A stretch of DNA of 64,000 nt. It comes from a candidate division FCPU426 bacterium. GTDB lineage: Bacteria > Oederibacteriota > Muellerivitia > Muellerivitales > Muellerivitaceae. This document shows positions 1-64,000 of this stretch, piece after piece. The notes under the pieces are model-generated. The model saw only the letters and a list, made by a program, of their open reading frames with translations, was not told where the DNA came from and did not search any database. The position numbers and the translations under genes were made by a program. The number at the start of each line of letters is the position of its first letter. The first letter of the stretch is position 1. The stretch covers positions 1,377,999-1,441,998 of the forward strand of contig CAVRAL010000001.1 of assembly GCA_963719085.1 (NCBI GenBank), read 5' to 3'.

Positions 1-11
1 CCCAGTTCAAT

Positions 12-43
12 AAAAAAACCCAATGGCGTTTTTCGCCATTGGG
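12..43 (-). terminator. Rho-independent terminator downstream of tRNA-Thr
   Basis: Perfect 10-bp stem CCCAATGGCG/CGCCATTGGG (19-43) followed on the minus strand by T7. Confidence 0.85.
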
Positions 44-49
44 CTTATA

Positions 50-125
50 TGGAGCTGGGGACCGGGATTGAACCGGCGACCTGCTGTTTACGAAACAGCT
101 GCTCTACCAACTGAGCTACCCCAGC
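50..125 (-). tRNA. tRNA-Thr(CGT)
   Basis: 76-nt cloverleaf on the reverse complement: GCTGGGG/CCCCAGC acceptor stem, D arm GCTC-AGTTGGTA-GAGC, anticodon arm GCTGT-TTCGTAA-ACAGC, TTCAATC T loop, encoded CCA. Confidence 0.98.
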
Positions 126-146
126 GTCGAGATCAAACGAGGTGGA

Positions 147-175
147 AGTTTACTGACCCCTTCCTTACCCGTCAA
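147..175 (-). promoter_or_regulatory. sigma70-type promoter for tRNA-Thr
   Basis: TTGACG-N17-TAAACT on the minus strand, 21 nt upstream of the tRNA 5' end. Confidence 0.75.
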
Positions 176-208
176 CTTTTTAAAAGGAGCCTATAAAACT
201 TGATCCAC

Positions 209-242
209 AAAAAAATCCCCAGGCCAAAAGACCCGGGGATTT
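209..242 (-). terminator. Rho-independent terminator of the CBM11-like gene
   Basis: Minus strand ATCCCCGGGTC-TTTT-GGCCTGGGGAT (G-U pairs) followed by a T run, just after the stop at 256. Confidence 0.75.
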
Positions 243-255
243 CGCCTTGTTTCGC

Positions 256-1368
256 TTATTTAATGACTTCCAGCTTATCCACCGCGATCGTAGCCTTCAC
301 CGCCGTCTTGGGCTGCAAGTTGAAGCTCTTGACGCCCGACAGGTCCAGCGGCGCGCCCTTCACGCCATCCGGGGCGGTGTAATAAGGATCCAGCTTAAAG
401 CTATCCATGGGAATTTGAACCGTTTCCCAGCCCGTGCCCTTGGTCGAGGGGGCGTCCGCCGTGTATTGGTTGTTGTTCTTGTCCTTCAAGGCGAACCCGA
501 TCACCACCGGCACCTTGGAATAAACCATAAAGCTGATGGCCTTGCCGCCGGTCCAATCCTGGCCGTCCCAAGTATTGCCCGTGTGATAAAACATGCCGCA
601 ATAACCGCCCTGGACCTCGTTGAAATTAATCACGAGGAACTTGGCCCCGGCCTTGTTGGAATTGGCCTTCACCGAATAGGCGAACGAGGAGCCGTTGGAA
701 TCGGCGAAAGTGCCGCCGGACTTGGGGTCATCCGTCGAGAAGTCTTGGATCACCAAAGGCGCGCCGGTGGCCACAATGGGCTGGGCCGCCGCCACGGGCG
801 CCGCCGCGGCCGGGGATCCAACTCCATCGGTCGTGATCGGGCCGATATTCACCACGGCCGAACCCACGATATGGGTCCCGAAACCAATCTTACCCACTTG
901 GCTTAAATCTTCCGGGCTTCCCTTCACGGCTTCCGGAGGCTGGTAATAGGGGTTCAATTTAAAAGACGAGATTGGAATGGAAATGTCGGTCCAAGACGCG
1001 GAGGGGATGGTGAAGTTCACCGTGTAGCTCACGTTGTTCTTGTCTTGGATATCCAATTGAAGCTCGCCCGGGAGCGTCGACTTGGCCGAAAACTTCAAGT
1101 TGGCCGACTTCGAAAAATCCGCCGGAACCGCTAAGTTGTGCCAGATGCCCGCGTAGCCGCCCTGGACCAAGGTGGCCGTGATTTGAACCGACTTTTGCCC
1201 GCCCTGGGGCCCATCCGCTTGTAGGACGTCGCATTTGGAACCGTTCGAGTCCTCGAACCCGCCCACATCCTTGCCCGGGGCGATCGCGCTCCAATCTTCC
1301 ACGGACCCGGCGTAAGCCGAAGTCGCCGCCAAAGCCAAAACCAAACCCAACATTGATTCGCGAATCAT
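256..1368 (-). CDS. Secreted protein with two tandem carbohydrate-binding (CBM11/CIA30-like) domains
   Basis: Signal peptide (..ATSAYA); internal repeat WTDISIPISSFKLNPYY..DLSQV vs WETVQIPMDSFKLDPYY..DLSGV; Ala/Pro linker; AAGGAG RBS. Confidence 0.65.
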   Translation of the reverse strand: MIRESMLGLVLALAATSAYAGSVEDWSAIAPGKDVGGFEDSNGSKCDVLQADGPQGGQKSVQITATLVQGGYAGIWHNLAVPADFSKSANLKFSAKSTLPGELQLDIQDKNNVSYTVNFTIPSASWTDISIPISSFKLNPYYQPPEAVKGSPEDLSQVGKIGFGTHIVGSAVVNIGPITTDGVGSPAAAAPVAAAQPIVATGAPLVIQDFSTDDPKSGGTFADSNGSSFAYSVKANSNKAGAKFLVINFNEVQGGYCGMFYHTGNTWDGQDWTGGKAISFMVYSKVPVVIGFALKDKNNNQYTADAPSTKGTGWETVQIPMDSFKLDPYYTAPDGVKGAPLDLSGVKSFNLQPKTAVKATIAVDKLEVIK

Positions 1369-1404
1369 GCGTTTCTCCTTAACAAAATGTGGAAAAAACT
1401 CAGC

Positions 1405-1587
1405 TTAGAAATAATCCTCCACCAACCCCAGCACCACCAACTCCACGGCCACCCAAATCACCGAATAAATCAGGAAGGCGAAAATCGAGTGACGGCCGCC
1501 CATCAAATAGTTCCCCATGAATGAAAAGACCGCGAAATTAAAAAACCAAAGCAAAAATCCAATGCGGGCTAAGCTTAAATTTTTCAC
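1405..1587 (-). CDS. Small hypothetical membrane protein (2 TM)
   Basis: 60-aa ORF, AGGAG RBS before GTG, two hydrophobic segments. Confidence 0.6.
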   Translation of the reverse strand: MKNLSLARIGFLLWFFNFAVFSFMGNYLMGGRHSIFAFLIYSVIWVAVELVVLGLVEDYF

Positions 1588-1612
1588 CCTACACCTCCTA
1601 AAATAGGCCGGC

Positions 1613-2221
1613 TTAAGACCTCGACACCGACTTCAAACTTGATTTCAAAATCTCCTCCACCGACGGCGTTTGGCCCAAAGCCTGCACCGCGGTCAAAACC
1701 GCCCGGCGGGACTCGTTCGCCGAATAACCCAAGGCCAGCATGGCCTGGATGGCATCCGAAAGGTTTTTGGTCTCAACCCCCAGGGAAGCTTCCTCTATCA
1801 GTACGCCCGCGCTGGACAGTTTGGTTACCTTGTCCCGCAGTTCCAAAATCATGTGTTGGGCCGTTTTTTGCCCGATGCCGGGAGCGGTGCGCAAAACCGC
1901 CAAGTCCTCATTCACAATCGCCTGATAAAGCTTGTCCGGCGAGAAAGCCGACAAGACATTCATGGCCGCCCTGGGGCCGATCCCCGAAACCGCCAGGAGC
2001 AGCAAGAACGCCTGCTTTTCGGAGTCCTTCTCAAAGCCGTACAGTTGAAGAATGTCTTCCCGCACATGCAGGTAAGTTTTCAGCGTCAAGCTCTGTCCCA
2101 CCGCCGGGAGCGCCTGGAAGGTCCGTTGAGAAACCGCCAGTTCATACCCGACCCCGTCCACGTCAATTTCCACCCGCTCGGGCGATTTGAAGGCCAGGAT
2201 CCCCTGCAAAAAAGCGATCAA
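1613..2221 (-). CDS. ruvA: Holliday junction branch migration protein RuvA
   Basis: MIAFLQG start (TTG), DVDGVGYEL, HVRED..LYGF, VSGIGPR and PGIGQKTA HhH motifs, C-terminal ALGY. Confidence 0.97.
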   Translation of the reverse strand: MIAFLQGILAFKSPERVEIDVDGVGYELAVSQRTFQALPAVGQSLTLKTYLHVREDILQLYGFEKDSEKQAFLLLLAVSGIGPRAAMNVLSAFSPDKLYQAIVNEDLAVLRTAPGIGQKTAQHMILELRDKVTKLSSAGVLIEEASLGVETKNLSDAIQAMLALGYSANESRRAVLTAVQALGQTPSVEEILKSSLKSVSRS

Positions 2222-2236
2222 TAGTAACCCCAAAAT

Positions 2237-2310
2237 CAGTTAGGAGTTGGGAGTTCGAAGTGGGGAGTTTTCCGTCAACTTCGAACTCCCAACTCCCCGC
2301 TCCCAACTCA
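2237..2310. repeat. Inverted array of heptamer repeats (GAGTTGG-like) forming a long hairpin
   Basis: Five heptamers each side; perfect 19-bp stem GGAGTTGGGAGTTCGAAGT (2243-2261) / ACTTCGAACTCCCAACTCC (2278-2296). Confidence 0.85.
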
Positions 2311-2319
2311 CGTGAGTGT

Positions 2320-2883
2320 CTAGTCTTCGAGAAACTTCAGGTGCACCAGGATATGGAGCAGTTCTTCCACCTGGGTCAGGGCCGGCACATCCTTGTTCTG
2401 CGTGGCCGCGTACCAAAAAGAAACCACGTTTTGGTCCAGCCAGATGCCCTTGCTCTCAAAATCCTCGTCGATGACCAGCGCCTTATAATGATGCTCGTCC
2501 AGTTCGTTGTCGGACAGGGGGCTCTTCATGCCCGAAGCCTTGAGCTTGATGTGCTCCTTGGCTTGGTTGAAATATTTCTGGTCCTCCGCCGACAGGTTCT
2601 CGAAAACCACCTGGGCCGCCTCGGGATCGATGGAATCAATGATGCTTCGGTCGATCCAAACGCCCATGCTCTCCTCGTCCCAAAGGTAATCATGCCCCTG
2701 ATGTTCCAGGGCGACCATGGGCTGGCCGCTGTCCGGGCTGAGCTTATCCGTGGGCCCTTTGTTGACAGAATCTTTCAGGAAATCCTCGGCCGTCACGTTG
2801 AACTTCTCGTCCACCGGGTATCCGCATTCCGGGCAGTAACGGGCGCTGTCAAAAAGTTTATTCCGGCAATTTTTACATTTCAC
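2320..2883 (-). CDS. Zinc-ribbon protein with two degenerate zf-TFIIB-like repeats
   Basis: GTG start after AAGGAG; CKNC..CPECG ribbon; repeats SPDS..DEESMGVWID and SPLS..DFESKGIWLD. Confidence 0.65.
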   Translation of the reverse strand: MKCKNCRNKLFDSARYCPECGYPVDEKFNVTAEDFLKDSVNKGPTDKLSPDSGQPMVALEHQGHDYLWDEESMGVWIDRSIIDSIDPEAAQVVFENLSAEDQKYFNQAKEHIKLKASGMKSPLSDNELDEHHYKALVIDEDFESKGIWLDQNVVSFWYAATQNKDVPALTQVEELLHILVHLKFLED

Positions 2884-2900
2884 AATTCTCTCCTTACGTC

Positions 2901-3458
2901 TTAGTCCGGAACCTGTTTCCGGTTTTCTTGAAGCCGCTTCAGCCACTCGCCGGTACCCGCCTGGGCGTGGGTCAAGGCCACCGCCAGGGCGTCCGCCGTG
3001 TCATCCGGCTTAGGCGCCTCCGTCAATCCCAGAAGCAGCTTCACCATGCGCTGCACCTGTTGTTTATCCGCCTGCCCATATCCGGTCACCGCCTGCTTCA
3101 CTTCCACAGGCCGATACTCAAAGATCGGGATCCCCGCCAAGCCGGCGGCCAGGATGGCCACACCCCGGGCCTGCGACACCACCATGCCGGTGGTCACATT
3201 CTTCGAAAAAAATAACTGCTCCAAGGCCATCACCTGCGGCCTGTTTTTCCGCACCACTTCGGTCAAACCCTGAAACAAAACCACGAGCCTTTTCTCCACC
3301 GGCTCTTTCGCCGCGGACGTAAGCGTTCCGCAATCCACGATCTTCCATTTTCCGGCCGCTTCCCGGATCACGCCGTATCCCATCCGGGCCAGGCCCGGAT
3401 CAATGCCCAAAATCAACCGCCCCGGCGCCGCCGCGGGCTTGCGGGCGGCTTTACCCAT
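2901..3458 (-). CDS. ruvC: Crossover junction endodeoxyribonuclease RuvC
   Basis: ILGIDPG, ALEQLFF, QARGV, VKQAVTGYGQADKQQV, PDDTADALAVA. Confidence 0.97.
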   Translation of the reverse strand: MGKAARKPAAAPGRLILGIDPGLARMGYGVIREAAGKWKIVDCGTLTSAAKEPVEKRLVVLFQGLTEVVRKNRPQVMALEQLFFSKNVTTGMVVSQARGVAILAAGLAGIPIFEYRPVEVKQAVTGYGQADKQQVQRMVKLLLGLTEAPKPDDTADALAVALTHAQAGTGEWLKRLQENRKQVPD

Positions 3459-3459
3459 C

Positions 3460-4209
3460 CTATCGGTCAAGCTTCGCCATGATTTCATCGCTGACTTCAA
3501 AATTCGCGTGCACGTTTTGGACATCCTCGTAATCATCCAACATGTCGTAAAGTTTCAAAACCGACTCGGCCTTTTTCTCATCCAGGACCACCGTGGTCTT
3601 GGGCAGCATGGTCACCTCGGCGCTCTCGGTCGGGATTTTTTTATCGTCCAGCGCCTTTTTCACCACGTCAAAGGATTCGGACGCGGTGATAATCTCATAG
3701 TGATCAGCCTTCTCTGTTTTCAAATCCTCGGCGCCCGCGTCCAGAACCAGCCCCATCAAGTCGTCCTCGCCGATGGCGTCTTTTCTAACCGTGATCAGGC
3801 CTTTTTTGTCGAACAGAAAAGACACCGAGCCCGACTCCGCCATGTTGCCGTTGTATTTGGAAAAAATGGAGCGGATATCGGCGGCCGTGCGGTTGCGGTT
3901 GTCCGTCACCACCTCCACCAACATGGCGACCCCCGCGGGGCCGTAACCCTCATATAAGAATTCTTCCAAAGCCGCGCCGCCCTCGGCGCCCGTGCCTTTA
4001 TCAATGGCCCGCTTGACGGTGTCCGCGGGCATGCTGACTTCTTTCGCCTTGAGGAGGATATTGCGCAGGCGCAGATTCGTGTCCGGGTCGCCGCCCGACT
4101 TGGCCGCCAATTGGATTTCTTTGGCCAAGCGCGAAAAAGCCTGTCCCCGTTTTTGGTCGAGCACACCCTTGGTACGTTTGATTTTGGCCCACTTGCTATG
4201 ACCGCTCAT
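3460..4209 (-). CDS. yebC: YebC/PmpR family protein
   Basis: MSGHSKWAKIK, YEGYGPAGVA, TDNRNRT, DVQNVHAN. Confidence 0.97.
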   Translation of the reverse strand: MSGHSKWAKIKRTKGVLDQKRGQAFSRLAKEIQLAAKSGGDPDTNLRLRNILLKAKEVSMPADTVKRAIDKGTGAEGGAALEEFLYEGYGPAGVAMLVEVVTDNRNRTAADIRSIFSKYNGNMAESGSVSFLFDKKGLITVRKDAIGEDDLMGLVLDAGAEDLKTEKADHYEIITASESFDVVKKALDDKKIPTESAEVTMLPKTTVVLDEKKAESVLKLYDMLDDYEDVQNVHANFEVSDEIMAKLDR

Positions 4210-4460
4210 GTTTCAACCTGCCCTGAATGAAATGATGTGAATGTCCCGCTTCGTCCCAAGACTCCGCCGGACACCCTCCGCTTTTCGCATTTAAAACCCG
4301 GCATAGCCGATCCACCCGGCCCCCATCACTTTGTCGGTTTCTCGCGAAGCCGGGTGTAAATTCTTCAAAGCAAATGTCTTTTTTTCGGACCCAAGAAGAC
4401 CTTCGCCTTCCCGGCCCTCGGAAAACCGCTGTTTTCGACGGCTCCAACTAGTCCTAAAAC

Positions 4461-4510
4461 AACAAAAGGCCGCTTTCCCGGCCATCATCCCGGAAAAGCG
4501 AACCTTTGTT
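4461..4510 (-). terminator. Probable terminator hairpin downstream of tyrS
   Basis: Minus strand CGCTTTTCCGG-N8-CCGGGAAAGCG with flanking AACAAAGG/CCTTTTGTT and T-rich tail. Confidence 0.6.
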
Positions 4511-4569
4511 ATGACGAATTATATCGAAGACTTAGGCCGCAGGCTACCAAAACCTAGGGTCAAAAATCC

Positions 4570-5805
4570 TTAACCAGCCAATATTTTAAGGAAAACCTTC
4601 CCCGAACGGATGAGCCCGGTTTCTCCCGGGGCTAATTCAATGGAATCGCTAAAAGAAGCGATCTTACGCTTTTGCTGATGTCCATCCACCCATTCCACCG
4701 CCCCCTGCTCAATCAAGCGCTTGGCGTCGCTTTTGGTTTTAGAAATCCCCACCTTCAACATGAAATCGGCCGCTTTGTAGGCTCCCGGCTCCACGGAGAC
4801 TTTCGGATAGTCCACCGTCTCGCTCATTTGATGGCGGTTCTCGAAATAATCCCAGGCTTCCTTGGCTTTTTCCGGCCCGTAAAAACGCGCGGTCATTTCC
4901 TGCGCTAATTCCATCTTGGTCGTCTTGGGATGCTTCTCCCCCTTGGCCACCAAAGCCTTCAAGGCCTCCCACTTCGCCCCCTGGTCCGACAAAAGCTGGT
5001 AGTAACGCCACATCAAATCATCCGACACACTCATGAGTTTGGAGAACATCTCGTTGGGAGGGTCGGTCACGCCCACGTAATTCCCCAGGCTCTTGGACAT
5101 TTTTTTGACCCCGTCCAGCCCTTCCAGAATCGGCATGGCCAGGATCACCTCGGGCTTTTGGCCGACTTCCTGTTGAAGCGCGCGGCCCACCAGGCAATTG
5201 AACTTTTGGTCGGTTCCGCACATCTCCACGTCCGATTCCAGCATGACCGAGTCGTAACCCTGGATCAGCGGGTACAAAAGCTCATGCAGACTGATGGGCT
5301 TTTGCTCCTTCATGCGGTTGGTGAAATCATCCCGTTCCAAGATACGGGCCACGGTATATTTGGAGGCCAGGCGGATCACGTCCTCGAAGGCCATCGGGCG
5401 GCACCATTCGCTGTTGTAACGCACCTCGATTTTAGCCGGGTCCTTATCCAAAACCTTGAAGACCTGTTCCAAATAGGTCTTCGCGTTGGCCTCCACCTCG
5501 TCCCGGGTCAGGGGTTTGCGGGCGGCGGACTTGCCCGTGGGATCGCCGATCATGGCGGTGAAATCGCCGATTAAAAACTGGACCTTGTGTCCCAAGTCCT
5601 GAAACTGGCGCAGCTTCCGGAGCACCACGGTGTGGCCCAAATGGATGTCAGGGGCCGAGGGGTCCGCGCCCCATTTCACCTTCAGGGGGCGCCCTTCTTT
5701 TTCTGCCGTTTGGAGCCGCTCCAATAACTCGGATTTGGAAATCACCTCGGCCGTTCCATCGAGGATTTTTTCCAGCTGTTCTTGGGGACTTAAGTTGGTT
5801 TTCAT
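4570..5805 (-). CDS. tyrS: Tyrosine--tRNA ligase
   Basis: [13 protein letters not shown] (HIGH motif), [21 protein letters not shown]-terminal S4 domain; start placed at MKTNLSP. Confidence 0.97.
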
Positions 5806-5919
5806 GGCCGCCATCATAACAAATCCCTTTTGACGGGGCCAATTTTTGTCTGAGCAATTCCGGGGCTTGCGCCTATAATATCCATTCTTGCTCAACCCCT
5901 TTAAGGAAGAGAAACCAAA

Positions 5920-8175
5920 TTGCCGATCGAAAAACCAAAATCCTCAAACTCCCATTTTTGGAAAATCTTTTTCCTAGTCGCCTTCGCCCTGATCGGCTCG
6001 GCCATGGGCGTCATTTACGCCCATCTGCAGGAATTGCCCGACATCACCAACCTGAACGAGTTCAAACCGTCCCAAGCCACCCGCATCTATGACATCAACG
6101 GGGACCTCATCAGCCAATTGTGGCTGGAACAACGCACCTTGGTGCCGTTGGAAAAAATCCCCCTCCCCTTGCAGCAAGCGGTCATTTCCATCGAGGACTC
6201 GCGTTTTTACGAGCATTTCGGCATCGACGTCATCGGCATCGTCCGGGCCTTCATCGCCAACGTGGCCCACGGAGGGGTCAAAGAAGGCGCCAGCACCATC
6301 ACCATGCAGTTGGCCCGGAACCTTTTCCTGACTCCCGAGCGCACCTTTGGCCGGAAAGTCCGGGAGGCCCTGCTTTCCATGCAGATCGAGAAAAACTACT
6401 CCAAACAACAGATTTTGGAGATGTACTTGAACCAAATTTATTTCGGCGAAGGCGCCTACGGCTGTGAGTCGGCGGCCCGCACTTATTTTGGCAAACACGT
6501 GGAAGACTTGACCGTCCCCGAATGCGCCATGCTGGCGGCTTTGCCCAAGGCCCCCAATAATTATGACCCTTATAAGGATCCTTACGACGCGCTGAAGCGC
6601 CGCAACCTGGTTTTAAATTCGATGGCCGACAACAATTACATTTCCCTGCAGGAAGCCACCGAATTTAAAAACACCCCGATTGAGCTGAAAAAAATCGAGG
6701 TGCAAAACGCCCCTTATTTCGTCGAGTTTGTGCGGCAGCAGTTGGAAGCCCGCTACGGTTCAAACGCCGTCTATAAGGGCGGTCTTTCGGTTTACACCAC
6801 GCTCGACATGAAGCTTCAAGAAGCCGCCCAATTGGCTTTGGAAAAAGGGTTGGAAAACGCCGAGGCCCAGGCCCTCAAAAACCGCCAAAGCAATATCCCG
6901 GTCGATCAAACGATCCAAGGCGCGCTTTTGGCGATGGATCCGCATACCGGGGCGATCCGCTCCATGATCGGCGGGCGGGACTTCCGTCAAAGCGTTTTTA
7001 ACCGGGCCATCCAAGCCAAACGCCAACCCGGATCCGCTTTCAAACCCATCATTTACGCCGCCGCCATCGAGAACGGCTACACCATGGCGGACGTGTTTCT
7101 TGATTCCCCCGTGGTTTATCCCGATCCCACCACCGGCCAACCTTGGCGCCCCACCAATTTTTCCACGAAGTTCCGGGGCCCCACCACCTTGCACACCGCC
7201 CTGATGTATTCCATCAACGTGGTCACGATTAAGCTTTTGGACAAATTGGGCATTCAACCCGTGGTCAGCATGGCCCGGCGCTTGGGCATCACCACGCCCA
7301 TCAAACCCAACCTGTCCTTGGGGCTCGGCACGTCCGAAGTGACCCTGCAGGAAATGGTTCAGGCCTTCTCGGTGTTCGATAACCAGGGCATCCGGGTGGA
7401 ACCCTTCGCCATTCTTTCGGTGAAAGACGCCTCGGGCCGGGTGCTGGAAAACAACTCGCCCGTCGCCCAAGCGGTGCTGGATCCCGACACCGCCTATATC
7501 ATGACCCATACCCTGCAGGATGTGATCGACCACGGAACCGGCCGCATCATCCGTTTAATGGGATTTACCTACCCGGCCGCCGGTAAAACCGGAACCACCA
7601 ACGACAACGTGGACGCTTGGTTCCTGGGCTACACGCCGGACCTGACTTGCGGGGTGTGGGTGGGTTATGACGACCGAATCAGCCTGGGCAAAAAACAAAC
7701 CGGCGGGGAAACCGCCGCCCCGATCTGGGCCGATTTCATGAAGGCCGCCACCGAGGGAAAAGCCGTGAAGGATTTCCCCCTTCCCAACGATTCGGACACC
7801 GAATTCGTGACGAAGAAAATTTGCATGGACTCCGGGCTTTTGGCCGGCCCCTATTGCCTGCGCACCCGGGATGAGATTTTCAAGAAGGAAACCGCCCCCA
7901 CCAAGTTCTGCAATATCCACACCGGCCCCAGCGCCACTTTATCGGGCACCACGGAAAATGACTCCACTTCCACCAACCCGGCCCAAGGTGACGGGGACAT
8001 TCTGGAAATGGAAGCGGGCCAGCAAAGCGCCGCGCCCCAAGGGGCTTCACCCGCGGCCTCTACTTCGGAAACCCCGGGCGCGACCGGCGAGAACCTTACC
8101 GCCCCGGCTCCCGCCGCTCCCAGCGCCACACCCACTGGCGGCGACAAGGATAGTTATCCCGACGCGGGATTCTAA
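5920..8175 (+). CDS. Class A penicillin-binding protein (PBP1A family)
   Basis: N-terminal TM; transglycosylase [23 protein letters not shown]; transpeptidase SAFK, SIN, KTG; low-complexity tail. Confidence 0.95.
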
Positions 8176-8419
8176 TCACCGCAATTAACATTGAGGTCCC
8201 GGGGCTCCATATTGAAGTCAAGGACGCCGGGGACAATGTCGCTCTCCGCTAACATCTATATATGGACAAGCGACGCGCGCGCAGATAAACACCGATAAAA
8301 CCCAAAACTTTTTTCTCTCGAAAAACCGTTAAAAAAGATTAGTAAAACGCCCGATTTGGATTTTAGGCAAAATCAGCGTGTAACTGCGTCCATCATTGTA
8401 AATTAATCTTTTGTGGAGT

Positions 8420-8893
8420 TTAGACCGCTTTGATTTGGTCGACGGTCTGGCGCAGAACGGCCTTGAGGATATCCATTGAATCCTTGACCGCCGTCGGCGT
8501 TCCAGGAAGGTTGAGGACCAAGGTTTTGGCCCGAATGCCCGCCAAACCCCGGGTCAAGGCGACCAGCGGCGTGTTGGCGTAAGCGTTATGCCGGGCCAGC
8601 TCCGTGAACCCCGGGAGCCAGCGTTCACAAACCTGGTACATGGATTCCGGTACCCGGTCCTTAGGCTTAATCCCAATGCCGTCCACGGTTAAAATGATGT
8701 CAATCTGGCCCGAATCGCAGTTGGAAACCAGCCAATGGATGATGTGCTCGTCTTGGTCCGGAACCGTCTCATGTTTGACTAGTTCCCAACCCATTTTGTT
8801 GCAGATTCCCTCGAGCGCCAGGCCGCTTTCATCCTTGGCTTCGCCCGAGAGGTATCGGTCCCCCACTGTTAAAATCGCCGCTTGAATAGCCAT
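8420..8893 (-). CDS. MogA/MoaB family molybdopterin-binding protein (divergent)
   Basis: ILTVGD..D.SG, VPD, PKDRVPE, LPGF, NLPGTP.AV motifs. Confidence 0.85.
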   Translation of the reverse strand: MAIQAAILTVGDRYLSGEAKDESGLALEGICNKMGWELVKHETVPDQDEHIIHWLVSNCDSGQIDIILTVDGIGIKPKDRVPESMYQVCERWLPGFTELARHNAYANTPLVALTRGLAGIRAKTLVLNLPGTPTAVKDSMDILKAVLRQTVDQIKAV

Positions 8894-8937
8894 GGTTTTT
8901 CCTTTTCAACCAACGAAATCCCAATTGGGATTTTGAG

Positions 8938-10827
8938 TTACTTTTTGGTGTCCAAATCCAAATTACCCAAATCCCCCGTCGGCGGAAGATCTAAGTCTTT
9001 GGGCGCCGGCACATCCAGGTCTTGGATGGGCGGCAAAGCCAAATCCGCCGCGCTGGTTACGGGAGCGGAACCCGAGGCCGTTGAAGACCCCGACGCGGTG
9101 CCCGCGGAAGAAGTTCCTGGAGGAGGTGCCACCGCGCTTAAATCAGCGGATGGGGCTTGTAGATCGTCACTCGAGGCGCCATTGGCCGAAACCCGGCCGG
9201 TCGTCACCGCGGCCGTAGGAACCGCCGGAGGCGCGGGTGGTGGGGCGGGCGAAGACGACGAAGTCCCTGAAGTCGGCGAAGGAGGTACTGGCGGAACTTC
9301 TTCCATCCCATTCGCCGGATTGGCGGCAGGGGGAGGCGGCATAGCGTCTAAATCCGTCGGGTTTGCCGGCGGCGGGGGCTCGGAAGCGTTAGCCGCGGGC
9401 GAAGTCGTCGAAGGGGACGCAGCGCCGGAATCCAGCCCCGCGGGCGGCGGCGGAATGGAATTATCATCGCTCACAGGAGGCGCGGGAGGCGGAGTCACCC
9501 CCGGGGGCGCGGCGATCGAAGGCGGCAAGGGCGGCGGCGCGGGCTGCGTCGTCGAAGACGGCTGCGTCGTCGAAGACGGCTGCGTCGTCAAAGACGGCTG
9601 CGTCGTCAAAGACGGCTGCGTCGTCAAAGACGGCTGCGTCGTCAAAGACGGCGAAGTCTCCTCGGGAGCCACGGTCTCTGCCGGGGACTCAGCAGGCGCT
9701 TCTTCAACCGCCGGCGCCGGGGAAGCGGATCCCTCCAAATTTAAATCTTGCTCAGGCGGTAAGTTAGTCAGCGGCGGCAAGCTATGCGGAGCGGGCGGTA
9801 AAGATTTCACCACAGCCACGCCCGACGGGCCAGCCGGCTCTTCCTCAACCACTTCGGGAGCCGCTTGTTCGGGAACGGCCGCCAAGGGTGGCGGCGCGGG
9901 CGAAGTCCCCCCGGGCGGCGACGTGTTTTGAGCGGCAGCGGCGGCTTTCGCCTCCAGTTCCTGCTGTTTGTTCCACTTCTTCATGGCCAAAGCGTCGGCC
10001 TTTTCCTGTTTGCGTTCTTTCTTGGCCATCGCGTCGGATTGGGCCTGGGTGATATCGGGCAATTGGGTCATGATATAAACCCGCAAAACATCTTTCAGGT
10101 CTTTCAAGGGGGAAAAATCGGCCGCTCCCTGGGTCTTCAAATGAACCGCCCCCGAATCCGTGCTTCCCCAATAGTTGCCTCCCAATTGGGCGGTTCCATG
10201 GGTGGCGTTGATCACCTGCTCATTGTTGTCGTGGACGCTGTTATTGGAAAATTTCAGGTAAAGGTAATTTTTCAGGTAAAGACCATAGGTGTTTTGAACA
10301 AAGGTATTGAATAAAAAAGTGGCCTTGAGCGCGGGACCGTCCAAAACCGCGCCGGTGGCGTTGCCGTAGACTTTGTTGCTTTTGAGAACCGCCTCGGTTT
10401 TACCTTGAAGGTAAATTCCGCTTCCTTTGGTGAACTCCGACTCTTGGATGCTGACCTCGGAATCCCGGACGAGAAAAATACCTCCCAAAAACTTGGTGTC
10501 GGAGATGTCACCCTGCGCGCCGGTCAAAACAAACTGGCTTTGAAGCCCGGCTTGGGTCATGTCGAAGACCACGGGAGCCGCCGCCGAGCCGGCGATTTCC
10601 AAAACACCCTGCACCGACAGCTCGCCCACGCCTTGATAAACCACCCGAACCCCGGGACCGATATGCAAAACCGATCCTGGAGGAACTTCGACCTTGCCTT
10701 GAATGATGTAGGGGCTTTGGGTGCTGTCCCAATCCACATTGCCGGAAAGGGTATCGGGAACTTGGGTGGAGGCGTACAAAGAAGAGGAGATTAAAAAAGC
10801 CAAGCCTAGGAATATCGGTCGTTTCAT
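8938..10827 (-). CDS. Secreted right-handed beta-helix protein with long Pro-rich disordered C-terminus
   Basis: Signal peptide; SPYII.G.V.V..G..L.I.PGV.V and NYWG motifs typical of parallel beta-helix proteins; Pro/Ala/Ser/Thr-rich second half. Confidence 0.65.
   Translation of the reverse strand: MKRPIFLGLAFLISSSLYASTQVPDTLSGNVDWDSTQSPYIIQGKVEVPPGSVLHIGPGVRVVYQGVGELSVQGVLEIAGSAAAPVVFDMTQAGLQSQFVLTGAQGDISDTKFLGGIFLVRDSEVSIQESEFTKGSGIYLQGKTEAVLKSNKVYGNATGAVLDGPALKATFLFNTFVQNTYGLYLKNYLYLKFSNNSVHDNNEQVINATHGTAQLGGNYWGSTDSGAVHLKTQGAADFSPLKDLKDVLRVYIMTQLPDITQAQSDAMAKKERKQEKADALAMKKWNKQQELEAKAAAAAQNTSPPGGTSPAPPPLAAVPEQAAPEVVEEEPAGPSGVAVVKSLPPAPHSLPPLTNLPPEQDLNLEGSASPAPAVEEAPAESPAETVAPEETSPSLTTQPSLTTQPSLTTQPSLTTQPSSTTQPSSTTQPAPPPLPPSIAAPPGVTPPPAPPVSDDNSIPPPPAGLDSGAASPSTTSPAANASEPPPPANPTDLDAMPPPPAANPANGMEEVPPVPPSPTSGTSSSSPAPPPAPPAVPTAAVTTGRVSANGASSDDLQAPSADLSAVAPPPGTSSAGTASGSSTASGSAPVTSAADLALPPIQDLDVPAPKDLDLPPTGDLGNLDLDTKK
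9542..9649. repeat. Coding tandem repeat, 6 x 18 bp (TTQPS[L/S])
   Basis: Unit GGCTGCGTCGTC[G/A]AAGAC repeated six times with one variable position. Confidence 0.95.
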
Positions 10828-10987
10828 AGAAGCGCTTCAACCTCTAAGGATGGTATCAGGCGAAAAAGCGGCAAGAACTGCGAGCTTAGGCTCAAAACGG
10901 TTTGAGGCTCACCAAAGCCGGGATACTATAACATAAAACCCCGGTTCTGGAATTGAAACCTTGAGTTCCCCTGCCCTCAGCCCAAAT

Positions 10988-11020
10988 AAAAAAGGGGCAT
11001 GGCCAAAGCCACACCCCCCT
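10988..11020 (-). terminator. Rho-independent terminator after ppdK
   Basis: Minus strand GGGGTGTGGC-TTTG-GCCATGCCCC followed by T6. Confidence 0.8.
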
Positions 11021-11041
11021 GGTACATCGTGAAAATCCGCC

Positions 11042-13815
<2,774 letters not shown>

Positions 13816-13895
13816 TTGAATCCTCCGTGAAAATTAGCCCCGGAACCGGGGACATTAAATGGCCTGATCAAAGAAACAGCGTCAAAACGGCCCTC

Positions 13896-13923
13896 ATTGT
13901 AGCAAACGGATTTTTCTTTTCAA
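13896..13923 (-). promoter_or_regulatory. Candidate sigma70 promoter of ppdK
   Basis: TTGAAA-N16-TACAAT with extended -10 TG. Confidence 0.5.
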
Positions 13924-13999
13924 TGAAAGGCCGTAACATTCGGCGTGGCGAAGCCCGCTCGCGGGCGTTAAAAACCCTTAGAGAACAAAGGTTTTCGGC

Positions 14000-16102
14000 T
14001 TAAGACGCGGAGGGCGACTCGGAGGCGTAGACCAGTTTGCGGAAATCGCACAAAACTAAAAGAACCTCGGCGGTTTGTTTGAGCAGGGCCAGGCGGTTGT
14101 TGCGGATCTTGGCGTTTTTGTCCATCACCATTACCTTCTCAAAAAAAGCGTGGATCGGGGCCACCAAGGACTGTAGATGGACGGCCACATCGGCGTAATA
14201 AGAATCCCCTTTTCGGTCGGACTCTTCCACCAGCCGCTGGGCGAACAAGGCTTTCTCAAGCAGGTCTTTTTCCTCGTCCAACTTCAAAAGGGGCTTGGAG
14301 ACTTTCGCCGTGATTTTCTTTTCCGGCAGGATGCGCAAAACCCGTCCCGCGGCCGTGGACAGGTTCTGAAAGTCGGGTTGAAGCTTCAGCTTTTGAACGG
14401 CTTCCGCCTTCGCCACCAGGTCCACCAAAGAATCCGTCTGCGTGGCGACCACGGAGTTGATCACGTCATAAGCCAGCCCCTTGGATTCCAAGACCGCCTG
14501 CAGCCGGCCTTTCAAAAAGTCCACCACTTCTCCCACGGCCCCGAGCTTTGACTTCCCGGCGTATTGCTTTTGCGCGGCCTGCACCAGGTTTTCCAACGAA
14601 ACCGGATATTTGTGTTCCAGGATGATTTGAATGACCCCCAAGGCCTGTCGGCGAAGCGCGAAAGGATCTTGGGATCCGGTGGGAATGAGCCCCGCCTTAA
14701 AGCAGCCCACGATCGTGTCCATTTTGTCCGCCAAGCTTAAAAGCGAGGACTCGGGGGTCGGCGGCAGGCTGTCGCCGGAAAAGCGGGGATAATAATGGTA
14801 CTCAATCGCTTTCCCCGCTTCTTCTTTTCCCTGTTGGGCGGCGTAGTAGGCGCCCATGATGCCTTGAAGGCTGTTGAATTCTTTTTCCCGGATAATGTTG
14901 GTGGCCAAATCCGCCTTGCAAAGCAAGGCCCCGGCCTCCGCTCCCTTAATCGTCTCTTTCGAGGCCCCGCAAAGTTCCCCGAACTTTTTGACCAATTTGG
15001 AAAGCCGCAGGGATTTGTCGGCCATGGTCCCCATGCCTTCCAACCAGGTGATTCCCGACAATTTCTCGGCCCAAGCTTCGAGAGGGATCTTTAAATCCTC
15101 GGCCACGAAAAATTTAGCGTCTTCCAGGCGGGCCTTGAGAACCCCTTCGTTGGCCCGGATGACGACTTTCTTTTCCCGGGGCGTGCCGTTGATGACCCCG
15201 ATAAAACAAGGCGAAAGTTTTCCATCGGCGGCGCGGGCGGAGAAGTATTTTTGATGTTCCCGCATGGCCGTCACAATTACCCGATCAGGCAGTTCTAAGT
15301 ACTTGGGGTCGAACGATCCCAGGATCGCTTCCGGCGCCTCAATCAGGTTATTCACGTCGTCCAATAGGTCGGAATCCTCCGAAACCAGCACGCCTTGGGC
15401 GGAAGCCGCTTCCTTCACTTTTTCCCATATCAATTGGCGCCTCTCCTTGGGATCGGCGATCACGCCGCCTTGGCGGAGCACTCCCAAGTAATCGCCCGCC
15501 TCAATCACATCCAAAGGCCCCAGCTTGGCCGCCCTTAAGCCGTAGGTTTCCCGGCTGCTGAAAAGACCCGCGACCTCAAAAGGAACCACGGTCCTGGAAA
15601 AAACGGCGCAGACCCAGCGGATGGGCCGGGCAAAAAGAAAATCCCCGTTTCCCCAGCGCTGAACCTTGGGGAAACGGATTTTTTTGATCACTTCGGGGAA
15701 AATTTCAGAAAGGATCTCGGAAGTCAGCCGCCCTCCCGCCTTCTTGATGGCCACCACCACTTCCCCCTTGGGCGTTTGGGCGCGTTTGAGCGACGCCGCG
15801 GAGACGCCTTGGGCCTTGGCGAAACCTTCCCCGGCCCGGGTCGGGAGCCCATGCTCGTCAAAGGCGATGGAGACCAAAGGCCCGGTCACTTCTTTGGATA
15901 CTTCTTGCTGCATCTCGGGCAGCCCCTTGAAGAAAAGGGTCAACCGCCGGGGGCTGTAATAGGTCTGGATTTGTTGGCAATGGATCCGGTGTTCTTTTAA
16001 AGCGGCTTGGGCCGCCGCCACCATCTGGTCGATGGCCGGGCGTATATAGGAGGACGGAAGTTCCTCGCAACCGATTTCCAAGACCGCGTCTTTCAAAAGC
16101 AT
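14000..16102 (-). CDS. glyS: Glycine--tRNA ligase beta subunit
   Basis: LEIGCEELP, SPRRL, FARPIRW, HQKYF, ARLEDAKFF, PTGSQDPFALRR, NNRLALL. Confidence 0.97.
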   Translation of the reverse strand: MLLKDAVLEIGCEELPSSYIRPAIDQMVAAAQAALKEHRIHCQQIQTYYSPRRLTLFFKGLPEMQQEVSKEVTGPLVSIAFDEHGLPTRAGEGFAKAQGVSAASLKRAQTPKGEVVVAIKKAGGRLTSEILSEIFPEVIKKIRFPKVQRWGNGDFLFARPIRWVCAVFSRTVVPFEVAGLFSSRETYGLRAAKLGPLDVIEAGDYLGVLRQGGVIADPKERRQLIWEKVKEAASAQGVLVSEDSDLLDDVNNLIEAPEAILGSFDPKYLELPDRVIVTAMREHQKYFSARAADGKLSPCFIGVINGTPREKKVVIRANEGVLKARLEDAKFFVAEDLKIPLEAWAEKLSGITWLEGMGTMADKSLRLSKLVKKFGELCGASKETIKGAEAGALLCKADLATNIIREKEFNSLQGIMGAYYAAQQGKEEAGKAIEYHYYPRFSGDSLPPTPESSLLSLADKMDTIVGCFKAGLIPTGSQDPFALRRQALGVIQIILEHKYPVSLENLVQAAQKQYAGKSKLGAVGEVVDFLKGRLQAVLESKGLAYDVINSVVATQTDSLVDLVAKAEAVQKLKLQPDFQNLSTAAGRVLRILPEKKITAKVSKPLLKLDEEKDLLEKALFAQRLVEESDRKGDSYYADVAVHLQSLVAPIHAFFEKVMVMDKNAKIRNNRLALLKQTAEVLLVLCDFRKLVYASESPSAS

Positions 16103-16108
16103 GGCGCC

Positions 16109-16990
16109 TTATCCTTTTTTCAGCAGAGGAAAACCAAGTTCCTCGCGTTCCTTGACGTAAGCCACGGCGACCGCTTTGGCCATGCCCCGGACCCGGGCGA
16201 TGAAGTTCGTACGCTCGGCCACCGAAATGGCGCCCCGGGCGTCAAGCAGGTTGAAGGTGTGGGACGCCTTAATGACGTAATCGTAGGCGGGCTCCACCAA
16301 GCGAAGCTCCAAAAGCCGCCGGACTTCGCCTTCGTAATCCTTAAAGTGGCGGAGCAGCATCTTGATATTGGCGTGCTCAAAGTTAAAAGCCGAAAAGGCC
16401 TTTTCCGACGGATGGAAAATGTCGCGGTAGGTGATGTTTTTGCCGCCATAGTGAAGGTCCCAAACGCTGTCCACCCCTTGCACCACGGTGGCGATGCGCT
16501 CAAGCCCGAAGGTGATCTCGCCGGAGACGGGTTTGAGCTCAAGTCCGCCGGTGGTTTGAAAAAAAGTAAACTGGGTGATTTCAATGCCGTCCATCCAGAC
16601 CTGCCAGCCCAACCCCGAGGCGCCCAAGGTGGGTGATTCCCAATCGTCTTCCACGAACCGGATGTCATGCTCATCTTGGCGGATGCCGATCTGTTCCAAA
16701 CTTTCCAAATAAAGCTCGACCATATTTTCAGGAGAAGGTTTCAGGATGATTTGATATTGGTAATAGTGCTGCATCCGATTGGGATTCTCACCGTACCGGC
16801 CGTCCTTGGGACGGCGGCAAGGATCCACATAAGCCACTTGGTAAGGCTCAGGCCCTAAAACCCTAAAAAAGGTCGCCGGATTAAAGGTGCCCGCTCCCTT
16901 CTCCAAGTCATAAGGCTGTTGGATGACGCAACCCTGCCGGCTCCAAAAGTCGTTCAGGGTCATAATGAGTTCTTGAAACGAAAGCGGCAT
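16109..16990 (-). CDS. glyQ: Glycine--tRNA ligase alpha subunit
   Basis: [50 protein letters not shown]. Confidence 0.98.
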
Positions 16991-17147
16991 AAAGCCTCGG
17001 TGCTTAAAGGTAAAAAAACAGGAACAGCTTGAAAAATAAGGGATTTAGACTGGATGCGCAAGCTAAAAACCCTGTTCGAAGGGTTTCGGGCGGCAAAAGA
17101 GAACGATTTTTAAGTTTTAGAAGCTAGGCGAGAGGCGATTTACCCGT

Positions 17148-17591
17148 TTAACGCAAGGAGAGGGATAAAAAAGCGAATTCCAGGAACAAAAGCCCCAAGA
17201 TCAAAATGGATCCCAAGACGAGCCAGCCCCACCCATCGGTCGGAACCGCGGCGATCCGGGGATGATCAACGGGCCAAACCCTCACTCCATCCCCTTTTTG
17301 GGGCGCCCAATGGCCGGGCCATTGGGGGTAAAGAACGTAAATTTTTTCTATTTTTTTCTTATCCGCCGTAACAGTCAACTGATAAAGGCCGCCTCGGGAA
17401 AAAGTCATCGCGCGGCTTGAGCAAACCGCTTTCGCCTCGACCACTTGGGCGTCGATCCCGTTCAAATCGGCTAAACCGGATAGCGTGGAATAAGAAAGGG
17501 CCAAAACCGAGAGACCGAAAAAAATCAAAGCCAGAACCAAGCCTAACAATTTAAGCCTGGTCCAACGAATCCAGGAAGGTTCAAAGGTCAT
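17148..17591 (-). CDS. Hypothetical membrane protein (two TM segments flanking a small beta domain)
   Basis: 147-aa ORF with hydrophobic N- and C-terminal segments; no recognised family. Confidence 0.55.
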   Translation of the reverse strand: MTFEPSWIRWTRLKLLGLVLALIFFGLSVLALSYSTLSGLADLNGIDAQVVEAKAVCSSRAMTFSRGGLYQLTVTADKKKIEKIYVLYPQWPGHWAPQKGDGVRVWPVDHPRIAAVPTDGWGWLVLGSILILGLLFLEFAFLSLSLR

Positions 17592-17831
17592 AAGGAGTCC
17601 GGGAAATAAGATTTATTAAATTCAAACGGAACCGAGCATTTAGCAAAGCAAGACCTGTTGAAACATGGACAGAGGCTGATAAGGCCCGATTTTTGCATTT
17701 CAAACATCAATCTTCATCGGAATTTATCATTGTTTCAAAAGACGGGCCTCGCCTGCTTTGTCAAAGGTATTGTTCCGAATTCAAATAACGGCAAGACATT
17801 CTAACTGCTCAAACCCGCCAACAGAAACTAT

Positions 17832-18401
17832 TTACATCATACCCAGTTGAAGACGGGCGGCTTCGGTCATCAGGCTTTGGTTCCAAGGCGGGTCAAAAGT
17901 CACGTCCACAAAAGCCTCGGACACACCCGGTATTTGGCCCAATTTTTCCTCAATCTCATTTTTCAGGACCGTGGACATCCCGCAGCCCGGGGCCGTTAAG
18001 GTCATCACCACTTCCACCCGGCGCCCGCCCCGCTCCGCGGGCCTGATTTGACAGCCGTAAATAAGACCCAATTCCACGATATTCACGGGAATCTCGGGGT
18101 CATAACAGGTCTTGAGAGTGCTCCAAACGCTTTTTTCAAGTTCCACGTCATCGATGGGCTGATTCGCGTCATAGTTGATTTTAAAAACGCCGCCGGCTTC
18201 CGGAACCGGTTTTCCCAGAGCGTCGGCGTTTTTGCCTTCCACCCGCACCAATTGCCCGTTGTCCCTTTGCACGGTGAAACTGCCGCCCAAAGTTTGGGTC
18301 AAATAGACTTTTTCGTCTTTATAGAGCTGCGTCTTGGTCCCGGCCGGAATGGCGGTTCCCTCGGTGTCCCTAAATAGCGTGATCAGTTCTTCAGCCACCA
18401 T
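17832..18401 (-). CDS. sufT: Fe-S cluster assembly protein SufT (long form, DUF59)
   Basis: TQTLGGSFTV, CYDPEIPVNIVELGLIY, MTLTAPGCGM, FDPPW. Confidence 0.93.
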   Translation of the reverse strand: MVAEELITLFRDTEGTAIPAGTKTQLYKDEKVYLTQTLGGSFTVQRDNGQLVRVEGKNADALGKPVPEAGGVFKINYDANQPIDDVELEKSVWSTLKTCYDPEIPVNIVELGLIYGCQIRPAERGGRRVEVVMTLTAPGCGMSTVLKNEIEEKLGQIPGVSEAFVDVTFDPPWNQSLMTEAARLQLGMM

Positions 18402-18865
18402 TAAGCTTCCTCCTCGTCGCTGGAAACGACCTTTTGGTCGTCATGAAGCGCGGCTTCCAGCGTATGCCAGGCTAAGCTGGCGCATTTGACCCGGGCCGGA
18501 TAATCCCGCACGCCGGCGAAAACTTTCAGTTTGCCCAAAACCTCGCCCGACTCGGGCGCGCTTTTACCTGTCACCAAATCATGGAACTGATGGAAGAGGA
18601 TTTCCGCCTCGTCGATTTTTTTGCCCTTGAGGGCGGCCGTCATCATGGAGGCGGAGGCTTTGGAAATGGCGCAGCCGCTTCCTTTAAACTTCAGGTCCTC
18701 AATCACGCCCGACGCGTCGGTTTTCAAATCGAGTGAGATCTTGTCGCCGCAAAGGGCGTTAAAGCCTTCGGCGTGGTGATTGGCGCCTTCCAGCTGCCCG
18801 AAATTTCTCGGGTTCTTCTGGTGGTCCAGGATCAATTCTTGATAAAGCTCGCTTAAATCGGACAT
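18401..18865 (-). CDS. sufU: SUF system NifU-family protein SufU
   Basis: LYQELILDH..NPRN, N.LCGD, GCAISKAS, RVKCASLAWH. Confidence 0.95.
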   Translation of the reverse strand: MSDLSELYQELILDHQKNPRNFGQLEGANHHAEGFNALCGDKISLDLKTDASGVIEDLKFKGSGCAISKASASMMTAALKGKKIDEAEILFHQFHDLVTGKSAPESGEVLGKLKVFAGVRDYPARVKCASLAWHTLEAALHDDQKVVSSDEEEA

Positions 18866-20118
18866 TAGCGGAATACCTCCAAAACATGCCGGATCGCCGA
18901 ATCGAGCGCGTCCACTTCGGCGCGGGTATTATAAAGCCCGAAAGAAGCCCGGGCGGTGGCCGGGATATCAAACCGTTCCATCACCGGCTGGGCGCAATGG
19001 TGGCCCGCCCGGATCGCGACTCCCCGCCGATCCAAAATAGTGCCGATATCATGGGGATGAATGTCCCCCAACACAAAAGACAAAACCCCGGCTTTTTTCT
19101 TCGCCGTTCCGATCAACCGCAATCCCGGAATTTGGGATAGCTTTTGGGTTCCATAAACTAAGAGTTCATGCTCATGAGCCGCGATCGCCGCAAGGCCCAC
19201 TTCACTCACGTAATCCAAGGCCGCCGTCAAGGCCACCACACCCGCGATATTAGGCGTTCCGGCCTCGAATTTGTAGGGCGGCTTCTTGTAAATCGTCTTT
19301 TCGAAGGTGACCGAGGAAATCATGTCGCCGCCGCCCTGGTAGGGCGGCATGGCCGAAAGGTGCTTGAGTTTGCCGTACAACACGCCCACGCCCGTGGGTC
19401 CGTAAATTTTATGCGCCGAAAAAACGTAAAAGTCGCAATCGAGTTTTTGGACATCCACGCTCAGGTGCGGAATAGCCTGCGCCCCGTCCACCAAAACCGG
19501 CACGCCCTTTTCATGGGCCAAGCGGATGATTTCCTCAATGGGGGTGATCGTGCCCAAGGCGTTGGAAACATGGGTGATGGCCACCAGTTTGGTCTTGGCC
19601 GACAAAAGCTTTTTAAACTCATCCATCAAAAGCTCGCCCGCGTCGCTGATGGGCACAACCCGCAAACGGGCCCCTTTTTCCTCAGCCAACATCTGCCAGG
19701 GCACGATATTGGAATGATGCTCCATGGCCGAAATAAGAATCTCGTCGCCGGAGCCGATATTTTGGCGGCCATAGGTTTGGGCCACCAAATTCACGCCTTC
19801 CGTGGCGCCCCGGGTAAAGATAATTTCCTGGACGCTGGGGGCGTTTAAAAAAACCCGGGCGCGGACCCGGGCCGCCTCATAATCTTTGGTGGCCCGCTCG
19901 CTGAGCAAATGAACGCCCCGATGGATGTTGGAATTATCCTCTTGGTAAAACTTGTCCGTGGCTTGAATGACGGACAAAGGCTTATGGGTCGTGGCGGCGT
20001 TATCCAGATAGACCAAGGGATGCCCATGGATTTGCTGTTGAAGAATGGGGAAATCTTTCCGGTAGCGTTCCACATCATAGGCTACCGCCGCGCGCGGAGT
20101 TTGCGTTTTCGGGTTCAT
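18865..20118 (-). CDS. sufS: Cysteine desulfurase SufS
   Basis: YLDNAATT, EHHSNIVPWQ, FSAHKIYGPTG, RAGHHCAQP. Confidence 0.97.
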   Translation of the reverse strand: MNPKTQTPRAAVAYDVERYRKDFPILQQQIHGHPLVYLDNAATTHKPLSVIQATDKFYQEDNSNIHRGVHLLSERATKDYEAARVRARVFLNAPSVQEIIFTRGATEGVNLVAQTYGRQNIGSGDEILISAMEHHSNIVPWQMLAEEKGARLRVVPISDAGELLMDEFKKLLSAKTKLVAITHVSNALGTITPIEEIIRLAHEKGVPVLVDGAQAIPHLSVDVQKLDCDFYVFSAHKIYGPTGVGVLYGKLKHLSAMPPYQGGGDMISSVTFEKTIYKKPPYKFEAGTPNIAGVVALTAALDYVSEVGLAAIAAHEHELLVYGTQKLSQIPGLRLIGTAKKKAGVLSFVLGDIHPHDIGTILDRRGVAIRAGHHCAQPVMERFDIPATARASFGLYNTRAEVDALDSAIRHVLEVFR

Positions 20119-20119
20119 G

Positions 20120-21427
20120 TTAAGCTCCCGCGCCTTTCCGGAGCCATTGCTGAAAAGCTTTTTCCAGCGGCTCCCGAAGGCTCTTAGGTTCCACCCGGTC
20201 CACCAACTCCCCGGCGAAAGCCGAGACCAAAAGATGGCGGGCCTCCTCTTTTCCGATACCGCGGGCCCTTAAATAAAAAAGGGCTTCCTCATCGAGTTGG
20301 CCCGTGGCCGATCCATGGGAGCATTTCACATCGTCCGCGTAAATTTGAAGTTGGGGTTTGGAATAGATCTTCGCGGTTTTCGAGAGTAAAAGGTTTTTAT
20401 TGCTTTGGCGGGCGTCGGTCTTTTGGGCGTTTTCCCGCACCAAAACCCTTCCGTCAAAAACACCGGTGGCCTCATCTTCCAGAACCCCCTTGTAGGTTTC
20501 CTGGCACGAGCCATTCGGCGAGGCATGGTCAATGAAAGTCTGGTTATCCACATGGTGGTGATGGCGGGCCATAAAAAGGCCGTCCAGAACCGCTTCCGCC
20601 CGTCGGTCCGCGAGCAGGGTCTCGGTTTCGTTGCGGACCAGTTTTCCCCCGAAGGAAAAAACCCGGGACGTGAAATGACTGCCCGATTCCTGGCGGACTT
20701 CGACCGTCCCCAAATGGACGTTTTTTTCGGACTCATTTTGAATTTTCACGTGGGAAAGTTTGGCGCCGGGGGCGAGTTTAATTTCAGTGACCGAGCTGGA
20801 CAAGGAAGCCCCGGTCGATTCTTCCAGGAAATGTTCCACCACCGAGATTTGGCTGTTGGCGCCCAGCGCCACCAAATTGCGGACGCAGGAAGCTTGGGCT
20901 AAGACGGAAACAAAAACCGCGTGAACGGCTTGAGAAATCACCTGATTTTCAGCCACGAAGACAAAGAGCCCGTCTTGAAAAGAAGCCAGGTTGAGCGCGC
21001 CGAAGGCGTCCGAGTCCAGGGGCGCGATTTTCCCCAAGACCGCCTCCACTTGCGGATCGGAGAATTTCGCCGCTAAATTCCCGATTTGAACGCCCGCTTC
21101 CAATGGTTTGAGCGAGGATTGTTCGGGTGAATAGACCCCATCGATAAAAACCAGCCAGATGTCTTTTTCAACGTCATAACCCGAGGATTTCAGCTTCGAA
21201 AGGATCTTGGACTTTACCGGGCCCGGCGCTTCCCTTTTAAGATCCGCGGTCAAATAAAGGGAAAGGTCGGTATATTTCCATCTCTCATTTTTAGGCGTGG
21301 GAAAACCCGTCTTCTGAAAATGAGCAAACGCCTTCTCCCGCAAAGCCGAAAGCCAAGTGGCGCCCCCGGAAACGGGGGCCGGTTTGAAGACCGAAAGGTA
21401 GTTTTCTTGAATCCGGGTGAAATCCAT
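20120..21427 (-). CDS. sufD: Fe-S cluster assembly protein SufD
   Basis: ERWKYT, AQKTDARQSN, KPQLQIYADDVKCSHG, LFYLRARGI. Confidence 0.95.
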   Translation of the reverse strand: MDFTRIQENYLSVFKPAPVSGGATWLSALREKAFAHFQKTGFPTPKNERWKYTDLSLYLTADLKREAPGPVKSKILSKLKSSGYDVEKDIWLVFIDGVYSPEQSSLKPLEAGVQIGNLAAKFSDPQVEAVLGKIAPLDSDAFGALNLASFQDGLFVFVAENQVISQAVHAVFVSVLAQASCVRNLVALGANSQISVVEHFLEESTGASLSSSVTEIKLAPGAKLSHVKIQNESEKNVHLGTVEVRQESGSHFTSRVFSFGGKLVRNETETLLADRRAEAVLDGLFMARHHHHVDNQTFIDHASPNGSCQETYKGVLEDEATGVFDGRVLVRENAQKTDARQSNKNLLLSKTAKIYSKPQLQIYADDVKCSHGSATGQLDEEALFYLRARGIGKEEARHLLVSAFAGELVDRVEPKSLREPLEKAFQQWLRKGAGA

Positions 21428-22191
21428 TATCGTTTCACTTCACTTTTCAGGCCGTCCACGATCCAACCGTAGCCCTTCCCTTCCAACTCACGGGCCAGTT
21501 CTTTGCCGCCCGACTTGACGATGCGGCCATTGGCCAATACATGGACATGGTCGGGAACGATATAATCCAAAAGCCGCTGGTAATGGGTCACTAAAAGAAC
21601 CGCCCGGTCCTTTCGCTTAAAGGCGTTCACGCCGTCGGCCACCACTTTCAAGGCGTCGATATCCAATCCCGAATCGGTCTCGTCCAGAATCGCCAGTTTG
21701 GGTTCCAGGACCGCCAACTGCAAAATCTCATTTTTCTTTTTCTCGCCGCCGGAAAAACCCTCGTTGACCGACCGGGTGAGCATGCTTTCGTCCATCTTCA
21801 ATTCTTTTAGTTTGGCCTTCACGATTTCCAAAAAGTCGAGGGCATCCAGTTCTTCCAAGCCCTTGGACTTGCGCACCGCGTTGACCGCGGCCTTCAGGAA
21901 ATAAGTGTTGTTGACGCCCGGGATTTCCACCGGGTATTGGAAGGCCAAAAAAACGCCCAACCGGGCCCGTTCTTCGGCCGGAAGCTCCAGCAGATTTTTA
22001 CCCTCGAACAAGGCTTCTCCGCCCGTCACCGTGTAGTCTTCCCGGCCCGCCAAAACATTGGCCAAGGTGCTTTTGCCCGACCCATTGGGCCCCATGATGG
22101 CGTGCACTTCGCCCGGATTCAGGGTTAAATTGATCCCATTAAGAATCTGTTTGTCTTCCGCTTTGGCCGTCAGGCCCTTGATCACCAGCAT
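21427..22191 (-). CDS. sufC: Fe-S cluster assembly ATPase SufC
   Basis: MGPNGSGKST, AFQYPVEIPGV, GFSGGEKK, LDETDSGLDIDAL, THYQRLL. Confidence 0.97.
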   Translation of the reverse strand: MLVIKGLTAKAEDKQILNGINLTLNPGEVHAIMGPNGSGKSTLANVLAGREDYTVTGGEALFEGKNLLELPAEERARLGVFLAFQYPVEIPGVNNTYFLKAAVNAVRKSKGLEELDALDFLEIVKAKLKELKMDESMLTRSVNEGFSGGEKKKNEILQLAVLEPKLAILDETDSGLDIDALKVVADGVNAFKRKDRAVLLVTHYQRLLDYIVPDHVHVLANGRIVKSGGKELARELEGKGYGWIVDGLKSEVKR

Positions 22192-22213
22192 TTAACTCTC
22201 CCGACAAGTTTTG

Positions 22214-23659
22214 TTATCCTACACTGCCTTCCAAACTCACGCTTAAAAGCTTCTGGGCCTCCACGGCGAATTCCATCGGCAGTTTTTTAAAGACTTCCTT
22301 GCAAAAACCATTCACGATCAAGCCCACCGCGTCCTCGGTGGAAAGTCCCCGCTGGCGGCAATAAAAGATCTGGTCCTCGCCGATTTTGGAGGTGGACGCC
22401 TCATGTTCGACCCGCGCGGTGTCGTTTTTCACTTCGATATAGGGGATCGTATGGGCGCCGCACTCGCCGCTCATTAAAAGCGAGTCGCACTGGGTGTAAT
22501 TTTTGGCGCCCTCGGCTCCCGGCTGGATCCGGACCAACCCCCGGTAGGTGTTTTGGCCATGTCCGGCCGAAATCCCCTTGGAAATAATGGTGCTGGTGGT
22601 GTTTTTTCCCACATGGATCATTTTGGTGCCCGTGTCGGCCTGCTGGTAGTTATTGGCCACCGCCACGGAATAAAACTCGCCCACCGAGTTATCCCCCTGC
22701 AAAATACAGCTGGGATATTTCCAGGTAATGGACGATCCCGTCTCCACCTGGGTCCAGGAAATTTTCGAGCGCACTCCCCGACAGGCGCCGCGCTTGGTCA
22801 CGAAGTTATAAACCCCGCCCTTGCCGTCTTTATCGCCCGGATACCAATTTTGCACCGTGGAATATTTGATCTCGGCGTTGTCCAAGGCCACTAATTCCAC
22901 CACGGCGGCGTGAAGCTGATTCTCGTCGCGCATGGGGGCGGTGCAGCCTTCCAGGTAACTGACGTGGCTGCCCGCGTCGGCGATCAGAAGCGTACGCTCG
23001 AACTGGCCGGTCTTGGCCGCGTTGATGCGGAAATAAGTGGAAAGTTCCATCGGACAACGCACGCCCTTGGGGATGTAGCAAAAGGAACCGTCCGTAAAGA
23101 CCGCGCTGTTGAGGGCCGCGTAAAAGTTGTCGTTATAAGGAACCACCGAACCCAGGTATTTTTGCACCAAGTCCGGATGCTCCTGTACCGCCTCGGAAAA
23201 AGAGCAAAAGATGACGCCCATTTCCGCCAGCTTCGCCCGGAAAGTCGTCCCGACCGACACGCTGTCAAAAACCGCGTCCACCGCGATGCCGGCCAAAGCT
23301 TCCCGCTCCTGCATGGGCACGCCCAGCTTCTCAAAGGTTTTGAGGATCTCGGGATCGACCTCGGCTAAACTTTTGGGCCCCGCCTTGGGCGCCGAGTAAT
23401 AAATGATGTCCTGGTAATTGATCTTGGGATAATGGACATTCTGCCAGGTCGGCTCTTTCATCTTCAGCCAAAACCGGAAACTTTTCAGGCGCCATTCCAA
23501 AAGGAACGCGGGCTCTTTTTTTTTGGCCGAGATAAAACGAATGATGTCCTCATTCAAGCCCGGCGGGGCCGAGTCGGCCTCCACATCGGTCACGAAACCG
23601 TATTTATAGTCTTCGGCGACAACTTGTTCGATGGGTTGTTCCTGCGCCTTCGGCTTCAT
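22214..23659 (-). CDS. sufB: Fe-S cluster assembly protein SufB
   Basis: [36 protein letters not shown]. Confidence 0.98.
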
Positions 23660-24147
23660 GCGCGCTCCTTAAGCTCGTGCCGCTTTTGATCCCCCAAAAC
23701 GGGGGTTTGAATCCACTTTTCCATTTGAGGCTCGGTCGCCACCAGGTCCGACAACTTACTTTTCGTCAAATAACCGGAAATGACCCGCTCCAACCCGCTC
23801 CAAAGGGAACGGATGGAGCAATCCACCGAATGCACGCAGGTCTCATGTTGGCCCGGAAACTTGCTGCAAGATTCTTCCCGGGAGTAAAACTTGCCGCCCA
23901 GGGCTTCCAAAACCTCATTCACGCTGATCTCGTTGGCCGGCCGGGTTAACTGGTATCCGCCGCTTTGGCCCCGAATGCTGCGCACCAATTTCGCTTTTCG
24001 AAGAATGGCCATGAGTTTCCCCACATAAGCGGGGGTGAGGGCTTCCCTTTCGGCCAGTTCCACGATCGTGAGGGTGCCGGTATGGCCTTTTCGGGCCATT
24101 TGGAGCATGCACCTTAAACCATATTCATCCACTGATGAAAACTTCAT
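23656..24147 (-). CDS. Rrf2 family transcriptional regulator heading the suf operon
   Basis: [15 protein letters not shown] winged HTH; three Cys in the C-terminal part as potential Fe-S ligands. Confidence 0.92.
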
Positions 24148-24293
24148 AAAAGAAGCCCTTTTAAAGCCAATTGGAAGGACATAAGTCCTTTTGTCTAATT
24201 TCGCGAATCTCTACGAAAAAGTCAAGTATATGAATCTTTTTGTGAGATTCAATCAAAATAGGGTCCTTTGCCCGAAACTCATCACCCTTGATT

Positions 24294-24491
24294 TCAGGAG
24301 GCGGGATAAGCCGGGTGTAAATGAAGGAAGGTTCGAATCCAGGCCTGCAGATGCGGGGGAAGGTTTAAAAGAAAAAGATCACCCAAAAACCGGATCACAA
24401 ATAGGCTTTGATGCCAATAAAGACCGGCGAAAATCAAAAAAGCCGCTCCAAAACCGATCAACAACATCTTGCCGCTATCGCCGTAATACAT
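24294..24491 (-). CDS. Possible small membrane protein
   Basis: 65-aa ORF with AAGGA RBS overlapping the gntK stop; one hydrophobic segment. Confidence 0.4.
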   Translation of the reverse strand: MYYGDSGKMLLIGFGAAFLIFAGLYWHQSLFVIRFLGDLFLLNLPPHLQAWIRTFLHLHPAYPAS

Positions 24492-24975
24492 TGGTTTCCT
24501 TAAGGTGGATCATCAAACCCGACACAATTGTATCAGTATCCGCCGAAACATCCACCACCCAAGCGTCCGACGGCTCTTCCAAATCCTTGTACTGGCTGTC
24601 CAGGAGCCCGGCGTCAAAAAAGTGGTTTTTCCTTTGGGCCAACCGGGCCGCGATCAAGTCCCGGCTTCCCCTCAAATAAATCCAGGAAACCTCCGCGTCT
24701 TTTTCCAAAAAAGTCCGGTAGGTTTGTTTAAGCGCCGAGCACGCCAACACCGTGAGCGGGGCCACGGCGTTCCATTGGGCTATCCGGGCGGATAAAGCTT
24801 GAAGCCAACCCTCCCGGTCCGCGTCGGTTAAGGCCGCCCCTTGGGCCATTTTGGACCGATTGGCCCCGGAATGAAAATCGTCCGCGTCAAAAAATGGAAC
24901 CCCCAGCCGCGCCGCTAAGGCCCGCCCGACCGTGGTCTTCCCGCTTCCCGCGACGCCCATTAAGATTAAAATCAC
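24475..24975 (-). CDS. gntK: Gluconokinase (GntK/IdnK family)
   Basis: MGVAGSGKTT, DADDFH..N..KM..G..LTD.DR, ACSALK..YR, LLDSQ..LEEP. Confidence 0.93.
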   Translation of the reverse strand: MILILMGVAGSGKTTVGRALAARLGVPFFDADDFHSGANRSKMAQGAALTDADREGWLQALSARIAQWNAVAPLTVLACSALKQTYRTFLEKDAEVSWIYLRGSRDLIAARLAQRKNHFFDAGLLDSQYKDLEEPSDAWVVDVSADTDTIVSGLMIHLKETNVLRR

Positions 24976-25745
24976 TCTATGCCGCCGCCCAAGGGCAAGA
25001 GCGCCCGGTAATATTCCACGGACCGCAGGGGTTTTTCGATGGTCCGCTCCAAATAAGACAAAAGCGAAAAAAGCGTTTGACGGCTCTGGTCAGGGGTCAT
25101 TTTAAGAACCGTGAGCCGCGCCAAGGGAAAACTTCTTATTTTTCGAAGCCAGGCCAGCCCCGCCGGCGACACTTTCAACAAGGACGATCCCGAGCGGCAA
25201 CAATCCGAGCAAAGCGCTCCGCCCCGATGGGCGATTAAAAAGGTCCCCTCGGGCCCCAAGGTTTTTTGACATTCGGCGCAAATATCCAATTCCAGGGGAT
25301 GTCCCAACAGTTCTAAAAAACGCAGGATAAAGGAAGACAAAACGGTTTCCCGTCCGCCCTTCTGGATTTCCATGGTTTTTAAAACCTCGCGGATCAAGCC
25401 ATACAAGTCCTCGTCCGGCTGGCTGTCGTGGAGCGTTTGGATCAGCGTATCCGCCATGACTTGCAACAGCGTGATGGTTCCGAAGTCCTCTTTCAAAAGA
25501 GGATGGCTTTGAAGAATTTTTGCTTGAGTCAAAAGATAAAGCTCGGCGGACGGGCTTTTGGCGAGGGTAAGCGAGGATTCGGTGAAAAGTTCCAGGGCGA
25601 ACCCCAATCGGCTTTTGGGCTTGCGGGCGCCCCTCACCCGGGCCCGTACCTTGCCGAATTGGCGGGTATAAATATCAATCAGTTTGTCGGATTCCAAATA
25701 GGGCCGGGCGCTTAAAACAAAACCCTGGGTCGACCATAAATTCAA
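24972..25745 (-). CDS. recO: DNA repair protein RecO
   Basis: ESDKLI, G.V...RGARK..SR, LELFT, C-terminal CAEC..CSDC zinc finger. Confidence 0.93.
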   Translation of the reverse strand: MNLWSTQGFVLSARPYLESDKLIDIYTRQFGKVRARVRGARKPKSRLGFALELFTESSLTLAKSPSAELYLLTQAKILQSHPLLKEDFGTITLLQVMADTLIQTLHDSQPDEDLYGLIREVLKTMEIQKGGRETVLSSFILRFLELLGHPLELDICAECQKTLGPEGTFLIAHRGGALCSDCCRSGSSLLKVSPAGLAWLRKIRSFPLARLTVLKMTPDQSRQTLFSLLSYLERTIEKPLRSVEYYRALLPLGGGIE

Positions 25746-25748
25746 TCG

Positions 25749-26672
25749 TCACCGCTTTTCTTGCGAGATCAGGACCACCGCCAAGGCGGGGAAATAGACA
25801 TCCGTCACCACATAAAACAAAAGACGGACCACCGCGTTGATTAAAACGAAAATGACCCCCAAAAGCGGGATTAACTCCAATATCCAGAAAAAAAACGAGA
25901 CGAGGAGGAATGCCGTCCATAGACCCAAGGTCATGAATCCCATTTTCTTGAGTAGGCCGCCCTTATGGGCCAAACAATAGTCATAGCCCGCGCGAAAAGC
26001 GAGGCCGACTTGGCCGCCTTCCATGAGGGCCGCCTGGGCGCAAACCGCGAAAATTTGATAGGCGATTAAAAAAGGCAGACTCAGGATCAAGGCCGCGATC
26101 GATAGGATCGCCATGACCACCAAAAGAATCACGGACGAATGAAAAACGGTGGCCAACGCCCACCCCACCATCAGCAGGATTGCCACCATGCCCAAAATGA
26201 GCAAAAGCACCGTCCCCAAAAGCCCCTGCAGCAAAACCATGGGAATCAGATGATAAAAGCCGTCCCGCGCGAAGGCGGACCAGGAAAAAGGCGTTTCGTC
26301 TTGAACGAAAGCCGTTAACCGGCCGTAAAGCCCCCCGTTAAACCAAGCCGAGATTACGGTCCACCAAATCAGGTAAAACAAGAAGACGCCCGCGACCGCC
26401 GTTAAAAAGCCGAAGTCCTTAAACCGGCTAAAAAAATCCATAATTAATGACTGATAGTCGGAAGAACCCAAGGGACTGCCGCCTTGAATGGCTTGGTAAA
26501 CCTGCGACACCAAGGGCCAACAGGTAAGCAAAAGGCACACAAAAAAAGCGCCGTAATTCAGGAGAATATAAAGAAAACGACCCACCCAAAGAGGCCAAAG
26601 CTCCGCGCTCACTTTCCAGGCCCGCGCGTAATCGGCGGAATAAGGATGCGAGACGGGTTTGCGGGAAGGCAT
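25749..26672 (-). CDS. Hypothetical polytopic membrane protein
   Basis: 307 aa with about six hydrophobic segments, tightly packed in the operon. Confidence 0.7.
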   Translation of the reverse strand: MPSRKPVSHPYSADYARAWKVSAELWPLWVGRFLYILLNYGAFFVCLLLTCWPLVSQVYQAIQGGSPLGSSDYQSLIMDFFSRFKDFGFLTAVAGVFLFYLIWWTVISAWFNGGLYGRLTAFVQDETPFSWSAFARDGFYHLIPMVLLQGLLGTVLLLILGMVAILLMVGWALATVFHSSVILLVVMAILSIAALILSLPFLIAYQIFAVCAQAALMEGGQVGLAFRAGYDYCLAHKGGLLKKMGFMTLGLWTAFLLVSFFFWILELIPLLGVIFVLINAVVRLLFYVVTDVYFPALAVVLISQEKR

Positions 26673-26686
26673 GGGTTCTCGATTCT

Positions 26687-27187
26687 CTAGCGGAAATTAT
26701 TAAACTGAAGGGCCACTTTAATATCCGAAGCCGATCGAAGCAGCTGCATGGCTTCCTGCAGGTCGTCCTTGGATTTTCCGGAGACCCGCACCTTCTCATC
26801 CACGATGGAAGCCTGCACCTTCAACTTGGAATCCTTGATGCGTTTGACAATGTCCTTACAGGCGTCCATGGGCATTCCGCTGATGATCTTGACCTTCTGG
26901 GTCAGGGTTCCGCTGAAGGCCGGCTCCGCCTTTTGAAAGTCCAGGGCTTTGGGGGACAGGTTGCGCTTGATGAACTTACCCTTCAGGATGTCCGTGACCG
27001 CGGTCAGGCGCGACTCGTTGTCGGCCTTGATGTCCAGTTCTTTGGCGGCCTTGTTCAACACCACCTCGCTGATGCTTCCCTTAAAATCATAGCGTTGGGA
27101 AATTTCTTTCATGGCCTGGTTAATCGCGTTATCGACTTCCTGCAGGTCGACTTCCGAGACCACATCAAATGAGTAAGCGTCCGCCAT
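26687..27187 (-). CDS. yajQ: YajQ family nucleotide/cyclic di-GMP-binding protein
   Basis: SFDVVSEVD.QEV.NA, RYDFKG, KVQASI, RVSGKSKDDLQ, LQFNNFR. Confidence 0.96.
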   Translation of the reverse strand: MADAYSFDVVSEVDLQEVDNAINQAMKEISQRYDFKGSISEVVLNKAAKELDIKADNESRLTAVTDILKGKFIKRNLSPKALDFQKAEPAFSGTLTQKVKIISGMPMDACKDIVKRIKDSKLKVQASIVDEKVRVSGKSKDDLQEAMQLLRSASDIKVALQFNNFR

Positions 27188-27241
27188 GGCCCTCTCCCCG
27201 ATTAAAATTTAAAATGGTTAAACGACAAGCCCGCCGAAAGG

Positions 27242-28120
27242 TCAGGACCCGCCCGCGTCCAACGGCAAACTGATTTCCACCACCTGTCCCGTGGCGCCCA
27301 ACACCCCCAGCGGGTTTCCGTTGAATCGCGCGTCCACCCCGCCGGCGTTGCCAATCTTCACTTTAAAACTCTGAAGCGCCCGGAAGCTTTTCACCTCGCC
27401 CGGCGCCAAATCAAATTCCGAGCTGGCCTGTCCCCCATCCATCGTGACCAAAACCCAAGATTGATCCAACCCCTTCAGAATGAGGTGCTGGTACTTGTCT
27501 TTGACCGGCAAGCCGGGAAGAATGGCGGCAGGCACAGGCTTTGAGGAGGCGAAAACCGGGATCAACCTAGGCCAGGCTCCGGCCAAACGTTTAATGGACG
27601 GCCCCCACCAAATCAGCGCTCCCGCCAGCAACAATAAAAGAACAAACCGCGCGATCCCCGCCCGCGCGCCGCGGCCAAGGCCGGGACGGACCCTGGAAGC
27701 GTCCGGCGCGCCGGAGGTCGGCGCGCGCCGAGCCGGCAAATCCGGATTTTCAACTTCCATATCCGGATCGAAAGCGTCATCAGAAATTCTCTCCCGCCGG
27801 ATCGGCTGGGGCTTCTTTTTGAAAAAAGGCAAGGAAAGGCCGGACGAAATTTCGCTTTCCGGATTCGGGGGGGTGATCTTGGCTAAAACCGGCTCCACCT
27901 GGGACTTAAACTGCGCCATCAAATCGGCGGCGTCAAGCCCCACGACCTTGGCGTAAGCCCGCACAAAGCCTTTGGCATGGGTTTGGGAGGGAAAAACACT
28001 GAACTGATCCTCATCCAAGGCTTCCAGATATTTAACCGGAATACGGGTTCTTTCGCTCACCGTTTGGAGCGAAATCTTTTTGTTTTCCCGGGCTTGTCGA
28101 AGTTCGGAACCGACGCTCAT
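27242..28120 (-). CDS. rodZ: RodZ-like protein (HTH, TM, periplasmic DUF4115-like domain)
   Basis: VG..LR.ARE, YL.ALDE, GFVRAYA; TM; SWV.V..DG and IGNAGGV. Confidence 0.85.
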   Translation of the reverse strand: MSVGSELRQARENKKISLQTVSERTRIPVKYLEALDEDQFSVFPSQTHAKGFVRAYAKVVGLDAADLMAQFKSQVEPVLAKITPPNPESEISSGLSLPFFKKKPQPIRRERISDDAFDPDMEVENPDLPARRAPTSGAPDASRVRPGLGRGARAGIARFVLLLLLAGALIWWGPSIKRLAGAWPRLIPVFASSKPVPAAILPGLPVKDKYQHLILKGLDQSWVLVTMDGGQASSEFDLAPGEVKSFRALQSFKVKIGNAGGVDARFNGNPLGVLGATGQVVEISLPLDAGGS

Positions 28121-28803
28121 TAAAAAATGGCTCCTTGCACCACATCGGCGCCTTTGGGCTTGACGAATTGAAACACCTTCGAATCGATGCCTTGATTAAA
28201 TCTAAAATTGGAAAATTCGGATTCGGTGATCAACGCGTCCGTCTCCACTTTCATGCGGTAAGGCCACCAGTCTTTTTTTCGGATCGTCACTTTCATTTCA
28301 TTGAAGGCCGCGTCCGCCGACTTGGGGATAAATTTTAAAACCACCTCGTCGGCCGAATCCTGCTCGATGGACACCCGGCTGATGTCCATATAACGTTTGA
28401 GTTCCTGCCCCACGCCCAAATAAACCGGTCCGGCCCCTCCGCCAGCGTCTTGCTGATAAACCATATTCTGGCCCGGCTGATACATTTGAATCCGGGAACC
28501 ATCGATATAAAGAAATTGCTCGCCGGGCTTTTTGTAATGGGCATAGACCAGATTGGGGGACTTCATCTCAACGCTTCCCTCCACTTCCTGCGTTTTACCC
28601 GAAAGCGTGTCCTGCATCCGCATCTTGAGATCCATTTGGACGTCCTGAATCTTCGATTGGGCCTCCGCGACTTTTTGGGAGATCATTTCAACCGTGAGCT
28701 TGACCTTGGGTTCGTCCGCCCAAACCGACGGCGCCCAGGCTGAGGCGGCGGTGAAAAAAATCAAAAAGAAAGAAGCGAAGACAGGATTACTCGGGTTTCT
28801 CAT
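28120..28803 (-). CDS. lolA: Outer-membrane lipoprotein carrier LolA family protein
   Basis: Signal peptide; G...K.P....Y..P.EQ...DG..I..Y.P and F.F..PKGADV; follows ftsK as usual. Confidence 0.82.
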   Translation of the reverse strand: MRNPSNPVFASFFLIFFTAASAWAPSVWADEPKVKLTVEMISQKVAEAQSKIQDVQMDLKMRMQDTLSGKTQEVEGSVEMKSPNLVYAHYKKPGEQFLYIDGSRIQMYQPGQNMVYQQDAGGGAGPVYLGVGQELKRYMDISRVSIEQDSADEVVLKFIPKSADAAFNEMKVTIRKKDWWPYRMKVETDALITESEFSNFRFNQGIDSKVFQFVKPKGADVVQGAIF

Positions 28804-31177
28804 GGGCTTCCATCTCCTCTTCCATCTCCAACGAATGATCCTGGGGCACGGGAACGAGAATTTTACGGGGCTTATTTCCGTCCGCGGCGCCCACAATCCC
28901 GCGCAGTTCCATATCGTCCAAAAGCCGGGCCGCGCGGCTGTAACCCACCTTCAAGCGCCTTTGCAAAAGCGATGTGGAGGCCTGTTTGGCCCGCAAGATG
29001 ACCTGGACCGCGTCGTCATAAAGCTCGTCTTCACTTTGTTCGGAGACCACGTCTTTGGATTTTTGGGTGGTCAAATCGGCCGTATATTGGGGTTTTCCCT
29101 GGGATTTCCAAAAATCAACCAAACGCTCGATTTCTTCCAAAGTAACATAGGCCCCTTGGAGCCGCAAGGGCTTGGGCGCGCCGGAAGGCAGGTACAGCAT
29201 ATCGCCTCGGCCCAATAGGGCTTCCGCGCCGTTCATGTCGAGAATCGTCCGGGAATCCACCTTGGAAAAAACCTGAAAAGCGATACGCGAGGGAAAGTTG
29301 GCCTTGATGATCCCCGTGATGACTTCCACGCTGGGCCTTTGGGTGGCCAGCACCAGGTGGATCCCGACCGCCCGGGCCATTTGAGCCAGGCGCGCGATGG
29401 ACTCTTCCACCTGATCCTTCGCCACCATCATCAAATCCGCCAATTCATCCACCAAAACCACGATGTAATAAAGAGGATGTTCTTCGGTGGTGCCGGCTTC
29501 CCGGCCCTTGTTAATCTTCGCGTTGTAAGTGTCGATGTCCCGCACGCCGGCGTGGGCCAGCATTTCATACCGCTCTTCCATTTCCCGAACCAGCCACTTC
29601 AAGGCCAGATGCGCCTCCTTCGGGTCGGTCACCACGGGCAAAGCCAAATGGGGCAGATCCCGGTAAATGGCCATCTCCACCCGTTTGGGATCAATCAGCA
29701 CCAACCGGACCTCCTCCGGAGTGGCTTTGAAAAGAAGGCTGGCGATCAGCGTATTGACGCAAACACTTTTTCCCGAACCCGTCGAGCCCGCGATCAGCAC
29801 ATGGGGCATGTCCTTTAAATTCGCCAAATTGGTGGCGCCCACGATGTCCTTGCCCAGCGCCACCAAAAGTTTTTTGGAGGACGACAGAAAATCATCCTGG
29901 GCGATCAACTCTTTCAGGGTCACCACGCGGCCCTTCAAATTGGGGATCTCGATCCCCACCGCCGCCTTTCCCGGGATCGGCGCCACCACCCGAACTTGGC
30001 CGCATTGAAGGGCCAAAGCCAAGTCGTCCGCCAAGGATGAAATACGGTTGATCTTCACGCCCGCCGCGGGTTGAACCTCGTATTGGGTAACGGTGGGGCC
30101 CGGGTTAACTCCCACAATCTTGGCTTCCACGTTGAAATTATTCAGCGTCTCAATAATGGTCCGGCCGATGGCCTCGAAATTATCAAAAACTTTTTCTTTG
30201 GGTTCTTCCGCCAGTTTTAAAAGATGAACCGTCGGCATCTGCCACTGACGCACCATCCGGGCGGGCCTTTTGGGCGCGGTGGGCTGCGGCTCTTCCTCGC
30301 CGGTCTCGATATCCGCCGCTTCCATTTTTTGCCGTAAGCTCATGCCTTCGGGCCCCTTCGCCTCGGCCATCGCGGCCGCGACCATATCTTCCTCAACCGG
30401 CATGGGCCGCTTGGAGGGCCTCAAAGGCGCGTCAGCGGACTTTTGAGGGAAAACAACCGTCGGCGCTACTTGGGAAGTCTCCTCAGCGGCTCCCGAAAAC
30501 ACCGAAGTATAGGCCTTTCGTTCGGTTTGCATTTTGGCCCTCGCCGCTTGAGCGGCTTTTTTCTCCGACCGGCGGGCGTTCCAACCCTCGATCGTTTTCA
30601 AAAACCGCTCGTACAGGTTAAAAACCGCCTGAAAGCCGTGGGTCTTGGCCCATTCAGCGCCCTGGGCCATGGACTTGAGCAAAACCTGCGCGGCCTTCAG
30701 CACTAAATCTTCCACTTCCAAAAACCAGGCCGCCAGCACCAGCACCAAAAGACAAACCATGACGGTTCCAAAGGAGGTCAAAATAGCCCTGAGGGCGTCG
30801 CCCAAACGAGAGCCCAATTGACCGCCCCATTCCACGCCGTCTCGCATTTGCGAGGGCGAGAACATCTCAACATTGGGGGTCACGATATGAAGGATGGAAC
30901 AAGCGGAGGCCAGCCCCAAGGCGAAACCCAAAAGCTTTAGCCCCGGTTTCTCGAGGGGTTCGCCTTTATAGAGAGCGAAAGCGATGAGGAAAAAAACGGC
31001 GGAAAAAAGCCAGGCCAGCAATCCAAAACCATCATAGAGGATAAAGGAAATATCCGAGCCGACCCGGCCGAGCAAATTCGGGCTTTGGCCGGTTGGAATG
31101 AGTGAAAGCGCCAATAAAAAGCCGGCGCTTCCCGTCAAAAAAACCGCGAGAAAATGATGACGGCCGTTTCTAGCCAC
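28787..31177 (-). CDS. ftsK: DNA translocase FtsK
   Basis: N-terminal TMs; GPTVTQYE, PHVLIAGSTGSGKS, DELADLMM, ATQRPS, gamma domain LLQRRLKVGYSRAAR. Confidence 0.98.
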   Translation of the reverse strand: MARNGRHHFLAVFLTGSAGFLLALSLIPTGQSPNLLGRVGSDISFILYDGFGLLAWLFSAVFFLIAFALYKGEPLEKPGLKLLGFALGLASACSILHIVTPNVEMFSPSQMRDGVEWGGQLGSRLGDALRAILTSFGTVMVCLLVLVLAAWFLEVEDLVLKAAQVLLKSMAQGAEWAKTHGFQAVFNLYERFLKTIEGWNARRSEKKAAQAARAKMQTERKAYTSVFSGAAEETSQVAPTVVFPQKSADAPLRPSKRPMPVEEDMVAAAMAEAKGPEGMSLRQKMEAADIETGEEEPQPTAPKRPARMVRQWQMPTVHLLKLAEEPKEKVFDNFEAIGRTIIETLNNFNVEAKIVGVNPGPTVTQYEVQPAAGVKINRISSLADDLALALQCGQVRVVAPIPGKAAVGIEIPNLKGRVVTLKELIAQDDFLSSSKKLLVALGKDIVGATNLANLKDMPHVLIAGSTGSGKSVCVNTLIASLLFKATPEEVRLVLIDPKRVEMAIYRDLPHLALPVVTDPKEAHLALKWLVREMEERYEMLAHAGVRDIDTYNAKINKGREAGTTEEHPLYYIVVLVDELADLMMVAKDQVEESIARLAQMARAVGIHLVLATQRPSVEVITGIIKANFPSRIAFQVFSKVDSRTILDMNGAEALLGRGDMLYLPSGAPKPLRLQGAYVTLEEIERLVDFWKSQGKPQYTADLTTQKSKDVVSEQSEDELYDDAVQVILRAKQASTSLLQRRLKVGYSRAARLLDDMELRGIVGAADGNKPRKILVPVPQDHSLEMEEEMEAHEKPE

Positions 31178-31345
31178 GGAGCCCTCGTTTGACGGCCCGA
31201 AGCTGAACCGGGCAGAAAAAGGCCTTGATTCGGCTAATTAATCGCATTGGCGCTTATACCCCATTCCATAAGTCCAATTTTAGGTTGGTAGGGTTGATTA
31301 TACAAAGGTTCACCGGCGAGCTGAAAATAATTTCACCTGCGGCGA

Positions 31346-32998
31346 TTATATTTCCATGATGACGGGCAAAATCATGGGGCGCCGGCTTGACCTTTGGGAA
31401 AAGAACCGTTGAAGCGATTTACGGATGGCGTCCTTGACGCTTTCCCAATCCGTCACCTCGCCCCGAATCTCGTCTTGAATCACTTTTCGAATCACGTCTT
31501 TGGCTTCCGCCATCAATTCCTCGGGAAGGGTTTCGGAAAAGCCCCGGGTGACCAAGTCGGGCCCGCTGATCATTTGGGACTTCGCGGTGTCCACGGTCAA
31601 AAGGGCCACCACGACGCCGTCTTGGGAAAGATGGCGCCGGTCGCGCAAAACCACATCACCCACATCGGCGAAATGCTTGCCGTCGACTAAAATCGTGCCG
31701 CCCGCGCCCCCCCTTTCAAGCCGGGGTTCGCCCTCATCCAAAATCCACTTTTCCCCGTTTTCCATGATGAAGGTATTCGCGTATTTCACGCCCACTTCCT
31801 GGGCGAGCCGGGCGTGCAATACCAAATGGCGGTATTCCCCGTGAACCGGGATAAAATATTTGGGTTTCACCAGCGCCAACATGATTTTCTGCTCCTCGCG
31901 GCAGGCATGGCCGGAGACATGGATCTCGGAAACCGCCTCATAAAGGACCTCGGCGCCCTTGCGGTAAAGCATATTGATGATGTTGGAAATGGCCCGCTCA
32001 TTGCCCGGGATCGTGCGGGCGGACAAAAGAACCAAATCCCCGGGCCGAAGCGAGATATCTTTATGCTCCCCCATGGCCATCCGGGTGACGCTGCTCATGG
32101 GCTCGCCTTGGCTGCCCGTGGTGATGATGACCACTTCTTCCGGGCTCATTCCTTTCAAGGCGTCCGGCTGAACCAGGATCCCGGACGGGATGTTCATGAA
32201 GCCCAAATCCCTCGCCACTTGGGTATTGCGGATCATACTGCGGCCCATGATGCAAACCTTGCGGCCGACTTTGCGCGCGGCGTCGATGACTTGTTGAACC
32301 CGGTGGATGTTGCTGGCGAAGCAGGCGACGATAATTCGTTTTTTGGCCTTGGGGAAAATTTTCTCAAATTCTTCCCCGACGACCTTCTCCGAAAGCGTGT
32401 AGCCTTCCCGCTCCACGTTGGTGGAATCGGACATGAATAAAAGCACGCCTTTGGTTCCATATTCGGCGAAACGGTTCAAATCGATCGGCACGCCGTCAAT
32501 GGGCGTCGGGTCGATTTTAAAATCGCCCGTATGAAGCACCACGCCCTTGGGAGTGGTGATGGCCAGTCCGCATCCGTCCACAATGCTGTGCGTGACCCGG
32601 ATAAACTCCACCTCAAAGGGGCCCAGGATCACTTTGTTTTTGGGATCCACCTCGATCAAACGGGGCGAAAAAGGAAGTTTAAACTCTTCCAATTTGGCCT
32701 TCACGAATCCCAGTGTCAGTTTGGTGCCGTAAACCGGGACATCGAGCCTTTGAAGCAGATAAGGAATGGCGCCGATATGGTCCTCATGCCCATGGGTGAG
32801 GAAAATTCCTTTCAACCAATCGGGTTTTTCCACCAGCATATTAAAATCGGGAATGATGTAATCCACGCCCGGATGCCGGTCATCGGGGAACATAAGTCCC
32901 GCGTCGATCATGATGGCCTGTCCGTCAAAATCCACCAGGGCCATGTTTTTACCGATTTCGCCAAGCCCCCCCATGGGGATAAAGGAAAGCGTACTCAA
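31346..32998 (-). CDS. rnj: Ribonuclease J
   Basis: GGLGEIGKN, THGHEDHIG, HTGDFK, TGSQGEPM, HVSGH, PVHGE. Confidence 0.97.
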   Translation of the reverse strand: MSTLSFIPMGGLGEIGKNMALVDFDGQAIMIDAGLMFPDDRHPGVDYIIPDFNMLVEKPDWLKGIFLTHGHEDHIGAIPYLLQRLDVPVYGTKLTLGFVKAKLEEFKLPFSPRLIEVDPKNKVILGPFEVEFIRVTHSIVDGCGLAITTPKGVVLHTGDFKIDPTPIDGVPIDLNRFAEYGTKGVLLFMSDSTNVEREGYTLSEKVVGEEFEKIFPKAKKRIIVACFASNIHRVQQVIDAARKVGRKVCIMGRSMIRNTQVARDLGFMNIPSGILVQPDALKGMSPEEVVIITTGSQGEPMSSVTRMAMGEHKDISLRPGDLVLLSARTIPGNERAISNIINMLYRKGAEVLYEAVSEIHVSGHACREEQKIMLALVKPKYFIPVHGEYRHLVLHARLAQEVGVKYANTFIMENGEKWILDEGEPRLERGGAGGTILVDGKHFADVGDVVLRDRRHLSQDGVVVALLTVDTAKSQMISGPDLVTRGFSETLPEELMAEAKDVIRKVIQDEIRGEVTDWESVKDAIRKSLQRFFSQRSSRRPMILPVIMEI

Positions 32999-33024
32999 AG
33001 TGTTGTCCTTTTAAATTGAAAATT

Positions 33025-33058
33025 AAAAAGCCCTCTTCGTCTTGGGAAGAAGGCTTTT
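33025..33058 (-). terminator. Probable terminator after the RRM gene
   Basis: Imperfect stem AAAAGCC.TCTTC/GAAGA.GGCTTTT with A/T runs on both sides. Confidence 0.55.
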
Positions 33059-33077
33059 GAACTAGAAAGCGGTTAAC

Positions 33078-33530
33078 TTACCAGCGGTTCCCGAAGCCCC
33101 CGCCGTCATTGCGTTTACGGTTGCCGTCCCGGCGTCCACCGCCGCCGCCGAAACCACCCCCGCCATTGCCATCCCGGTCCCGGCCGCCACCGCCGCCAAA
33201 ACCGCCGCGGCCTCCGCCGCCGCCCTCACGGCGTCCTCCGCCGAAGCCACCCCCGCCGCCGCTGCCGCCCCTGGGCCGGTCTTCCATGGGCCGGGCTTCA
33301 TTGACCGCGATTTGCCTGGAGCCAAGCGTACTGCCGTTTAATTTTTGGATCGCGGCTTGGGCCTCGGCCTCCGTCCCCATTTCCACGAAACCAAATCCCT
33401 TGGATTTTCCGGAGAACTTATCCACAATCACCTTGGAACTCACCACTTGCCCAAAGGGCGCGAAAACTTCCTGCAACTGCGCGTCATTGGTCTCGAACGG
33501 CAGGCTCCCCACATACAATCGCTTTCCCAT
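33078..33530 (-). CDS. RRM RNA-binding protein with Gly-rich tail
   Basis: RNP2 LYVGSL, RNP1 KGFGFVEM, VNEARP, poly-Gly/Arg tail. Confidence 0.95.
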   Translation of the reverse strand: MGKRLYVGSLPFETNDAQLQEVFAPFGQVVSSKVIVDKFSGKSKGFGFVEMGTEAEAQAAIQKLNGSTLGSRQIAVNEARPMEDRPRGGSGGGGGFGGGRREGGGGGRGGFGGGGGRDRDGNGGGGFGGGGGRRDGNRKRNDGGGFGNRW

Positions 33531-33586
33531 AACGACTCCTCAAAAAGCTGGAAGATCGGACCGCCCTGAGATCCGAAGGTGACTAA

Positions 33587-34420
33587 TTATTTTTTGACCG
33601 AGCGAAAGCTTTGGCAGTAAGCGTCCTGCAGGTAAACCTTATCGAAGGTTTCTAATTCGGCCATTTTCGCGAAGGTCTTCACCAGGATATCTTCCGGGTC
33701 CATATTCACTTGGTCGCCGTAAGGCTTCAAGCGGCGGACTTCCCAAACCGCCAAGCGCAAAAAGACCTTCCACCAAAGCTTCGCCAGAAAAGTTTTCACC
33801 GGACCCATATGGTCCAGCAAGGTTTGAACGCCCAAACGGGTGCCCGCGATATGACGGGCCTCATCCTTAAGCATGAGGCGCACCATTTCTTTGCCGACGG
33901 GATCAATGGTCTCCAATTGCAACGTGCGCTGAAAGATGGAGCCCGCCAAGGTCTCCGTAAAATAAGTGGCCAGAATCCAGCGTTCCACCTGCATGGGTCC
34001 CCAGGTGGACAAGAAAACGATCCAATCGAATGCTTTTTGCTTGGCCGGGGGTGAATTGAGCTTGTTCAGGTAAAGGCGGAAAACAAAAAGATGCTTGGCT
34101 TCGTCGTAGCATTGGGTGGCGTAGTAGGTGACCATTTCAGGCAGCTTGTACATATGGGCGGCTTTGTTCATGAGGCGCTCGATAATTTCCAAACCCTGCC
34201 ACTCGCCCTCATAGAAATAATGAAGAATGTTGATCCATCCCTCGCGCACCGCGCCTAGTTCAATGGGTTGGTTCCAGTTGACGGCCGTTTCGGGGTTCCA
34301 ATCGGCGGCAAAAGCCATCCGGGAAAGCCCGTCCCAGGTTTTCGCCGTGGCCTTTTCCAATAATTCCGGCTTGGCTTCCTGGGTCTTTGAGAAATTGTCT
34401 TGAACTAGAACTTGTTCCAT
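33587..34420 (-). CDS. Ferritin-like diiron-carboxylate protein
   Basis: Paired E..ExxH motifs: EGE, DEAKH, TET, DEARH. Confidence 0.8.
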   Translation of the reverse strand: MEQVLVQDNFSKTQEAKPELLEKATAKTWDGLSRMAFAADWNPETAVNWNQPIELGAVREGWINILHYFYEGEWQGLEIIERLMNKAAHMYKLPEMVTYYATQCYDEAKHLFVFRLYLNKLNSPPAKQKAFDWIVFLSTWGPMQVERWILATYFTETLAGSIFQRTLQLETIDPVGKEMVRLMLKDEARHIAGTRLGVQTLLDHMGPVKTFLAKLWWKVFLRLAVWEVRRLKPYGDQVNMDPEDILVKTFAKMAELETFDKVYLQDAYCQSFRSVKK

Positions 34421-34436
34421 AAACTCGCATCCTTAT

Positions 34437-35000
34437 TTAGTTTTTATCAGCTCTTTGCCAAACCATGTCCAAACTCACCGGCACGTCATCGTGAATCGGC
34501 ATGGCCAAAAGACTGGGAGGTTGAATCCCAAAATCCTTAAGCGAAAGCGGAAGGGTCCCCGTCAGATGGACTCCCTCCGAATCACACTCTAAAACACTCA
34601 AAGCCACCTGCGAATAGGTCTTTTGCTGACCGGCAAAATTAACAATGACGTCGGCCGTTAAGATCCCCGGAACCTTCGACAAGGCGGCTTGCGCTATTTT
34701 AACGTTCACGGCCACCATGGGGTAAATTCCGGCCCGGGTGACTTCAAGCATATGAAGATCCCGGTTGTTGTCGCCGGATTCAAATGATTTAACCGGGACC
34801 GCCACCAAGAATTGCCCTGAGCCTTTATAGAATACACCTTTTCCTTTTGCGGATACACTTTTTCCAGTGGCTTCATGGAGAGGATGGACGACGAGATAGG
34901 AAATCGCGGACTTTTGAAGCACCCAATTCCCGCTTAAATCAAAAGCCTGTAAAAACCCCGGCAAACTCATGAAAAACAATAAAAAGAGCCTTAATTTCAA
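34437..35000 (-). CDS. YceI family protein
   Basis: Signal peptide; S.I.Y...HPLH, SF.SG..NRDLHM, DFGI.PP. Confidence 0.85.
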   Translation of the reverse strand: MKLRLFLLFFMSLPGFLQAFDLSGNWVLQKSAISYLVVHPLHEATGKSVSAKGKGVFYKGSGQFLVAVPVKSFESGDNNRDLHMLEVTRAGIYPMVAVNVKIAQAALSKVPGILTADVIVNFAGQQKTYSQVALSVLECDSEGVHLTGTLPLSLKDFGIQPPSLLAMPIHDDVPVSLDMVWQRADKN

Positions 35001-35012
35001 GGGAATCCTTTC

Positions 35013-35624
35013 TTAAAAGTTAATGGTTTCCACCAAGAGGGAGGCCAAATAGGAAACCACCAGGGTGGTCGCGGCGATTCCGTGGATGGTGCCTAAAGCC
35101 CCCAAGGGTTGATGATTTTGAACCCGGTCGTTCACCATATCGCCTAAAAGCGGGGTGAGGATCATGAGCGGAGCATGGACCCAAACCAGGGTTTCATGGA
35201 CCTGAGTGGCGCCGGAAGGCTTTAAGCCTTCGGGCTTCGGGGCAAAAATGGCGAAGGAAGCCGTCGTGAGATAAAGCGCGGTGGTCGTTAATCCTAAAGT
35301 GGCGTGAAGATTGGTGTCCGTACTTCCCTTATCCACGCTATCGGAAGTTGTTAAACCCAAAATATAAGTCGTCACCAGGGGCACCGCCGTCACCAACCCC
35401 AAAACCTGATGAATATGAAGCATGTCGGACCGGGCATCCAGCTGTTTTTGAAACTCGGGATCGCTTTGGATATCGGATTGGGAAAAGCCTAAATCTTGAA
35501 GGCCCAGCGTTGGGTTCACCGGAACTGGAGTCGCCACGGGAGCGGAACTCTTAGCCGACTGGGCCGAAGCCGTGGAAATTTCAGCGAAAAGCAGGAATAA
35601 AATTGGGAATAACTTAGTTTTCAT
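35013..35624 (-). CDS. Membrane protein with His-bearing TM helices (cytochrome b561-like arrangement)
   Basis: Signal peptide then four hydrophobic helices each starting near a His (IHQVLG, LHATLG, VHETL..VH, IHGIAA). Confidence 0.6.
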   Translation of the reverse strand: MKTKLFPILFLLFAEISTASAQSAKSSAPVATPVPVNPTLGLQDLGFSQSDIQSDPEFQKQLDARSDMLHIHQVLGLVTAVPLVTTYILGLTTSDSVDKGSTDTNLHATLGLTTTALYLTTASFAIFAPKPEGLKPSGATQVHETLVWVHAPLMILTPLLGDMVNDRVQNHQPLGALGTIHGIAATTLVVSYLASLLVETINF

Positions 35625-35736
35625 CGTTTCCTTTAAATCCTCGAATAAGAAAATATCTCACATCGAAGAAAAAGTTCAATGAAAAATAAGGTCAAACCCC
35701 GGACGAGGCTTGGAGAAAAGGTTACAAAAACGGATT

Positions 35737-38700
35737 TTAGTGGAGAACCACGATCTTGACCATTTGACGATCGACGAAATGACCGTCGCTATCGGTTAGG
35801 ACCACCACGCCAATATACATGCCGCTGGCGAGAGTCGCCGTGTCCCAGGTCAACGAATTAGAACCCGTTTGGGTCTTGATGTTTTTCAGCAATTCCCCAT
35901 CCATGTCATAAACCGTCAAGTGGAAGGTCAATTGCAAAGGCGAGTTGATGGTGATCGTGGTGACCGTGTTGCCATCCTTCAAAACCTGGGGATTGGCGTA
36001 AACTTTTCCTTCCGCGGGGCTATTGCCCGTTCCCAAAACCACAACTTCTTTTGTATCGATCAAATCCCCGCCGCTTCCATCGGACCAATGGGCTTCGACC
36101 ATATATTGGCCGTTGGAAACGACCTGACCTCCGTCCGACCTTCCATCCCAAACCAAGCTGATCCCCGAGCCGGCGACGTTGGCTTCCACGTTTACGCTGA
36201 CCGTTCCCGGGGCGCCTTGGGCGGTCGTGTTGCCCGGATCAATGACATTGGAGGACAGTTGAATGTCGGACATTTCCGCTCCGTTGGGATCATTCACGTA
36301 ACTATAAAGATGGCGGACGATTTCACCCGACGAATTGAAAATATCCACCTCAATCTTGGTGAGTACCCGGTTGACCACGACCGGTTGGGAAACGCTGGTC
36401 ACCACGCCGTACGGGTCTTGGCTGTCCAATTTGATGTAATACTGGCCGTTGTCAACCGGAGCCCCGGCTTGGTTCGTTCCATTCCAAGACGCGAGCGCCA
36501 CCCCGTTGACGATCACATAAACCACCCCGTTCAGGCTGGTGATTTCCTCGGTTTGTTCCAACTGAAGGCTGTCCATGGGTTGGGAATAGGTTTGAATCAA
36601 AATTTGCTTGATCAACTCTCCCGCCGAGTTATAAACCGCCAAATGCACCAAGTAATTGGCGGAAACCTCAACATTTGAGGTAACCGTCTTGGGCACGTTG
36701 AGGCTGGCATAAGTCAGGCTCGCCGTATTGATCAAGTAGGTGGCTCCCGGAACGTCGTTATCCACGCTAGCCGTGTAGGTTAAGGTCACCGATCCGGTTG
36801 GCAGAGGCGTCCCGGAGAAATCCCAGGTCAAGACCTGACCGACCGCCGTGGGTGTCGGCGCGCCCGAAGGCAGCGGCCCGGAAGGACCAAAAGAAACAAA
36901 GGTCATATAGGCGGGTAGTTTATCCACCACCTTCACTTGATTGGCCGTGTTCCCCACCACGCTCAAGGTGATGGTGTAAGTAATGACATCGCCCGCCTTC
37001 GCCACGGTCTGGGAAGCCGTCTTTTGGATATTTACGTTGGGAGTCGGCGTCGGCGTAAAGCTGGGCGTAAAGGTAGTCGTCGGGGAGAACGTGGGGGTAT
37101 TGGTAAAGGTTAAAGTCGGGGTAAAGGTGGTGGTCGGTGTATTCGTCGGGGTAAAGGTGAAGGTTTTAGTCCAAGTCAGGGTCGGGGTGAAGGTCGGGGT
37201 GAAGGTTGGAGTAATGGTCTTGGTAAAGGTCGGCGTAAAGGTATAGGTATCGGTAAAGGTATTCGTCGGCGTCCAAGTCGGAGTGGGCGTGGAAATAGGC
37301 GTGTCCGTAACGGTGTTGGTGGGCGTGGGGGTTTTCGTGACGGTCCAAGTATTGGTCGGCGTCCAGGTATTGGTCACCGTAAAGGTGTTCGTAGGCGTAT
37401 GAGTCGGCGTCGGGGAGTTGGTGGGAGTCCAAGTATTGGTTGCGGTCCAAGTATTCGTCACCGTCGAGGTGACCGTCGGGGTCCAAGTATTCGTAATGGT
37501 ATTCGTCGGCGTCCAGGTATTGGTGGGGGTTTTCGTATTCGTCACCGTCGGCGTGTTAGTGGCTGTCCAAGTATCCGTCACTGTATTCGTCGGCGTAAAG
37601 GTGTTTGTTTCCGTCACCGTGTTGGTCGGCGTAAAGGTATTGGTCACCGTGTGAGTCGGGGTCCAAGTGAAGGTATCCGTAATGGTGGGCGTGAACTGAT
37701 AGGTGTTGGTGATGGTCGGCGTCCAAGTAACGGTCGGGGTATTGGTCGGGGTGAAGGTATTGGTCATGGTTTTGGTGTTCGTGACGGTCATTGTGCTTGT
37801 CGCCGTGTTCGTCGGGACCGAAGTCGAGGTCGATGTTGAGGTGGAGGTCGGAATCGAAGTCGAGGTGCTGGTTGCCGTCCAAACGGATGTCGCGGTGGAT
37901 GTCGCAGTCGGAATCGACGTGGCCGTTGAGGTGCTCGTCGTGGTCACCGTGGAGGTGGCCGTCGAGGTGACGGTGGCGGTTTTAGTCGGCGTGATGGTCG
38001 GAGTCACCGTGGGCGTAATGGTCGGCGTGATCGTGGGCGTAATGGTGGGGGTTACCGTCGGCGTATTCGTCGGCGTGATAGTCGGGGTCACCGTGGGCGT
38101 AATGGTCGGCGTAACCGTTGGCGTGATGGTCGGCGTTATCGTGGGGGTGACCGTGGGAGTTTTAGTCGGGGTGATCGTCGGCGTTTTGGTCGGCGTAATG
38201 GTGGGCGTGGGGGTGACCGTGGGCGTCGGAGTCTTGGTGGGCGTGGGGGTTGGCGTGGGCGTCGTGCAAACGCCGTTCCATTGGAAATAATCATAGTCAA
38301 TATCATTACAATGGCCGCCGTCATAACCCAGCAAGCCGCCCGTATAGGTGCAATCGGAGAAGGTGGCGACCACCGTATAGGCCGCTGGGCTCGTTCCAAC
38401 GGAAACCTGGAAATTACAGCCGTTGATGATGACTTGAACCCAGATGGCGTTGCACATAATGGACTGAACCGCCCCGGTCAAGGCCGCCGTCGAAACCGTG
38501 GTAAAGGTGCCGTTGGTGATTTTCCCGAAAACCAAGGAACTTCCAGGGTTGCAACCATTATTCACGAAATGCAAAGCGTATCCATCGCCCGTGCCGCGCT
38601 GATAATTCCAAAGAAGCCCGTCGTCCTGTTGGCTCCCGACCTTCATCTCCACTTGAAGCGTGCCGGGGCCGCTCGCCACCTCATCCATTAAAAGCTGGGA

Positions 38701-39972
38701 ATCGTTATAGCTGCCGCAGCCCGTATTTTTAATAAACCCGCCCGATTGAACCCAGGCGGTCCCTTGCGTCACCGGCACCATACCCGTCACCCATCCCGGA
38801 GGCGCTCCATAAAAAGTACCCGTGGCATGATTCCAGGTCACCGAACACTGCGGCACGATGGGACAGGCCATTTGGGAAACCAAGGCTTGCTGGTAATAGG
38901 TTGTCTTGCTCAAGCTGTCGATCAGGGGCATGCCCCATTCCAGTTGGTTGCCGGTAATGGCGCTGGCGGGATAATCTTGGTTGGGATAATAATCCCGGAG
39001 TTTGGCCACTTGGTCCGGACCCGTGCCGCAATCCAAAATGAAATCAGGACCCTTGAATACAGGCGGACCACCCGCGCCCGAAACGCCGCCCGAACCATAA
39101 GGCTCTAATTCTTCCGGATCATCGGTATGGCCGCAGCCGTCATTCGCCCCAACGGCGGTAAACCGCGTCAGTGAATTGGCGCAATTCACCCCGGCGCAAT
39201 TCCAGTCTTGCTTGGCGTCCGTCGGGGCCTGTCCGTACTTAATTGAAACCGCGCCCGGATTTCCGCCGTCATCCTCAATATGCCAGGCTTGATTTCCATC
39301 GGAAAGATCCACGACGTTGACGGTGTTCACCGCGGGATCGTCATAAAGGATGATGACCGTCCAAGTCTGACACGCGTAACCGTTGGTCAAACTGAAGGAC
39401 GCGTTATAAAAAATTTGATTAGGCCCGGCCCCGATGCCCGTAATATCGCTGGGCGGCAACGGGAAGCGGGCGCCATCCCAAGATTGATAATAAGGAAAAT
39501 TCTCGGGCGAACCCAAGGGCACCGCGCCGCTCACCGCGTTTCCGTTAAACACGGCCGTACTGCCGGTCAAATCGGGCGGCGTCACACCGGTCGGTTGGCC
39601 CGCGCCCAGTCCTTCCACGTATAAAAAGGCCGTCACCGGAATGGCGCCCGCGGGTAAATTCACCGTCACGGGTTTTCCGCACTGCGCGGTCGCCGCGACA
39701 TAATTCAAGCCCACATCGCTGAAGACACCCAATTGCTGCATGGAATAAGTGCTCGGCTGGCTTGGCGCGCTGCTGTTACAAACCGTCAGCGCGGCAAACG
39801 CCGGGGAGCCCAAAACCGCGAGTGAAAGGAATGAGAATAAAAAAATGACGGCGCGGGACTTTAAGAAAGTCCGCGAAATCGGGGATAGCACAACTTGAGG
39901 GTTGAACGCTTTTAGGAGCGTGACGACCACCTTCACATTTTTTTCATAGAAACGTTTTAAGTCCATCGTCAA
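35737..39972 (-). CDS. Large secreted/surface protein: Cys-rich N-terminal domains, Thr-rich stalk, DUF11-like domain, two FlgD-Ig-like domains, C-terminal sorting-like domain
   Basis: Signal-like segment ..SPAFA; IQKTAS...[12 protein letters not shown] (DUF11); [18 protein letters not shown] and [17 protein letters not shown]; terminal LASGMY..KIVVLH. Confidence 0.75.
37039..38265 (-). repeat. Coding low-complexity repeat, about 410 codons with Thr at nearly every second residue
   Basis: [20 protein letters not shown] and TFTP units in the translation. Confidence 0.9.
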
Positions 39973-40225
39973 ACCTAACCTCGCGGCACTTACTTATAAC
40001 GTTTTTATGTCGTTCAGGAATGAATAGGTATTGTGAAGTATATTTTCCAGGTAATCTTCAATTACCTTAATTTTCAAGGCTTTCGCCGTCGACTAGAAGT
40101 TTACCACTAAACTTGATAAATAAAAGCCTCTAATCGTTAAAAATACTGGAAAAACCCTTAAAAATAAGGCCGAAATAGGCACTTTTTCCTATAAGGGAAA
40201 ATAAAAGAGCATTAGGATATCGCCC

Positions 40226-41449
40226 ATGCGCGGTACCGTTACCCGGTTCTTACTACTATTTTGCCTTTGGCTGCCAGCCCATCCTTTAAGGGCCGATTAC
40301 GGCTGCCGCTTCCTGATGAATTCCCGCTTATCGACAACACTGGATAGTTCGGATCAAAAAATCGCTTTTAGGTTTACCAGCCGCCAAGACGCCAATGTCA
40401 TCGCCCTTTCGTTTTTTTGTCAAACGGCCCAAAATCCTCCGGCCTATTTAATCAGCTTGCAAGAAGATAAAAACGGGACGCCTTCCGGCGTTCCGCTGGG
40501 AACGGCCAGTGTGGTCCCTCAACCCGCGAGTTGGATCACGGTCCCCCTCAATAATATCTCCCTCAACCAGGGAAAAATTTATCACCTCGTCATCGAGCAC
40601 AATGTCACCCGCGGGGGATTTCATCCGGTCGGCGTCATCGGGCCCAACCATAACGCGGCCTTCGCTTACTCGGACGTGCCCAATCAAGTCGATCCCCAAG
40701 ATGGAAAACCCGATCCGCAATTAAATGTCCTTCTTTTTCAAAAAGGCGTCTGGAAAAAAATCGACCGCCAGCCCATCTTCGCCCTGCATGAATCCGGTTC
40801 CCAAGTCCAGGGAGACCCTTACGATGATTCCGAGGCGCTTCCCATCCATGGAAACGGCACCCCGCAAGACCGCTCGGATGATGTGCTGCAAGGCGAAGCG
40901 CTTCATCCCCATTGCGCTTTTACCGCCTCTGCCATTGTCTTACGGGTTCGCGCCCAAGGCCGACCCACGGCGCCGTTGAACTACCGCGTCTATACCAATG
41001 ATTATCGAAAACACATCACCAGCCTGGCCTTCACCGGTGTCGCGCTGAATCCCCCGCAAGCCCCCTCGGTGTTTCAATGGGTGACGGTCAAGCTTCGGCC
41101 CGAAGATCATCCGGAAGGTTTTCCCGATGAATGCCGCTACATTGTCTTTCAAACCGATTCGGGCCGGGCTTCCAGCGCCGCTCCCGGTTGTGAGGATTGT
41201 TATCTATTATCCGAGGTTGGAAATTCGGGCGGTCTGGCGGACGCCTGCGACCTGACCTTTGACGGCGGTCCCCACTTGTCCCGCGAGGCGACTTCCTTGA
41301 ATGGCGGGGTCTCTTGGACCGACGCTTTTGAGCGGGACGCCGATGTCTATTTGGTGGGGCCGGATTGCTCCTCGATGATTTCAGACGCCCCGCCCATCAC
41401 CCATCCGCTGACTCCCCCGGATTCTTTATTTAGGTTCCTTCAACCATGA
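40226..41449 (+). CDS. Hypothetical secreted protein (beta-rich, probably two related domains)
   Basis: Signal peptide; 407-aa ORF; ATGA overlap with the next gene. Confidence 0.7.
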   Translation: MRGTVTRFLLLFCLWLPAHPLRADYGCRFLMNSRLSTTLDSSDQKIAFRFTSRQDANVIALSFFCQTAQNPPAYLISLQEDKNGTPSGVPLGTASVVPQPASWITVPLNNISLNQGKIYHLVIEHNVTRGGFHPVGVIGPNHNAAFAYSDVPNQVDPQDGKPDPQLNVLLFQKGVWKKIDRQPIFALHESGSQVQGDPYDDSEALPIHGNGTPQDRSDDVLQGEALHPHCAFTASAIVLRVRAQGRPTAPLNYRVYTNDYRKHITSLAFTGVALNPPQAPSVFQWVTVKLRPEDHPEGFPDECRYIVFQTDSGRASSAAPGCEDCYLLSEVGNSGGLADACDLTFDGGPHLSREATSLNGGVSWTDAFERDADVYLVGPDCSSMISDAPPITHPLTPPDSLFRFLQP

Positions 41450-42606
41450 ACTTTTCCTTCATCCGGCTTTCATTAATCCCTCTCGCGGCCGCGCTCGTCT
41501 TGACCGCGCCCTCGCTTTTACGCGCCGAACATATCATGGACAGCGTGGACGCCCTGACCTCGGCCCTCGCGGGAACCCAATCCCAGTTTGAGCGGGGGGA
41601 TTTTTCGGACGCCGTGACCACTTCACAAAAAGCCGTCCAATTGGCCCAAGACCGGTTCGGCCCGCTTCATCCCGCGGTAGCGCCCTATTACGACAATCTG
41701 GCGGTCGTGGACCAAGCCCTGGCCCTTTACTCGGACGCGGAGTCCAATTTCAAATGGGCCTTGGCCCTGCGGGAAAAATCCTTGGGTTCGATGGACCCCG
41801 CCGTGGCCCCGTCTCTGGTTTCCTTGGCTTATCTGGAGGAACAACTAGGGCGTTTTGAGGAAGCCGATTTGTCGGTTCAAAGGGCTCTGGCGGTTGAAAA
41901 ATCTTCCCCAACGACTCCGCCGGCGGCCCTGGCGGGAAGCCTCCTGCTGGCGGCGGACATCCAGGAACATTTAGGCGCCGAAACCCAAGCGTCTTCCGAT
42001 TTGAAAGAAGCCCTTTTAACGGCTACGGGGGGCGGCCCAGACTTAGATCCGGTTCGAGCGCAAGCGCTAACGCGTCTGGCGGATTTTGAAATGACTCAAA
42101 AGAATTTCACCGAGGCCGAAAGCTATCTTCAAAAAGCCCTTCAAATCACCCAAAAGACCGCCGCGCCGGCGGACATCCGGGTCGCGGACGCCTTAAAAAA
42201 TCTGGCGGACTTTTACGCGGCGACGGGCGACCGCCAAAAAGCCGGTGACTTATACCAACAAACCTTGACCCGGGATCTTCATTTTATCGGCGCCGAAGAC
42301 ACCTACGCCAATATCCCTTATCACCAAAGGGGCGCCGACGCCTACTTCGCCCTGGGGCAATGGAAAGACGCCCAGTCCCTTAATCAACGGATTTTAAAAA
42401 TTAAAATCCAGGTTTACGGACCCGACCATCCCGAAGTCGCCCTGAGCTTGGAAAACTTGGCCAAAATTTCCGAACAACTTCAGGACAAAGCCGAAGCGGT
42501 TAAAGATTTAAAAAACGCTTTGGAAATCCTAAAAAAATATTTTAATCCGGACCATTCGCTGGTCCAGGACGCGCAAGATCGCCTGAACGCGCTTTTAAAA
42601 AATTAA
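41446..42606 (+). CDS. Secreted tetratricopeptide repeat protein
   Basis: Signal peptide; repeated G..HP.VA..L.NLA and AE....AL units (kinesin-light-chain-type TPR). Confidence 0.88.
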   Translation: MNFSFIRLSLIPLAAALVLTAPSLLRAEHIMDSVDALTSALAGTQSQFERGDFSDAVTTSQKAVQLAQDRFGPLHPAVAPYYDNLAVVDQALALYSDAESNFKWALALREKSLGSMDPAVAPSLVSLAYLEEQLGRFEEADLSVQRALAVEKSSPTTPPAALAGSLLLAADIQEHLGAETQASSDLKEALLTATGGGPDLDPVRAQALTRLADFEMTQKNFTEAESYLQKALQITQKTAAPADIRVADALKNLADFYAATGDRQKAGDLYQQTLTRDLHFIGAEDTYANIPYHQRGADAYFALGQWKDAQSLNQRILKIKIQVYGPDHPEVALSLENLAKISEQLQDKAEAVKDLKNALEILKKYFNPDHSLVQDAQDRLNALLKN

Positions 42607-44120
42607 CGCCCGCTTAAGCGTTCTTCCAAACCGCTTCCCTTCCGGACAAAAAACATTAACTGGCCCGAAATGGGAATCCGGCGGAGGGGGGCATAGTCTT
42701 TTGCCATCTGGTTTAAGACCGGGTTTTGACCCCAATTCCCCGCCAACTCCCCCCGGTTGAGGATAAAAAGATCGGGCGCGGTCCGGTTCAAATCATTCAA
42801 CACCCGGCAGCTGAGAGAATCAGCCAAAGGGCCCTGGGTCAAAGGATCGCAAGTTAAAACGCCGCTGGGCGGGACGCGCCGGGTTAAATAATAAAGCTGG
42901 GTCTCCTCGCCCCACTCGTAAAAGGTCTCGGTGGGTTTTAAAAAGTCATCCAAGTTCCGGGCGAGATTATAAGTTTCAACGGTCGCGTCCCCCGCCTTGA
43001 TCCGGGACCAATCCACCGCCCACCGTTGATAAAAAGGCCACTCGTGGCAAAAGGCGAAAAGAAAAAGTAACAGCGCCGGCAGGAAAGCCAGCCTCCAGTT
43101 CCAGGCTTGGATCCATCGGCGCAGTTCCTCGAGCCCCCAAGCCGCCCCGATGGCCAGGGGGGGAAGCCAACACTGATAAGACTCCGGGGCGAACGAGGCC
43201 AAGCTGACTTCGATGAAAACCCAGCCGCCGTAAGCGCTCAGCAAAAGCCACAAACGGGATTGGGACGAAAAACCCCGGCAAACGCCCAAAAACGCGGCTA
43301 ACCCAAAGGGAATCCCCACCCGCAGGGCGTCCGGCCACAGCCATTGCCATCCGTTTTGGTTTAAGTCGGACCGCGCCAGTTGATAAAGGTTGTAAGAAAA
43401 AACCGATCCCCAGAAGTCGGCCAAATGTCCAACCAACAGAAAATATAAAAAAACAACCGATCCCATCCCCGCCAGAGCGCCCCAAAACCATCCCATCCCT
43501 TGAGCGAAATGGGATTTTCCTTTTCCCTCAAAATGGTTCCACCCGAGCCAAGCCAGACTGAATAAAATTCCCAATCCTAGTACGGACAGTTGATAAAGAG
43601 AGGCCCAACCCAGCAAAAGGCCGGCCAGGATCCAAGACTTAAAATTAAACCGTCTTTCAGGACGGCATAAAAGAAAAAAGAAAGCCCAGCAAACAAAAGC
43701 GTTCACAAATCCTTCCGAAAGCGGTTGGTTGGCCCGAAGCGAAGGATCCCCGGAAACCAAAGTCCACAAACCCGCGGCCAGCAGGCCCGTCCCGGGACCG
43801 CCATAACGAAAGCCGATTCCAAACAAGGCGCCCAAAATCGACCAGGCGATCAAGAGATTCAATAGAAATAACGAGTAGGGTCCCCAGCCGCCTAAAGCCT
43901 CCGCGAAGGCGTAGGAAAGCGCGAGGGCGGGCGGATGAGCGTCCCACAAGTCGGAATAAAGGGACCGGCCCTGTAAAAGTCCGTGACCGATCAAAGCCGC
44001 GGTCGTAATGGCGGGCTGCTGGGGCTCCCCGTAGGTATGGGCGCGCTCCCAAGTTAAAACCAGGGCCATGACCAACAAAAGGCCCCCAACAGCCTTCCAA
44101 GGCCCTTGGCTTTTTTTCAC
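42603..44120 (-). CDS. GT-C fold membrane glycosyltransferase (ArnT/PMT-like)
   Basis: LY.DLWD.HPP motif, many TM helices, C-terminal WG....YYL..R..P soluble domain; GTG start overlapping the rluD stop. Confidence 0.75.
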   Translation of the reverse strand: MKKSQGPWKAVGGLLLVMALVLTWERAHTYGEPQQPAITTAALIGHGLLQGRSLYSDLWDAHPPALALSYAFAEALGGWGPYSLFLLNLLIAWSILGALFGIGFRYGGPGTGLLAAGLWTLVSGDPSLRANQPLSEGFVNAFVCWAFFFLLCRPERRFNFKSWILAGLLLGWASLYQLSVLGLGILFSLAWLGWNHFEGKGKSHFAQGMGWFWGALAGMGSVVFLYFLLVGHLADFWGSVFSYNLYQLARSDLNQNGWQWLWPDALRVGIPFGLAAFLGVCRGFSSQSRLWLLLSAYGGWVFIEVSLASFAPESYQCWLPPLAIGAAWGLEELRRWIQAWNWRLAFLPALLLFLFAFCHEWPFYQRWAVDWSRIKAGDATVETYNLARNLDDFLKPTETFYEWGEETQLYYLTRRVPPSGVLTCDPLTQGPLADSLSCRVLNDLNRTAPDLFILNRGELAGNWGQNPVLNQMAKDYAPLRRIPISGQLMFFVRKGSGLEERLSGR

Positions 44121-45106
44121 GGTTTTTTGCCGGCCTTTGGTTTGGCGGGCGTCCAATCGAGCTTGTCCCACCGGGGAATGGCAAATCCCAAATGGCGGAC
44201 ACAATCCGTAAAGTCTTTCGGCGGCGGCGCTAAGAAGGAAAGCGCCTCTTTCGTCTGGGGATGCTTAAAGCTCAAGCGAAAAGCGTGCAGCATTTGCCGG
44301 GACGCGATTTCGGAAGGATTGCCATAAACCGGATCGCCCAGGATCGAATGCTTGATGTATTGAAGATGGACCCGGATTTGATGGGTCCGGCCCGTTTCCA
44401 ATTTAAAGATTAAAAAGCTGGCCTCGTCCGAGGCCTGAAGGGTCTCAAAGTGGGTGACCGCGGGTTTCCCGTCATCCGGCCGGACACTCATTTTATTGCG
44501 CGCGCCCGGATGCCGCCCAATGGGAGCGTCCACCTTTCCCTTCTCATCCAAGCGGCCCTTCACGAGCCCTAAATAGATCCGGTTGAGATAGCGGCTTTTT
44601 AATTCCCGCACCAAACTTTTAAAAGCCAGGTCCGATTTCGCCACCACCAAAAGTCCCGAGGTATCCTTATCCAGCCGGTGCACCAATCCCGGCCGATTGA
44701 CTCCCCCCACTCCCTGAATTTGGGGGCAGTGGGCGATGAGCGCGTTGATCAGCGTATGGTCCGGGTTCCCCGCTCCCGGATGCACTACCAGCCCCGCGGG
44801 TTTGTTGAGGACCAACAGATCCTCGTCCTCAAAAAGAATATCCAGATCCAAAGGCTGGGCGGCCAGATGGGTCTGCTCGGGCGGCGGAATTAAAATCCGG
44901 AAGGACTGGCCCACCTTCAAGACCATATTGGGTTTTAACGCCTTGAACTCAAATTGGGCGACGACATTCCCGTCCTCAATCAATTTGCGCACCCGGGTCC
45001 GGGAAAAATCTTTTAATTCGGAAACCAAAAAAACATCAAGCCGTTGGCCGCCCCAAGGGGCGGCCACGGTCAGCAGAATCTCGGGGGTTGTGGAAGATGG
45101 GTTCAT
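44117..45106 (-). CDS. rluD: RluA-family pseudouridine synthase (RluD-like)
   Basis: S4 domain RLDVFL; NKPAGLVVHPG, VHRLDKDTSG, LETGRTHQIRVH, GDPVYG, QMLHA. Confidence 0.93.
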   Translation of the reverse strand: MNPSSTTPEILLTVAAPWGGQRLDVFLVSELKDFSRTRVRKLIEDGNVVAQFEFKALKPNMVLKVGQSFRILIPPPEQTHLAAQPLDLDILFEDEDLLVLNKPAGLVVHPGAGNPDHTLINALIAHCPQIQGVGGVNRPGLVHRLDKDTSGLLVVAKSDLAFKSLVRELKSRYLNRIYLGLVKGRLDEKGKVDAPIGRHPGARNKMSVRPDDGKPAVTHFETLQASDEASFLIFKLETGRTHQIRVHLQYIKHSILGDPVYGNPSEIASRQMLHAFRLSFKHPQTKEALSFLAPPPKDFTDCVRHLGFAIPRWDKLDWTPAKPKAGKKP

Positions 45107-45168
45107 AGGAATGGATTATAGAGGATTTTAAAAATCGCCGGATCGAAATCCCCGCCTCAAGGGGCCTT

Positions 45169-45987
45169 TCAAGGTTTCTTTTTCGGGCCCTGCCAAAGGA
45201 TCCAAAGGATGGCGGCGAAGGAAAGAAGCACCAAAAAAGCGCTCACCGCCTGGGAAGCGGACACGAAATAGTCAAGGTATCGTTTGTCCCAATCCCGGCG
45301 CCAATATTCGATGGCGAATCTTAAGAGTCCGTAACTCAGGCCATAAGCGCTCAAGGTCAACCAAGGGTATTTCAGGGTATAACGCCTCATCCACCAAAGG
45401 GCGGCGAAAAGAATCAAATCGCCATAAAGCTCCCAAAGTTGGGTGGGTAAATGAGGCTCTCCATCGCCAATGCCCGGGAAAACCAGCCCGTGCTTCGGGT
45501 CCACAATTCCATAGCAACAACCGTTCAGAAAACATCCCATCCGGCCGACCGCTTGCCCCAAGGAAATATAGGGCGCCAAAAGATCGGCGCAATAGGCCAA
45601 GGGCCACTTCTGCAGGGTAAACCAAATCACCCCGGCCAAGGCGCCGCCAAAAAGTCCCCCGTAATAAACCAACCCGCCCTGCCAAACATAAAAAACCTCT
45701 ATCCAATGGCCCTCGAATTCCGGGTAGTTTTCAACCGCGTAAAAAAGCCGGGCGCCCGCGATGGAAGCCAAAATCACCCAAGTGGCCAAATCAAAGGTCT
45801 TCTGAAACCCTTCTTGCCGGGTTAAATGAACCCGAGGCGCGATGTACTTTCCGGCATCCCGGGCAAAAAGCGTGATGCTCAAGCCCAAGGCCGTCGCCAG
45901 GCAAAAACCATAGGAATAAAGCTCCACCGGGCCGATCAAATGGCCGAATAAATGAAAGGAACCAAACGAAAAAAGAATGGGATGCAA
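45169..45987 (-). CDS. lgt: Prolipoprotein diacylglyceryl transferase
   Basis: SYG, GARLFY, WQGGLVYYGG, GRMGCFLNGCCYG, PTQLWE, RFAIE. Confidence 0.95.
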   Translation of the reverse strand: MHPILFSFGSFHLFGHLIGPVELYSYGFCLATALGLSITLFARDAGKYIAPRVHLTRQEGFQKTFDLATWVILASIAGARLFYAVENYPEFEGHWIEVFYVWQGGLVYYGGLFGGALAGVIWFTLQKWPLAYCADLLAPYISLGQAVGRMGCFLNGCCYGIVDPKHGLVFPGIGDGEPHLPTQLWELYGDLILFAALWWMRRYTLKYPWLTLSAYGLSYGLLRFAIEYWRRDWDKRYLDYFVSASQAVSAFLVLLSFAAILWILWQGPKKKP

Positions 45988-46007
45988 AAAAGCTCCTTCA
46001 AGACGGA

Positions 46008-46478
46008 TTAATTCGCGGACTTACTTTTTAAAAAATGATCCAGGATTAAAAATCCCAACCCGATGCAAATGCAGGAATCCGCCAGGTTAAAAACCGGCCA
46101 CCGGTATTGTCGGACCCCCGCATCGATAAAATCAATGACCCGTCCGTTCCAAAGCCGGTCCGCAAAGTTACCCAAGGCCCCGCCCCAAATCAGCCCCAAG
46201 GCCAGCCGAACCCCTGTCCGCTCCGGAGAAAGGAACCGTTGAAAAGCGTAAACCAATACCGAAGCGAGGATCGTCACTAAAATGAAAAAGGGAATCCTGA
46301 AAAAAAAAGGCGCGGAGGCCAGAAAACCGAAAGCCGCGCCCGGGTTTTGCACATAAGTGAGCTCAAGGTTATCCCTGAAAAGGGGAATGGATTGCCCCAG
46401 CCGCATCAGGTGCAGCACCAGGAACTTCGACAATTGGTCCAACAAAAACACGAGCCCGGCGGCTCGGCGCAGGGTCAT
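46008..46478 (-). CDS. lspA: Lipoprotein signal peptidase II, copy 2
   Basis: DQLSK, NPGAAFG, GALGNFADR, VIDFID, VFNLADS. Confidence 0.93.
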   Translation of the reverse strand: MTLRRAAGLVFLLDQLSKFLVLHLMRLGQSIPLFRDNLELTYVQNPGAAFGFLASAPFFFRIPFFILVTILASVLVYAFQRFLSPERTGVRLALGLIWGGALGNFADRLWNGRVIDFIDAGVRQYRWPVFNLADSCICIGLGFLILDHFLKSKSAN

Positions 46479-46954
46479 GAGGCCTTCGTCTCCCCGGATT
46501 GCAAAAAAACAAACTCATAAATGAGCAGCGCCAACCCAACCGTGATGCAGGAATCCGCCACGTTGAAAACATACCACCGATATTGATGGAAACCCACATC
46601 GATAAAATCAACAACTTTCCCATAGAAGAGCCGGTCGGTGAAATTGCCCATGGCGCCCCCCCAAATAAGCCCCAGCGCGATTCGGGCCAGATTTTTCTCC
46701 GCCGGGATATAGCGTTGATAAGTGTAAACGATGGCGCCGGCCGCTCCCGTGATGGTCACAAAAAAAGGAATACGCCAAAGCGGGTTCAGGTTGGATAAAA
46801 GGCCGAAGGCCGTGCCCGGGTTTTGCGTGTAAGTGAGGCAGACATAATCGGCCAGAAGCGGCACGGATTGGTTCAGCGGCAGGCTGTGTAAAATCAGGAA
46901 CTTCGTCACTTGATCCAGCGCCAAAACCAAAAGCGAGACCCCGATCAGGATCAT
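46475..46954 (-). CDS. lspA: Lipoprotein signal peptidase II, copy 1
   Basis: DQVTK, NPGTAFG, GAMGNFTDR, VVDFID, VFNVADS; ATG overlaps the ileS TGA. Confidence 0.93.
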   Translation of the reverse strand: MILIGVSLLVLALDQVTKFLILHSLPLNQSVPLLADYVCLTYTQNPGTAFGLLSNLNPLWRIPFFVTITGAAGAIVYTYQRYIPAEKNLARIALGLIWGGAMGNFTDRLFYGKVVDFIDVGFHQYRWYVFNVADSCITVGLALLIYEFVFLQSGETKAS

Positions 46955-49794
46955 GGGGGCGAACCCGCGCCCGCAAGCTGGCGGACCAGGGGCCCGCAGC
47001 GATGACAGATCTCCGGATTTTGACCATCCATTTCGGAAGGGCCATAATAGTTCCAACAGCGGGCGCATTTTTGTCCGTCGGATTTCCGGGCCAAGGTCCT
47101 CAATTGAAGCCGCGCGTCCTCGGCTTCCACCGCGCCTTCGGGGGCGGCGCCTTCTTTGATCGTGACCTTGGAAACCAAAAAGTAATAACGAAGGTTTTCC
47201 AAATGCTTTTGAAGATGGGACTTCACTTTGTCGTTGCCGACATAAAGATCCACTTCCCCTTCCAAGGAACTGCCGATCGCCTTCGCTTGGCGCAGGCCTT
47301 CCAATGATTTCAAGACGGCTTTTTTCGAGGTAAAAATATCTTCCCACTCCTGGGCCAAGGCGTTTTCCAAAAGCGGCGCGCCCTTCAACCAAGCGGCGTT
47401 GAAAACACTTTTTTCCTGGGGCTTTTTAAAATTCCCGGGCAAAGATTGCCAAATTTCCTCGCTGGTAAAAGAAAGGATCGGCGCCACCGCCACCACAAAA
47501 CTTTTCAAAATGTCGTAAAGTACGGTTTGGGCCGCGCGGCGTCCGAGAGACCCGGCCGCGAAGGTGTAAAGCCGGTCTTTCAAGATGTCAAAATAACCGG
47601 CGCTCAAGGAGACGGAGAAAAATTGATCCACTTGGTGGAATACCTTGGTGAATTGATATTGGTCATAGGCTTGTTCCAACCCGGCCAGGGTCAGTTGGGT
47701 TTCCATCCAAGCCCACTGATCCAAGGGGAGATAATCCTTTTCCGCGACCCGGTGAACTTGGGGGTCAAAGTCGGACAAATTACCCAGGATGAACCTGAAA
47801 GTATTGCGGATTCGGCGGTAAGCCTCGGACATACGGTTGAGCATTTCCTCGCTGATGCCGACGTCTTCCGTGTAATTCTCGGAAGATACCCAAAGCCTTA
47901 ATACATCGGCCCCGTATTTTTTCATCATCTCAAGCGGGTCAATGACATTGCCCGCGCTCTTATGCATGGCCTTGCCTTCGGCATCCAAAACCCATCCATG
48001 GGTCAAGACTCCGTTGAAAGGCGCTTTGCCCTTCAAGGCCACGCCGGTCCAAAGCGCGTGTTGGAACCAGCCCCGGTGTTGGTCGCTTCCCTCTAAATAA
48101 AGAACGAAACGTTCGGGATGGTCCCCGCCCGCCTTCAACTCATCCCGCTGGTCCAAAACGGCGAAATGCGAGCTTCCGGACTCAAACCAAACGTCCAGAA
48201 TGTCTTCTTCTTTAACAAACTCTTGGGAGGAGCAAGAACAGGTATGGCCGGACGGAAGCACATCGGCCGCCACATGATTGAACCAGCCGTCGATGCCTTC
48301 TTTTTCAACCAGCGCCACGACCGAGGCGATGACCTTCGGTTCCTCGACCACCTTGCCGCAAGTTTTACAGTAAATGGCCGTGATCGGAACGCCCCAAGAC
48401 CTTTGACGGGAAATGCACCAGTCAGCCCGGCCTTCCACCATATTGCGGATGCGGTCCCGGCCCCAGGAGGGAATCCACTGAACCTTCTCGATTTCAGCCA
48501 AACATTTTTTTCTTAGATCCAGGTGGTCCAACTCGATAAACCATTGGGCCGTGGCTCGGAAGATGATCGGGTTTTTCGACCGCCAACAATGGGGATAGCT
48601 GTGCCGGATGGTTTCCAAAGAAAGCAGGCGCCCCAACCCTTTCAGTTTTTCCACGATTTTAGGATTGGCTTCCCAAACCGTTTGCCCCTCAAATTCTTTG
48701 ACCCGGGCGTCGTAGCGGCCGGCCTCATCCACCGGCGAATAAACCGGCAGGTTATATTTTAACCCGATCTCATAGTCTTCCCGCCCATGTCCGGGCGCCG
48801 TATGCACCAATCCCGTGCCCGCGTCCGCCGTCACGTGGGTTCCCACCATCACCAGGGAATCCTGATCCAAAAAAGGATGCCGGGCCAAGGCCCTATCCAA
48901 TTTGGCCCCGGAAACTTCCTCGATCACCTGGTAGCTTCCCTCTTTCCAACCGCACATCCGGGCCACTGAGTCTAAAAGGGATTTGGCCACGATATAAAAG
49001 GAATCGCCGACCTTGACCGAGACGTACTCAAAGTCCGGGTGAACGGAGATGCCAAGGTTGGCCGGAAGGGTCCAGGGTGTGGTGGTCCAAATCAGGAAGG
49101 AGAGTTTTTCCCGGGGTGTCTTCGCAAAAACGCCTTCCGGAAGCTGTTGGACGGGAAACGCCACGGTGACGGCGAGGGATTCATGGTCGGCGTATTCAAC
49201 CTCCGCCTCCGCTAAAGCCGTTTGACAGACCGGGCACCAATGGATGGGCCGAAGCCGCCGGCTGACGTAACCTTGGGACAATAGTTGGGTAAAGGCCTTG
49301 ACCAGCGACAACTCATAAGAAGGATCCATGGTTTTATAGGGATTTTGGAAATCACCCAGAATTCCCAGACGCTTAAATTCTTCCTTTTGGCGTTCCAGGA
49401 ATTTTTCAGCGTAGAGGCGGCATTCTTTACGGATATGGATCTTGGCCATGGTCTTGGCCTTCTCGCCGAGCTTCTCCATCACCTTATGCTCGATCGGCAT
49501 CCCATGGCAGTCCCAACCCGGAACATAAGGCGCTTCGAAGCCTTTGAGCAAGCGGTACTTCACGATGATGTCTTTCAAGACTTTATTAAGCGCGTGCCCC
49601 ATGTGGATATCGCCGTTGGCGAAAGGCGGGCCGTCATGCAAAACATACTGGGGCGCGCCCGGCCGGGAAACGGCCCTGCCGTGAAAACCCCATTGTTCCC
49701 AAAGCTTGAGCCGCTCGGGCTCAGTCTGAGGCAGGTTGGCCTTCATAGGAAAAGAGGTTTGGGTGATGTTAAGGGTGGATTTGTATTCGGCCAT
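46951..49794 (-). CDS. ileS: Isoleucine--tRNA ligase (type 1)
   Basis: HDGPPFANG..HMGH, WTTTPWTLP, WCISRQR, LEGSDQHRGWF, C-terminal CARC..CHRC zinc finger. Confidence 0.98.
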   Translation of the reverse strand: MAEYKSTLNITQTSFPMKANLPQTEPERLKLWEQWGFHGRAVSRPGAPQYVLHDGPPFANGDIHMGHALNKVLKDIIVKYRLLKGFEAPYVPGWDCHGMPIEHKVMEKLGEKAKTMAKIHIRKECRLYAEKFLERQKEEFKRLGILGDFQNPYKTMDPSYELSLVKAFTQLLSQGYVSRRLRPIHWCPVCQTALAEAEVEYADHESLAVTVAFPVQQLPEGVFAKTPREKLSFLIWTTTPWTLPANLGISVHPDFEYVSVKVGDSFYIVAKSLLDSVARMCGWKEGSYQVIEEVSGAKLDRALARHPFLDQDSLVMVGTHVTADAGTGLVHTAPGHGREDYEIGLKYNLPVYSPVDEAGRYDARVKEFEGQTVWEANPKIVEKLKGLGRLLSLETIRHSYPHCWRSKNPIIFRATAQWFIELDHLDLRKKCLAEIEKVQWIPSWGRDRIRNMVEGRADWCISRQRSWGVPITAIYCKTCGKVVEEPKVIASVVALVEKEGIDGWFNHVAADVLPSGHTCSCSSQEFVKEEDILDVWFESGSSHFAVLDQRDELKAGGDHPERFVLYLEGSDQHRGWFQHALWTGVALKGKAPFNGVLTHGWVLDAEGKAMHKSAGNVIDPLEMMKKYGADVLRLWVSSENYTEDVGISEEMLNRMSEAYRRIRNTFRFILGNLSDFDPQVHRVAEKDYLPLDQWAWMETQLTLAGLEQAYDQYQFTKVFHQVDQFFSVSLSAGYFDILKDRLYTFAAGSLGRRAAQTVLYDILKSFVVAVAPILSFTSEEIWQSLPGNFKKPQEKSVFNAAWLKGAPLLENALAQEWEDIFTSKKAVLKSLEGLRQAKAIGSSLEGEVDLYVGNDKVKSHLQKHLENLRYYFLVSKVTIKEGAAPEGAVEAEDARLQLRTLARKSDGQKCARCWNYYGPSEMDGQNPEICHRCGPLVRQLAGAGSPP

Positions 49795-49877
49795 GATTGA
49801 CCCCGTTTTTAATTAGGAAGAAGAAACGAGAGTCTAAATCATCTTAAAAAGGGAGGCAAGCCATAAAAGGCTTGGAA

Positions 49878-51197
49878 TTAGGCGCCCGTTGGAAAATAGG
49901 AGGCCTCGCCGGAAACTCGAAGCACGCTGTTCTCGCCGCCCAACGAATCCTCTTCCCGGATCGGATTGGCTGGATCGGCGATCCATTCCACACCGTTGAG
50001 GACGAACTTATAGTGATAAGCCCCGGGATTCAGCGAGATGATGAATTGGTAAGACCCGTCCGCCTGACGCTGCATGTAGTCGGCTTCCTTGTCCCAATTG
50101 TTGAAACTGCCCACCAGCGCCACCTTGGAAACTTCCCGGGACGGCTTGTAGGAAACCGGAATCTTGATCAGAGGCTCGAACGCCACCACCTGGTTGCGGC
50201 CCCGGGACTTGGCTTGGTACAAGCTCTTGTCGGCTTTCTTGATCAGGTCATCCTCAGTGGCCGCGTCCACCGGAAAAGTCGCCACACCCGCGGAAACCGT
50301 GATGTGTTTCAGGGGCTGGGTTTCCATGCGGGGAAATATCCCTTGCTCAATTTTAAACCGGATCCGGTCCGCCAACTCATGGGCGCTGCGGCGGCTGGCT
50401 TCGGGCAGAATGATCACCATTTCTTCCCCGCCATAGCGGGCTACGATGTCCACTTCCCGCGCCTCTTCTTTGAGGATGGCGGCGATCCGTTTCAAGACCT
50501 CGTTTCCCGCCGGATGGCCATTGGTGTCGTTGTATTTTTTGAAGTGGTCGATATCAAAAATAATCAATGAGAGCAGGCGGTGGTATCGGTCCGCGCGGAT
50601 GCGTTCTTCCTTCAACCGATCCAGGAAATAGCCGAAGTTATAAAGCCCCGTCAACCGGTCCGTGATGGCCATCTGGCGGGTCCGTTCATAAAGAAGCGCG
50701 TACTCGATCGCCAGCACATCTTGATCCGAAAGATCCTCGTCTTTGGAGCGCATGGTATTCTCAAAAAAAACCAGTCCCAAGCGGTTCAACAACAGGGAAA
50801 CCTGATTCAGCCCTTCCAAAAACGGAGGATCGGTTTTGGACCCTTGAGGCGCCGAGCCCATCAAATCTTTTAAAATGTCCTTTAAAAAATCCCGGGCGAA
50901 AAAAAGAAACAAAACCATTTCGGCGTGGGTGAGCTGGTTCTCCGTCTGAAGGGCGCGCAGCTGCGAAATGATGGGTTTGAGCCCCAGGTCGACCGCCTGC
51001 TCGGCGCTTCCCGTGCTTTGAACCAGGGAAACCAGGTTGAGGATCAGCTTCTTCACTTCGTTGAAAACCCGGGATTCGGGCGTGAACTGGCTCAAACGCT
51101 GGACCAAATGGCCCATGGCGGCTTGCCAGCGTTCCTTGAGAAGACCATCGTTTTTCTCGATGAACTCGTTTAAAAAATGATCGTCGCGCTGTTCCAT
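49878..51197 (-). CDS. Diguanylate cyclase with N-terminal helical sensor-like domain and C-terminal glycogen-binding (CBM48/AMPK1_CBM-like) domain
   Basis: TDRLTGLYN, DIDHFKKYND..GH..G, REVD I-site, RYGGEEM; C-terminal V.LVGSFNNW..L.PG.Y.YKFV.NG.W..DP.NP; ATG after AAGGA. Confidence 0.9.
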   Translation of the reverse strand: MEQRDDHFLNEFIEKNDGLLKERWQAAMGHLVQRLSQFTPESRVFNEVKKLILNLVSLVQSTGSAEQAVDLGLKPIISQLRALQTENQLTHAEMVLFLFFARDFLKDILKDLMGSAPQGSKTDPPFLEGLNQVSLLLNRLGLVFFENTMRSKDEDLSDQDVLAIEYALLYERTRQMAITDRLTGLYNFGYFLDRLKEERIRADRYHRLLSLIIFDIDHFKKYNDTNGHPAGNEVLKRIAAILKEEAREVDIVARYGGEEMVIILPEASRRSAHELADRIRFKIEQGIFPRMETQPLKHITVSAGVATFPVDAATEDDLIKKADKSLYQAKSRGRNQVVAFEPLIKIPVSYKPSREVSKVALVGSFNNWDKEADYMQRQADGSYQFIISLNPGAYHYKFVLNGVEWIADPANPIREEDSLGGENSVLRVSGEASYFPTGA

Positions 51198-51225
51198 TGT
51201 AGGGTCCTTCGCATCATAAGCGTCA

Positions 51226-52782
51226 TTAAGATTGGAAACGGATCCGCCGATATAAATCAAGATAGGCTTGAGCCGAAGCGTCCCAGGAGAAATCCTGCTG
51301 CATTCCCCTTTGAACCAGGCCTTTCCATATTTTGGGCTGATGAAAGGTCTCCAATGCCCGCCGTACCGTCGCCAACAAGTCTTCCGTGACGTAGTTTTCA
51401 AAAACGAAGCCCGTCCCCTTTTTCCCGTCCAGGGACAGGTTTTCAATGGTGTCGGCCAAGCCCCCGGTTTTGCGCACGATCGGAACCGTCCCATATTTCA
51501 GGGCGATCAACTGGCCCAGGCCGCAAGGCTCGAACCGGGAAGGCATTAAAAATAAATCGCTCCCGGCGTAGATGAGTTTGGCCAGCCGGTGGTCAAACTT
51601 GAGATTGAGGGAAAACCGGTCGGGAAATTGGTCGCGCAATTCCTGGAACAAGGCGTGATAACGCGCGTCGCCCAGTCCCTGGATGACGAATTGGACGTTT
51701 TCAGCCAGCATCTCATTGAGGATCCCCGCGATCAGGTCCAGGCCTTTTTGATCGGCTAAACGGGACACCAAACCAATGACCGGGGTATCCTCGTTGAGCT
51801 TTAATCCCGTTTCCTTCAGCAGTTGACGCTTGGCGTCCTGCTTATGCTCGATATTTTTAGGCGTGTATTGGGAGGGGATTTCTTTATCCGTGCCCGGGTT
51901 CCATTCCCCATAATCGATCCCGTTCAAAATTCCGTGCAGGTCCTTCGCGCGGGACTGCAAAACCCCTTGCAGGCCATAGCCAAAATCATCCGTCTGGATT
52001 TCCTTGGCGTAAGTGGGTGAAACCGTGTTCAAGGCCGTGGAATAAACCAAACCCGCCTTGAGATAGTTCACTTGGTCGTAAAATTCCATTTTTTCCGGGC
52101 TAAACTCGTCCCAGCTTAAACCCGTCATCGGCAGCATATATTTGGGGAAAGTTCCCTGATAGGCCATGTTGTGGATCGTGAAAAGGGTCTTCATATGGTC
52201 AAAATGGGGTTGGGAGCGGTAAAGCTTTTCCAGATAAGGCGCCACTAGCCCGGTTTGCCAATCATTGAGGTGCAGGACATCCGGATACCAGTTGAGGACT
52301 TTGAGCATCTCCAGAACGGCCCGGGAAAAAAAAGCGAAGCGTTCGGCGTTGTCGGGATAATCGCCTTCCGGGGTTCCATAGAAGCCATCGCGGTCAAAAT
52401 ACCGGGCCGCCTCCACTAAATAAACCATCCCGTGGCTGTTGCCAAGCCTGGTGGAAAGGATATTGGCGTCCACTTCCCCCATGCCCATGGGGACTTGAAG
52501 GCCTTTCACTTCCAGGCGCAATTTGTATTTCTCGGACGAAATCACCTTATATTTCGGAAGGACAACCGCTACTTCGCATCCCAGTTTCATCAAAGCGCCG
52601 GGCAAAGATCCCACCACATCGGCCAAGCCCCCGGTCTTGGCGAAGGGAGTGACTTCCGAGGCCACGAATAATATTTTCAATTTAGGAAACTCGCCGAAAG
52701 CCTTGGGCTTCGCCGCGGCAATGGGTTTGGGTTTTAGGGTTTTCTCGCGGGGCATCAAAAATCCGTCGGTTAAATTTGCCAT
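51226..52782 (-). CDS. glgA: Glycogen synthase
   Basis: ASEVTPFAKTGGLADV, DNAERF, HLNDWQTG, TIHN.AYQG, SRLADQKG, MPSRFEPCGLGQL. Confidence 0.97.
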   Translation of the reverse strand: MANLTDGFLMPREKTLKPKPIAAAKPKAFGEFPKLKILFVASEVTPFAKTGGLADVVGSLPGALMKLGCEVAVVLPKYKVISSEKYKLRLEVKGLQVPMGMGEVDANILSTRLGNSHGMVYLVEAARYFDRDGFYGTPEGDYPDNAERFAFFSRAVLEMLKVLNWYPDVLHLNDWQTGLVAPYLEKLYRSQPHFDHMKTLFTIHNMAYQGTFPKYMLPMTGLSWDEFSPEKMEFYDQVNYLKAGLVYSTALNTVSPTYAKEIQTDDFGYGLQGVLQSRAKDLHGILNGIDYGEWNPGTDKEIPSQYTPKNIEHKQDAKRQLLKETGLKLNEDTPVIGLVSRLADQKGLDLIAGILNEMLAENVQFVIQGLGDARYHALFQELRDQFPDRFSLNLKFDHRLAKLIYAGSDLFLMPSRFEPCGLGQLIALKYGTVPIVRKTGGLADTIENLSLDGKKGTGFVFENYVTEDLLATVRRALETFHQPKIWKGLVQRGMQQDFSWDASAQAYLDLYRRIRFQS

Positions 52783-52834
52783 TCTCTTAAGGACTTAAAA
52801 ACCGGGCAGTTCGGCGTCTTTGGGAAACGTCGGC

Positions 52835-52862
52835 ATTATAGATTTAGGCCCAGGCATGTCAA
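52835..52862 (-). promoter_or_regulatory. sigma70 promoter upstream of glgA
   Basis: Consensus hexamers TTGACA-N16-TATAAT on the minus strand, 52 nt upstream of the first ATG. Confidence 0.8.
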
Positions 52863-52987
52863 GGCGGGGGGATGGGCGCCCCAAAACCGCTCAAACCGTT
52901 TTGAGCCGTTAGGGATAGGGCGAAAAAGTCGATTTATAAGACTTTCCCTGACCGTCAATCCGAGCTAAAAAATTTAAGCCGGGATGA

Positions 52988-54511
52988 TTACAGTGAATTC
53001 CAACGCTTTTCCAACCGGTCCGCCGAAAGATGGGGCTGGGCTTTCAGGGCCGCCTCCAACAGGGACCTGACCATAAGCCCCGTTTTTTCCCGGTCCTTCA
53101 ATTGCCGGAATAGGTCGTAGCCGGCTCCGCCCTCGGCGAGAAAACCGTTCGTGGCCACTTTATAACGGTACCGGTCATTCAGCGGCTCCGTCCCCACCAA
53201 AATGGTCAGCCCCTCGGGCGCGCGGCTGATGGTGAGGCCCGACACCTGCAAAAATCCGGCGCTTCCCGCCGCGGCGGCCGATTGTTCAATGACTTTGCGC
53301 AAAATTTTTCCCGGCATCTCAAAGGTGATGACATCGTCTTCATAGGGAAACAAGGTATAAAGATTTTCCCGGGTGAAGGGCCCGGCCTTTAAATCTTCCA
53401 CAAAGGCGCCGCTGTGAATGAGCGCGACGGCGGCGCCGCTGGCCTGGCGGACCGCGTCCGCGGTGATTTGCCCCAATAAAGAGTCGCCCGATTCGTTATT
53501 GGCCGCCGGGGCCGTCACGGTGGCGAGGACCTCGTCCAAGGAAAGGTTTTGCAGTTTTTTCTCGAACTTGGCCAGCAAGGCCAGCATCTGGGGGTCTTCC
53601 GGCAAGTCGGCTGTAATGGGAATGAGTTGATATTTATAATCCTGAATGGCGTAGCCGTGTTTACGATCCCCATCCACGGTTAAATCGAGCCGTCCCAAGT
53701 AAAGCCCGTGGGAGCCCGCCTGGACAATCAAGGGACCGTTTAAGGTTCCATCCTTGCGTTTGTCGACCACGGGGTCCGTTAGCACATCTTGGGAATAGCC
53801 GCCCACCACCACATGAAGGAAACTGTTTTCCTTCGCCAGTTTCTCGTCCGCCGCCAGGCCCTCATGGGTGAGCGCGATAAAAAAATCGGCGTCCTTTTTA
53901 AGGATCGAATGAAGTCCCTTGGCCACGTCGCTGGGCGGATAAAAGGTCAGCCCCCGTACATTCTCCCGTTTGGTGAGTTGAGGGGTTTTTTCGTTGCTAA
54001 ATCCGATGATCCCGATCCGAAGCCCGGGAACGCTCCTTAAAACATACGATTGCATGAAGTTCTGGCCGCCCACCATGATGGCGTTGGCCGAGATCCAATG
54101 GATTTTGTAATCCTTCTCAAAACCCAAAAGCGCTTTCTCGCCCTCATCAAAGTCCCGTTCGCCCAAGACCACGGCGTCATAACCCATTAACTTATAGGCG
54201 GCGCAATCCACTTCCCCCTTGGTCAGGTCGGATAAGGCGGTTCCGGTGAAAAGATTTCCGCCATCTACCAAAAAAACGCTGGAAGGGCCGACTTCCTGCC
54301 GGATTTTATCGACTAACGCCATGCGGCGCGCCACACCGCCCACCGGTTTGCTGGCGTCGCTGGAGGGAATGGGCTCCACTTGGCCTAATTGGTCATTGGT
54401 AAAAAGAAGCGTGAGGTGGGAAACCCGGGCTTGGGCGCTTAAGGGAAAACAGAGGAAAAAAAGCGGAAAGAAAAGCCGAAGGACCGTGAAAAAAACGTAT
54501 TTTGGTTTCAT
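52988..54511 (-). CDS. Secreted 5'-nucleotidase/UshA-like protein with degenerate active site
   Basis: Signal peptide; metallophosphoesterase plus 5'-nucleotidase C domain layout (TND, GG.AR, LVDGG, QAG..G.YLG.L, FLQVSG, FLA.GG.GY). Confidence 0.85.
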   Translation of the reverse strand: MKPKYVFFTVLRLFFPLFFLCFPLSAQARVSHLTLLFTNDQLGQVEPIPSSDASKPVGGVARRMALVDKIRQEVGPSSVFLVDGGNLFTGTALSDLTKGEVDCAAYKLMGYDAVVLGERDFDEGEKALLGFEKDYKIHWISANAIMVGGQNFMQSYVLRSVPGLRIGIIGFSNEKTPQLTKRENVRGLTFYPPSDVAKGLHSILKKDADFFIALTHEGLAADEKLAKENSFLHVVVGGYSQDVLTDPVVDKRKDGTLNGPLIVQAGSHGLYLGRLDLTVDGDRKHGYAIQDYKYQLIPITADLPEDPQMLALLAKFEKKLQNLSLDEVLATVTAPAANNESGDSLLGQITADAVRQASGAAVALIHSGAFVEDLKAGPFTRENLYTLFPYEDDVITFEMPGKILRKVIEQSAAAAGSAGFLQVSGLTISRAPEGLTILVGTEPLNDRYRYKVATNGFLAEGGAGYDLFRQLKDREKTGLMVRSLLEAALKAQPHLSADRLEKRWNSL

Positions 54512-54542
54512 CGAAAAATCCCGGAAGCTGACTTGAAAAAAA

Positions 54543-54893
54543 CTAAAACTCTCCGACCGCGTCCTGCTCGGTTTTCAAGATATGAAAAAGTCCCGGAAGT
54601 TCCAATAAATCAAAAACTTTATAAATATCAGGGCTGACGTTGGCGATTTTAATGTCGCCCCGGTTTTTGCGCACATCCTTGATGATGGACATCAGAACAC
54701 CGAAACCGGCGCTGGAGATATAGGTGAGTTTTTTCATGTTAAGAACGACTTTATACTGTTTCTTTTTGAAGAGATCTTGCAGCACTCCCTCAAACTCGCC
54801 CACGGTATTAATGTCTAAAACGCCCTCAATATCAACGACGGTCACCGCCGTATTGGACATAGCGGCCCGAGCCGCGAGAACCAAGCGCTCCAT
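54543..54893 (-). CDS. STAS domain anti-sigma factor antagonist
   Basis: G.LD, L.YISSAG.G motif with phosphorylatable Ser; AGGAGG RBS. Confidence 0.92.
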   Translation of the reverse strand: MERLVLAARAAMSNTAVTVVDIEGVLDINTVGEFEGVLQDLFKKKQYKVVLNMKKLTYISSAGFGVLMSIIKDVRKNRGDIKIANVSPDIYKVFDLLELPGLFHILKTEQDAVGEF

Positions 54894-54930
54894 CCACGAA
54901 CCTCCTGAGAGTTTTCAAAAAGAAACGCCA

Positions 54931-55839
54931 TCACCCGCGCGCGGCGGGAACTAAAGCTTCCACGAACAACCGGGGATCATAGACGAGCAAATCCTCCGGA
55001 CCTTCCCCCAAACCCAAAAACCGAATCGGCAAACCCAACTGCTCCGCCAAAGCCACGACCACGCCGCCTTTGGCCGTCCCATCCAGCTTCGTCACCACCA
55101 ACCCCGTCAGTCCCGTGCGCTGATGAAATTCCCGCGCCTGAACCAGCGCGTTCTGACCCGTATTGGCGTCCAAAACCAGCCACTTTTCCTGGGCGATTCC
55201 CGGCGAGACTTTTTGAGGAACCCGGACAATCTTCTCAAGCTCTTCCATCAGGTTTTGGCGGTTGTGCAATCTTCCGGCCGTATCCACCAAGATACAGTCG
55301 GCGCCGCGTGAGAGGCCTGTTTGAACCGCGTCAAAAACCACCGCCGAAGGAGCGGCTCCGTGATTCCCCCGGAACACCTCTACTCTAGCACGTCCCGCCC
55401 ACTCCGTCAGCTGTTCTTCTGCCGCCGCGCGGAAGGTATCGCCGGCCGCCAAAAGAACCCGCCGCCCCTCCCGGCTAAAATGAACGGCTAATTTACCCGC
55501 GGTCGTGGTCTTCCCCGCCCCGTTGACCCCCAGTAAAAGAATCACCGCCGGTTTAGGCAGTTCCAGGGGTGTTTGAACTTTCGTCAGCTTTTGATGGAGG
55601 GCCTCCCTCAAAAGCGACGAAGCATCCGTTTCACCCTGGGATTTCGCGGCCTTCTCCTTGATTTCTTTCACCAAAGCCTGGGCCGTGGCCAAACCCACAT
55701 CCGAAAGAATCAGACGTTCTTCCAACACTTTTAAGGCCTCGTCTGAAATTTTTTTTCCGAGCACAAGGTCGGCCAAACCGCCCAAGAGCCCCTGGGCGGT
55801 TTTTTGAAGGCCTTTTTTAAACTGGTCAAACAGTCCCAC
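54931..55839 (-). CDS. ftsY: Signal recognition particle receptor FtsY
   Basis: GVNGAGKTTT, DTFRAAA, DTAGR, TKLDGTAKGG. Confidence 0.97.
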   Translation of the reverse strand: MGLFDQFKKGLQKTAQGLLGGLADLVLGKKISDEALKVLEERLILSDVGLATAQALVKEIKEKAAKSQGETDASSLLREALHQKLTKVQTPLELPKPAVILLLGVNGAGKTTTAGKLAVHFSREGRRVLLAAGDTFRAAAEEQLTEWAGRARVEVFRGNHGAAPSAVVFDAVQTGLSRGADCILVDTAGRLHNRQNLMEELEKIVRVPQKVSPGIAQEKWLVLDANTGQNALVQAREFHQRTGLTGLVVTKLDGTAKGGVVVALAEQLGLPIRFLGLGEGPEDLLVYDPRLFVEALVPAARG

Positions 55840-56965
55840 GATTACCCGTCCTTAAGGCTGGAGGTCCCGCCCAAGCCTTTTGAATATAGCGCGCCACTTC
55901 GGCCACCGGGACGGAATCACAAAGATGGTCCGCCGCCCGGAAGATTTTCTTTTCCCGGGCCCCGATGGGCCCCCACCGGGCCGGCTCGCTGGGGCCAAAC
56001 ACCGCCGCGACCTCCGTCACCAGGGAAACCGCGTGCATCATTCCGCTGTCATTGCAAACGAAACCGTCAAACCGCTTGGCGGCTTCCAGTATAAATAAAA
56101 GATCATGGCCGGGAAGAATGAACAATCCGGGAATATCGACGGCCTTTTTCCTAAAATCATCCAAAGCCTCGTCTTCCCCCCAACCGTGGACCAGCACGAA
56201 CTTCAACCGGGTCGATCGGGAAAGGCCGCGGATCAGTTCCAAATATTTTTCCGGCGCCCACCGGTTGTCTTTTTTTCCCAGGGTCGGATGAAATCCCAAC
56301 ACCTTGTCCCGGGGACCGATTTCACAGGCCCGCCAAAACTGATCCGCTTGAAAAATAATTCCTTCCGGCAGCCTCGGAATCCTTTTAATCTCAGGCGGAT
56401 TGCCCAGCTCCGGGAAAAGACGCTTCACCAGTTTCCAATTTTTATCCCGTTCCTGGACATCCGCCCCGCAAAGCGGAACCCCGGCGTTATAAATTTTGGC
56501 GGAAGGATCTCCGCCCCGCTCGTCAAAAAAGCCAACCCGGAAGGGACTCCCGGACAAGAGGGTCCAAACCGCGGTCGTATTGGAAAAAGGAAAAGAATGA
56601 AAATCCAGGGTCACCTCATAGGAGTTTAACTTGAGCGCGGCCAACAGCTTGGCCCGGGCCCAAAGCCCTTTGCGGTAAATTTGGAGGTTCCATTCGGGGA
56701 AAAAAAGCCGGGCCAGCGCCTCGCCCCGTTCCCCCACCACCAAAGTCGTCCGGCAACGGGGGCCCGCTTTTTTTCGGAAAGCGATTAAGGCGGGCAGGTT
56801 TAACACAAAATCCCCCAACCGATCCGGCCGAATCAACAAGGCGGCCGCCGGTCGATCCGAGGGTAATTTTTTGGGGGAGCTTTCGCTTTTTAAAAACCAA
56901 TCCAGCAGGGATAAAAAGACCTTCTTGGCCCGGCGTTCCACCGGGCCCGTCAGTGAGGAGATCAA
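55826..56965 (-). CDS. Glycosyltransferase family 9 (heptosyltransferase-like)
   Basis: IRPDRLGDFVL..P, RW..E.Y, CNDSG.MH, FGPS...WGP. Confidence 0.88.
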   Translation of the reverse strand: MISSLTGPVERRAKKVFLSLLDWFLKSESSPKKLPSDRPAAALLIRPDRLGDFVLNLPALIAFRKKAGPRCRTTLVVGERGEALARLFFPEWNLQIYRKGLWARAKLLAALKLNSYEVTLDFHSFPFSNTTAVWTLLSGSPFRVGFFDERGGDPSAKIYNAGVPLCGADVQERDKNWKLVKRLFPELGNPPEIKRIPRLPEGIIFQADQFWRACEIGPRDKVLGFHPTLGKKDNRWAPEKYLELIRGLSRSTRLKFVLVHGWGEDEALDDFRKKAVDIPGLFILPGHDLLFILEAAKRFDGFVCNDSGMMHAVSLVTEVAAVFGPSEPARWGPIGAREKKIFRAADHLCDSVPVAEVARYIQKAWAGPPALRTGNRGTV

Positions 56966-59900
56966 GAAACCGTCGATTCCTCCGGCGAGTTTTCCTTGAA
57001 TTTAGCCGAAATGATCTTGGAAACCCCGGATTCCTGCATCGTCACACCATAAATGACATCGCCCGTTTCCATGCTGAGCTTGTTATGGGTGACCATGACG
57101 AACTGAGTCCTTTTGCTGAATTCTTTCAACAGGTGGGTGAAACGGCTCACGTTGACATCGTCCAAGGGGGCGTCAATTTCATCCATCAAACAGAAGGGGC
57201 TGGGTTTGACCATGAAAAGCGCGAAAAGAAGCGCGATCGCGGTCAAGGCTTTCTCGCCCCCGGATAAAAGCGAGACCGATTGGAGCCTTTTGCCGGGTGG
57301 GCGGGCCACAATCTCGATTCCCGATTCCAGCACATCACCCTCATCAATCAGGATCAGCTCGGCCCGGCCGCCCTCAAATAACCTTTGGAAAATATCTTTA
57401 AAATTTTCCTGCACGGTCGCGAAGGTCGAGGTAAAAAGCTCCTTCGACGTCAGGTTGATTTTGTGGATAGCCTTCTGTAAATCGTCCTTGGCCTTCAAAA
57501 GGTCTTCCCGCTGTTCGGCCAAAAACTTAAAGCGCTGGGAAAGCTCATCGTACTCTTCCACGGCCACCATGTTGACCAGCCCCAGACGCTCGATCTTGGC
57601 GCGAAGCTCAATGGATTCCTTTTCCGCCGTGTCAGCGTTGAAAGAATCATCCAACGCCACCGGCGGATTTTCCAGGTCGACCTTATATTCCACCTGCAGC
57701 TTTTCCTCGATATTGCGGGACTCCACATGGATTTGGGCTTCCTGAACCTCAAAGGAATGAAGGTCGCGTTGGATTTCCTCGAACTTAGCCCGGGAGCTGT
57801 GCACCTTTTCGGCCATGGTCTCGACTTCCGCCGCCACGCCGCCACGTTTGTCCACGATCTGGTCAACCTTGGCGTCAGCTTCGCGCTTGGCTTCCGACAA
57901 GCCGCTGGTTTTTTTGGTGAGGTCGTCCAGAGCCAAACTCAATTGGTCGCTTTGCTGGGCCAGTTGGGCGTTTTCCTCGTTCTTCTGAACGATCATTTCC
58001 GAAAGCTGAGCCTGTTCCTTTTGATAGCGGTCAGCCTCTTCCTGGGCTCGAACCGCCACCTCTTCCAAGGCCGACAATTCCATGTCCACTTGCAGCACTT
58101 GTTTTGAGAGTTCTTCTTTTTGGGTCTGGAGGCCCTGCAAAACGCGCCGGGCTTCTGTGATTTGTTCTTGCGTCAAATGATGGGCCTGCTCGCTCTTGGC
58201 TAAAAGACCCGTGAGTTCCTGGATGCGTTCCTTATCGAAATTCCAATGCTCTTGAAGCAGGGACTTTTCTTTTTCCTCGGCGGCCCGCTCATTTTTCAAA
58301 CGTTCCAAAGTCTCGGACGTTTGGGAAAGTTCCTTTTCCAATTCCGCCAAACGGATCTTGAGCTGTTGGCGGCGGCCTTCAGCGCCCAAAAGGGCGTCCT
58401 CAAAGGACTTACGGCTTTTTTTGGCCTCGCTTAAACCATTTTCGGATTGTTGAAGCTGTTCTTCCAACCCCTTCAGGTTTTCCGAAAGCTCAGTGATTTC
58501 CCGATGCCGTCCCAGGAGGGATAAATCAGAAGTCTTGGAGCCCGCCTTCACGAACCCTAAGGGACCCAATCGATCGCCATCCGCCGTCACAAACCGCACC
58601 CGGGGATAGTTTGGTGAAAGCCGCTCCGCCGCGTCCCAGTCCGAAACCAAGATATCCTGCTCAAAGAGGAACGAAATCACCGGCTCAAATTCCGGGCTAA
58701 ATTTCAAGAAAGAACGAAGCGCGTTCACGACTCCCGGCTCCGTCAGCACCTTTTCGGGAACCGGATGACGGTCGAGCTTGGCCAAATCTTCTAACACGAA
58801 CATGGAGACCTTGCCCTGGCCTTCGGATTTCAAAAAAGCGATCACCTTGCGGGCGTCCTCGGCTTTTTCCACCACCAACGATTGCAGTTGGCCGCCCAAA
58901 AGGGCTTCCGCGGCCGTTTCCTGGGCCTGTTCCACGGTTAAAAGGTCCGCCACCACGCCCCGAACGCCTTGCCACATCAAGGGTTCTTGTTGTTTGGCTT
59001 GAAGGATCGATTTCACCCCGGGATCGTAGCCCGTGAGCTTATTTTGAAGCTCTAAAAGCACCCCGTAACGCGACCGCGCCTCGGAAACTTGATTGTTGAG
59101 TTGTTGGATGGAGACCAGAATCTCGTCGATCTTGATTTCCAAAGCCGAAAGCTGGGTTTGGGCGTTGAGGACATTCTCGCTTTCCCGGGCTTCCTGTTCT
59201 TGGGACGTTTGTCTTTCTTCGGTCAAGCGGCCCAGCCGGTCTTGGGACTCTTGGGTTTCCCGCGCCAAGCGCTCCAGATTCAAGGCCAACTCGGAAACCT
59301 TACGGGACGTTTCCTCGTCCTGGGACTTGAGCGAATCCAGTTCGGCGCGCATCTGGGCCGCCTGGGTCACCAAATCCACCGCGGCCAGATTTTGGCTTTC
59401 CAGATTTTCAGCCTTCGCCGAAAGGTCATTCTCGAGGGCTTGCAGGTTTTCTTCCAGATTCTTTTTACGGTCGATCTTTTCTTGTTTTTGCTCCACGCGG
59501 TTTTTCAAAAGATGCAGGCGCTCGGCCACCCAAACCTTCATTTGTTCCACCCGGTTGGCGGCTTCGATCACTTGCTGGGCGTTGCGCTGCGCTTGGTCCG
59601 AAAGCAGGGTCTTGTGCTGTTGGGTTCCCTCGATGCGTCCCTGGGTGACTTCGACTTCACTGCTGACTTTATAAGCCTGTTCCCGCAAAGCCGCCAACTC
59701 CTGCTCGATTTGAGCCAGATGGGTCCTTTGGTTTTTTTCCTGGTTTTCCAAATGATGGGTCTCGCCCTTGGCGGACTCTAGTTTTTCCTTCACTTGATTC
59801 ATCTTGTGGTGAACGTCTTTGAGCTTGGTTTTGAGTTTGACGGACTTATCCAAATGAATTTGCACCTGGAGCTTAGCGAGCTCTTCTTTGAATTCCCGGT

Positions 59901-60543
59901 ATTTTTCCGCCTGTTTGGCTTGGCGTTCCAGGGAAGTAATTTGCCGTTTGATTTCCGCTACGATGTCGGCGATGCGCACCAAATTTTGCTCGGTGGCGTC
60001 CAGTTTTCTCAACGCCTCTTCTTTCCGGGATTTGTATTTGGTGATGCCGGCGGCTTCCTCAAAAATAACGCGCCGCTCCATGGGCTTGGCCGTCACGATC
60101 TTGTCCATCTTGCCTTGTTCCATGACTGAGTAAGCGCTGGTACCCAGGCCCGTTCCCATTAAAAGTTCACGAACGTCCTTCAGGCGGGCCGGGACTTTAT
60201 TGATGAGATATTCGCTTTCGCCCGAACGGTAGACCCGGCGGGTGATGCCGATTTCCGCGAACTCCAAGGCCAGGGCCTTGTCCTCGTTGGTCAGGGTCAG
60301 GGTGACCTCGGCCATGCTGGCGGCCTTGCGGGTGTCGGTGCCGTTAAAAATAACGTCGGTCATTTCATTGGCGCGAAGACCCTTGGCGGATTGCTCGCCC
60401 AAAACCCAGCGCACACTGTCGGCCACGTTGGTTTTGCCGCATCCGTTCGGCCCGACCACGGCCGTGATGCCCGGCTCGAAAAGCAGTTCGGTTTTATCAG
60501 CGAAGGATTTAAAGCCGTGAATTTCTAATTTCTTGAGGTACAA
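56962..60543 (-). CDS. smc: Chromosome segregation protein SMC
   Basis: GFKSF, VGPNGCGKTN, coiled coils with hinge, LSGGEK, DEIDAPLD. Confidence 0.98.
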   Translation of the reverse strand: MYLKKLEIHGFKSFADKTELLFEPGITAVVGPNGCGKTNVADSVRWVLGEQSAKGLRANEMTDVIFNGTDTRKAASMAEVTLTLTNEDKALALEFAEIGITRRVYRSGESEYLINKVPARLKDVRELLMGTGLGTSAYSVMEQGKMDKIVTAKPMERRVIFEEAAGITKYKSRKEEALRKLDATEQNLVRIADIVAEIKRQITSLERQAKQAEKYREFKEELAKLQVQIHLDKSVKLKTKLKDVHHKMNQVKEKLESAKGETHHLENQEKNQRTHLAQIEQELAALREQAYKVSSEVEVTQGRIEGTQQHKTLLSDQAQRNAQQVIEAANRVEQMKVWVAERLHLLKNRVEQKQEKIDRKKNLEENLQALENDLSAKAENLESQNLAAVDLVTQAAQMRAELDSLKSQDEETSRKVSELALNLERLARETQESQDRLGRLTEERQTSQEQEARESENVLNAQTQLSALEIKIDEILVSIQQLNNQVSEARSRYGVLLELQNKLTGYDPGVKSILQAKQQEPLMWQGVRGVVADLLTVEQAQETAAEALLGGQLQSLVVEKAEDARKVIAFLKSEGQGKVSMFVLEDLAKLDRHPVPEKVLTEPGVVNALRSFLKFSPEFEPVISFLFEQDILVSDWDAAERLSPNYPRVRFVTADGDRLGPLGFVKAGSKTSDLSLLGRHREITELSENLKGLEEQLQQSENGLSEAKKSRKSFEDALLGAEGRRQQLKIRLAELEKELSQTSETLERLKNERAAEEKEKSLLQEHWNFDKERIQELTGLLAKSEQAHHLTQEQITEARRVLQGLQTQKEELSKQVLQVDMELSALEEVAVRAQEEADRYQKEQAQLSEMIVQKNEENAQLAQQSDQLSLALDDLTKKTSGLSEAKREADAKVDQIVDKRGGVAAEVETMAEKVHSSRAKFEEIQRDLHSFEVQEAQIHVESRNIEEKLQVEYKVDLENPPVALDDSFNADTAEKESIELRAKIERLGLVNMVAVEEYDELSQRFKFLAEQREDLLKAKDDLQKAIHKINLTSKELFTSTFATVQENFKDIFQRLFEGGRAELILIDEGDVLESGIEIVARPPGKRLQSVSLLSGGEKALTAIALLFALFMVKPSPFCLMDEIDAPLDDVNVSRFTHLLKEFSKRTQFVMVTHNKLSMETGDVIYGVTMQESGVSKIISAKFKENSPEESTVS

Positions 60544-60650
60544 GGACGAGGCTCCGATGGTTCTAGGAATTAAGAGGTGATGACAGGGCCCGGAGTAGGG
60601 ATAGGGGTGGAGTGGCCGGGTAAAAATAAATTGACATCACTAACTGGGAA

Positions 60651-60679
60651 AATCTAGCATCCCCACTGGTAGATGTCAA
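60651..60679 (-). promoter_or_regulatory. sigma70 promoter upstream of smc
   Basis: TTGACA-N17-TAGATT with extended -10 TG. Confidence 0.65.
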
Positions 60680-60749
60680 AATGTTTCTATCCCACCAAAT
60701 ATGGGGTTAAACGTCGTTATTAGGGTTTGAAAGGTGGAACAACAAAAAC

Positions 60750-62108
60750 TTAAAAAAGGCCTGTCGCCTTGTCGATTGAAGAGCGAATCACCGTCACTAA
60801 ACGAGTTAAATCCTGTTTAGAAATGGCCAAAGGTGGCATCAAGACAATCACATTGCCCAAAGGCCGCAAGAGAACGCCTTGTCTTTTGGCTTCAGCGCAA
60901 ACCCGATAACCCATTTTTTCGGCATAGCCATACGCTTCGCCGTTTTTTTTGTTTTTGACCAGTTCAATCCCGCCCATCAGTCCCCGCAAGCGGATGTCAG
61001 CGACATGGGGGTGCGCCGCCAAGGGTTCCAAGAGGGTCTGGAGTAAATCGCTTTTTAGCTGAACCTCTTTTAAGAACTTCGGTTTTTCAATTAGCTTCAA
61101 ATTCGCCAAAGCCGCCGCACAAGCTAGTTGGTTTCCGGTGAAGGTATGCCCGTGATAAAAAGTGCGGGCCGACTCAAATTTCCCAAGAAAGGCCCGGTAA
61201 ACCCGCTCGGTGGCCAGGGTCGCGGCCAGGGGCAAATAACCTGCCGTCAGGTTTTTCGCCAGGCAAAGGATGTCGGGCCTGACGCCTTCCTGCTCACAGG
61301 CGAACATCGTGCCGGTGCGCCCAAAGCCAGTCGCGACTTCATCCAAGATTAAAAGCACGTCATAGCGGTCGCAAAGTTTGCGGATCGCCTTCAAATAACC
61401 CCAAGGATGGGTCAGCATTCCCCCGGCGCCCTCGATCAAAGGTTCCAGATGCACTGCCGCCAAACGGGAACCGTGTTTTCGAAATACCGCTTCCAATTCT
61501 TTAACGCAATCGCCCAGCCACTTGGAATTGGAGATTTTACGCGATGGATAAACATGAGGGCTTTTGACTTTCAGCGTCTTAAAAAGAAGCGCCCCGAAGA
61601 TTTGATGGAACAGATCCACGCCGCCCAAGCTGACAGAGCCAATCGTGTCGCCGTGATAGCCTTCCCGAACGGTGAGGAATAAGTTCTTCTTAGGGCGGGC
61701 CGGCCGAACCTGGGCCCAAAACTGAAAAGCCATCTTGGCCGCGATCTCATTGGCTTCCGAACCTGAATCCGAATAAAAAACCCGGGTCAAACCCTTGGGC
61801 GCCATTTTAACCAGTTTTTCCGCCAATAAAATGGCAGGCTCATTGGAGGAGCCCAACAGGGTGGAATGGGCGATCTTTTTGAGTTGGGCTTGAATCGCCC
61901 GGTCAATCTCTGGAACCTGATGGCCATGCACATTGCACCAAAGCGATGAGACGCCGTCCAGGTACTTCCGGCCCTTAGCGTCGATCAGCGTGGTACCCTT
62001 GCCCTTGGTAATAATCGTAATATCAGGATCGGCTTCCCATTCCAGTTGCTGGGTAAAGGGATGCCAGAGGTATTTTTTGTCTTTCGCGGCTAAGGATGAA
62101 TGGTTCAT
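60750..62108 (-). CDS. bioA: Adenosylmethionine--8-amino-7-oxononanoate aminotransferase
   Basis: LWHPFTQ, DGVSSLWCNVHG, YSDSGS, YHGDT, DEVATGFGRTG, AK.LTAGYLP; adjacent to bioD. Confidence 0.96.
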   Translation of the reverse strand: MNHSSLAAKDKKYLWHPFTQQLEWEADPDITIITKGKGTTLIDAKGRKYLDGVSSLWCNVHGHQVPEIDRAIQAQLKKIAHSTLLGSSNEPAILLAEKLVKMAPKGLTRVFYSDSGSEANEIAAKMAFQFWAQVRPARPKKNLFLTVREGYHGDTIGSVSLGGVDLFHQIFGALLFKTLKVKSPHVYPSRKISNSKWLGDCVKELEAVFRKHGSRLAAVHLEPLIEGAGGMLTHPWGYLKAIRKLCDRYDVLLILDEVATGFGRTGTMFACEQEGVRPDILCLAKNLTAGYLPLAATLATERVYRAFLGKFESARTFYHGHTFTGNQLACAAALANLKLIEKPKFLKEVQLKSDLLQTLLEPLAAHPHVADIRLRGLMGGIELVKNKKNGEAYGYAEKMGYRVCAEAKRQGVLLRPLGNVIVLMPPLAISKQDLTRLVTVIRSSIDKATGLF

Positions 62109-62121
62109 TTTTTCCTTTTGA

Positions 62122-62832
62122 TCACTGAATCGGCAATCCCAATTTGGCTAGATTCCGTGCCAACAGATCCAAATCTTTTGGATATCGGGAATTCTTTTTC
62201 AGCGGTCCAAAGACAGGCACTTTCAAAAGTTTTTTCAGGGCTTTCACGTTGGTTTGTTCCGCCGCGCCTTTGCCCGTATAGCCGTTGACCACCACTCCCA
62301 AAATCTTCACTTTGCGTTTAGCCAAGGCTTCTAAAGTCAAAAGCGTGTGATTAATCGTCCCCAATCCAGCTCGAGCCACCACCAAGGTCGGCAATTTCCA
62401 TTTCACCATCCAGTCAATCGCCGAAAAGTTTTGGGTGATTGGAACTAACACGCCCCCAATCCCTTCCACCACCAACCGGTCATATTTCCGCTTTGTTTTT
62501 TGATAGGCTTTTTCAATATCGAGAAGTGAAACAGCGCCTTCTTTCCAAGCCGCTACATAGGGTGCTAAAGGCTGCCGGTAATGAATAGGAACAATGGAAG
62601 GATAGGCTGAATTGGGAAGCTTGGCCGCTTTTTGGAGAAGCTTTCCGTCTTCACTGATAAGACCGCCGCTCTTGTCCGTCGAAGTCTTAGCGGAGCCGGA
62701 TGCGACGGGCTTTAACACACCCACACGGTAACCTTGATTCAACCAGAGCCGGGTTAGACCAGCCGCGACCAAGGACTTCCCCACACCCGTATCGGTTCCG
62801 GAAATAAAAATGGGCGAGAATTTAGAGGACAT
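62122..62832 (-). CDS. bioD: Dethiobiotin synthase
   Basis: FISGTDTGVGKS, KPVASG, VEGIGG, LGTINHTLL. Confidence 0.96.
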   Translation of the reverse strand: MSSKFSPIFISGTDTGVGKSLVAAGLTRLWLNQGYRVGVLKPVASGSAKTSTDKSGGLISEDGKLLQKAAKLPNSAYPSIVPIHYRQPLAPYVAAWKEGAVSLLDIEKAYQKTKRKYDRLVVEGIGGVLVPITQNFSAIDWMVKWKLPTLVVARAGLGTINHTLLTLEALAKRKVKILGVVVNGYTGKGAAEQTNVKALKKLLKVPVFGPLKKNSRYPKDLDLLARNLAKLGLPIQ

Positions 62833-62873
62833 TGAGAGACTCTAACAAAAATCAAAAGCAAAGGCTATTTGAA

Positions 62874-62954
62874 CCACCAAGAACACCAAAACTGAAGTCA
62901 TCCGGTTTTCAAAAATACTTATTTTCATCCTCATCCTTCTTGGTGCCTTTGGCG
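62874..62954. repeat. Imperfect inverted repeat (REP/MITE-like) between bioF and bioD
   Basis: CCACCAAGAACACCAA ... TTGGTGCCTTTGGCG with an AT-rich spacer. Confidence 0.45.
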
Positions 62955-62979
62955 AAATGATTTTCAGGCGTTTTTTTCT

Positions 62980-63640
62980 TTACAGTTTCTGAAAAGCGCG
63001 CAGAAGCCCGCTGATCTGGTCCTCGGTATGGACGCTGGAAACCGAAAGCCTGAGCCGGGCCGTTCCCTTGGGTACCGTCGGGGGGCGGATAGCCACCACC
63101 AAAATGCCTTCTTCCAATAATTTGGCGGACATGGCGACCGCCTTTTCGTTGTCGCCCACCATCACGGGAATAATCGGGCTCTCGCCCGCCGGAACCTCAA
63201 AACCCAAACCCTTTAACCCATTGCGGATTTTGTCCGCGTTCTTCTTTAGCTTTTCCACCCGGTCCGGTTCCTCTTCCAAAACTTCCAGGGCGCCTAAAGA
63301 GGCCCCGCAAACCGAGGGCGGCAAACCCGTGGTATAGATAAAAGTCCTGGCCTTATTTAAAAGGATGTCGGTCAGCAATTTAGAAGCGCAGACAAATCCG
63401 CCGATGCTTCCCAAGGCCTTGCTATAGGTTCCCATGACCACGGTTGGAAGCGTCCTCAAGGGAAAATGATGGGCCGCGCCGCGCCCGCCCACCCCTAAAA
63501 CCCCCGTTCCATGGGCGTCGTCGATTAAAACCATGGCGTCAAACTCAGCGGCCAAATCCATGATGCCTCCCAAAGGAGCCAAATCCCCGTCCATGCTGAA
63601 TAAAGAATCGGTCACAATCAAGCGCCTGCGGTAATTGCGG
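62980..63640 (-). CDS. bioF: 8-amino-7-oxononanoate synthase, C-terminal part only (5' half missing)
   Basis: VTDSLFSMDGD, DDAHG.G, GTYSKALG..GG, IRPPTVP....RLR; in-frame TGA at 63652-63654 upstream. Confidence 0.9.
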
Positions 63641-63641
63641 G

Positions 63642-64000
63642 GTCTCTGTTCTCACGATCGGCGCCAGCAATGTAAATGTCTTTGTCGGCACCGGCGGACC
63701 TTATTTCAATGGCACCAGCACGCCCTCGGCTGCCGGCGCGACGGGCGTTGCCTTCAGCAACATCTCGTTTGGGTTGGCGCTGATGAGATCCCAGACGACG
63801 GGCCAGTTTCTACGCTTTGCAGGCCAGTGGTTCCGGCGCGCTGGTGGGAGTTTCGGGAGTGAACTTGAGCGCGCAGAACATGACGATGCAGGTGAATGGC
63901 GGCAGCTTCCTCCGGCAACCGGCTGCGGTAAATTTCACCCAGTCTTTCACGGGCGGCGGACTTTCCATGGCGACCGGCAGCTCGCATTCTCAAATTACTC
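63642..64000 (+). other. Internal fragment of an unrelated Gly/Ser-rich beta-strand protein gene, with apparent frameshifts
   Basis: Reads VSVLTIGASNVNVFVGTGGPYFNG..GVAFSNISFGLALMRS, then in other frames YALQASGSGALVGVSGVNLSAQNMTMQVN and AAVNFTQSFTGGGLSMATG; no start codon or RBS. Confidence 0.55.

Follow-up and report, generated by a model that had tools for sequence, protein, structure and literature searches.

A GGDEF protein with a predicted glycogen-binding CBM48 module encoded next to glgA in a candidate division FCPU426 bacterium

Organization of the glgA locus

The window, which is the whole stretch of DNA that was analyzed (64 kb; C1:1377999-1441998), carries a glycogen synthase gene followed on the same strand by a gene for a GGDEF protein, P0001. 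The features discussed below are listed by their positions in the window.

52835..52862, minus strand: predicted sigma-70-type promoter, TTGACA-16 nt-TATAAT, 12/12 consensus positions, 52 nt 5' of the glgA ATG
51226..52782, minus strand: glgA, ADP-glucose-type glycogen/starch synthase, 518 aa (TIGR02095, Glyco_transf_5)
51198..51225, minus strand: intergenic gap of 28 nt between glgA and the cyclase gene, with a GAAGGA Shine-Dalgarno-like hexamer 9 nt 5' of the ATG
49878..51197, minus strand: P0001, soluble RsbRD_N-like/GGDEF/CBM48 protein, 439 aa (translation, Pfam)
50682..51197, minus strand: N-terminal all-helical domain (residues 1 to about 150) and connecting helix (158-178), a putative RsbRD_N-like (sensor-globin-like) input domain
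50190..50669, minus strand: GGDEF domain, residues 177-336 (PF00990)
50502..50504, minus strand: codon AAC for Asn232, at the position facing the Watson-Crick edge of the nucleobase (Asp in canonical cyclases, Ser in Hypr GGDEFs)
50448..50459, minus strand: RxxD (REVD) inhibitory-site motif, residues 247-250, five residues before GGEEM
50418..50432, minus strand: GGEEM active-site motif, residues 256-260
49911..50138, minus strand: AMPK-beta-type CBM48, residues 354-429 (PF16561), with W368, K397, W405 and N423
49847..49874, minus strand: weak terminator-like hairpin, a 6-bp stem then CCUCCCUUUUU, directly 3' of the cyclase stop codon; ileS follows 53 nt later

The original prediction, made from the letters of this DNA, had described a consensus promoter, glgA, a 28-bp gap and a 439-aa protein, with no other glg genes adjacent, and each of these elements was recovered on the minus strand at the positions given above. 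The promoter sequence is the only perfect copy of TTGACA-N16-18-TATAAT in the window, with none in 100 shuffles, and it probably acts as the glgA promoter. GlgA itself scores 580 bits against TIGR02095 (cut-off 328.45) over residues 36-513, and its GT5 (PF08323, Glyco_transf_5) and GT1 (PF00534) domains score 296.8 and 51.8 bits; residues 1 to about 35 form a Lys/Pro-rich extension that lies outside the family model.

The two genes share a strand, are separated by a short gap in which a terminator scan saw none, and have a single promoter upstream. Judged on this layout, glgA and the cyclase gene are probably co-transcribed as a two-gene unit under the consensus promoter. The hairpin beyond the cyclase gene has a folding energy of -9.2 kcal/mol (z -1.99), and 10 of 200 shuffles fold as well. 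No further glg gene was found anywhere in the window (47 ORFs compared with NCBIfam, 17 with Pfam). Elsewhere in the genome, C1:682463 holds glgP and C1:1003713 encodes a CBM_48 enzyme. An Rfam scan of the window returned one tRNA only and no riboswitch.

Domain architecture of P0001

P0001 has no membrane segment (highest Kyte-Doolittle 19-residue mean, 1.08), and its AlphaFold2 model has a mean pLDDT of 88.3 and a pTM of 0.76. The three domains that had been predicted for it are all borne out, with different qualifications for each.

The likeness of the N-terminus to RsbR input domains stands for the family, but the window copy itself matches nothing. Among 25 orthologous N-termini that are 42-83% identical, 20 match PF14361 (RsbRD_N; best E 1.3e-8) and 4 match a HisK-N-like globin, while the window copy's N-terminus matched no Pfam family at E up to 10 and no PDB sequence. 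The model of this domain (pLDDT 79.0) gave a best fold-search Z of 7.8, with 6.3 for 3pmc and 6.8 for the stressosome RsbR N-domain 3zta (112 residues aligned), values that all fall within helical-bundle noise. A Foldseek search with the same model returned nothing at E up to 0.001, and RsbRD_N clusters of the ESM Atlas, at 0.81 and 0.78, serve as a lead only.

The GGDEF domain scores 147.2 bits against PF00990 (cut-off 23.8) and 174.8 bits against TIGR00254 (cut-off 37.4), and its structural matches include WspR (Z 27.0) and PleD (Z 25.9). It had been called apparently active on the strength of its DIDHFK, GGEEM and RxxD motifs; these are present, but the asparagine at the base-specificity position had been overlooked. 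The metal-binding residues D215 and D217, together with N223, D250, R254 and GGEE, are found in all 62 aligned relatives; R247 of the RxxD motif is kept in 58 of them. The fifth residue of the GGEEM motif varies among these relatives (M in 33, L in 22, F in 7).

At the C-terminus, the proposed AMPK-beta/CBM48 identity holds. The region scores 44.9 bits against PF16561 (AMPK1_CBM; cut-off 26.8), and for PF02922 (CBM_48) hmmscan gives 21.3 bits, just short of the 22.4 cut-off, and a six-frame genome search 24.1 bits. It matches the AMPK beta-1 CBM 1z0n, which was solved with cyclodextrin, at E 3e-7, and W368, K397, W405 and N423 align with the FNNW, YKF, W and N positions of that structure. We take the glucan-contacting residues of the AMPK CBM to be W100, K126, W133 and N150. 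Three of the four P0001 residues (W368, K397 and N423) are kept in all 62 relatives, and W405 in 61. The beta-sandwich is closest to 4aef_B, an amylase CBM48 (Z 12.7, 85 residues aligned), followed by the AMPK beta-2 CBM 6b2e_B (Z 12.2, rmsd 1.6 over 82 residues) and 2qlv_E (Z 12.2). A search with the CBM region alone yielded 50 proteins from 78 candidates, consisting of the GGDEF-CBM family and one 732-aa protein. The latter carries cytochrome c and DUF15xx-type Pfam domains.

Asparagine at the base-selecting position

In the alignment, the segment 'GHpaGNevl' that contains Asn232 corresponds to 'GHeiGDqv' in DgcR, 'GHvaGDea' in WspR and 'GHlvGSqv' (Ser348) in the Hypr enzyme GacA (6d9m). The guanine-reading pair of PleD is presumably N335 and D344. 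P0001 keeps the first of these as N223 and has Asn232 in place of the Asp, so its product is not certain. The substitution is invariant, Asn occupying the position in all 62 aligned relatives and in 138 of 138 family HSPs, and it is unique among the intact GGDEFs of the genome, where 12 of 14 HSPs have Asp and the one other Asn belongs to a copy whose motif is degenerate (SPNQY). Among GGDEF HSPs of the nearest representatives, 21 of 199 have Asn at this position, mostly without a CBM.

According to a study of Hypr enzymes, the residue at this position sets whether GTP or ATP is accepted, natural Ser/Thr Hypr enzymes have GGDE[F/Y] exclusively, and the D-to-S change left four of the five canonical enzymes that received it inactive (PMC6456294). 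P0001, with Asn232 and GGEEM, does not carry that Hypr combination. A literature search found no publication on Asn at the GGDEF base-specificity position; the residue statistics of the 2016 Hypr paper lie outside this comparison.

Proposed function

Taken together, the gene order and domain content lead us to view P0001 as a cyclic-dinucleotide synthase tethered to glycogen, whose product is probably c-di-GMP and whose gene is probably transcribed together with glgA, a reading to which we give roughly even credence. The RsbRD_N-like helical domain would take up some intracellular signal and may serve in dimerization. Since GGEE, the metal-binding Asp residues and RxxD are intact, the most likely product of the GGDEF domain is c-di-GMP, made subject to feedback, with Asn232 adding doubt about the nucleotide used. 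By homology, the CBM48 would tether the protein to the cell's own glycogen, which is also the workplace of GlgA. The second messenger would then be made at glycogen particles, or in a manner that depends on them, and the state of the carbon reserve might thereby be linked to c-di-GMP-controlled behavior or to glycogen enzymes. More speculatively, multivalent glycogen could cluster GGDEF domains or keep them apart and so alter cyclase activity, which depends on their pairing.

The genome encodes a c-di-GMP network of about 15 GGDEF proteins, with 5 EAL matches, 12 PilZ matches and a YajQ-type binder. A predicted complex of GlgA and the cyclase scored 0.00 against a mark of 0.32, which speaks neither for nor against binding.

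Several characterized systems resemble P0001 in part. PleD (1w25), WspR (3bre) and DgcR (6zxm) share its GGDEF fold (Z 25.9-27.0, 38-40% identity), GGEE, metal-binding Asp and RxxD, whereas P0001 has Asn232, an RsbRD_N-like input domain instead of a receiver, and an additional C-terminal CBM48. The AMPK beta CBM48s (1z0n, 6b2e) have the same fold and are likewise appended to a signaling enzyme and not to a glycoside hydrolase, but they reside on a scaffold subunit of the kinase, whereas the CBM of P0001 is fused in-chain to a nucleotide cyclase and its glycogen binding is predicted. RsbR stressosome sensors, which have N-terminal non-heme globin domains (RsbRD_N, Rsbr_N; Moorella MtR 3zta), resemble the family through the PF14361 matches of its N-termini; P0001 differs in lacking a STAS domain, in having the sensor fused straight to GGDEF, and in a window copy that falls below Pfam detection. 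The Hypr cGAMP synthases, such as Geobacter GacA (6d9m/5VS9), likewise have a residue other than Asp at the base-specificity position, although theirs is Ser/Thr (PMC6456294). Streptomyces venezuelae provides a precedent in which c-di-GMP controls glycogen breakdown through GlgX; there the glycogen enzyme is the receptor, whereas here the synthase bears the glycogen-binding module (PMC9530166).

Linkage to glgA and alternative explanations

Because nearly all genomes of the phylum have glgA (89 of 99), its co-occurrence with the cyclase is uninformative, and the evidence on linkage comes from gene order. In family f1, which has the order glgA-dgc-ileS, glgA lies directly upstream of the cyclase gene in 24 of 24 loci with upstream sequence, and in two further genomes (G063 and G065) fragments of a split gene likewise adjoin glgA. 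The gap is at most 80 nt in 18 of the 24 loci and 146-257 nt in the other six, where the longer gaps could hold promoters of their own. The linkage is conserved in f1, but it does not extend beyond it. In the sister family f2, glgA is followed directly by ileS, and a 97%-complete f2 genome has neither a cyclase at glgA-ileS nor an AMPK1_CBM. In families f10, f11 and f13, the GGDEF-CBM gene is either about 670 kb from glgA or on a separate contig (8 of 8 genomes). From these gene orders, the linkage looks like one lineage-specific event, in which the cyclase gene was inserted once between glgA and ileS.

One alternative is an ordinary diguanylate cyclase that happens to be parked on glycogen. 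Its CBM would only localize or store the enzyme, glycogen would have no effect on it, glycogen enzymes would not be its targets, and its position beside glgA would be an accident of the glgA/ileS insertion. The cyclase-free order in f2 and the unlinked genes of other lineages agree with such an account, as does the finding that ileS follows the cyclase gene (in 24 of the 25 loci whose downstream sequence is available) as consistently as glgA precedes it, so that the synteny may be plain inheritance. We nevertheless regard this explanation as unlikely, since the insertion has been kept with a short same-strand gap in every testable f1 locus despite family identities of 57-89%, and since the sugar-binding residues of the CBM are under strong constraint.

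A different possibility is that Asn232 alters the nucleotide used, making P0001 a promiscuous or altered GGDEF enzyme that produces 3',3'-cGAMP, c-di-AMP or mixtures, as Ser-type Hypr enzymes do, in which case the signal would not be, or not only be, c-di-GMP. Its alignment with the Asp of DgcR and WspR and with Ser348 of GacA, its invariance in the family, its status as the sole Asn among the genome's intact GGDEFs, and the role of the position in accepting GTP or ATP all point this way, and an amide side chain is able in principle to pair with either purine. Weighing against it are the conserved RxxD motif, which in known enzymes forms a site that binds c-di-GMP, the exclusive pairing of natural Hypr enzymes with GGDE[F/Y] where P0001 has GGEEM, and the presence of Asn in nearest relatives that mostly lack a CBM, which suggests that it may be a neutral variant. 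We consider an altered product quite improbable. A bolder version, in which glycogen particles are signaling platforms and granule-bound P0001 senses the reserve through its CBM48, much like AMPK in eukaryotes, and, owing to Asn232, emits a cyclic dinucleotide besides or instead of c-di-GMP, as a dedicated reserve messenger set apart from the dozen or so canonical cyclases, is a long shot.

The CBM48 might instead be an intramolecular or protein-binding regulatory module, or a binder of another glucan or oligosaccharide (maltodextrin or a compatible-solute-related sugar), and not a glycogen anchor. Outside f1, the neighbors of GGDEF-CBM48 genes are a Cof-type HAD (sugar) phosphatase (4 loci) or MotA/ExbB with a GH116 enzyme, and not glycogen genes; this reading of neighbors left out three loci (L033, L035 and L037), where ORF selection took an overlapping opposite-strand ORF in place of the cyclase. 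The pTM of the model, which suggests a defined arrangement of the domains, also agrees with a regulatory module, and the AMPK beta CBM offers an analogy in that it also docks on the kinase domain. Such a role is very unlikely, since conservation within the CBM is highest at the four positions that make the cyclodextrin contacts in the AMPK beta-1 CBM, and since glucan-binding CBM48s are the nearest structural matches. Least probable of all is that Asn232 impairs catalysis and leaves P0001 as a scaffold on glycogen that senses GTP or c-di-GMP, for although the canonical base-reading Asp is missing and the inactive D-to-S mutants mark the position as sensitive (PMC6456294), none of the 62 relatives departs from GGEE, from the two metal-binding Asp residues or from N223 and R254, a pattern typical of active enzymes, and Asn is isosteric with Asp.

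Significance and distribution of the GGDEF-CBM48 pair

A tethered synthase of the kind favored here may represent a design, new to the literature, in which a sensor-like domain, a GGDEF domain and a glycogen-binding module together tie carbon storage to second-messenger signaling. The original prediction knew of no characterized GGDEF-CBM48 fusion, and likewise no paper describing one was found in a literature search. If confirmed, a cyclase with its own glycogen-binding module would couple the carbon reserve directly and physically to second-messenger output, giving bacteria an equivalent of AMPK glycogen sensing. The invariant Asn at the specificity position poses a separate question about the possible products of GGDEF domains, and one that is cheap to test.

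The GGDEF-CBM48 pair is widespread in uncultured bacteria, so any result would generalize. PF00990 and PF16561 occur together in 118 of the best 120 clusters, and the pair is also found with EAL, GAF or REC N-termini, a recurrence that fits the CBM as a fixed targeting or second-input module. In a metagenome relative from an unrelated lineage, the gene sits among nucleotide-metabolism genes, between ribonucleotide reductase/dCTP deaminase and IMPDH/GuaA. A search of genome contigs for related loci with the pattern ARYGGEE gave, among the matches listed, 79 of 79 loci with the GGDEF part alone, from many phyla. A quick tree built from 142 GGDEF domains requires 6 changes of the CBM label, and its well-supported branches are compatible with a single origin.

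Organization of the glgA-cyclase locus

All genes considered here lie on the minus strand of the window, with the following features.

52862-52835, minus strand: promoter, perfect TTGACA-16 nt-TATAAT; glgA starts 52 nt further downstream
51226-52782, minus strand: glgA, 518 aa; TIGR02095 580 bits (cut-off 328.45); Glyco_transf_5 domain
51198-51225, minus strand: 28 nt between glgA and the cyclase gene; contains a GAAGGA hexamer
51197 (start) to 49878 (end), minus strand: cyclase P0001, 439 aa
50502-50504, minus strand: codon for Asn232, the GGDEF base-specificity position

The promoter, glgA, 28-bp gap and soluble 439-aa protein of the original prediction are thus all present. The promoter is the sole perfect TTGACA-N16-18-TATAAT element in the 64-kb window, and none of 100 dinucleotide-preserving shuffles produced one. 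GlgA carries a Lys/Pro-rich N-terminal extension (residues 1-35) beyond the family model, whose match begins at residue 36; matches to GlgA orthologues begin at residues 30-108 because their loci are cut there. No hydrophobic segment was found in P0001, whose 19-residue Kyte-Doolittle means peak at 1.08. A terminator scan revealed no terminator-like site between glgA and the cyclase gene. Shortly past the cyclase stop codon, 53 nt before ileS, a weakly folding hairpin (49857-49874; -9.2 kcal/mol, z -1.99) precedes a U-rich tract. Judged from sequence, glgA and the cyclase gene are probably co-expressed in the family of the window's organism (f1), presumably by co-transcription.

Two neighboring genes were also noted on the minus strand. 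Directly upstream of the glgA promoter is the gene (52991-54511) for a UshA-like 5'-nucleotidase/UDP-sugar hydrolase whose N-terminus is hydrophobic, and a single-domain STAS anti-sigma-factor antagonist (54546-54893; TIGR00377, 74.2 bits) is encoded 1.7 kb upstream of glgA.

The GGDEF domain and its specificity residue

The GGDEF domain occupies residues 177-336 of P0001 (Pfam, 147.2 bits), and the corresponding part of its structure model resembles WspR (Z 27.0) and PleD (Z 25.9). The GGEEM motif, both DIDHFK aspartates, N223 and the RxxD inhibitory site (I-site) five residues ahead of the motif are present and conserved. The original prediction, which called the domain apparently active, overlooked the Asn at the base-reading position. 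Alignment to solved structures places Asn232 at the residue that faces the Watson-Crick edge of the base: 'GHpaGNevl' in P0001 corresponds to 'GHeiGDqv' in DgcR, 'GHvaGDea' in WspR and 'GHlvGSqv' in GacA (6d9m), a Hypr enzyme that makes cGAMP. According to PMC6456294, this position is Asp in canonical enzymes and Ser in Hypr enzymes, the residue there sets ATP acceptance, and GGDE[F/Y] is the motif of all natural enzymes with Ser/Thr.

Asn232 is invariant among the 62 aligned relatives and in 138 of the 138 family HSPs compared. Of 199 GGDEF HSPs from the nearest 50%-identity representatives, 172 have Asp here and 21 have Asn; the remainder comprises Glu (3), Ser (1), Arg (1) and Val (1). The organism's own genome yielded 14 such HSPs, 12 of them with Asp; in the sole other copy with Asn the motif is a degenerate SPNQY, which leaves Asn232 unique among the intact GGDEF domains of this genome. 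No publication on Asn at the GGDEF specificity position was found in the searchable literature. One rival explanation is that Asn232 alters the product. This residue leaves room for a different nucleotide specificity; conservation of the I-site speaks for c-di-GMP as the likely product.

Linkage to glgA across the phylum

The original prediction counted the absence of a conserved linkage to glgA among its grounds for refutation, and the outcome goes half-way against it: such linkage exists within family f1 but not elsewhere. In f1, all 24 loci with upstream sequence have glgA, in the same orientation, as the gene just upstream, the other four being cut by contig ends, and the split cyclase fragments of two genomes (G063 and G065) likewise adjoin glgA. 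Estimated gaps between the two genes range from 19 to 257 nt (at most 80 nt in 18 of 24, and 146-257 nt in 6), and ileS comes next downstream in 24 of the 25 loci having downstream sequence. The sister family f2 is represented by one genome (97% complete), in which glgA is directly followed by ileS after ~250 nt (L119, G043:C3, 3642-8204), with no cyclase gene between them and no AMPK1_CBM genome-wide. The cyclase gene was therefore either inserted between glgA and ileS in f1 or lost in f2, which is one event either way.

Three other families (f10, f11 and f13) encode GGDEF-CBM proteins in all eight of their genomes, and in each glgA is on a different contig or ~670 kb away. At four of these loci a Cof-type HAD-IIB phosphatase is the neighbor, followed by methyltransferase, ClpS and rhomboid genes; the alternative neighbors are MotA/ExbB and a GH116 enzyme. 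The Cof-type gene lies directly after the GGDEF-CBM gene in f10 and f11 (L034 6176-6979, L036 2612-3427, L038 4528-5328 and L039 700-1518; TIGR00099, 145.6-158.3 bits). A metagenome relative of the protein P0199 (73% identical, with the canonical Asp; within L134 2621-12963) is flanked by ribonucleotide reductase and dCTP deaminase versus IMPDH(-like) and GMP synthase genes. Because glgA occurs in 89 of 99 phylum genomes, mere co-occurrence of glgA and the cyclase is uninformative. A second rival explanation takes the CBM purely as a localization device and the synteny with glgA as accidental, and it has to be weighed both with the unbroken arrangement in f1 and with the separate loci of f10, f11 and f13.

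Distribution of GGDEF-CBM48 proteins

Searches covered 99 genomes of the phylum in 23 families, 41 of which genomes contain AMPK1_CBM. Full-length or fragmentary orthologues of P0001 were found in 28 of the 30 other f1 genomes; the two that have none, G056 (63% complete) and G060 (85% complete), also have no glgA match. The GGDEF-CBM proteins of f10 (5 of 5 genomes), f11 (2 of 2) and f13 (1 of 1) have a different N-terminus and are 45-48% identical over residues ~158-430. The f13 genome (G074) additionally contains three small stand-alone AMPK1_CBM frames (C1:858619, 998693 and 317301; 96-116 aa, 65.0-69.6 bits).

A word-indexed search (50-100% identity) found PF00990 together with PF16561 in 118 of the best 120 clusters, whose only source name is 'diguanylate cyclase'. 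From an exhaustive search of 1.84 billion representatives, 46 of 150 listed proteins were scanned, namely those that matched in more than one stretch or whose match extended into the CBM. Among these 46, 11 combine GGDEF with AMPK1_CBM, including EAL-GGDEF-CBM (P0124), GAF-GGDEF-CBM (P0151) and REC-GGDEF-CBM (P0186) architectures; 14 are multi-CBM proteins, of which 5 also contain the catalytic domain of an alpha-amylase, and 21 have GGDEF without a CBM. A quickly built tree covering 142 GGDEF domains sorts those bearing a CBM into several groups (6 changes), which may still go back to a single origin.

Carbohydrate-binding and N-terminal domains

The AMPK-beta/CBM48 module of the original prediction was borne out by several comparisons. 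AMPK1_CBM matches residues 354-429 (44.9 bits, Pfam cut-off 26.8), and the CBM_48 model falls slightly below its cut-off. An AlphaFold2 model built from a 62-sequence alignment (mean pLDDT 88.3, pTM 0.76) was compared with 48,161 PDB representatives, and its C-terminal domain best resembles glucan-binding CBM48 modules: Pyrococcus amylase 4aef (Z 12.7), human AMPK beta-2 6b2e (Z 12.2, rmsd 1.6 over 82 residues) and yeast Sip2 (Z 12.2). Sequence comparison matches the domain to the AMPK beta-1 CBM solved with cyclodextrin (1z0n) at E 3e-7. W368, K397, W405 and N423 pair with the FNNW Trp, the YKF Lys, the second Trp and the Asn of 1z0n, which are the sugar-contacting residues of AMPK beta, and they are conserved in 62, 62, 61 and 62 of the 62 aligned relatives, respectively. 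A third rival explanation, that the CBM has a partner other than glycogen, must accommodate this conservation. P0001 is the single AMPK1_CBM protein of its genome.

The RsbR-like N-terminus that had been proposed holds at the family level and rests on the orthologues, but the window's own copy (residues 1-175) has no Pfam match and no PDB sequence match. When 25 aligned members (the window's protein and 24 orthologues, 42-83% identical) were each scanned singly, 20 matched PF14361 RsbRD_N (best E 1.3e-8), 4 matched the HisK-N-like globin domain and 1 matched Rsbr_N. RsbRD_N clusters in the ESM Atlas (scores 0.81 and 0.78) serve as a lead only. A separate model of this domain (pLDDT 79.0) scored Z 6.8 against the stressosome RsbR N-domain 3zta and Z 6.3 against the sensor globin 3pmc, and even its best fold match, Z 7.8, is in the chance range for helical bundles. 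Foldseek returned nothing for this model at E <= 0.001.

Proposed function

The most economical reading is that P0001 would be a cytoplasmic cyclic-dinucleotide synthase that its CBM48 anchors to the cell's own glycogen, with the RsbRD_N-like domain receiving a second input and the I-site giving feedback inhibition. The architecture, the conserved catalytic and sugar-binding residues, the gene arrangement and the synteny peculiar to this lineage are direct observations; from there, glycogen binding, c-di-GMP as the product, co-transcription and any regulatory consequence are inferred. The weakest rival, an inactive GGDEF domain in a sensor-scaffold, would have to explain the intact catalytic motifs.

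The organism's genome (3.04 Mb, 99% complete) encodes ~15 GGDEF proteins and a single DAC-type c-di-AMP synthase, and gave 5 matches to EAL and 12 to PilZ. A YajQ-family c-di-GMP-binding protein (NF003819, 194.8 bits; 26690-27187, minus strand) is encoded 23 kb from the cyclase. Glycogen genes are dispersed: glgP maps to C1:682463, and a CBM_48 enzyme is encoded at C1:1003713. No GlgC reached the TIGR02091 cut-off of 424.9 in this genome, the best score being 127.4 bits for an 869-aa frame (C4:390417-391418).

The component families are all known, as is a connection of c-di-GMP to glycogen metabolism. In agreement with the original prediction, which knew of no characterized GGDEF-CBM48 fusion, no description of such a protein was found in the searchable literature, nor any joint occurrence of GGDEF with AMPK1_CBM or of 'diguanylate cyclase' with 'glycogen-binding'. 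In passages of papers pairing 'diguanylate cyclase' with CBM48, both terms occur, but apart from each other. The hypothesis of a glycogen-anchored synthase is attractive and testable, and the invariant Asn poses a second question.

Other features of the window

A tRNA (53-125, minus strand) is the sole Rfam match within the window, and Rfam identified no riboswitch there. Further minus-strand genes include an ORF for a CBM_11/CIA30 protein (259-1368), an ORF for a 1411-aa protein with FlgD_ig as its only match (35740-39972), and a complete suf Fe-S cluster operon (17835-24147) comprising an Rrf2 regulator, sufB, sufC, sufD, sufS, sufU and sufT.
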